64,000 bases of DNA. Source: Lepidodermella squamata (lineage: Eukaryota > Animalia > Gastrotricha). The stretch is from positions 1,860,001 through 1,924,000 of the forward strand of contig JBLDXI010000025.1 of the NCBI GenBank assembly GCA_047495785.1, read 5' to 3'. Both the position numbers and the translations under genes were made by a program. The notes under the pieces are model-generated. The model saw only the letters and a program-made list of their open reading frames with translations. It was not told where the DNA came from and made no database searches. Positions 1 through 64,000 of the stretch are shown here, piece by piece; position 1 is the stretch's first letter, and each line of letters opens with the position of its first letter.

Positions 1-22
1 AAGGCGTGGTTGGAAAACTTAC

Positions 23-3000
23 TTGACAAAGCAGAAAATCGAGAGAATGACGCCAAACGCCGCAGCGACCGCCAGACACGTCAGCAGGCCTAAAAAAAAA
101 TTAAAAATTAAATTCGAAAATTCGAAAAAAATTATAAAAAATATCTAAATAAATTGGCAAAAAAACCGAAAAATTATGAAAATTTACCAATCATGACGAA
201 ATCGATATTGCTAGCGGTTTTCGCCTGCATTTGTTGCTGCTGCAGAGCACCGGTCTGCGGGGCTTTAGTGATCAAAATTTGCTGAGTAGTTGTGGTGCTA
301 GACGACGGCAATTTCGTCGTCATTTTAACGCTATTATCGCGCTGTTTCGAGGCAACGGCGCCGCCTTGTAGCCGGCCTAACAAAGATTGCACGTAGTTGT
401 CGGCCGCTTCTTCCTCGTCGTCGCTGTCGTCGCCTTCGTCCTCGGTATCAAGGCCGCCTTCAACCTGCTGGTCGTCCTGATCGTCCGCCGCCTCTTCCTC
501 TTCTTCTAGGCCCTGGCGGCTGTACAAAAATCCTACGCTAGGATCGGCTCGCTGCGCAAAGGTCGGGCCCTGTTCACGCGCCTGGAACTTGGCGAAATCC
601 GAGAGAAAATCAAGCGCTTGATCCGCCTCCTGTTGCTGTTTAATCTGGAGCAATTGCAACTTCGACGGCCCTACAGCTGCAGCGGGTACCGCCGTAAAAT
701 CTGGGTCATCGTTAGGAGCTTCCTTATGAACCTGGGGATCTAAAAAATAGCAGCAAATAAATTTCAAATAACTTCACAAAAATAATCCATAATTAATTTG
801 ACCCTTAATTTTGAGATTAGGGAATATAAATCGGATCTAAAAATGAAACCTTATAAATGATCAATTTAAAGCCAGGATAGGATTTTAGATAAAGTCCTAC
901 AACAAAAATTGATGAGGTTATCCAAGAGCTCTAACCACGCAAATTCCCGAAAATTTCAGAGCAAGGTGGTGCAGAAAAAACCCAAAGTACCAGGCAAATA
1001 CAATAATTGCTATTAGGCACGCAAAAAATGCTATAAAAAATAAAATAATAGCAATTTGGCTATGACCGATTAGGAATAATTATGCGGTGAATAAATATAT
1101 CTGAATTTTTGCTAAAAAATTGCAGAATAAAAAATGTAAAATTCCGGTCTATGGATTGATTAATATTATAAAAAGTACTGACACTAATCAGAAGATAATA
1201 TTACGTATATTCTTATGTATATACTTTAGTCGCGCCAAGACGTATATTACATGAAAAAACGCGGTGTTGAAACACCTGCCCAGATGAGGCGAAGGATGAA
1301 AAATTGTGAGTTTCATCATCTTCAACTCAAACATATGACAAGGTCATAAACCCATAAAGAGCGAATGTAACCATTAAGACCTATGACGTCACTGTATAAA
1401 TCAAGAATTAAGCAAAAAAAACCAAACGAACTGCATACATACACCACTTGAGTAGGCGTTAATAATAATTAAGGTGGCGGTATTAACTAATTTCTTTCCG
1501 ACATGCAAGATAAGGCGCGAGTTATATAACCACCCTGCGGTATACCCAAGTATAATATATAACCCGAATGAGGTGGTGTGGGAACAAACCATGTGAAAAC
1601 ACGCGTAAAAAAACGGAGTCGACTTACCGAACACAATGCGCTCTTTGAGCGCTGACGCGCTTTCGGCCGCGAAAATGGCCACCAAACAAGATATAGCCAG
1701 TAGTTTAGGCTCTATCATGCTGTATTTCGTTGTTTTTGTCCAGGAAAAATGTGTCTATACACCCTAGTATATATAATATGAAATGTTCGAGAAAACGTGA
1801 AAAATAAGCGATATGACTAATGCACCATCAAGGCGTGCTGTAGCCACACGTCATATTACTATAGGCTAGGTGATAATATTTCTATCGAAAAAAGTGTTCG
1901 AATAGGTAGGAGGTGAGGCTAATCTCAACTGACACATCAGGTTTCAAAACGACGCCTCGTAAAAAACAAGGAATTTTTAATTAAGCAAAAAAGTCGATGA
2001 AAGACAGGCAGGCGGGGCGGGTGGTCGCCAGCCAGCGAAAGGAAGAACCGCGGCAAAAATGCAATTAGCGCGAAAAATGGGATGAGATTCAAGAAAATAA
2101 TATTATAATAATAACAATAATAAAAATCGAAGCTAAAGCCGCGTCTCATGATGGAACATCTACGTAGGGGGAGAGGCGCGCGCGCTTAAAAAAACGAAAG
2201 CAGAAAAAGTTTTCATCACTGCTAATAACACACAACGCATTTTCTGCACTAGCGCAGAGCAGTATTCGATTGATTTTTACGAAATATTATACTAATAATA
2301 TATTCGCAGCAGCTCAGCACATCCGTACAGTCAGTCACACTCACTCAGTCACTTGTGTGCGCGCAAGCCATATGCGCGCGCGCACACACGATTCGGCGAT
2401 GCGAATAAACACCCGTTCAGTTACTTGCGCATATATAGATATATATTTTATCGCCATTATTATTAGCGAGGAATAAACCTACGCGCAAATCGATTTTTGT
2501 TCAGCCTATTCGTATTCCGCATTGCGTCGCCCGACAAAAAAAATTACGAAAAAAGCGCGCGTGGGTTGCGCGAACGGCTCGAGAGGCGAATGAATACATA
2601 TGAAAATAAGCCTAACGAAATCTACGACGATACAAAAAATGCGAAAATCGATTCGCTGCGTTTTTTTCTGTCCCCCATCTAACCCGAACGTACTATAGCG
2701 GATGTGACGAATAATATTAAATCAGAGTCAAGTGGAGTAGCCAATTTTCATTTTTCCGATTATTTGCGAAACAAATATATATGTCGTAGGTAGGAAATTT
2801 TTTTCAACATCCAACGCACTCAATTTTTTTTCCAGACGGTTAAACGCTAGGGAAGCACAAGCGGAAAAATCAATTATTAAAGCGCATTAGTATCGGTGAA
2901 AATATGAATGAATGAATGAACAAAACCACCTCCTACTCGATGCTATTTTAAAAATCTGCGGCCAAAGGGGCGTAAAAAGCCACATGAGATGACGAGGTTG

Positions 3001-3825
3001 AACGGGGTCGGGCAAAGACCCCTGAAGCTATACGAGATTTATTTTTAAAGACAACTAGGCCAATGCCGCAAGGCGAGATTTACGTTATCTACGCAATTTC
3101 CCTCCCTCAAGTTGTAGAAAAAATATCTAATAATATATGATATATGAATTTTCGACGATCCCCAATAGAGATCTCAAGCGGCGCTTAATGGCGCGTGAAA
3201 ATTCGAAATGAGGGTCAATGAAATAAAATTAGTTTCCGCCTCGGTTGTGATCGAGAAAAAAACATCGCACTTCCTCAGTCTGTTCTCACCTCCAAATGGA
3301 AAAAATTTGGCGCGGGTCATTTCAACACGCAAAATAATCCCGAAGGAAATAAAAACTGAAAAAATAGTAGCACTTACTTGTTCGAGTGCGGGGCAGATTT
3401 CGCAGGCAAATTTCGTGTCCTTGCATGAGAAAACCGCCGTAGATGCACGCGCCACATGGCTGTACCGCCGGCAGGTAGGGATTGCAAGGATATCGAAATA
3501 GTTTAGCGCAAAATCCGGGCGACAGGCATCGAACTTTCGACGTTTTACCAGCACCGCAAGCACCGTCCGTGATTAGAACCAACAGGACCAGAGAAATTTG
3601 AACTAGAAAATGATAAAAATCAACATATTTAGGAAAATTGATTAAATTTCAGAAAATGATGAAATTTCAAATTTTCGCAAAAAAACTCGAAAATTAAGGA
3701 ATCTTCGAATATTCAGATAATCCAAAAATTAGATGAGGAGTTGAAATATTAGAAGAAACCATACCGAGAACATATCGTGGAATTGATTTGGCACCTCCGC
3801 GTAAAAATTTGGCCATTCGAGTCAT
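23..3825 (-). CDS. NPDC1: NPDC1/CAB-1-like type I membrane protein, long isoform (exons 3825-3765, 3602-3378, 739-188, 89-23; continues off the left edge)
   Basis: GT/AG junctions are phase-consistent. Hydrophobic signal (..RYVLVQISLVLLVLITDG), then CLSPGFCAKLFRYPCNPYLPAVQPCGACIYGGFLMQGHEIC, matching the 6-Cys pattern (with CGxC) of the NPDC1 N-terminus. An acidic ectodomain and TM segment (GLLTCLAVAAAFGVILSIFCFV) follow. The conserved cytoplasmic tail lies outside the window. Confidence 0.75.
1628..1718 (-). CDS. NPDC1: Alternative first coding exon of the NPDC1-like gene (signal peptide MIEPKLLAISCLVAIFAAESASALKERIVF)
   Basis: ATG at 1718, typical signal peptide, strong phase-1 GTAAGT donor at 1627 that joins in frame to the acceptor at 739 (G+AT=Asp). 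Confidence 0.7.
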
Positions 3826-3851
3826 GGCAAAAAAGCAGTTTGAAAGAAGGA

Positions 3852-3957
3852 CTAGTCGTGATTTGGCATGCAGTAAAATCTCCTCAGACGCTTCTCGGCA
3901 TCGCGAATCAGCCAGCTGCTTTTAGGTAGGTGCCATGCGCTGGATTCTTCAATCCAT
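3852..3957 (-). promoter_or_regulatory. Four tandem short uORFs in the putative NPDC1 long-isoform leader
   Basis: MD* (3957-3949), MAPT* (3936-3922), MPRSV* (3901-3884) and MPNHD* (3869-3852) lie between a TTTTTGTAG acceptor (3991) and the main ATG (3825). Confidence 0.45.
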
Positions 3958-4258
3958 GGTCAAAATTTTAGAAAAAAAACACGTGGAAACCTACAAAAAT
4001 CAACACTTGTAACTCTTCAAGTTTAATCATCGAATCTCCGTTGAACAAAACGTGATGGAAAAAATCAGAAGTAATAGTAATATATCACATATTTAAGTAT
4101 TGACTATTAAAAACTTGGCAAGGCCCTTTTAATTTGGCTGAGAATTCGCATTTTATCGGAATGATGAGACCTATATTTTTGTATAAAATCGTGCAACTAT
4201 TTACAGCAACAACGAAAAATTGAGATGTGTTTGCGAATTTTCCGAGATTTTTTCCTCA

Positions 4259-4747
4259 TCAATTTTCGCGCTTTGATTTCGCTGTTCGAGACGTGGCATT
4301 CCCATCCCGGCCGTCCTTCGCCCCGGCCGCGGCGAGATCGGACGCCTTCAGCGCCGTCACAGTGGGCGCCTCCTTTTTCAGAACCGTCAACAAAATTTGC
4401 GAGCTCTCGAGAATTTTCGTGTACGCCGACTCGGCCTCGGCGATAACGCGGTCGAACTCGGCTCGCTGGGACAACTTCCGCGCCAGGCTGTCGTTCAGCC
4501 GCGCGAGGCGCTCTGATAACAACCGAATGTCATTCTGGAGGCGGGCACGTTCCTCTTCCTCGGCTAAAATATCGCGTTGCAGTTGATCGCGTCGGTCGCG
4601 CAATTCTTCGACGCCTGTCAGAAAAAAGTAATGAATGACGCCATAAACAAATTACGGAAAGTCATCAAAAATAAGGTCACAACAGGATGACTCACATTTT
4701 ACAAGCTCGTTGTTGTAGGTCTGAAGCGCAGCTCCATGTTGAGACAT
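4259..4747 (-). CDS. SSNA1: SSNA1/NA14/DIP13 microtubule- and cilium-associated coiled-coil protein (exons 4747-4696, 4614-4259)
   Basis: [22 protein letters not shown]...EFDRVIAEAESAYTKILESSQILL closely matches SSNA1; one phase-1 GT-AG intron. Confidence 0.95.
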
Positions 4748-5604
4748 TTTCGAACAACAAAATTACTGTTTTTCGTAAATTGAGCCTAGAAAAATCAATA
4801 AATCACGTCATTCATTTTTCTTTAATAATTTCAACTGGTAATATAAATTTTGCTCCGGCAGCGGCGGCCTCCATAGTAAGAAGCTTGTTTCAAAAAATGA
4901 AATTATTTTGTCGCGCATCAAGATTTTCACAAATAATCGTTATAGGGACACCAGGAATTAGATCTGCGAAATTAGTATACAGCATACAATTCAAACGAGG
5001 CGGCGGCTGTTTATGCGTAGTCGGCGGTCGAAAACACACGACGATTGATTTGCATAATAATTATTTATAATAAACAAAATTATTGTTATCATAGCTATTA
5101 TGCCGATATTTTTGTGAGCATTTGCGACATCATCGAGAAAAGGGGAAAAAAAATGCTAATGAATGAACAAATAACATTTCATCCGCAAAACGGGTTTAGC
5201 CTTGAAAATTTTACAAATACGAAGGCACCATCAAATATACGACGTCAACACAACCAGCTCAAGGAGAGAGAAAACAACTAAATTTTGGAATATATAGGGA
5301 AGAAGCACGCTTTTTCAGAAGAAAGAATGAGTTCAGATCTAAATCAAAATATGAACAAACAGGTAAAAACTGAATATTGACAACAATTGTTTTGATATTA
5401 TTATTTTACATAATAAATAATAGCACTGAAATTCATTAGACCAGAGATTGTTTTTTTCATCAATCGAAGTTAACAGGGAAAAAACTAGCTGATTTTATAA
5501 AATCAAATTTCACAATTGATTATATTGTAAATTTTGGTTATAACTATTTTCCGAAAAATTATATTAATTTTAAAATAACTGGAATATCTAATAATAACAA
5601 CATC

Positions 5605-7819
5605 CTATTCTGAGAAAGGTAGTTGAACTGTGAGATTCGCCACCAAGTCGGAGGGTACTTCTTTTAGGTCAGCCATATACGCCACCTGGTCGTTCCAGAT
5701 TTTTGCAACTGCAACAATATCGTTGCGCAGATGCAGCGCGAGAAATCGCCGATAAACCGGTCGTGAATAATGCGGCCGATCGACGCTGAAATTCGGGTTG
5801 TGCTGAGGGCTTATCGCCAGTTTCATGGCGACTATTCCGAGGAAAACATCGTCGAATTTAAGAAATTTTACAAAAGGCGAGGCAATTGCGAATTTTTTGA
5901 CAACAGGTTGTGACATAAGGTAAGCACCGGCGGTTATGAAGGATGGGAATAGCGAAAACGGGTACTCGTCAACGGTCACGTGCCACTTTCTCAATCGATG
6001 GCGCATAGGCCGTGAGCCAGGGTAGTTGTACCCTTCATATAACAGCTTTTCCCTTCCAGGTTCCAAGGCCTAAAAACGAGAAAATGCAATGACGAATCGT
6101 ACAAATTGTTGGGCATACCTTAAGGTAGTCGATGATAGCAAAAACATTGACATAATAATCATCGTCAACAAAGAAGACGTAGCGAGCATTGGAGCAATAT
6201 TCAGCAGTCCACCTAAAAAAAACGTATTACAAAATATATAAATAATCCAACAAAACCAATTAAAAAACTTGAACGGAATCTTAACCTTAAAGTATGGCTT
6301 ACTCTGCACGTGTGCAAAATCTTGGTGATTTACGCAATAAATGTTTATCCACGTGTCAATAGTTGCGATCAAAAAATCGAAAAAAATCGAACAAATAAGA
6401 GAAGTGAGTATTTTCAATACATTTGGATCGCGCGCGATGTTGCCAAAAGGTTAAATTTCTAATGATCAACCTGTCTTCAAACGAGAATAAAATTTAGCCA
6501 ACTATTTATCGAATGAGAAAAAAATAAAGCTGTGGGCCCAATTGCGAACTTCAACTTTTCACGAGCTCACAATTCAGCATTCGCGTAACATTTTCATTCC
6601 GGAAAGCTCGGAATTCTACTTATGAAAGCTGTTTCAGATGAAAAAGAAAAAATAATTGAAAATATTGAGACTAGCGGAATAAAATCGAGTGAAAATGTCC
6701 GCAGTTAGCAGAAAATACTTCATTTCGTGTTGGGTTTTTCAAAGTTTAACATTTATGAAATTATGGAATAATTTGAAAATATTGCTGGTGTCCTTTCATG
6801 CGACAATGCCGTCGATAGCTTTTGGGTTAAGCGGCGCTGGTTTATTTCTATCTCAACATAAAATCGATGGAAATGTTCAGAATTAATGAAATGATGCTCA
6901 ATTTGTTCTGATTTTGATGACATTTTTCAGATTTTTTGTAAGAAGTACGTTCAACCTTAAAAAACTAGATACCCAGAACGCGTGCAAAAAAACGTATCAC
7001 GATTAAAATCCCCGACAAGATCGCGAGTTGAGCAATAGGCATGATACCCACGTGCCGGGTCGCAACGAAAAAACATGAAATAATTGGCCTTAATTTTGAC
7101 AAGGCTAAATTTTTTCATGTTTTTTTGACATGGGTTTTTTAGGTTGAAATATATTTTAGTAATTTTAGTAAATTTTTCTCAAACTGTAAAACATACCTTA
7201 GGCCCATAATGGCCTTATAAGTGTTGTTCCAATAATCGTCCGTGAAATCGTATTGAACAATATCGCCGTAGAGCCGCGACTCATTAGCAACACGTTCTTG
7301 AAAGTCCGGATTATCCGGCATGGCCAATAGAAAGACAGTTCGTAGTTGAACAGAATTGGCGCGGTTAGGAAAAACCTCCGTCAAACGGCCCCACGATTGC
7401 CGGACAAGTTGGCGATTTTGAAAATCCCGCGAAGCCGATTTGACGAGCATCAATAGAAACAGGCCTTTGCCAGCATCTGAGCACAATTTTGAGCTATGAG
7501 CAAGCCGCCAATCGTACGGCGTTATCGGCCGCAAACTCGGCGGCAGTAGCCGATAGGACCCATTCGCCTTCTGAACGAGATCGACCAGTTTTGAATAGTC
7601 AGTATCGACAGGATAGCTGAACTCTGAGAACGGAACTTCGTAGAACATTTGAACTATGCCGAGGTAGTAGTCGGCGAGAATTAGAAAAACCAGCACGCCT
7701 AACACGCGGTACCACGAAAAGTGGCGCCGCGTGGCTCGCAGCGATTTAAACGCCGAATTCACCCACGAAAACATGCCCGGTTGATGGCGTTCGTTGCTTA
7801 CAGGCAGCAAATTCGTCAT
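5605..7819 (-). CDS. brn: GT31 beta-1,3-glycosyltransferase, brainiac/bre-5-like (exons 7819-7197, 6212-6119, 6069-5605)
   Basis: N-terminal TM anchor and motifs LVKSA, R..VRQSWG, YGDIVQYDF.D.Y.NNTYK, FFVDDDYYV (DxD, brainiac-like), FITAGAY and FDDVFLGIVA; splice phases agree. Confidence 0.85.
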
Positions 7820-8862
7820 CGGTTATCGCTGAATTTCGCCCGTCTAGTCGAGCTGGCATTGCCGCTCGAGCGACGCTTTATAACCACCCAGGGTTCAGTA
7901 ATTAAAAATCTAAAATTAAAACAATTAATCAAAAAACATTGAAAATTTTAATTCTCAAAGTTCCAAATTTTTTACCAATGACTAAAACAAAAATCAACAG
8001 TAAAATGCAGGACAAGAAAGAGCAGAAGAAACCATTTTTTCGATATCAATCAATCGTTTTTTCTTTCACGTGCCATTTGAATATTGCGAGGAACATCCGT
8101 GTTATGTTATTAGGTAGAAAATTTCGAAAAATAAATAAAGAGCTCGCGGTTTTCACGTCGGAAATGTTTACACAACTGTTTCTTAACCGCACTTTCGTTA
8201 GAAATTAAAGCTAAAATGCATTGAAGGTCAAAGATCAAGCTCCGCAGCTGTTTTAGGGATGAAACGATTACAAGCACCATGCAAATACCAAAATAACCCC
8301 TGGATTTTCCCTTCTTAAAAAACACATTAACCAATAAAGAACTCGACTTGCATAAATAAAAATTTTCCATCGCTTTTTAAAAGATGAAAAGATGAATATA
8401 GGATGTAACTTGAATAAGAAATTTGTAGCCAAACACAATAATTCCAAGAAATTCCTGAAATTAAAGAGGGTTCAGAAACCCGAATTTTTTCCCAGTCAGA
8501 ACATTAAAAGCGAGGCTTCAGAGTCGCAGAATTTTGCGATTTCGAATTCTTCCTTTCTCAATTCATCATAGTAACACGGGATTTTTCTTATTTCTAGCTA
8601 CTTATCGGTTCAGGATAAGAGAAGTAATATTAAAAAGAAGAACTAAAATCTTGAAAATAGGGAAAATTTACGGTTAAATCCATCAAATAGGTGGGATCAC
8701 TCCCCATCCCTTTTTCCCTCAATAAATAATTTCGGTAAAATAGAAAATGGGCCCAATTGAAGATATTATTTTCCCGATAGAATGGAATTAAATTATTTTC
8801 GTTTCATCCCTAAAGCGCATAATTATTGAAAATTCCTCCTTATCGATAATATCTAAATCAAT

Positions 8863-11833
8863 CTAAGATGGATATTCGCTGTTGCGCGCACTCAAAAACT
8901 GATCCATTTGCTGCTGCTTGGCCTGAATCGCGGCTAACAACGGCCGCCGTTTCATTTCATACCGCCGCCGTAGCCAGGTCTGCTCGGACTGCAGCGCAGC
9001 TTCATACTCTTCTATGCGCCGCGTCAACTGCGCTTCGGACATGTTAGCTAAAAATTCGAAATTCGACAAATCCTCGACGCGAAACGGCCGCAGCGGGCAT
9101 ACAGAGCCGCCGGCGCCGACGAAAGACGCCAGGGCGGGCTGGTGTGAGGTCGATACTAGGGAAGAAGTGTTCGATGGTGATTGGCTCGACTGGCACGAAA
9201 CACGGCCAGATTGAATCTGGTTCGTGCCGCCAGCGTTGAACGGGCCCTGAAACAGCCAAGCATTCGGGTCGTCCGCATTCGGCAACCCTATCGCAGCCGG
9301 GGCGCTTTGCCGCGCCTCTCCATACGCGTTGAACTCCCAATAATCCCGCGACGTCGTCGGGCCCTGCGGGTGCGAGTGATGCCGCTTCTCCGCCTGCAAT
9401 TCAGCGTACATTTGCCGCCGAATGAACAAACAATTGGCAATCATTTCTAGCAGGCAAAACGGCGGTACAGTTTCGGCTGTGTGTTTTTCAACAAAAGCAT
9501 GACTTGTCGATAACGCAGCGGCTGATGGGCGTTTCGTTGGGTCTTTTTGTAGGCACCTTGATACGAAATCGATGAACTCAGGCGACCACTTGCCTGGCTC
9601 GCGCAGCTGCGGCGGGTCTTGCGTTGGAATGGCGAAAATCGCTCGAATAGGATGCAAATCCGATAAAGGAGGCTAAATATGAAAACACATAAAACAAATC
9701 AACGAAATTCGATCGCAGTGTGATAATTATAGAAAATCTACACTTAATAATATGACAAACATCTCACACCGTCAACAGAATCGCAGATGAGAAAATCCGA
9801 TTATGAATAGATTTAAAAAGTGAGATACAATACGAGAACACGACCCTAAATTATATAGAAACTAGATCACAACATGATTCGAAATATTTGAGGACAAATT
9901 CCTCGACCGAATTCCTAAACGCCCCCGACATAGTGTTAAAATTCTGCGAATAATTAGCTAGGGTGAATCGCGAACTAAGCTCCGGTTGAACACTTATGTG
10001 TGAGAAATACGAAGATGAGATACTTATACGGAAACAAACCAAACGAGCAAGCCATCTACGATCCTGTTGAAAGTTTTACAGCCACAATTAATATAAAAAA
10101 TTCACACAATAATTCACAATATAAAAATAAAGGATTTTTCAACATTTTTCAAAAATAATTACAACATTTTTTTGACATCAAGGGATTAATAAGTGAATTA
10201 ACGGTAAAATAATATTATTCAAAATCAGAGAAACTCATTGATTCCCCATGGAAAATTGCAATTTTGAGTTGAATCGGGTGAAATTATAATGGAATCGCGA
10301 TATTTTCACCTTAAATCCCCAACTATCAACAAGCAGAGCGCCGCAGTATTCTCTTATTGAGGCAAAATTTCGCCGAAAATGGGCTCAATTGTATTTTTAA
10401 TGAAAATAGCCAACAGATAAGTTGGATCGAAACGAATCACTCTTTAAAAACATTTAGAAATTGAAAAATTATCGAAAATTAAGTTACCTTTTGTTCCGCC
10501 ATTTCGATAGCAGTTATACCGAGAGACCAAATATCGGCAGGCAACTCGTAGCCAGCATTGCCTAGCACCTCTGGCGCCATCCACAGCGGACTGCCGATCA
10601 TAGTCTCGAATTTGTGCAGAGTCTCCGACAGCTTCCCGGCAACGCCGAAATCAGCCAGTTTCGCGCGGCCTTCCTCAGTGAGCAAAATATTGCCAGCCTT
10701 CACGTCGCGGTGAATGCGCCGCCGCTCGTGGAGGTACGCAAGGCCGCGCAGCGCGTCGGCTAGCACCGAGGCGATCGCCGCTTCAGGCAGCGGTCTATGC
10801 AGCATTTTCATCATATCCGACACGGAACCAACGCCGCAGAATTCCATGACAATCCACAGGGAAGTGTTGCTGGAGAAGGAGCCGAAATACCGGACAATGA
10901 ACGGGCTGTCGCATTCTTGCATAACGGAGACTTCTTTTACGATTTCGCGCAAATCTGTATTCGCCGATATTTTCTTGACAGCATACGGCTTGTGATTTTG
11001 CTTATCGATAGCTTTATACACGTCGCCATAAGATCTTGAAAATAAAAAATTAATTTTAATATTCTTAACAATATGATTCAATAGATTTCGCGACTTTTTC
11101 ACCTTACATATCGAAACCCTGAGGGATCGAATGGAAAAACGTTAGAAAATAAACAATTCGAAAAAATCGATTAGCCTAAAATTTTCAACCCAGGTGAATC
11201 CAAAACTGAATGGCTTATTGTCACTCATTTTTCAAATTATTTCTTTTCATTTCACTCTAACTTTGTACTTGCGGTTATCATTTTCTTCATCAATACCGAG
11301 GCTACCCATCATGACGGATGAAAAATCACTGATGCGTGTAATCGACACCGAGATCGAAAGACGTGAAAAGAGAACAACCGTTTTTGGGACAATCTAGTCT
11401 TGGAACCCTAGATTAAGGTACACCCATGAAAACAATTTAATCGAATTTGTCATTCTTCAATTGTTTCCACTAGACCCCAGGGATAAGCCGAAATCCCAAA
11501 CTAAAGCGTTCGCTCAGCAGAGATTATGCTAAACATTTAATATTATTTCTGAGTATAAAAATGTCCAATATTCCAGTAAAAAGAACGTAATTAGATGAGT
11601 GACAGTTTTCTAAATTGAGTAAACTTGGTCCATCCCCTAGCGACAAGCATAATCTCATTTTAAAATTATTGGTAAAAAACCACGCCTTTGATAAATTGGT
11701 CCATCTCCGCTTCAACTATTTCTAAAAATGTCTGATTATTGATATAAACTTACCCTGAACCAATTTTAGCCACGATTTCGAAGACATCATCCGCCGCTTG
11801 CTGCAGCTGCTCATCCGTCAGTTTCGAGGACAT
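8863..11833 (-). CDS. STK3/STK4: STE20-family MST1/2 (Hippo)-like kinase with C-terminal SARAH domain (exons 11833-11754, 11034-10488, 9672-8863)
   Basis: GSGSYG loop, HRDVKAGNILL, DFG, WMAPE, HPIRAIFAIP. C-terminal FEFLANMS..QLTRRI...RRRYEMKRRPLLAAIQAK is SARAH-like. Confidence 0.85.
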
Positions 11834-12860
11834 TTTCGATTAACAAAAAAAATTAAATGAACTGAACAAGTCAAGACATCATGCAGGTCCTAAAATTGGG
11901 ATAGAATAAAATGCAAATCAAAATTTTTGCGCAGTTGTAAGAACGGTTTTACTTCGATATAATAACATATATAAATCTGTATCTTGTTTTATCTTTTAGC
12001 ACACGGCACAATATAAAAATACTTGAGGATGACTAGAGAGCAGACAGCTTTGTTGTTTTATCGGCTAGATTCGTCTTCGTTTACAAATAAATATATAAAA
12101 AACAGCTCGAGGAAAATTGCCATGTCGCCTTTTGCTGTAGATTTCGACTCACATTGAGGAGATTTTAAATGAAAAATTATATAAAAACATCGCCATCATT
12201 CGTTTGCGCCATGCACCGTCCAAATAGATAAAGGTAGATATGATCGACCAGATTGATTTCTTTTCATACCATGTCATGACCAGAAAAAAATAATAGATTT
12301 ACCGACTTCACACAACAAGTGCAATATTACCCGTGTCGAAAAATGTATACACTGCAACTGAAAATATGCCAAGGTGCAACGTAAAAAAACCAATCACACA
12401 CCAATGCACGATTAGTTTCAAAAATACGACAAAAAACAATATAACTGCGTGTTATAACTAAGGGACTCAAGGTGCAATACTAGATAGTTGGTTTTTTTTC
12501 GACCAGAAACGTTTTGGTTTTACTGACTGACTCCATCACAAATTTTTTTTATCATCGCGATCCATCGATGAAATTAATTGAAACTAAGGGAAGCACGATA
12601 CGCTTGCGGCTAATAGAATGTTATTTCGTTGTCATATTTTTAACGGGCAAGGAAGCAAATAATTTTTTTTGTTATATTCAAAATATGAAACTACTACGGG
12701 TATGAAAATATATATCAATACAAAATAGATCACTCAGTTTTGCGGTTTATATGAGCGCTGCGCTGTATTTCCAAAATGAAAAACCAAAAGAGAAACGAAA
12801 CAAAAAAACACATGTTAAAATCTGTTCCGAAAATAATTGGCAGGGTAAAAGCAAAACAAA

Positions 12861-29753
<16,893 letters not shown>

Positions 29754-30252
29754 CCCGAATTACTTTTCCAAAGCAACAGGACAAATTTTTACATAATAAA
29801 ATAAAATTTCCTGTCCTAAAAATTAAAATTATAAATATTATCAAGCATTTTTGAAATTTATTCTCATACAAACTCGTACAAAGCATCGCAAATTGAGATA
29901 AAAACAGCCGAAATTTGAGCGATTCAATCGTTCAATTTCTCAAATTAATTAATCAATCAACCGCCATATAAAATCGAAACCAATAAATGGTTGATGCAAT
30001 TATGCTCACTTTTGGCCGTTTTACTCTCGCATGAAAAATACAATAAAGTGCAAATTTTGAAAAATTTAATATCACCACAAAATAAACTATAGGAGAGATC
30101 CGGAAATGAATAAATTTTGAAAATATCTCAACAAAACATAAAATGAGGAAAAATTGTGCCCAATAATGAAACAAGGCAAATCACAAGAAATCAAGGAACA
30201 TGACAGTGAAACGTAAAATCAAAAAGGCAGTCGAATTTGTTCATTTGCTGAC

Positions 30253-32637
30253 TCATAAAATGTTGCAAGTTTTAGCAGGCTCTTTTGCGTTCGTCGTTTT
30301 GGATGTTCCATCGGTTTTCGGCGGCTCTTCAGGCTTTGCCGCCGTCGCCTTAGGATCAGCAGGTTTATCGCCCTCGGGATGTTGCGAAGTTGTAGCAACT
30401 GGTTCTTTCGGTTTATTAGGGTCTTCAACAGGTGGTTTGTTCGGGTCGTTAACTGCTGGCTTTTTATTGCCACAAATAGCCGGCAGAGATATACCCTTTT
30501 TCGCCGGCGCTTTTGCTGGTTCGGGTTGAGCAGGTTTAGGCGGTTCTTCAACGGCCGGTCGCGTTGAATCGGGCGGTAGGTCTAGTTTCGTGACTCCAGG
30601 CGGTGGATTAGCAGCAGAATTATCTGGCGTAGATGGAGCAGGTTCAGGTGACGAAATTATCTCCTGATGAACAGCTGGAATTGGATTAGGATTAGGAGGC
30701 TGGATTGGAGCAATCACAGCAGGTTGAGCAGGTTGCAAAGCCGGCACTTCCGGCGCTTTTGGAGGCGGCTCAGGTGTGCTTACAATCTCATTATGAACAG
30801 CCTGAACTGGAGTAGGAGAAGCAACTAATTGGGGAACAGGAGGAGGAGGAGGACTTGTTGCAGCAACTGGAGCAGGTGGGGGAGTCTGAGGTACTATTTC
30901 AGCATGAACCAGTTGAGGAACAGGCGGCGTTTTTGGGGTCGATTCTAAAACCGGCGGGGCTGAATTCAGCGCGGCCGCCATCGCCATAGTAGTCGTCGTA
31001 CTCGTATTTGGGTCAATCGTGGGTAGAGTAGTAACTCCTGTTAACGATCCATTCATATTCTGAGTCATCGGAACAGTGGAAGCTATCGATGGTTGCCCGG
31101 TTATATTCGGCAAATTCGTCATTGATTTCGAGCCTTGGGTCGTAGTTAAGTTCAAAGTTTGATTCGCTTCATTTTTTCGTTTCCGCCGTTCAACTCGCGC
31201 ACTCGACCCGGTAAATGGCGTGGAAGATGTGCCGAAATTGGTCGAATCCCCGAATGGCTTAGTATTGGCGATTTGTGCGTAGGTTAGTTTATTGGCAAGA
31301 CAAACCGTGTGACAACCGCCACACGCGACTGCAGTAACGCCAAAAACAGCGTCACTACCCGCTGCTTCATCAACTAAATTCGCCAATTTAGGCGTGAAAG
31401 AATTGGCAGAAATATCTATTCCTAGCCGGGAATGTAAAGCATTTCCACAAACAAATAATTTCCCATCTTCGGTCACGAAAGCGCTGTGTGACTCGCCGGC
31501 GGATACGTATTTAACCACTATTTCAGCCTCGGTAAAGGATTTAATCAACGTCGGCTGGTTCACGGATGATGAGATTGAAGTTCCGACTCCTAACTGGCCG
31601 TGGGTTCCAGCACCCATTGCGTAAACGTGGCCCTTATTCGTGACAACGAACGAATGATTTCCTCCGGCGGAAACAAACGTTGCATGCTCATCCGACTTTC
31701 TATCAAGATGAACTTGTCGAGGAGTCGAGATGCAAGTATCAGAAGCATTATCTGGCTCGACGCCAAGTTTTCCTTCCTCTGATTCGCCGAATGCAAATAA
31801 TGCAGGAGGGCTGGTGATCACAAGAGTGTGATAATACCCACATGCGACTGCTGTAAATCCATCATAACCATCGGGCGGGTCGAGCTGGACTGGAATGTCT
31901 GATTCAATTATCTGATCACCAAGGCCCAATTGACCCTCAGGGCCAGTTCCCCATATGAGCAATCTAAGATCTGACAATACAGCAGCAGAATGAGAGCGCC
32001 CACCGCTCAGCATAACAACATCCTCCGTCTGGTCGTCCAATACAACTTTCGGGGAGGCACACAGCTCGCCCCCATTGCGCCCGATACCAAGTTGCAAATC
32101 GGAATTAATTCCAAAGGCAAGAATTCGCCTTTTGCCATCGCTCGTTTGAGAAGCCAGTAATGTATGCTGGGCGCCACATCCCACACGATATACGCGTTCC
32201 GTTTTCAATGATTTGATACACGTTGGCCGCGAAACGGTAGTCGTCAGAGGTAGATCGAGTCCCAACTGCCCCATATTATTACGACCGATAACAAAGACGC
32301 GTCCAGTATTTGAAATAAAAGCGCTATGCTCGTCTCCACAAGATACTTGCGTAATAAAATCTTCTCGGAGGAAAAACTTCAAGGGAGTGACAGCATTTGT
32401 GATTGTAAACAGAGCATTACTCTCGAGGGACTTGGCGTCGACTGACTGTTGATTGTGAAGTTTGCCAAAAGCAAAAACAATGCCGTTATCGGACATGATC
32501 TTGGATGCTTCCAAACTGTTTGCCGACGCGCGTAGAGATTTTCTTTCTGGACTGCCACTCACAGTAATTATCGGTGCTCTTTTGAAAGGCTCAGAAAGAG
32601 ACGTATGGAATGGAGAAGAGTTCTCATTTACTGACAT
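30253..32637 (-). CDS. RPGR: RPGR-like RCC1-repeat ciliary protein, intronless CDS, C-terminal CaaX (CNIL)
   Basis: RCC1 repeats (SCGDEHSA, GQLGL, PTCIKSLK, ACGYYHT, GKLG, ACGGCHT), basic ARVERRKRK motif, Pro-rich tail and CNIL, resembling the RPGR constitutive isoform that ends CTIL. Confidence 0.85.
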   Translation of the reverse strand: MSVNENSSPFHTSLSEPFKRAPIITVSGSPERKSLRASANSLEASKIMSDNGIVFAFGKLHNQQSVDAKSLESNALFTITNAVTPLKFFLREDFITQVSCGDEHSAFISNTGRVFVIGRNNMGQLGLDLPLTTTVSRPTCIKSLKTERVYRVGCGAQHTLLASQTSDGKRRILAFGINSDLQLGIGRNGGELCASPKVVLDDQTEDVVMLSGGRSHSAAVLSDLRLLIWGTGPEGQLGLGDQIIESDIPVQLDPPDGYDGFTAVACGYYHTLVITSPPALFAFGESEEGKLGVEPDNASDTCISTPRQVHLDRKSDEHATFVSAGGNHSFVVTNKGHVYAMGAGTHGQLGVGTSISSSVNQPTLIKSFTEAEIVVKYVSAGESHSAFVTEDGKLFVCGNALHSRLGIDISANSFTPKLANLVDEAAGSDAVFGVTAVACGGCHTVCLANKLTYAQIANTKPFGDSTNFGTSSTPFTGSSARVERRKRKNEANQTLNLTTTQGSKSMTNLPNITGQPSIASTVPMTQNMNGSLTGVTTLPTIDPNTSTTTTMAMAAALNSAPPVLESTPKTPPVPQLVHAEIVPQTPPPAPVAATSPPPPPVPQLVASPTPVQAVHNEIVSTPEPPPKAPEVPALQPAQPAVIAPIQPPNPNPIPAVHQEIISSPEPAPSTPDNSAANPPPGVTKLDLPPDSTRPAVEEPPKPAQPEPAKAPAKKGISLPAICGNKKPAVNDPNKPPVEDPNKPKEPVATTSQHPEGDKPADPKATAAKPEEPPKTDGTSKTTNAKEPAKTCNIL

Positions 32638-33258
32638 TTAAACAAGGACGTAATAAACAAGCAGCTCACTAGAAATGATAACGTCAATAATCAATAAATG
32701 CATCGTGATCACCTTCATGCTTAAGAATCCAAGCACAAAAATCTCAAATCATCGAAAGTGATACCGATAACCAATAAATCAATCGATCTCCTTCGGAAAT
32801 GTTCAGATCATTCGTCTTTGAATGCATGAAATAAAAAACAAACATCTGACGAAGTAGTCTACATGTCAAATGCTACAAGTTTAAGGCAATCAGTATCCAA
32901 GACATGTGTGGGAAAATGTGAAAGTTCAGATGTAAATACCGTCGCCAACACGACGTTTACTCAGCCGGAACCGGTACAAGATGCGCTAAAAAAACCTTGA
33001 AAAACTAAAAAACTAAAAAATTGCGCAAAAAATCTTAGGCAAAATTTTAGTTGATTTATTAAAGCAACTTTTTTATGAATATCAAAAAACATCTTTTATT
33101 CATTTAAATGTGAACATTATTTTTAAATTTACATACCGCGAAAACATCGGAACCTAACACACCTCGCAAAAACGCCTGCCAAAAGCAGATTGCTCAGCTG
33201 TTGTTGGTGTTAAACTGTTTTCAGGCTTCTTGTTATTTGCTTCCTGAGATTTTTCCGA

Positions 33259-34749
33259 ATGTCCGATAGCTCGGTTCGCAAACAAGCTATCATTCCCGAA
33301 TGGCTGAAATCAGCTCCCATCACTTTTCCCATAGAAAATGCGGAGGAGCGGGTTTTCACGCTTGATAGTCCGGATGACTTTTATCAAATGCTGCTAAAAG
33401 AGATAGGTTTGTTTTCTCTCACTCTGATTCTAGCTTTTATTTGTATTCTCTCCCAGAGCAATCTAATGAACGAATTTACTGGAGCAGTCTATATTTTGGC
33501 AATGGGGCATTGGAGAAGAAGCTTGTTGATAAACTTATTACACGAATGTCCTTGAAAGAAAATGTGTGTTTCAATGGAATTTTCGACTATTGCAGAGGTT
33601 TGAGGGGCCATCCATCATCTACAGTCGGCATGTTTACTCCGCTGATTAACGCTTATCCAGACCGAGCGACCTTGAACCTGTTCAAATCACCCTTCTTCCG
33701 CGGGTTACGTAAATTGATTCCTCAAAAGTACAACGAAATATTTTCAGTTCATCATATGAAGCTATATGTGTTTGACTCGACTGTGATACTGAGCGGTGCG
33801 AATCTGAGCGATAATTACTTCACAAATCGTCAGGATCGATATGTTGTCTTCAAAAACTGCCCTGCTATCGCTCAATTTTGTTGTGATTTGATCCAAGCTC
33901 TCGGCTCGCTTTCATTCACTGTTAAACCTGATGGCACGTTGAGGCCGTCCAATCCAAAGCTCGTTGACCCTGCTGATTCTGAGGCGCTTAGCAATTGTGG
34001 CAGCGAAGTATTGCAATCTTTTATAAAGCGCTGGACAGCCACAGCCAATTCCAAAGTTGGCGATACCTTGGTGTTCCCATTTCTTCAGTCAGCAGCGCTT
34101 GCTATCCGCGATGAAGAGCGCGTTACTGAAGATATGATGAAACATATGAAACCTTCCGACTCTCTATTCATCTCGACCTCATACTTCAACCTTACTGATA
34201 GCTACCAAAGCATATTGCTGGACAACTGTCCTGCTAAATCGATAAAAATATGTGTTTCATCGCCTCGGTCTAATGGCTTTTTCGGCGGAACTGGTCCATC
34301 GCAATTCGTTCCTCACGGCTACATTCATTTTTCTCGCAAATTCTACGAGCAGATGGAAAAATCTAATCAAACAGATCGTATTAAACTGTACGAATACGAA
34401 CGTGATAAGTGGACATTTCATTCAAAGGGAATGTGGCTATTCGAAAATGGCAATGACCTACCGTTTGCTTCCTTTATCGGATCTACCAACTACTCATACA
34501 GGTATTTACTTGATTAAATGAGATCAATTTTATATCAATTTCTACCAATTTAGGAGTGTCAATCGGGATCAAGAAGCGCAATTTGTTATGGTTACCGCGA
34601 ATAAAGAGGTGCAAAAACGATTAAAAAATGAAGTCGACTTGCTAACAAAGAGATGTTTGCCTCTTAATAGAGCAGTCTTCTTGCGACCTGACCATGCTGT
34701 TGCTCGATGGGTGCCATTAGCCGCTAAGATTGCTCGATACTTCTTCTAG
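33259..34749 (+). CDS. PGS1: Phosphatidylglycerophosphate synthase PGS1, PLD superfamily (exons 33259-33406, 33457-34501, 34554-34749)
   Basis: HMKLYVFD..ILSGANLSDNYFTNRQDRY, WTFHSKGMW, IGSTNY.YRS..RD.EAQ and C-terminal FF; introns of 50 and 52 nt. Confidence 0.93.
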
Positions 34750-34825
34750 CAAATTTTATGTGCAAAAAATTTTAACGTTACGAAATTCGTCATTTTTATA
34801 GGAGTTTTTAACGCTAATTCTTGTC

Positions 34826-37800
34826 ATGGATCCGCTGGTATCAGCGATAGAAAATTTGCAGAAGATGGCAAACTTCAAATTGGCCGACGATCCTCAATGT
34901 CTCGAAGCGTCGATTCGGAAGTTGACCTTGATTCGAACAGCTCTGACGACTCGATTTAGCTCTGCATTAACACGCGAGCAACGACTTCAATTAAATGCCG
35001 ATTTAAATTCTATGATTGTAGCTGTAAATAAAAACCTCCAGACGCCTTATAAATGCATTCTGGAGGCTGTTAACTCAATCAAAGCCGCACTGGTTGAAGC
35101 GAAAGACCAGCAAAAAGCTTCATCTAGTTCTACATCGAATAGCTCTGCTGCTGTGAAACCAAGTTCTAGTCATCACTCAACGAAGCTCGTGCCGATGAAA
35201 ATTTTATCACCAAAATTGGTGCCACTCCCGCCGTCTCGAATCGTTCATCTGACCATGCCGCCCTTACCGTCGGTTGATGAGTCAAGCAACCAAACAGCCT
35301 CAGATATCGCCCCTCCTGCGAAGAAACGGATTCGAACGTCTTTGGTGATAAGATCTGATTCCAGCAGTAATTCAACCCCAACTCCAGTTTCATCTGTCGA
35401 TGGGGATGGTAGTACCGCTCTTGCGATTGAGCCAGATTCTGACGCTGAGGTCGAAATCGTTGGTTCGGCTGATTTGGACGCACCCGGCCCGAGCAAAGTA
35501 GTGCCGTTGTCGGCGAAAAATGTCCGCGATGACGAATCTGCTGGGTCTTCCTCAAATTCGCTGGCGGAAGGCGGGCGAAGTAAAAGGACCTGTGTGGCGA
35601 AAAAATCCAGTGAAGATGCGCTAAAAACGGCTGCATTCAAAAATGCGAAGAAAAAAGCGCTGGATAAAAAACAAATCGAGAAAATTGAAAAGTTCCTCCA
35701 GGTAAGGACATTTGAGCTCTAATTGCTAAACATCGAAAATCTGGAAATATTGCTCGAAATACGTTGTTTGAAATTTGCTAATTTGTTTGCACTTCTCCTC
35801 GGAACTTGCGTTCGATCACCTATACATTTTGCTGAAGTTGAATTCCTCCGAAATATATAGTGTAACGAAAGCCTCGATCTCAATTTGCGTTTTTTCTGAG
35901 GGCTTCAGAAATCAAGAATGAGTTGAAAGGTGTGAGCGAAAGTAAATTAGGTAGTTACTCGCATATACTGAAAATGTTTTTCACATTTTGGAAAATTGAA
36001 CGTGGAATTTATTTACCGTAAATGTTGAAAAACTAGCCCGGGCTTCTAGATTTTCAATGTGCAAAAAGGGTGAAAAACTGGGCTTCTATTCAAGATGGGC
36101 GAATAGAAAAAAGTAAAGGGCAACCGTTCTAATTTTAATCATCATTTAGGACATTTTCCGCCCCATTTTCGTTTTCATTTTCGTTTCTCTGAGATGAAGC
36201 TGTAAAACCACTTGCTTTGGCGAAAAATGAGTCAAATGAGTCACTTTGTTATTGCCGTACTAATTTACGTAATAGCCCGGGCTACTAGTCGAGATTGGCT
36301 TCTAGGTCAATGTATCGTTGCTTGGGTGAGCTTTTATTTGAGATGGGCTACAATTCGCGAATGGGCTGATTCGCAAATTTACGGTAGATTTTTTTTCTAG
36401 TAGATTTACATTTTTTTAGGCCGTGTGAAAATCTTGGGAAATTTTTTACTGCTCCGGCTCCTATGGTAAAGTATAATAATAATAATAATAATAATAATAA
36501 TTTTATTTCGTAAATTTCACATTTACCGGATTAGAAGGGCACGCAGGCCTCTAGCACTAACCCAATTAATAAGCGGCATTGGGAGCAGCATTCACAATAA
36601 GATTACCTTTACAATATTGTTGTAAGTTCACGCGAAAAATATTATTTTTGAAGATTTCATTTTTAACATTTACGGGCAGACTATCATCAAAATTGAAGAC
36701 ATGTTCTGGTAACCTGTTCCACCTTTTAAGATTGACCTTTAAGAGCTCTCAGAAGCAGGTTAGCCCTTTGATAGGCCTTTGCAATACAAGATTTGATATG
36801 TGCCTTGAAATTCAATTTTTGATCAACAAGTAAACCTAGATCTTTGTAATTGTAACAGCGTTTCAATATAGTTTCACCGATTGAGTATGAGTGGATGGGA
36901 TTTTTCGAACCAAGGTAGAGAACGGCACATTTTTCAGGAGACACATTTATCGACAATGTCGGCAGCGTTAACGGCTTTGACAATGATTTTAACGGGCCTT
37001 GGTCCTAGCGTCATTCGCCGGGCGGCCAGGTCCCCTTCTGACTACTCGAAAAGCATTGAAGTCCACGCTAGCAAGATCGGGAATTTGTTCCTGTATGAAC
37101 TAGAAGTGTTTGTTCATAAAGGGTACTTCGTACTTCATACAGTGATTTTTTCGTCACTCCAAGCTTCTGTTAATCTTGTTGTTGTTGCCTTCTGCAAAAT
37201 TCCTTCCGATAAACACACCATCTCTCCTCGGTTACAACTTTAAACCAATACGAATCGATGTAATCGAAAAATGTCTTCAAATTTTCGGACTGGTCGATAA
37301 GGGCTTGGGCGCCAAACCAGATTAAGTCAAACGCGGGTCTCATGCGATCCATAGGCAGCAGAGGAATGGCCATTATACGGCGAACGATACGATCCACCAG
37401 AAGATAACCGTTCCATAGACCGTTCTCATGTACCCATTTCAAAACGGCTTGGCAGTAGTGAAAATGACACCCTGCAATGTCGCAGAGGAAAACTAGAGCC
37501 AAGGCAGTCATCATTCCAAGTTCATAGTCGCAAGTTGTTGGCGGTTTCGTGATTGATGGAACTAGATTGGGCATCTCGCCTTTGACGTACAATTCTTGAG
37601 ACTTGTTCGTCACGAGGACGTAGCGCGCTGGAACCGCAAATTTGTCCCTCAACAGAGTCAAGAATACGAGTAGTTGATAAAAGATAATTGGCACGCATTT
37701 GAAGGTGCCATCCACGAACGAAGATGTAGACGCCGGTGTGACATTTCCTGCTATACAGCGACTTATTAGCTACAAATTTTACTCATGGGCCGGCTTTTTA

Positions 37801-39568
37801 TCTGGATACATCTTTGTCTTGTGAATCTTCAAGCCGCGCTCAGTGGGGCAATCCTTACCGCATACGTCGCATACGATAAGCAAAGACAGTAAATGCCGTA
37901 AGATTGAGAAAAGCATGGTAGCGAGTTAAGTAGCAATTACGAGCTATTAAGCTGGATTATGGTTCTTGAGCCGCTTTATAGCTCGTTTAACACGCGTTTC
38001 ATTGACATCTCCCGCTTTTTCGGTATGAAATTATCACGATTTCAATAATCCTTGAAATAATCACGATTTCCAGTGATATTTACGAAAAATCATTGTCCAG
38101 ATTGACACTGTATGAAATAGTCACGATTTAATGTAAGAATGTATGAAATTATCACTGTTTGAAATACCCTGTATGAAGTAACACCGATTCCTTCTATGAT
38201 CAATTTAAAAAGTAATTTTTCAAGGGGTCCAAATATTTGAACCACTAAAAATGAGGTTCCAGCACTAATTGAGTCGTTTGTTGATCGATACTGATACCCT
38301 CCCTGAACCTAAGATTTTTTATTTTAGCTGCATGGTGCTCTAAGCTACGTTGGAAAAGTATCAAGACGGCTGATATCGGGAAATCACTGATTTGTAAAAT
38401 CGATCCTTGGAATCGATATCGGCTCAAAAAGATGAAGTATCATTCGTGAACTGACCGCTCATAGCGCGAAGGTACGCATGATATGAAGGTCTATCGGTTA
38501 GGCATAATAACACAAAAATTGAGGTTCTAGTGAAGACTAGAAACTCGAAAACCCATATTCAGGGGAAATCTAGTGCTGGAACCCTAAATTCCTATATCGC
38601 AACATCAATTCATCTTTCAAATTATAGTTGGTAGGTTTTGCTATTTCTTCTTGATTTTGAAAAATTTCAAATCGACAAAATTATTGTTAATAAATTTTTT
38701 TGTATGATTTCAGAAGCTGGCTAATAAAATCAAGGACCTACAAGGCGAAGAGCTTTCCCTCGAAGATCTCGACAGCAAAGACTCAGCGTATTGCCTAGTC
38801 GACAAATTGCAGCGAAAATTCATGCAAACCATGAAAACGCTCGCGAGAAAACACGGCCACAAAGAAGTTCTACTCGGCCGGCCGACGGACAAAGTACTCA
38901 AATACGACCTGTGCCAGCACGCGGAGGTGAATGATGAAATCAACCGATTGCTACGAAAACGCTCCTTCCCAGACATGGCCGACATTGTCGAGTGCGTGAA
39001 ACGCGCCGATGAAGCGCACGACTTGAAGCTGGACCGGTTTTCGATCGAACTAATTGCGAAAACAGCATTCACACGCATTGGTGAGCATATCAAGAAATTG
39101 CGCCGGCGCGATTTCATTCAAAATTTCGGCTCGCCCTACACGGATCAGGCGCATATCGGCAACGACCCGGCGCATTTAGACCCGGAGCTGAGCGAAAAAT
39201 TGAAGCGGCAAAAGGAGTTGGGCGATCAACGACTCCAGGAGGTTATCGATCGTTACGCGGTGCGGCAGGACGAAATACCCGAGGCTGAGCTTCAGGCTGA
39301 ACAGGAGCAAAATGATGACGACGAAATTGACGAGGAAATGAGTGAGGACGAGGACGAGGACGAAGGGGTTGATGATGATGGAAGCAATGATCTTGAAAGT
39401 CCGATTTCGGTTGAATTCGCCGAGGAAGCTCCGCCCATCCCTCGAAATGCGCCTATTGATCTGGTCGAAGAGCCGACGCCTGTCCCGGCCACGTCTGAGC
39501 TCAGTGATGACGATGTACCTCTTGTTATTTCTGAAAGCGAGACTTTGATCATACCTGAACTGCAATAA
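34826..39568 (+). CDS. DAXX: DAXX H3.3 histone chaperone (exons 34826-35701, 38714-39568)
   Basis: Histone-binding domain ELSLEDLDSKDSAY, FPDMADI, AF..IG....RR.DFIQNFG, DPA..DPEL..KL, RLQEVI..YA..Q; acidic tract; SIM-like VPLVISESE tail; phase-0 intron. Confidence 0.9.
36016..36384. mobile_element. Tc2/pogo-like MITE remnant in the DAXX intron
   Basis: TA|CCGTAAAT ... ATTTACGG|TA termini with TA flanks and internal repeated gggct(t/a)cta motifs. Confidence 0.55.
36472..36960 (-). mobile_element. 5'-truncated, internally deleted CR1/L2-like LINE 3' end
   Basis: RT C-terminal fragment (EKCAVLYLG..N...YKDLGLLVDQKLNFKAHI...KAYQR..LL.R) joined directly to the WNRLP terminal motif, then AATAAA and an (ATT)n tail at 36472-36500. 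Confidence 0.8.
36961..37730 (-). mobile_element. Mutator (MULE) transposase pseudogene fragment
   Basis: FVDGTFK.VP..FYQL, Y.L.TNKSQELY, DYELG, GCHFHYCQAV, FFDYIDSYW motifs; frameshifts and stops downstream. Confidence 0.85.
38025..38185. repeat. Degenerate tandem repeat with core tgaaat.atcacgattt
   Basis: About 6 imperfect copies visible. Confidence 0.6.
38255..38585. mobile_element. Dispersed MITE-like repeat family; other copies at ~53130-53305, ~56120-56180 (inverted) and ~61625-61790
   Basis: Shared core ggaaa..cactgattt..(gtaaaat)cgatacttggaatcgat(at)cggct, and gaaatctagtgctgga in two copies; inverted tccagcacta/tagtgctgga near the ends of this copy. Confidence 0.7.
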
Positions 39569-40564
39569 ATTTTCCTTAGAAATTGACAAGTGAAAAGTGG
39601 GATTTGGCGATTTTTCATATCGCGACAGCTGAAATACTATAGAATAGGTATTCTTAGCTTTTAGAATGCCCTAATCCGATTTTAAATTTTGAATTTAAAA
39701 TTTCTAGCGATGCATCCACCTTAAGATGATGTTTCAATGTGGGTACTCCTGAATTAATTTTCAAGTGAGACTCCTGATTTCAGAATCGAACGAGTGTGTG
39801 AAAATAGCAATAAATTATAGGTTAAAGCAAATTATTATCTAGTGCAAAAAATAAACAAAATTTACTAGCCCGAACATTTCCAAATATTTTATTTAAATTT
39901 TTTCGCCCAATTTCTAAGCTATTATTAACATCGCTTCTTGATCTTTGAATTGGATTTCAAGGTGTTGAAATTATCGCCCAAACCCCACTTTTTACTTGTC
40001 AACGGTCAATTGAAAATCTGACGACAAAATTTTATATCGGTGAAGAAATCTTGCCATCCTTTGCTACGTAGACCGTGAACAATATGATGAGCATTTTCAA
40101 CAATCTTTCGTCACATTATCGCTCAAATATTATTTTATAACCCGGTATATATAATTATATGTAATTGAAACCGTTGAATATATTATAGGTATAATAACTA
40201 CTTGATGAGATATAAAAAGATCGAAAAATGTGTAAAAATTTCTTGATTTCCATTTTTTCGCTTTAACACCTTGTTGACGTCTCTCGACGCGAGTTAAACT
40301 GCTGATTTTTTAGTAACAATCCACTTCTCACGTCCGTGTTTTCGTTTCTGTTTGATGTTGACAAAAAACTCACTCGATTTGAAAATAAAATTTGACGGAA
40401 CCTCATTATAATTCTAATTATGTTTTTTCAATTTTTATTACAGGTCGAGAGAAAATAATGAGTCGATTGTTGAGCTCGATGAAAAAATGATGAAAAATTG
40501 AAAAAGCTCAAAAATAGGTTTATCAGGTGAAAAAGATAATGAGAAATTGTAAAATATCGTGAAT

Positions 40565-40881
40565 TCAGGCCCTTCGAAGCATTTGTTGCGAGTATCGGCA
40601 GTAGAGATGCCAGGCGTGCTGCCGCATGCAATTGTTGTAGCTGCTGTTCTTTTCGGCCTCTTTTCGCAGATTCGAGGCCATTCGACGCATAGCAGCCGTA
40701 TCCTGGCGTAGAAATACGCTTGAGAGGACTTCTGATAAAATTCGGAAAAAATCGATTATTCCCTGTTTCAACTCGAAAGGTAACCTGGTGTAATCCTGTT
40801 GTCAGCCGCGAAAACGCTATTTGAATAGCCCATGAAAACGAATGCCAGCAGAATTGTTAAAACGTAAATGTAGTGATTCAT
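40565..40881 (-). CDS. Unrecognised small secreted peptide precursor A, 87 aa, one Cys pair (exons 40881-40785, 40731-40565)
   Basis: Signal peptide MNHYIYVLTILLAFVFMGYSNSVFA and a 53-nt phase-1 intron, then EVLSSVFLRQDTAAMRRMASNLRKEAEKNSSYNNCMRQHAWHLYCRYSQQMLRRA; paralogous to 50736-51941. Confidence 0.8.
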
Positions 40882-41729
40882 TTTTTTAACTGTTTAAAAA
40901 TGGGAAAGTAAACAATAAATAAGGTAGCCACGTTATTTAAAGGCTAAACATCCTCCTACTACCACACGTGCGTTTCGCTCATAGTCACACAGTTTTGGCA
41001 GATTTCCATGAAATTTTAACAAAAAAATGCGCACTAGTTACGACCTCACAACAACACGGCCTTTGCTGATATCTTCATTTTCGGTTAATTACGACGTGAA
41101 TTTGTCAGGCAAGCTCCCACTGTTCGCGGTTATTTGCCCTGATTTCCATGCTCATTAATTTCAAACTTTATGCGTGATTGACGATAATTGCGAGAAATCT
41201 TGGGGCAATCTTAAATTATCTTGAGGCATTTTTCGAGAAGAACTCGGTGCAAAAATTGCCTGGCGTTGTTGATGAGTATAGGGAGTAGGGTGACTGACTG
41301 CATGTAATATACAGGTGCGCAAATATTATTACTTGAAATTATAGCCGCTGTTTGCGCATCGACGCAATAAAGTTAAGGAGGGGCGGACGGGAGAGGCGCG
41401 CGCGCCCGGTTTCGTGTATCTCGCCCTACTCGCACACAGGGAGGATGAGCGCACTTGACTCGGCACGCGCGCATAGTGTTTGCGCCATCCACTCGAACGG
41501 CGCCTATGCTACCGTGTTGATTTACCGATTTAACGCGCCCGTCTCGTCACCCTTCGGTATACACAGAAGTAAGAAGAAGTAAGGAATACCCGGCCGGGCG
41601 GGCAGGCGGGCGATGACGACAACAACAGGCGTGAAGAGTGATAGGTAATATAAGTAGTAAGTGGTAATAATAGGCGCTAAAAACTTGTTATTTGTTTGAT
41701 CAGATGACAAGTGCGGCGCGTGGCCAGCG

Positions 41730-41768
41730 TATAAAAACCCGGCCGCAACTCGGTTTCGACAAGCAGTT
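41730..41768 (+). promoter_or_regulatory. TATA box plus Inr-like element with no downstream ORF
   Basis: TATAAAAA at 41730-41737 within a GC-rich island; GCAGTT about 30-35 nt downstream. Confidence 0.45.
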
Positions 41769-43672
41769 CCGCCTTCTCCTCCTATTCACTCCTAGCCATT
41801 TCTCGACTATTCATTCGACTTCTGGCGAGTTGGGGCGGGCGCATGCATCTCTGAGCTACCGTTCTAGGGGAGCTCGGGTTTCCTGAGACACCGAACAGTC
41901 TTATAGCAGCTATCTGCGCACCCTGTTCGTTGTCCAGTTTAACTCGAACTTCTCAATGGTTAGCGAATTCGCCGAATTAATCACCTCTCCTTATATTTTC
42001 CTTATAACTAAAAATTTTGTTTCAGGCCAATAGTTAGATATTTCAGCGGCTAATATTTTACAGCTTTAGTTTAGCGCTTAGTTTTCGCTCACAACTCTAT
42101 AATTGTTCACATAGCATTCCATTCGCAATCGGTTATATAAAATCCGCGATTATTCAGGCAAATTCCAAAATCAATTAGCAAAGGTGTGAGCAATACTACA
42201 TAGCGTGTCCCAGAAGTTGCGCAATTACTTTTTACATTGGAAAATTTTCGTAGAAAATTAAAATAATTTTTCAAAATTAAACCTACCGAGAGAATATTCC
42301 ATTTTTTCTCTATGATTTTTACCCCCGGAAAACCCCGGTGGTAACTGGTTCGGTGATATTCGTTATTTTATCCGGTTGGACCAAATTTCTCCGGACTTCT
42401 TTAATCCCCCAGTAACAAGTTAGATACTTGGTTACTATTTTAGTGATTTTTTGAATTTTTCAAAAAATGTTCATGGCCATCGTTTCTCATTCTAGAGTTC
42501 TGAACCCTTTTCCGTCCATTTTATTTGCTTGCGTTTCCTATAGCAGAAGCTCTAATAACTACGCTAGAAAAGAGGGGCTGCTCAGGCACGTTAGGGCCAT
42601 ATTTTAATTTTACGCTAAAAGCGTTCGCAGAAAAACTATACAGGAACGTGGGTCATTTTATGCGTTGTATGAATTAAAAATTTCCACAACAGAAAAAACG
42701 GCTCTTGAATTAGCGTAACCAATATTCCTAGAATATTCAGCACACCCAAAACTGGTCTTATTCTCGGGTATCACAGAATTAATTATTTAAAATCCGAATA
42801 ATTTACGATAAAATTCTGCGTAATTTTCAGTGTATGCCGTGTCATCACTGCGAGAAATTTGCAAGAATAATTTTTTACCCGGTGTTTTTTACCTTTGGTG
42901 AAAATTTGTGACAATTCGATTTCACGTAAATATAATGTGGTAAGAAAATCATAGAATTGGCAAAAATACTTCGATTTTACGAGGATTAGCATAAGAATCG
43001 AATCTTATAGGATAGGTATAGTATAAAAACAGCTTGAAAATAGCGAGAAACTTGAGTGTTTTATTATAAAGATAAATTGAGTAAATTGAGGAGTTCCGTT
43101 TTTTAGCACCTAGGGCCGCTGAAGTTTGTCATTGCTGACGTCTGTGAAATGGACAATTTTTCAGTTTTATTGTCTTTCACGCCGGTTGAGTTACCTTGTC
43201 CCAGAGAGAAAGCTATTTCTAGCTCAGGATCAAAAAAGCTGCCCTTGTTTAGCCGAATAATGTCGCGGATTGACAAAATCATCCTTCGTATCGTGACAAT
43301 TAGTTATCTGTATAACGTGCGCAAAGAAACCAATAATTAATGGTACAAAATTCAGCAAAAACGCACATTTTGACATTAATCGAATCAGGCTAAACAGCCT
43401 AGTTATTCCCTCGACAACAATAGGTCGTTTTTTGTACTAATGATCGTTACAGCTTTGTTTTTTATTCATGTTTTCACAACAGTACCGGTCAGTTTATTTG
43501 CACTCATCGATGAAAATCGCGTGTATAATAGCTGTCATTTTCCACCGTGAGCTTCAAATTAAAGTTATAAATTAACATAAAATTCTTGTAATATAATATT
43601 TTGTATAGTTAAATTCTGAGAAAAATCATTCAGCGGTGAGCGAGTTCGTTAAAAGCGTCACGTGACCTTCAA

Positions 43673-46600
43673 TTACACGTAATTAGCCTGCTGAAGGGCT
43701 TGCGAGTTGACAGTCGCCCGGCCACCGGACACAGCACTGCTGCCCGCCTTATTGCGCCGCGACAATCCAGCAGTGTCAACATAGCGCGGGTTTACCACGC
43801 TCGGGTTATCGGGCATGCGCGGGCGTGCCGACCGGCTGCGATGCCGCGGGTTTAGCAGCGTCGAGCCGTTGCCTCCGAGTAAGGACGTGCCCGACCCGGG
43901 TGCGGCGTGGCGTTCAGCGCGGCGTCTTCGGCAGCACGCGTTCAGGCCAAAATCGATATCGGCAGCGGCGACCAAGTGGAAGAACGTGTCGAGACGATGC
44001 GTTAACATACCAGCGTATTGGATGAACAGAATTACAGCGAAGAAGAACAGGAAAACCATACCTAAGGGCAAAGAAATTGAATGCTGGAACTCTAATCAAA
44101 ATTGGACTTACCCAAGGGTTCGAAGTATTCGAGCCGACTCGAGTCGTCACCACGTGGGATGGGCACGAAAATCGCGTATTTCAGCAAGTCTTGATGGTAC
44201 TGCAGTTGGAAAGTGATGACAATCCACAAGAAGTTCATCATCGAAACGCCGAACACAACGTTGTCACGTAGCACCTTCAACTCAGCCGCAATCTTCTCCT
44301 TCTTCTGCTTATCATCCGGCAACGGGTAGGCATAGCGGCGGATCAGTTGGTTCCAGAAGTCGACTTCATCCTGCTCGAGGTGACGAATCGGACCCTTACC
44401 GACAATGTCGTTTTTCAGCCAGAACTCTTGGTCGACTTGAATAGGCTCAGCTGGCTTGGGCGCGGCTGGCTTCGGCGGTTCGGGGACAGGCTCGACAACA
44501 ACAGTTGGAACCTCGGCTTGCTCAGTTGGGACAGGCCGCGGGATATTAGCAGCCTCGCTTTCAATATCGGTGAACCTCACAGTTCGACTTGGCTCGATGC
44601 CAACACGCTCTTTCGCCATTACGGTCAGCAGATCGCGAATGTCCTTGAGTAGCGGCAGGGTGTCTGCAGCGTTTTGCAGATTTCCAGCTGAAGATACGGT
44701 ATCGCGATGAGCTAGACCCTTCAGGAAGTCTTTCATATCACTGACGATTTGAGTGACACCGATTCTTTGAAGGAAGTTGCCACCAGCTGCTGCTGTAGCC
44801 TTCTTCTTCGCCTTATCAGCCTCCGCCTTGTCCTTTTCCTCCTCCTGTTGCTGCTGGAGTTGGACCGGCGTTTCGCGGGTACCCCATGATACGTTGTTCA
44901 AATTTGCCAGCGAATAAATCGTGAGCAAGAGGTAGCCGGCTGGGATGCAGAGAACGTAGAGCCAACCGTGGATGAGATCGGTGAACTCTTTCGGGTGACA
45001 TCCGGCCGATGATATGAAGATGGCGAAGAGCGACATGACGAAGATTACGTTCGGTGATGTGATGGATTCTTGCAGGCCGTTGATGATTGTACCGACTATT
45101 ACGACAAGCATAATCACAGCGTAGATTGCACTCAGAACCGCAGCAGTCTAAAAGAAATTCGATATTAGTATTCGTTTGGTTAAACAAGTGTCTTTAGTCT
45201 AATGAAGCATCTCTCCAGTTATATTGGCAATCTGGCAAACTCAGGTTTGTCGAATCACAATTCTAAGCTTTGCACCTCGCCATAATTTGCAGAGAATTAG
45301 AGTTTTTGAGCTTGCAGTTTTTAAATTGATAATGCCAAACAATGAAAACCGTACGTGAAGTCAAGTTTCTCAGTAGCTCTGGTATGTCTATGAGCTGAAC
45401 CTTTTTGAATGTTGACCAATTGAAAGTGGTACCAGAATCTAATTATTTTACCAGACCCCAATGTTCAATTGTTATCGATCAACCATTACCTAATCCCTAA
45501 GGTCTAGTCGAAATATTCCCTTTTTGTAACAAAAGATTAGGTCTCACTAGGGGCATTTTTGACATCAAACTCGAGGTAAAATGGTTGGATATGTTGCGGA
45601 GCTTAACTTACATTAATTTGTGTGTCAGTTTTGCATGTCATGCAAACTGCCAGGAAGAACGCAGGCGGAGCCATTGAAATAATGTACGACTGAATGAGAT
45701 CAAGGTGGAACACAGCGTTGTACGCGCCAGCAATCATCATAATAATCGTAGCCGGGCCAAGCAGGGTCGAAATGAGCAAAATGAACTGATACGCAACGTA
45801 GGGCAGCGAGAAGTTGTCGTTCATGATGACAGTCTGGCGCCAAGACGACAAAAGATCGACGATGTTGGACAGGGTCGACGGGCCCCAACGACGGCGTTGT
45901 TGGTAGAACTCGTTGAAAGATTCCGGGCAGTGGGTCAAGGCATCGGCGGCAGCTGAGTATTCAGCTCGGTAGCCTTGTTGTAGCAACAGGGTGCAAAGCC
46001 AACGATCCTCGCCCTGATCGTACTGGACGTAGTGGGCAGCTTCCGTACTGGTCGTAGCGTAGGCGCGCATGACGTTATCGTCCATCAGAGCCGAACCGCG
46101 GAAGAGGGAGAAGCAACCGGGTGTACAGAGTACGCAGCCGAAAACGTGCTCAGCAGCCTTTTGCAGCCAATGGGCAATAGCGTACTCGAACTTCTGGTAC
46201 CACACCATCGGACCACGGCCAATCGGGTGAATGCGACCACAAGCAGCTCCGACCTTCTTACTCTTCTTCATCAAATCAAGCAGCAGCAGGACAGATGAAG
46301 CTCGGAAGTCGACATCTCCGTCTAGAGTTAGCAGGAAGGTGTTTTCGGCGGCTTGAGCCGTGTTCTCGCCGACGTGACGGAAAACTTCGGGGTAGTCAAG
46401 TTTGTCCAGTTTCAGCTTGATCTTCTCGTCTTCACCCATCGATTTCGCGCGTTGCTGCTCGCCAAGTTGCCAACGGCGGCGGTACAACGGGTCTTGGCAA
46501 TACAGTTTGTAGCCCAATAGGTAGTACATGTACATGACCTATACAACAGGTAATCAGAAAATTCAGAGTGAAAATGTGATTCACAGACCTGAGACCAGCG

Positions 46601-49600
46601 TTTCTTGTGGCGCATTCGATTCTTGTCCTTGAGGTGAACCACGAGAAGAGTGCCACCAGGAAGCATCCAGATCAGGCGACCACCGTAAGGAGTCGGAATT
46701 CGAGCCGGGTCAGGAAGTTCGAAAAATCGGTTGTAGACAGCAGTTCCAGCATCACGCAGTACATCAACCATAGTTCGGACGAATTCGTTAGGTTGAACGC
46801 CCTAAATTCACAGAAATAAAGAAGAGCTATCAAGATTAAGGGAAAGCTACCTGGCAATCAGCAGTCATTTCCATTGAATCGTCGAAAATAATGTGAGTCT
46901 CATACTCGTAGTAGTTGATCTGCGAAAGAATCTCACTGGCCGCTCCTAAGGTCTCAGGATCGCTTGACGCGTGCAGGGTCTCCAGAACCCTCTTCCTCTC
47001 CGCATGATCCTTGTCCATCCTGAAAATCGACTTCATCAACTCCGTCATCTCATCGCGTGTTTCGTGCCACATGGTCGCACAGGCGTAGATTCGGGGTACG
47101 ATTGGTGGAGAATCATTCGCGCCATTATGGTTCTTCTTACGCCCACTTGGCGAGTCATTACCCGACAGCAGCAATGTATCATTGATTCGTCGATTGAACA
47201 TAAGCCACTGTTCCATGAATGGCGAGCAAAGACCTGGTAATACGAAGATTTTCTCGACCTCGGCAAGACGTTCGCAGTTCAGGAACCAAACGTGGAAAGC
47301 TGCTAGATTCTGCGCGAAGTACCAAAGAATCAACACAGTTGGATAGATCCATAACGCATCGTCATTCTCCCGCGGTAGACAGTACCACTTATTGCCAGGC
47401 ATGTCGAAAACCGTTGCCAGCCAATGAAGCATCCTGCCAACGATTGGAAAGTTCGGATCAACAGGTTGGCAACGAATCAGCATGATCGCAACTGTCAACG
47501 GCGTCGCGAGAGCTAACGGAAGAGCGAACGCGAGTTGTTGCATGAGCAGCTTGCAGGCCAAGGCTGAGGCGAGGAATGCGATGAAAGTCGACGTGATGTG
47601 GGCGATGAACATCGAGGTGACGTTGAGAAGACCGGCGTCGGCTAGATCTTGAATCGAGTAGTTGCCGAACAGAAGTTCAGTCTCGTTCTTTGTGTGTTCC
47701 GCCATAATCTCGGCGGTCAAGTTGATCTTGAAGTTTTCGTATGGGTCGTTAGTCAAACTAGAGCCGGTAAAATTCGAGGTGAGAAAGCTGTGCAGAGGCG
47801 ACATGAACGGCATTTCCCAAACTGGGGTGTTTGAAAATGCGAAATCGGCGAAGAGACAGGCGACGAGACGAGATCCGCATAGAATCACGGTAAGCTTATC
47901 TTTCACACGGTACAAATCACCCATGATCGCAGGCCAGTTCGGAATTCGAATAGAACCTAAGAATAAAGCTTATAAGTCTACCTGATCAAAATCCTTAAAA
48001 GCTTACCGAATTGTAAAGGTTCCGAGAAAATCAAGTTCAGGGTCCATACGAACGATACCAGGAACAGACTGACTGGCAGCTCCCAGGTTCGAATCTCCTT
48101 CCAGCCACTCGAAGTGCCCAAAATGATGAATGGAATGATGCTGAGCACCAAAGCCGTGAAGTAGGCCAACTTGTTCAGAAACTTTCGCTGCATCACGCCA
48201 ATCATACAGCTGTATGCGTCTGATACGAAAATCAGCCCGCAGATGCTTGGTATGGACGAAACGGCCATTGCGAATGAAGTCAGCTTCCAAATGTTGGTGC
48301 CGGGTATGATGACGCGGTTGATGAAGAGAACCACGCCGAAGCTGTGGGCGCATTCTAGACCGACTAGGAAGGCGATGACGTAGAACGCGGGCAGGGCTTG
48401 CGAACCGGCGAAACCCACTCGGACGATGCCGAATAGGAACCATAGTGCGGTCGGTGCTAGGACGGCGGCGAGAGATAGGAAGTGGCAGTATTCAGTGTAT
48501 TCGTACCGGCCACCTTCGTGAACTTTGAAAAATTCTTCAACAATGGGAGGCTGAAATTAGAGTAGGATTAAGGCCGAATTCCGCTTTTAAAATCCCCTGA
48601 TACTGAATTCTATGACTTAATTTTACTTCACCGCTCCGTTTTTTATTAGTCCTATAATTCGTATAATTCGTATATTCATATTCCTTTTTCCTATTCCTAT
48701 TCCTATTCCTATTCCTATTCCTATTCCTATTCCTATTCCTATATTCCTATTCCTATTCCTTTATTCCTATATTCCTATTCTTATTCCTATTTGTATTCCC
48801 TACCCTAAACCTTACTTTAAACAGCAATCTTTATTATTTTTTCCTTTTTCCTATTCCTATCTGTGATCCCATTTAGAGTTTAATTAAGATAATTTGATTA
48901 TTTTAATTCGAGGAAACCTTAATACTTGATAATTAATTTTATATAAGTTTTACGGAATTAAAGATCCTGTTCAATTCACGCCATCCTATAAGTATTTGAA
49001 TTTCGATATTCTAGACATTGCCATTCTTAAATTCCCTTTTTGTCCCATTCCTATTCTTCAAGTATGGTAACAAAAAGTCTGCATACCTCGATTTGAATGA
49101 TATCTTTCCAAGAACCAGCCAGGGTCAAAAATGTAAGTCGACTGGTAACAACAGACCCGAGAACAGTGACGAAAAGCGCGATGTAAATCGTGAACCGGCA
49201 AACTTGAACCCAGGTCGCGAACTGCGGCTTATCCTCCTGGTCCAACATTTGCTCGCGTTGCACCTTTCGAAACACATCCCACGGGTATTTCGGCTTGCTG
49301 AACGGGCTCGATTCCGGCTCTTCATTTTCACATTCAGCCGCCGGCGCTGGTTTCTTCTCAGCATTCTGCTCGACGTTGGCTGTAGGCGGTGGCGGGGCTG
49401 TTTTTTTCAGGGCAGACCGCTTTGGAACCCCAGACTGCGACCCAGGTGGTTGCTGATGGTCGTTCTCATCGCCACTTTCGTGCTCGATTACGCTGATTTT
49501 AACCTCTTCGGGAGCTTCATCTGACCCGGTTTTTTCGCTGCCCTTGCGAGGGGTGCTGGACGCGGGTGCGGATGACTGACCCGGGCGTAGTGAGCTTGAC

Positions 49601-50144
49601 CCGGTTGTAGGCTTCAAGGTCGATTTAGCGGCGGCTGCTTTGTTTGAGTCGAAGACAAATTCGTCCTCGGATTCTGGATCGTTTGGGGCGTTTTGGCGAC
49701 TTTGAGGTCGTAAACTCGACCTGCCCATGGAACCTACCTAATAAAAGCAAAAATTATTTTAAATTCAATCTTAAAATTAAATTCAATTGAAAAAATAGGT
49801 AAAAATGGGGATAATTTTTTCGGAGAAATTTGAAAAAATTTGAAAAAGATTGTCCTCAACATTTCGGGTAAATTTCCAATTCTATTTATCAGAATTTTTT
49901 TCGGGCAAAAAGACAATAAAACAATCCAATTAATGGGGTTATAGAAATGATCCTAATGATAATTAAGGGTGACTTGGAACTTGGAGCCAAGGAATCCAAC
50001 TTGGAACCTTGGAACCTAAACCAGAATGAACCTGTCTTGTTCATTTCCAACAAAACAATAAAATTGGAACTTGCTACATAATTCCAATATTTTTTAGAAA
50101 ATATGGGAGAAATTAGGACAAGCAATTACCTTGTTAAGCTCCAT
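43673..50144 (-). CDS. CHS: Chitin synthase (GT2) (exons 50144-50130, 49737-49087, 48550-48007, 47956-46851, 46801-46589, 46538-45612, 45147-44112, 44061-43673)
   Basis: CATMWHET, TPYGGRL, KKRWSQ, LDGDVDF, QKFEYAIAHW, QGEDRWL, QRRRW and WGTRE motifs; no myosin-motor domain seen. The 15-nt first exon (MELNK) is tentative. Confidence 0.95.
48690..48800. repeat. (CCTATT)n microsatellite in a chitin synthase intron
   Basis: Directly visible hexamer array. Confidence 0.9.
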
Positions 50145-50735
50145 TGTGAACAAGGCCGATAAAATGTAGTAAAATTATTGCGGTAAAACTTCGATCCGGC
50201 GCGTCGTTGTTGAGTTAAAAATTACTGGTAAAAATAAATAGAGGGAAGTCGTTGATGCTATAGGGGTTGAACGTTAATTTTTAAATTTTCTATTTTTCAA
50301 AATTTTGCGCCAAATATTTTTCGAGAACAGCGGCGCGTGCTGCGTCGTACGCGTGCCGAGTCACGCTCGAGCGCACCCATTGCGTAATAAGTACTACATT
50401 TGATGTTTTTGCGCTCATTCATGAAAATTCCCGAACAAAATTCAACAGGAATTCTAAACTAATTCAGTTTTATTTTCATTAAACGTAAATTTGCACCAAC
50501 GTAGAAATGATCAATTTGAGCAATCATAAACCAAACCGTACTGTTCACTTGAAAAAACAGAATTGAAAAAAACTAAAATATCGACAGTTTTCAAAGATTT
50601 CCAACAACTTCACATACCAGCCTGCATTTCTGTTAATAATCATCAAAAATGTGGAATCAAATCGTAAAATCACAATTTTCAACAATTTTAACAAGCTAAA
50701 AATCATTCAAGGGTATAAGTTCGCGATAGAGCGTT

Positions 50736-51941
50736 TTATGTGTTTCCGCTTGATTCAGCCTTAGATCCACCAATCTTAGCCGCTAGGTTCCGGGCCCACA
50801 TGTAGAAGGCGCCTCGTTGTAGGCAGATGTTGTAGGAATTGCCGAAAACTTTCATGCACTGTTCGAATCGGCGAACTTTTTCCTCTTCGAGTTCTTGCTG
50901 TCGAATTCGAACTGCCAATTGCCGCATTTTCGAGACGTCATTTTGCAAGAAAGACCGAGCTATTCCCTCTAAAGAAACAGGAAATTTATTACAAAAAAAT
51001 TATTTTCTGCAAAATATTTTCATCACAACAAGCTTTTTCGTGATTTAATCCTATAAATATCTGATTTTTTTAAATTTAAATTAATTGTCGCAATTGATAT
51101 TTTAAACGATTTTGGATGACCCGAACTAAATTTTTATGCCGTCTCACGCTGACAAGTCCGAATTTAGATAACTTGAGATCTAATAAAAATGGGTCTTGCT
51201 TATTTAGCGGAACCAATTTTCAACAGTTTATTCACCAAAAACGCATTTCCTGAATTTTCTAAAATTTCACGATTAATTAAAAAATCCGGGACTACTCCAA
51301 AACAGCCAAGAAAAAACGAAAGAGACCAAAACAGCCAAAAAAATCCGATTGTTCTCGTTGCGCAACAATCGAAAAGTTTGGCTGTTATGGTATCATTTAT
51401 TTTAGTGTCATTTGTTTTGGAGTAGTCCCAAAAATCCAAATAAATTACGTTGAAATTCTCCGCAATTTTTTTTACGAGGCCTGGTCCTAAATTTCAGAAC
51501 GCGACGCGGTCATGATCAACATATTCATTCGAAAATGGCCTTTTTCATAAGTTTGCCATTATTTAGTTCCGCTACAGTCAATTTTGTTCCGCGAAAAATA
51601 AGCTGATAACAAAGATCCTGAAATTTTCAAAATTCAACACAGATAGGAGACCTTCAGTTGGAGACAGAAATCTTTGAAAAAAATATAAAATATTAGTAGA
51701 AAATCAGATTTTTTCAAACTTTAGAACAAATTGAATTTTTCTTTTGAAAATTGAGGAATTTTTTCACCTAATTCGACGTGAAGGTTAAGAACTTACCAGG
51801 TATCTGTCTTCTCCACTTGGCAGATTCAGGCTCAACGTCTCGCCTAAATCTACTCTGGATCGGCAATGCTTCAATCGTAATCGAAAATGCTGCAGCAATA
51901 AGCGTGAAGCATATAAAACTGCTGAAAATGTAGTTCTTCAT
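50736..51941 (-). CDS. Unrecognised secreted peptide precursor B, 125 aa, dibasic/furin-type sites and one Cys pair (exons 51941-51797, 50968-50736)
   Basis: Signal peptide MKNYIFSSFICFTLIAAAFSITIEA, RFRR and KWRR sites, phase-1 intron, then EGIARSFLQNDVSKMRQLAVRIRQQELEEEKVRRFEQCMKVFGNSYNICLQ... Confidence 0.85.
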
Positions 51942-53320
51942 CGTAAATTAATATAAGTTTTTTCTAAAAAGCATAATAAAAAAGCTGTAAAAATATTCCT
52001 TCATCGTAAAATGAATGTATAACTGCGCTCTTCTGCAAAGCGTAAATTGTCTAGATAACAGGTCGAATTTTTTACTTATTTATTTCGGGTAACCAAAATT
52101 ATTATTGCGTCATGCTTAGCTGAGTTCTGGTACATTACTGCGGGTAACCTTTGATCTGGCCGGTGAATCATACGAGGGCGTAGAAACAGCAACAGACCAC
52201 GAGTGCAAGCCGCACGCACTTATACGACCACAATTTTTTGCACCCTATGAACTACCTGTTATTCGCCGACTATTACGATTATCATCACATATATACTGCT
52301 GAACGTGTCCGCATATTATTATTATGATTAATGGACAGCGGTGTGTGCGTTGTTTATTTCTTTGTGTTTTTGACTGATTCGCATTGCTTCACTCGTTACT
52401 TCGCGCTAACCAAAAAATTGCGTCGCAGTGCGTACGTTTTTTCTCGCTCTCTGTCAAAGTGCGCGCGCTAATTGCGCCTCGCATTTTGCTCTATTTTTAT
52501 GTATTTTTTTGCGCGTGCGTGTGCACGTGAGCGCGAGACTAACACGCGCGAGTAAATTTATAACTGCTATATATAGTTGTTTATTCCACTTTTCGAGCTC
52601 ACCTCGACTGGTAGGGTGCGTGGTGCGCGTTTATGGCCTGACTGTAACGCGTGGGCTGAATTATTTTCGTTCGAAAAATTTTGGCTCACCGGGTTAATTT
52701 CGGACAACGTTGTTTTTCGAACCAGCTTCAGTTTCGGACACGCATATGGTTGACTGAAATTCAGGCGAGTGAATTTAAAGCGAATAATGTAAACACCTAA
52801 ATCTCAAAAAGCGGAAAAATTCCCAGCTAACCCGAACATTTTAGCTAATTAAAGGAAGCTATAACCCAATGTAGGCAATAATTAATTGAGACATTGTCAG
52901 AAATTACCTCGTATTTGCGTGATTTTGAAGCTAATCGAATTTGTAATAAAATTACATTTTGGGGACGTTCAAGCCATTCGTACATTGCTTTGCGCGATTT
53001 TTCTCAAACATCCTTGACGATTCGGTTTTTTTCATTTGTCGACGTTCCTGAACCTACGAATTTTTTATTTAATCTACATGGTGCCCTAAGCTATGTAGAA
53101 AGATTTTAAAAAAATGTTGGTTCCAAAACGGTTGATATTGGAAAAACCACTGATTTCGATACTTGGAATCGTTATCGGCTTTTCAGGCTGAAGTGAAACT
53201 CGTAGCGCAAAATGCGGGGAATATGGAGATCATAAGATTGAGATTCTAGTGAGACGCGAAACTTGGTAAAACCTTTATTCGATGAGAAATCTAGTGCTGG
53301 ATTCCCCAATTTCGCGCTGG

Positions 53321-53400
53321 AACCTTATTGAAGCCTTATTGAACCCTATTGAACCCTATTGAACCTTATTGAAGCCTTATTGAACCCTATTGAACCTTAT
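53321..53400. repeat. Tandem 10-11-mer repeat (CCYTATTGAA)
   Basis: About 7-8 consecutive units adjoining a dispersed-repeat copy. Confidence 0.85.
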
Positions 53401-55163
53401 CGTAGCTTCGAATTTCGAATTTAATCAGTTGATAGTCATCTCGAAATTCAATCATTCAATGCATTCAATCACCCTCCAGGGTCGCGGATCCAAAACAGAT
53501 TTGAAATTGCGATACATTTCGACTAATTCGAAATTAATTTGTTGACACTCTGATATCATCTTAAAACACCGAAAGTTTGTCACTTGTCACTGAAGTATTC
53601 GTTTCTTTCCAATGCTCTGCTTGTCATTCGCCGAATCGGCGGGCTGAAAAGTCCTTTGTCGACATTGCCGGTTGTCGGTAATAATTATTATCTATCATGC
53701 TATATTAATTGGGTGGTTTACGAACCGCGAAACAAACTCCCCAGTTCATCAATCCGAAAAGCTCAATTTTAATCAATCACATGATTTTAAAAAATGTCGA
53801 GTAGAAAAACTTGGGAATAGTCTTGCTCTAAGCAATTTGGACGTGTCTGATATGTCTAGAGTCTAGAGCAACGGAATGGAGGCGGTGGGTGGCGTTAATT
53901 TCGACTTCAACTCGCTGATTTTGTAACGCTTCCGCAAAAGCCGATAGGTTTCCGTTTCACTCCGCCGCGCATTTTCTATATACAAAAAAATAGCGGTAAA
54001 AAAAATAATTCAGATTGAAATGAAACACCAACTTTTCGGCTGCTGGATCTGCGGCGAATTTATTCCCGAAGATTCGTTGAGTCGCTTCAGCACGGCCGCG
54101 TCAACGTTAGCGTTTGGAAAAGCTCGAAAATTGCAGAAATAAAAATCGGCCTTGAAGAGTGTTTGATCGTTCGTGATAACAAGGCGGGGTATCGCGTTCG
54201 ATGGGAATGTCAAATTAACAGCCAGGAACATAGCCCAAAGCAGTTTCACGAAGGAAGCATTGAAATCGTAAAACTCAAGTTCAACAAATTGAGAAGATTT
54301 TCTCATGTTAAATCTAAAAAACGGGATAAAATCAACGTTGAAAGAATTTTGTTGAAAATAAAACGGTTTTGACTCGCAAGGCGACAGGAGTCACGATTTG
54401 CACGCAGGTAAAAATCACGAGACTTTGTGACCTTCTTACCTACATGGAAGTTTGATCGTTAATTTCATGTACCGTACTGCCCGGATTTAAAGCCATGCCA
54501 TTCATTTTTTAGCACTCGACCCAGCGACTATTAGCGTTAAAACTGTCAATAAAATGTTCAAAAAGGAGGTCACTGAAAATTATTTTTGCGAAAATTTTAT
54601 AAAAATCCTTAGTTTTTTCAATAATATAAAACCCGATAAAATGAAAATTTATTTAAAAATTTCTCCTGATAAAAACATATTTAAAAAAATCGGTCATTTC
54701 CAGAGAGAGCTTGAAAACGAGGTTATCCGAATTTATTTGAGCATAAAAAGTCGATTTTATCGGGGTGAATTGGTCGACCTAAGCCTGATACTGGAAAATC
54801 CGAAGATAGTTCCGAAGTTCTCCAAACCAATTTCAAACGCGATCAATTGTGTTTGAAAATTTATTCAACTGCATGATTTTAGGTGTTTTATAGGGCCTTT
54901 TGGGAAAAACCCGACTATTTTTGTCAAATTATCGATACGTAAAAAATATAGGGAAAGATAACATCAGGTGCCTTGGGTGAAATGCCAATGACAGCTCTGT
55001 TGTTGCTGTCTGTTAATGCCACAATGTATTTTAATTTCTATTTCGGGGTTAAATTTTCGGATATAAAAAGTAATTAGTCCGATCGAAATAATGAGTTGAC
55101 CCCGCATTGAGGGAAAATTTGAACTAAATAAAGGACAGTGCGGCTAAAAATATTGGGCTTTCT

Positions 55164-55191
55164 GGTTAGGGTTAGGGTTAGGGTTAGGGTT
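55164..55191 (+). repeat. Interstitial telomere-like tract (TTAGGG)4
   Basis: GGTTAGGGTTAGGGTTAGGGTTAGGGTT. Confidence 0.85.
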
Positions 55192-56772
55192 GAAGTTAAA
55201 ATTTAAAATTATGTATACTACGTCCCTTTTTTAATGATTCGGTGGAATCCTAGCAACTGTAGGAAATTCCTGTTTTAACTGCGGTTGATGAAAAGGCAGT
55301 GATTTTATACTTTTCGGGAATTTGAATTCTAACATCTTAGCGATGAGAATTAGGTATAATTAAACAGCTACCCTAACTTGATATAGACGTCTCATTGTCA
55401 CGCTTCAATCACTCCGGCTATTTACGCATCGATACAGCAGAAGATAGATATAATTTGATTTTTATGACATTCCCTAAATCGACCCGGTTGATTTTTTTGT
55501 CTACTGACAATAAACTCGGAAGCGAACCTTGCTAATTTGTTACCTATCGCTCACATTACACACCCGTTCAATTAGGGCTATAGATCATTGAGTATCCGAC
55601 TTAAATGCGATATGGCTTTCTAAATAAAAAGCAAGTGCGCACGGCACCGTACCCAGACATTTTGCGATGGCCCGTCATTAATTGCGCTTGTAATATAAAG
55701 GCACCTATATCGATTAGGATCAATTTACAGGACGCAGGTGTCAAATGTCATATGAGATGAAAAAGTGTCAGAATGTCAAGCCATGCGATGCAACTTGTCG
55801 GAATTATTTACCGAAGATGAGAGTCTCTTTTACCGAGGGAAACTCGAAATATTGCCGCTGATATAGCGCTATTATATAGGAAATCTAATTATATTGCCTA
55901 TATATTCGCAATAGACAAGCCGAACAAAATGTCAGACTCATTTATAGCAATATTTTGCGTTTCGACGCTAAATGCGCTAATTAAAAATTTAATTTTCGAA
56001 AAGGGTGTGTCAACCACGTATCCTTAATTTGAGACACTTGCGCTAGATTTCTCCAAAATAGGTTTTTGCCGAGTTTCGCTTCTTCACTAAAACATCAATC
56101 ATTTGTGACTTTTGTAAGTGATTTTCCCAATATCGATTCCAAGTATCGATTAAACAAACCAGTGATTTTTCCAATATCAATAATAAACAATCTTGATGAA
56201 AACAAAAATCGAAAATGCTTCTAAATAGCTTATTTGCAGTTGAAATAGAAAGTCCAAGCCTGGTTCAGAGAGGGCATCGAAGCCCACTTTTGATCTTTGT
56301 TTTTCAAGGTGTTTGCAAAAGCCATCATATCAATTTTCCCGCGCTCGCAAGTGCTTGAATTTCCTTAACTCAACCTTATTTCCTGTTCTCAATTAAGTAA
56401 ATATTATGCCACATTAAGACGTCTGCTTTTTGTAGCTTCCTACCCCGCAAATAGGTGCTATGTAGATTTTTTTAATTTGGAGTAACAGGACACGGCAATG
56501 CTCCAAGAATCAAAAACGCTGCATTATATGTCGAAATGACCTCTGCCGATGGACTTCGAGTTTCTCACAAAAAAGGAAACCAAATAATCTGTTTCACAAA
56601 CACTTTTGGGTGAATGGGTTCGATACAGGTGACATTTTAAATTCCCAGCATGCTTTGATTTCAGTGAGGCTGTTCTTGGTGACTTCGCTGGAATTGACAA
56701 AATCACGATGATTTTTGTCCAAGACACAAGTGCACTATAAATGGCAAAAAGTAACTGCAAAATTTGATGAGA

Positions 56773-57104
56773 CGGGTATATACCTCACTTGCGCATTTAT
56801 TTCGAAATCATTCCAATTTGTTAGTGTTTCGCTGTCGCTGAGCCACCATTATTATGAAAAATTTCAAGAAATGGGTTGGGCTGCCGAAAAACGCAATAGT
56901 AGAACTGTCGAACGAACAAGCACGACAGGTGTGTCGCAAAATGATGCGCAGTACGTGTTTACAATTTTCAATAAAAAAAATTAAAATTATGTGGCTCGGT
57001 GGCTGTGATTTCGAAATGAATGCGCAAGTGATGGAAATTTTATAAAAATTTAATGCGCAAGTGATAAATGCGCAAATGACAAATGCGCAAGTGAGGGTAA
57101 TCCG
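56773..57104. mobile_element. MITE-like element with inverted termini and subterminal AATGCGCAA repeats
   Basis: cgg..tacctcacttgcgcattt is inverted relative to aaatgcgcaagtgagggtaatccg; four aatgcgcaa units lie at the right end. Confidence 0.6.
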
Positions 57105-58471
57105 ATGATACAAATAATTATGCTGCAATTGTGAATGTTTTAGAAAGAAAGGATTGTGCGTGAACTGAAGTCCGATAAGTCCCTTTCGCGTACCTCCTTG
57201 AGTGATTGATTGAATGACCTATAATAGAATTAAACATTCTAACCGTTACCCGAAATAGGCGTCATGGTCACAATTTGATTAGAAAAGCACAATGTGAACT
57301 ATTCGCCGGCGCGGAAAAAGTCCGCAAAGCGATTTTTCTATAGATAAATCGTAAACACGCTTTTTCACATCCTGCGAAATTCTTGCAGCCTTAAAATGTC
57401 CTGTAAAAGATGCCACCTATGCTCGAGAAGGGGTAATCGACCCGTTTCTGCGTATAGGATTTGTAATTTTTGTTGCACAGGTAAAGATGGACATGACAAT
57501 GGTGCCTCGGGTTCAATTCTCTGCGACTGCACTATATTTTAAATGCTCATATTTTCAATTTTAATAGTTTATTCCACCTTTTGGAAGCCTGATGAGCCGA
57601 TTTGAACTAATTTGTAAAGTCGCGCCAAAGCCGGTTAACTAAATCGGAAAAATTCGCACTAAATGGTCGCCGATTATTTTTACGGGAATTTATTTACCGA
57701 AAAGGGAACTCGTAAACCGCGGCGATCCTATATTGGAACCAGGGGCAGGTTTTCCGAACGGTTAAAATCATTTCGGGTAATACGATAAACGATAAGCTAA
57801 ATGGAGACGTAAGTGGCCCTTTCTAACTCATTCAAATGTTAGCATAAAAATTCGAGATTAATGAAAAAATTTAGAGCGAGTAAAAAGTTGAATAATGGTT
57901 CTATGAGCTGGCGATTTAAGAGCAGAAAACGCAATATTTATGATAAATAATAAACCTTGCTAAAATAATATATTCCAAGAATTTCAGACATTACCTTGCG
58001 ATGTGAAATGGTGAAAATATTATTTCTAGAAAGAATAGCCTGATTCGGAGGGGATAACGCCTTTCTGATTGGCACAAGTGACTTCTTCAACTTTTGTCCT
58101 ATAGCTCAGATTTCGCTAAAAATCTGTGGCGCAAAAGCTCTACCCACTCCACCCTACGTTCCACCGCAAGCTCACGCATTTCCTCTGTAATTTCATTCCC
58201 TCATTTTTAGCCCTGACGTTCATCAATTGATAGAAAAAAAAACGAAATATCTCAATTTCAGCATGTCAAAGTCCGCCGGATGAATTGGGCGAGTAAAAAT
58301 TGCGAAAGCGCTTCAACTACGCCTTCATATGACGCAAAAATACGCATTTCAACTTCAACGCCCGATTCGATGGACAAAAACAATTTATTTCGATTTTAAT
58401 AATTTTGTTTAAAACAAATTTCGACGAAACAATCCGCGATAAAATTGTCAGAGTGAGATAGAATTTTTTGA

Positions 58472-60999
58472 TCAGCTAGACGGATTTATAGTAGCAGCCA
58501 GCGCCGGGGCTCGCCATTCGGGCTTCAGCTCGATCAGCAGTTGCTTCAGCGCCGCCGTGATCGGAATCCGCGACGCTTCTCGCATTTGAATCATCCGCTT
58601 CAACTCCTGGTGGTCCATCAACAGGCCGAACCCGTCGTACAGCTTCAACCCGGTTGATTTATCTTCAGTATGCGGGATCACGCCGTCCGCGTTCAAATCG
58701 TCGTAGTGAATAGCGACCAGCCAACCGCGTTGAACGGTCATTTGGTCGGATTTCGCGACGTCGTACGTCACCCAGCCGGCTTCGCCTGTTGTTGTGATGG
58801 TGTTGAAGCCCATCCACGTGCCCTGGTCGGTGACGTTGTCGTAGCGAATGACGTCGATGTAGACGACCTTGCCCGGTGTTGGGTTGTAGTCGATAAATTT
58901 CCATTGCGTAACGACTCCCGTGCATGGAAACTAAGAAAATTAAAATATTTTCGAAATATATACTGGGCGAGCTATAATAAAAAAATTCGCAAATTTTAAG
59001 GACGAAAACACGGTTATCTCAGAAAGTATCTATTCAATTGAAAAAGGACCTTTTTGCGGAATATTTAATCTAATATTTCGAGGATTCATGAACCATGAAC
59101 CAGCCTGAAGCCTCAGAATTCGCTTTTGAAATCGCAGAAAATTGATCAATTCGCATTTTTTCAGAGTTGCAGAAAAAAATTAAAAGCATTTTCATGAGAA
59201 AAACTTTTTCATCAGAAAACCTAAAATAATCGACATGAAATTTGCCTCATTGAAATTCAAACTTTTTCGATCATCTCTACCAAGCCCAGGAACCTAACAA
59301 CTCAGTTCTATTTATTCGGCCCTTTGCTCCAATTAACTCCAAAATCATTCATATTTTGAGAAACCATTGAGTTGGCGGAGTTCAAAGTGACGTAAAAAAG
59401 GTTCAATACTGACTTCGAACGGATTTTTCTGTCTCAAAAATATTCCTAACACAAATAACCCTTTGCCGAATCAACATCAACTTCGGAATCACTAGATATC
59501 CGCGGTCGCCAAGTCTTTCTTGAAGTTCCCTCATTTGCTACAAATTTGAAACTTGGTTCCGAGTGTCGGATAATTAAAGTCACATTTTAGGATGTCGGAT
59601 AAAATACGACATATGTCTGATAATAGAAGACATACCTATGTCTGATGAAAAAAGTCACACCCATTTTCACGTTCAAATTAAAATTTTTGGAAATTTCCTG
59701 AATATATTTTGAAAATACTAGAGGGTTGGAATTAGCCTGCGATCCACGCCCAGCGCCGCGACTATTTGCACCCGCAATAAACATTTTCGGGGCGACATTT
59801 GCGCTCTTTAATCCGAGGTTTAGAATGCTTTGTAATTTATTTTTGGTGACCGTTGAGTTCAGGGAGCAAGTTGACATAAAACGATAATATTTATGAATTT
59901 CGCCTCAAGTGTCTAGAAATAGGCCAAAAGTTTATTAGAGTGTCGGGGCACAAATTTCGAAGTTCGAAAATGTCCGCTCGCAATCAGTCTATGTATATCG
60001 TAAGGTCTATTGCGGTTTCTGCAATTATTTAAGTGTCAAAGCGAATGATTTAATTATTTATTTCAATTAACTTCATCACAAAAAAACAGCCAGCAATATT
60101 TAAAATTTAATTTGGTTAAATTTAAGCACCTTTCGAGCCGGCATTATCAAGTCTTTTTTGGATTTGTTTTTTTTGGATTGACCCACCCACACGATCTTTT
60201 GGAGATGGCGTCTATTTTTGGTAAAATTCTCGAAAATACATTTATAAATAATTTCAATTTCTATCTAAAGTAGAGTCGTCATATGAAAATAACGTTTGAA
60301 ATTTTCAACCAACCCACAATTCTATTGTAAAACAATTTGTCGCTATAGGTCTGTGACGTACCCGTGGTTTTAAATATCAGAATTTCCGCTTCAAAAATCG
60401 TAGGCTTTCTACATCCTTCTCAATGGAATATTTTAGACCCAAGTGCGGCCGAGATCAAGTTATGAGTGGAATCTTCAGGGTTAAATTTGAATTTTTTCAA
60501 GGTTTAAACTGCGAAGAGTAAAATTATCTTTTACCGTCATCGAGAGATAGAGCTGAATTTCAGTCGAAACTTCGGTGAACAGCGTCGGATCAGGTTCGTT
60601 GCAGAAGCCGAACGAGCACGTGTTGCAAGGCATTTTCGGCCTCGAACTTGATTTCCTAACCTCAATCGACCCATTCTTCTCATCCTTCAACTCGGGCGGT
60701 ACTGAACTCGGCACTGAGTGATGAATAGCCATGCGGCTCTCTTCGGTATTCGTCGGCGCTGAAATCGGGTGAGAAACGGCCTTCACCGGGTGGGAAATGT
60801 GTTTAGAAGTCGTGTCGTGGCCGGCGGCTCCTCGAATTCGCATGTACATTCGGAAAATATCGGCGCCAGTTCGGAAAAAGTAGCCGCACGAGAACCCAAC
60901 GGCAAATAGGCATACGTAGAAGACAATTGGAGAAGCGCAAAATCGGCGAATTTTACTCGGCGGGCGTGCAGAGCCGGGCACTGGCGAGTATTTCGTCAT
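58472..60999 (-). CDS. Uncharacterised type II membrane protein with a C-terminal beta-rich extracellular domain (exons 60999-60535, 58930-58472)
   Basis: Short basic N-tail, TM (IVFYVCLFAVGFSCGYFF), Ser/Pro stem, phase-0 intron, then FPCTGVVTQW..VYIDVIR..GFN..DQMTVQRG..AIHY..GVIP. Confidence 0.75.
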
Positions 61000-61214
61000 T
61001 TTTTCAATCAAGACAAAAACAAGAAGAAAAATCAGCAGTGGGCAATGTGAGCAGGTATTGTGTTGTTTTCAGCGACAGTCGATCGCTCTTCCACTATCAA
61101 CAATAAAATGTTCTATAGAAAAATATCAAAATATTGATAAGTTAATTAGACAAAAGTTGTAATTTCGATCTGGACCTCTCCAGAAAGCTCAGATCGGAGA
61201 TCCATGTTTTTGAA

Positions 61215-61337
61215 GCACATTATCAGGCCCGCCTACGTTACGGCTCTGCGCGCGCTCCTATTGGTCAATGGCGCGCGAAATGGCCGGCCAGTAGGAACGC
61301 GCGCAGAGCCGTAACGTAGGCGGGCCTGATAATGTGC
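61215..61337. repeat. 123-bp GC-rich palindrome with perfect 40-bp arms (foldback/MITE-like)
   Basis: 61215-61254 is the exact reverse complement of 61298-61337; 8 of the next 10 positions also pair. Confidence 0.9.
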
Positions 61338-62430
61338 GTTTTTGTAGGCCAAACCCCGATTTTCTTGAAAATTTATAAGGGTAACTGAAGGCACTATCTA
61401 CTTAACTGGAGTTGAAGAAAGCCAGTTTTATATAATTACTATAATTAATAATTATTTTGCCGAAGGCAGCCTTTTCAAAAGGGTAGCTAAAAGGATCACA
61501 ATTTCCCAAAATTTTCGCGAGCGTTTCTTTTGTTGATCGTTGATCGATAATTCTGCCCTCGCTGGAACTAAACAATTTTTTAAGCTCCCACGTAACTATG
61601 TGGAAATACTTTTTCAAAATGTTCGGATACTGGAAAAATCACTGATTTGTAAAATCAATACTTGGAATCGATAATCGATATCGGCTTCACATGCTGAGGT
61701 ATGCAGTAGTAATATTAATCGATCAGTTCATGATCATAAAAATTCTAGGAAAGGCGTGGAACTCGAATATAGGGAACTCCCGTGCTGAGAATTCAAATTT
61801 CAAAATTACTCAAAATGTTTAAAATTTTCATTTAAAATCAAAATTTTATAAAATACCTAATTCTGAGATTAAGCGCCCGCTCATCATTTTGAGAATACAG
61901 CGTAATCATGACTCATTTTCAACACATTTTTAAATCCCTCTCGCATTTGGGACTGAATTTTGAATTTTGGCACAGCCACGCATAAAGCAGGAGAATTATT
62001 TCGCAAAAAAAATCAATCTCAATTGAATTCCAATATTCGAACGTGGGTGAAAAAACAGAAATATTTCGTATTTCTTCAGATAACTGACGGGAAAAAATAT
62101 CATATTTTTAGAATAAAACTTCCATTCCTAAACAAATTAAAATTCGATAATTTTAATCAATAAATTAACACTAATTTTTCAGCAGATTTCGGGAGGCTTG
62201 CTAAGCCGATTTTTTTGGCTTGTGTAAGTGAAGTTGAAGGGGCTGACATTTTGACGTATAAAACGGAAAAAATCAGCTTGTCTTAGCCGTCGCTGAGCCG
62301 ATAATTGCGCACTTTCCCACTCGCTATTTAAACCCGCGAAAAATATTCCGCCACTAAAAGCTTTTTTATTCACAAAATTATTTTATTATTACCCCCCACA
62401 ATCTATCAATCAAAAATATTTTCTACAAAA

Positions 62431-62883
62431 ATGTCCATGAAACTTGCGTTTATCAGCTTTTTCCTCCTAGCCGTTTCTTGCGGCTACCTGAACGCCGATG
62501 AAGAGATCAAGCGTGCAATGAGCAAGCCTGTCCTTAAATCGTGGACTCGAGGCCAGAAGTACGGCCCTGGGCTGCACATCGTCGCGCGGCAGCGTCGCCA
62601 CATCGACCCCGAAGACTGGGTTGAAGCTGATGAAGATGATGAGTCGGTTGCCAAGCGCCGCGTCCCAGCCGCCCTTCAATTCGCCGCCAAGTACGCCAAT
62701 GAGAAGCGAGATGGCTACGATGATGATGCGTTCTTCTTCAAGACGAAACGCGCCTTCCCAGGCCTGATGGCGGCTTCGAGGGCTCGCAACAACGGCGGCG
62801 GGTATCGCTTCAAGCCAACCAGCTACAACAGCCTCTATCCATCATCGTCGTTCGAGCAGGATGAAGATGATGAAATGATGTGA
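62431..62883 (+). CDS. Neuropeptide/prohormone precursor of unrecognised family, intronless CDS
   Basis: Signal peptide, five basic cleavage sites (KR, RQRR, KRR, KR, KR), acidic spacers, downstream AATAAA. Confidence 0.8.
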   Translation: MSMKLAFISFFLLAVSCGYLNADEEIKRAMSKPVLKSWTRGQKYGPGLHIVARQRRHIDPEDWVEADEDDESVAKRRVPAALQFAAKYANEKRDGYDDDAFFFKTKRAFPGLMAASRARNNGGGYRFKPTSYNSLYPSSSFEQDEDDEMM

Positions 62884-63075
62884 TCATGAAAAACTGGTTA
62901 AAAATTATTTTAAAACTTGATTATATATAGTAGGATTTGCCAGCCTGTTTCTTACTCCCAGTGTTCTGTGAAAGTGTTAATAAACAAAATAAAACGTTGA
63001 GGTAGGACGCAGGGTGGATCATTTATTTGCTTGGCTTGACCGACTTAATTTCGCGCCTCTCATTCAGCTTATATT

Positions 63076-63919
63076 AGTGGCTTTTACACTGGCTTTTTTG
63101 ACTCCGTTTAAAACAGGGTAAGTAACGTCAACCGGTTTTCAACCGATGGTGTGAACACCTAAAAAACATAGGTCAGTTAAGTTTTTTTAACGCAACCCGG
63201 ATGACGTTGCTTAACGTGTTAAAAATCACGTTTATAACGTCAACCAGTTCGAAACAGGTTGCATAAAATAGCGGTGTGAACACTATTTAACGTCAACGCG
63301 TTGAAATTTACCATTCCCGCTCAAGTCACCATTCGTTTGATGCCGCGATAAAATTTACCTGGACGCCGAAAATTCGTATAAAAATAGGATATTAACTCAG
63401 CTGAACTGTCTTCATTTTATGACACCAAAATCCTCGCCGTACTATAAGCGTGGAATTTCTGGATAAATTATGCTTCGCAAATTTTTAGCCAATTTTTATG
63501 ATTGAAATTTTTATATGCAATATGCATGGGAAATTGCTGTGAATAATTTACAATCCAACTAGCTACCACAGCGCGCAAAGTTTCGCTTCGCGAAATTCTT
63601 GTAATAGCGAAAAATTAAAAATAATGTCAGCTTTCTAAAATTATTCAGAATTTTAAAAAAAAATGATGAAATTTGTTCTTGAACCGTAGGTAATACTAAC
63701 AGGTATAAATTTGGCATGATATCCTAATTATCAAAGCTAGGTAAACTTTTTCAATCCTTACATATTTCTCTTTAACGTAGATCTAAGCAACCGATATAAC
63801 CTTGCGTGTAAACGACGACAGTTTGCAACAGCTATTACGCAACAAGCCATGTCGTTAATTAGGTTTAAACCGTCAACGCGTTGAAGTTGTTTGGGAAAAA
63901 AGCCAGTGTAAAAGCCACT
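63076..63919. mobile_element. PIF/Harbinger-like non-autonomous element
   Basis: Perfect 24-bp TIRs AGTGGCTTTTACACTGGCTTTTTT, ATT duplicated on both flanks, internal ggtgtgaacac and taacgtcaac repeats. Confidence 0.8.
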
Positions 63920-64000
63920 ATTATTGATGTGAGGCGTTGTAACAGCAGACACGTGCTCGCAATATGCTTCATGTTGCAAATTTAAACTCTATGACAGAAT

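Follow-up and report, generated by a model that had tools for sequence, protein, structure and literature searches.

Two small genes flanking a chitin synthase gene

The window analysed here is a stretch of 64,000 nucleotides from the gastrotrich Lepidodermella squamata (contig JBLDXI010000025.1, forward-strand positions 1,860,001 to 1,924,000); coordinates below count from its first letter. Two small two-exon genes, referred to as A and B, flank a chitin synthase gene, and all three are on the minus strand, co-oriented as an earlier preliminary description had claimed. The features are as follows.

40933-40941, minus strand: TTTAAATAA, a putative TATA-like box read from the sequence, about 55 nt upstream of the gene A ATG
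40881-40565, minus strand: gene A, two exons, ATG at 40881
40785-40881, minus strand: gene A exon 1, signal-like hydrophobic N-terminus, last base G at 40785
40732-40784, minus strand: gene A intron, 53 nt, GT at 40784, AG at 40732, phase 1
40565-40731, minus strand: gene A exon 2, predicted helical domain, TGA stop, E 7.6e-4 in the outside-only HMM search
40434-40439, minus strand: AATAAA downstream of gene A, a putative poly(A) signal
43673-50261, minus strand: chitin synthase gene, ATG at 49728, stop at 43673, Pfam Chitin_synth_2 at E 4e-29
51941-50736, minus strand: gene B, two exons, ATG at 51941
51797-51941, minus strand: gene B exon 1, signal-like N-terminus, propeptide, Q-I-P, then the first base of a Glu codon
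50969-51796, minus strand: gene B intron, 828 nt, GTAAGT..TTTAG, phase 1, splitting the Glu codon after Pro
50736-50968, minus strand: gene B exon 2, predicted helix-turn-helix, TAA stop, E 5e-16 in the outside-only HMM search
50469-50474, minus strand: AATAAA of gene B, giving a 3'UTR of about 260 nt

The sequence features of both genes, including the predicted junctions 40785/40731 (A) and 51797/50968 (B), were all found where the preliminary description had placed them. Exon 1 of gene A ends on the first base of the Glu codon after a Pro and exon 1 of gene B ends likewise with the G at 51797, confirming the proposed phase-1 intron in the Glu codon of P-E in both genes. Putative signal peptides were also recovered, as proposed, by a heuristic that looks for a hydrophobic core and −3/−1 sites; in A the core has a mean Kyte-Doolittle hydropathy of 2.99 over 11 residues, with a −3/−1 site after residue 25.

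Exon 2 of gene A encodes two Cys, nine residues apart, and a protein that ends in RRA and lacks the GxFYxW tail, a motif conserved in the rest of the family in the seven-sequence alignment described below. In gene B, exon 2 encodes Cys37 and Cys48 at the predicted turn (ten residues apart), a GAFYMW motif and the end GNT. The propeptide encoded by exon 1 of gene B carries RFRR and KWRR furin-type sites, both as previously read, with an acidic pro-piece, DVEPESA, between them; gene A has no convertase site before its helical domain and, again as described, no counterpart of this propeptide. The intron of gene B houses a high-copy element (about 51125-51522) that itself contains an inverted repeat; DNA-run depth rises to 924-2919 over this element, against about 77 beside it. 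An Rfam search of positions 38000-54000 was negative.

Genes A and B are paralogues

A and B are anciently duplicated paralogues. Their exon-2 products align (BLASTP E 1e-6), and they are reciprocal best tblastn matches in the whole window (5e-4 and 1e-3, with the next match at 0.6). An HMM built from the non-window members of the family alone placed B first (E 5e-16) and A second (E 7.6e-4) among the 2,077 window ORFs, the next-best ORF scoring 0.23; neither this search nor tblastn revealed further copies in the window. The preliminary description had proposed the paralogy, and all three comparisons uphold it. Its statement that the starts of the two genes are homologous stands in part: the letters had been read correctly, but the exon-1 products gave no BLASTP alignment with each other.

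Pairwise BLAST and MAFFT paired Cys 1 of A with Cys 2 of B, a register that was dropped because both Cys align once the five outside members are added. Since both Cys are invariant in the seven-sequence alignment, the CM-x8/9-C register, corresponding to the pattern first described, is favoured.

Relatives outside the window

The preliminary description had suggested searching for relatives with an HMM. Run against 1.84 billion proteins, a profile returned three matches, two of which were counted as true relatives, whilst the third (P0001, 1663 aa, matching in six short stretches) was assumed to be a low-complexity match. The first relative, P0003, sits on L001/L002; L001 is a metagenome contig carrying four paralogues in a tandem array, two of which have a phase-1 intron exactly where A and B do, and one of which has KR after the signal peptide. 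The second is a 168-aa secreted-type ORF on L003, a sequencing-run contig. Judged by sequence, the family has relatives in at least two other organisms. Word-based protein searches with the exon-2 product of A or B alone found nothing, a protein search with a four-sequence alignment found P0003 again and nothing further, and scans of JGI metagenomes with B-type and L001-type patterns gave pattern matches and no tblastn-confirmed relative.

The family alignment (A3) comprises A, B and five outside members. The two Cys are its only invariant columns, and D..KMR..A..LR and GxFYxW are its conserved motifs; overall identity across species is about 30%, with aromatic and hydrophobic motifs conserved. 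Individual members carry 2 to 4 Cys, and paralogue identity is low. All seven N-termini, judged by hydropathy and the −3/−1 rule alone, have a hydrophobic core (11-residue hydropathy 2.6-3.3) and −3/−1 sites. L001 and L002 are 98.9% identical and differ at 4 of 1200 coding positions versus 57 of 4301 non-coding positions, and three of the four coding differences are synonymous by codon reading; these small numbers show signs of purifying rather than diversifying change.

Transcription of gene B

RNA evidence came from whole-sample contigs, examined for gene B and chitin synthase and showing spliced (CT..AC) joints in the latter. Exon 2 of gene B is transcribed: an RNA contig covers 50530-50931 (exon 2 and 3'UTR), with cover stopping at the predicted acceptor, 50969, and an adapter loose end lies at 50473 on the 3' side of the gene. 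Within the intron, cover is limited to the repeat. A piece of exon 1 (about 51839-51921) shares one RNA contig with exon 2, in the opposite orientation, through an "opposite strands" joint at 50969|51921. As this sole contig joining exon 2 to exon-1 sequence runs opposite, the splice junction of gene B stays a predicted one. Candidate origins of the joint are an artefact of the library of adapter-tagged cDNA (hairpin or concatenation), an inversion in the other strain and trans-splicing. At the junction 51797/50968, which had been put forward for checking by RNA, exon 2 cover stops at the acceptor, and the junction itself was not cleanly seen.

This joint bears on whether both loci are working genes or whether A is a decaying copy, or the ORFs arose by chance. 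A is the most divergent member of the family, without the GxFYxW tail, and the RNA evidence is confined to B, for which one contig joint is anomalous. Against this, both genes keep an intact ATG, a signal-like N-terminus, GT..AG at the conserved intron site of the family, an open exon 2 with both invariant Cys and a downstream AATAAA; exon 2 of gene B is transcribed, and chance ORFs would not take the top two places in the outside-only HMM search. Of the readings considered here, the loss or absence of function in one or both genes is the least probable.

The neighbouring chitin synthase gene

The 5' end of chitin synthase, near 50261, is marked in RNA contigs by a template-switch oligo loose end, and its 5'UTR contains an intron (about 50126-49735). 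The AATAAA of gene B lies only about 210 nt upstream of this 5' end, and gene A lies 2.8 kb past the chitin synthase stop. Gene B and chitin synthase are apparently transcribed separately, since gene B has its own AATAAA and chitin synthase its own capped 5' end. No DNA similarity links the flanks of A to those of B, ruling out a recent block duplication around chitin synthase, and the L001 four-gene array is without chitin synthase in 8 kb.

The co-oriented arrangement of A and B around chitin synthase, and the short distance between the AATAAA of B and the chitin synthase 5' end, would fit a joint role with chitin synthase, in which A and B are secreted as matrix components or regulators of chitin deposition (in eggshell, pharynx or cuticle) and are kept beside the adjoining gene for co-regulation. 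We regard such a role as improbable: the L001 array is without chitin synthase, B and chitin synthase have separate transcript ends, Pfam finds no chitin-binding domain, the dissimilar flanks speak against a recent block duplication and A sits 2.8 kb beyond the stop. The linkage had been described as either functional or accidental. The array without chitin synthase and the separate transcripts weigh against the functional option, and the position of A and B beside chitin synthase is most likely accidental.

Predicted structure and comparison with known peptides

AlphaFold2, run with the family alignment, predicts a helix at 11-40, a turn and a helix at 45-70, at moderate confidence (mean pLDDT 72). 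In this model the Cys pair lies at the turn of the hairpin, where it may form a disulfide. None of the seven members drew a Pfam match at E up to 1, and a PDB profile search with the family at E up to 10 contained no insulin, CRF or other hormone chain. Foldseek against the PDB, VIA-align wide and the ESM Atlas (features and shape) yielded nothing beyond generic helix-loop-helix matches with Z below 5, and a literature search found no catalogue of gastrotrich peptide precursors containing the family, and nothing relevant emerged on gastrotrich peptides or gastrotrich chitin synthase either. These results support the view that A and B belong to a family without a match in Pfam, the PDB, fold libraries or named proteins, and the fold search suggested in the preliminary description, which had allowed for a match to a described family, turned up no confident one.

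Helical hairpins that Cys hold together close to the turn, as modelled for A and B, are also found in the twin CX9C CHCH proteins and in the plant alpha-hairpinins, of which the Jug r 2 leader peptide matched at Z 3.6. These families have two disulfides and either two CX9C or two CX3C motifs, and the CHCH proteins have no signal peptide, whereas A and B have one Cys pair across the predicted turn and a signal-like N-terminus.

A and B might also be highly diverged peptides of the MCH-like, CRF/DH44/ELH-like or insulin-B-chain-like kinds, beyond sequence detection. The loop, with Cys 9-10 residues apart, resembles that of MCH in its Cys-Met...Cys layout and size, and B has Gly and Tyr inside it. 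However, MCH is a cyclic 19-aa peptide from the very C-terminal end of its precursor, released at a dibasic site, whereas the loop of A and B is the turn of a predicted helical hairpin of 60-80 aa, has a further 10 (A) or 28 (B) residues after it and has no dibasic site directly before it. The conserved residues of MCH also differ from the family's F at +4 and GxFYxW after the loop. With CRF/DH44/ELH the family shares a long amphipathic helix at the N-terminus with many Arg, Leu and Gln residues; those hormones are amidated helices of about 40 aa that lack Cys and precede a Gly and basic residues, whilst the domain of A and B contains two Cys and a predicted second helix and carries no G-K/R signal. 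A C-x3-G-x-F-Y stretch at the second Cys is reminiscent of the insulin/IGF B chain, in which two helical Cys, spaced 10-11 residues, precede x3-G-x-F-Y, but insulin and relaxin have six Cys, including the A-chain CC-x3-C-x8-C, whereas the mature part of A and B has two and the family at most four, with no A-chain Cys pattern and no match to Pfam Insulin at E up to 1. With no Pfam or PDB hormone match at the thresholds above, no amidation signal and an internal loop, descent from these hormones is very unlikely; the resemblance to CRF/ELH and MCH had already been called superficial, and this assessment holds.

Proposed function

Our preferred reading, to which we assign a probability of roughly 45%, is that A and B are real, anciently duplicated small secreted proteins acting as diffusible ligands, whose proximity to chitin synthase is most likely accidental. 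An N-terminal signal peptide would take the products into the ER, and a furin or prohormone-convertase-type protease would cut B after RFRR and KWRR, freeing a Gln-initial domain of about 80 aa; the mature form of A, of about 62 aa, would start directly after the signal peptide. The domain would form an antiparallel helical hairpin whose short turn is stapled by the invariant Cys on either side, and mature A and B would serve as extracellular signals, either small protein hormones or pheromone-like factors. The data establish the gene structure, the paralogy, membership in the family, constraint on this family in another species and transcription of exon 2 of gene B; secretion, cleavage and the disulfide are inferred, the signalling role most of all.

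Prohormone-type precursors such as those of eclosion hormone and ion transport peptide/CHH are likewise encoded by small two-exon genes and have a signal-like N-terminus and a disulfide-bonded helical domain, with a mature protein of 60-80 aa, and B likewise has R-x-R-R and K-x-R-R furin-type sites before its mature part. The heuristic predicts an N-terminal signal peptide in A, B and the five relatives; convertase sites are RFRR and KWRR in B and KR in one L001 member, with none before the domain of A. Eclosion hormone and ion transport peptide/CHH differ in having three disulfides against the one predicted in A and B, with no sequence or fold match. A hormone-like role, read from the sequence, is plausible. 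More tentatively, and with some doubt, A and B may be founders of an undescribed hormone or waterborne-pheromone family of gastrotrichs and other microscopic invertebrates, a one-disulfide hairpin with its own receptor.

Among the observations that touch on a ligand role, the convertase sites of B, the KR of one L001 member and the motifs kept across species speak for it. At 60-80 aa the predicted mature proteins would be large neuropeptides, they carry no amidation signal, and fast divergence, tandem arrays and a net charge of about +5 to +6 of the mature parts are typical of immune effectors too.

A defence-peptide role is a serious rival to the hormone role: the family would consist of cationic helical antimicrobial or anti-predator effectors acting on microbial membranes, with B as a precursor with a short acidic pro-piece. 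Like cationic antimicrobial peptides, the exon-2 products have a net positive charge (+7 for A, +6 for B) and predicted helices, and the DVEPESA pro-piece is flanked by furin-type sites. The four divergent paralogues in tandem on L001, the variable Cys number and C-termini, the low paralogue identity and the very sparse presence of the family in databases would also fit. On the other hand, the conservation of D..KMR..A..LR, GxFYxW and the Cys pair across organisms is unusual for simple membrane-active helices, the change between L001 and L002 is purifying rather than diversifying (in small numbers), and neither Pfam nor the PDB yielded any likeness to a named antimicrobial family. We consider this role unlikely on balance, whilst giving it far more weight than a function in chitin deposition.

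Small, poorly sampled animal phyla

Hardly anything is known of the peptides and proteins that serve as signals in the small animal phyla, which are poorly sampled. Given its relatives, conserved intron, motifs and signs of purifying selection, features that most orphan small ORFs lack, the A/B family is a concrete and testable candidate for a secreted signal or defence protein confined to particular lineages, and the seven-sequence alignment provides a profile for finding further members in transcriptomes. The family also shows why small two-exon genes get missed in public protein sets: its genes have two exons and encode 90-170 aa, and these sets show members only as a fragment or under the wrong genetic code.

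Structure of genes A and B

The two genes are on the minus strand and have two exons each, and the searches and models described below took them one exon at a time.

Features of genes A and B
40881-40785, minus: gene A exon 1, from ATG to last base G, 32 residues with a hydrophobic core
40784-40732, minus: gene A intron, 53 nt, GT..AG
40731-40565, minus: gene A exon 2, 54 residues and TGA
40439, minus: AATAAA 3' of gene A
51941-51797, minus: gene B exon 1, from ATG to last base G, 48 residues
51796-50969, minus: gene B intron, 828 nt, GTAAGT..TTTAG
50968-50736, minus: gene B exon 2, 76 residues and TAA
50474, minus: AATAAA 3' of gene B

In both genes the phase-1 intron splits the same Glu codon, the one following Pro, as the preliminary description had it. 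Exon 1 of gene B runs from a hydrophobic N-terminus through RFRR, an acidic stretch and KWRR to Q-I-P. An acceptor-like AG lies less than 25 nt upstream of the ATG in both A and B, a placement that would fit trans-splicing as far as the sequence goes.

The gene B intron contains a high-copy element (51125-51522), over which contigs from a DNA run have a depth of 924-2919 compared with ~77 alongside, along with numerous loose ends and small deletions. The element includes an inverted repeat, with 51288-51429 matching its own reverse complement at 72%, and looks like a MITE-type repeat.

Homology of A and B

The exon-2 products of A and B align significantly (30% identity, E 1e-6), and in a six-frame translation of the whole window each is the best match of the other (5e-4 and 1e-3, with the runner-up at 0.6 or above). 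The gene starts had also been called homologous; their letters are as described, but an alignment of the exon-1 products was sought and none was obtained, leaving that part of the claim without statistical support. The register of the pairwise exon-2 alignment was rejected, as it fails to match both Cys, unlike the alignment of A, B and five members from outside the window, which restores the register originally proposed, with both Cys of A against both Cys of B.

Relatives in public sequence data

Word-based searches with each exon-2 product singly found no relatives. Because the claim depends on the absence of relatives, an exhaustive profile search of 1.84 billion protein representatives was used, queried with the aligned exon-2 sequences of A and B; only three proteins had E <1e-3, two of which (P0002 and P0003) are clear kin. 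Two metagenome scans yielded no further loci.

P0003 is a 65-residue fragment found on both L001 and L002, metagenome contigs that are 98.9% identical. On L001 it forms the second exon of a two-exon gene whose exon 1 is signal-like and whose phase-1 intron is positioned exactly as in A and B, all three sharing the spacing of a split codon, then four residues, another five residues and a conserved Asp. L001 carries four tandem paralogues within ~5 kb, a second of which has the same intron in GC-AG form, while the remaining two are single-exon genes, each with its own signal-like N-terminus. Differences between L001 and L002 are four times rarer in family coding sequence (4 in 1200) than outside it (57 in 4301), and three of the four coding differences are synonymous by our own codon reading, which argues for purifying selection on the family in that organism. 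The array is bracketed by long inverted repeats with near-identical ORFs (L001 15-877 and 7321-7996; 15-326 minus pairs with 7706-7996 plus, and 545-877 plus with 7321-7581 minus), and may lie within a mobile element or be flanked by copies of one.

P0002 comes from L003, a 976-nt contig of a sequencing run. Its public gene call (L003 117-872) reads two TGA codons as Trp, an artefact that extends the N-terminus by 74 false residues and the C-terminus by nine; under the standard code the true ORF is L003:339-845, encoding 168 residues with a signal-like start and a B-like end. B and P0002 are nearly identical over a long stretch surrounding both Cys and the G-x-F-Y-x-W that follows.

Family features and predicted structure

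The two Cys are the only invariant columns across the seven sequences. D..KMR..A..LR is conserved in the first helix, as is GxFYxW after the second Cys in every member except A, the odd member, which ends ten residues past that Cys. In each of the seven members the N-terminus combines a hydrophobic core (11-residue hydropathy 2.6-3.3) with small residues at −3/−1, and was called signal-like by this heuristic rather than by SignalP.

Membership of both genes is borne out independently by an HMM built from the five non-window members only: of the window's 2,077 stop-to-stop ORFs, it places B exon 2 at the top (E 5e-16) and A exon 2 next (E 7.6e-4), with the third-ranked ORF scoring 0.23.

For B exon 2, AlphaFold2 gave a pLDDT of 61 without the family alignment and 72 with it, the latter model consisting of a helix (11-40), a four-residue turn and a second helix (45-70). 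Cys37 and Cys48 flank the turn and would form a disulfide. Nothing meaningful was returned by Pfam for any of the seven members, or for the family by a PDB sequence profile search, Foldseek against PDB, the ESM Atlas or VIA-align against 48,161 chains, where the top Z of 4.7 was to a generic helix-loop-helix. With a probability of roughly 85%, A and B are real paralogues and belong to an unnamed family of small secreted proteins that fold as a helical hairpin stapled by a single pair of Cys.

Transcription and the neighbouring chitin synthase gene

Sequencing run X1, whose label as RNA is only a guess, behaves as RNA: over the ~6 kb examined, its contigs show four CT..AC joints within chitin synthase, and they have loose ends matching a template-switch cDNA adapter.

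Features of the chitin synthase gene
50127-50261, minus: non-coding first exon, with a 5' end at ~50261 marked by the template-switch adapter in X1
49735-50126, minus: 5'UTR intron, 392 nt
49728-43673, minus: ATG to stop, between A and B; Pfam Chitin_synth_2, E 4e-29

An X1 contig spans 50530-50931, covering B exon 2 and 3'UTR. X1 cover ends at 50969, the predicted gene B acceptor, allowing one ambiguous base, and within the intron is confined to the high-copy repeat. In one contig, 50969 adjoins exon-1 sequence (~51839-51921), with the break exactly at the predicted acceptor; its pieces are placed on opposite strands, so the 51797/50968 junction is not cleanly confirmed. Our guess is that this 50969/51921 joint is an artefact of adapter-tagged cDNA, such as a hairpin or concatenation.

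The position of A and B on either side of chitin synthase could suggest a linked role. Several observations argue against this: chitin synthase starts ~200 nt downstream of the gene B poly(A) signal (5' end at ~50261, AATAAA at 50474), making the two separate transcription units; no chitin synthase accompanies the array on L001; the DNA flanking A is not similar to that flanking B; and a chitin-binding domain was sought in the proteins and not found.

Possible functions

The highest weight is given to A and B being diffusible ligands, as suggested by the convertase-type sites in B, by how large the mature part is, and by particular aromatic and hydrophobic motifs that different organisms have kept in common. 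Defence effectors are a serious rival, consistent with the net positive charge of the exon-2 products (+6 and +7), the tandem arrays, the fast divergence of the family and a Cys number that varies from two to four.

Other features of the window

Between gene A and the stop codon of chitin synthase is a G+C-rich island (41330-41900; 0.46-0.50 against a surrounding ~0.33) containing GC-dinucleotide runs, in which neither a convincing ORF nor an Rfam match was found. At 33441-34517 (plus), a neighbouring ORF unrelated to A and B encodes 358 residues with a phospholipase-D-type HxK motif, and is a candidate phosphatidylglycerophosphate synthase.
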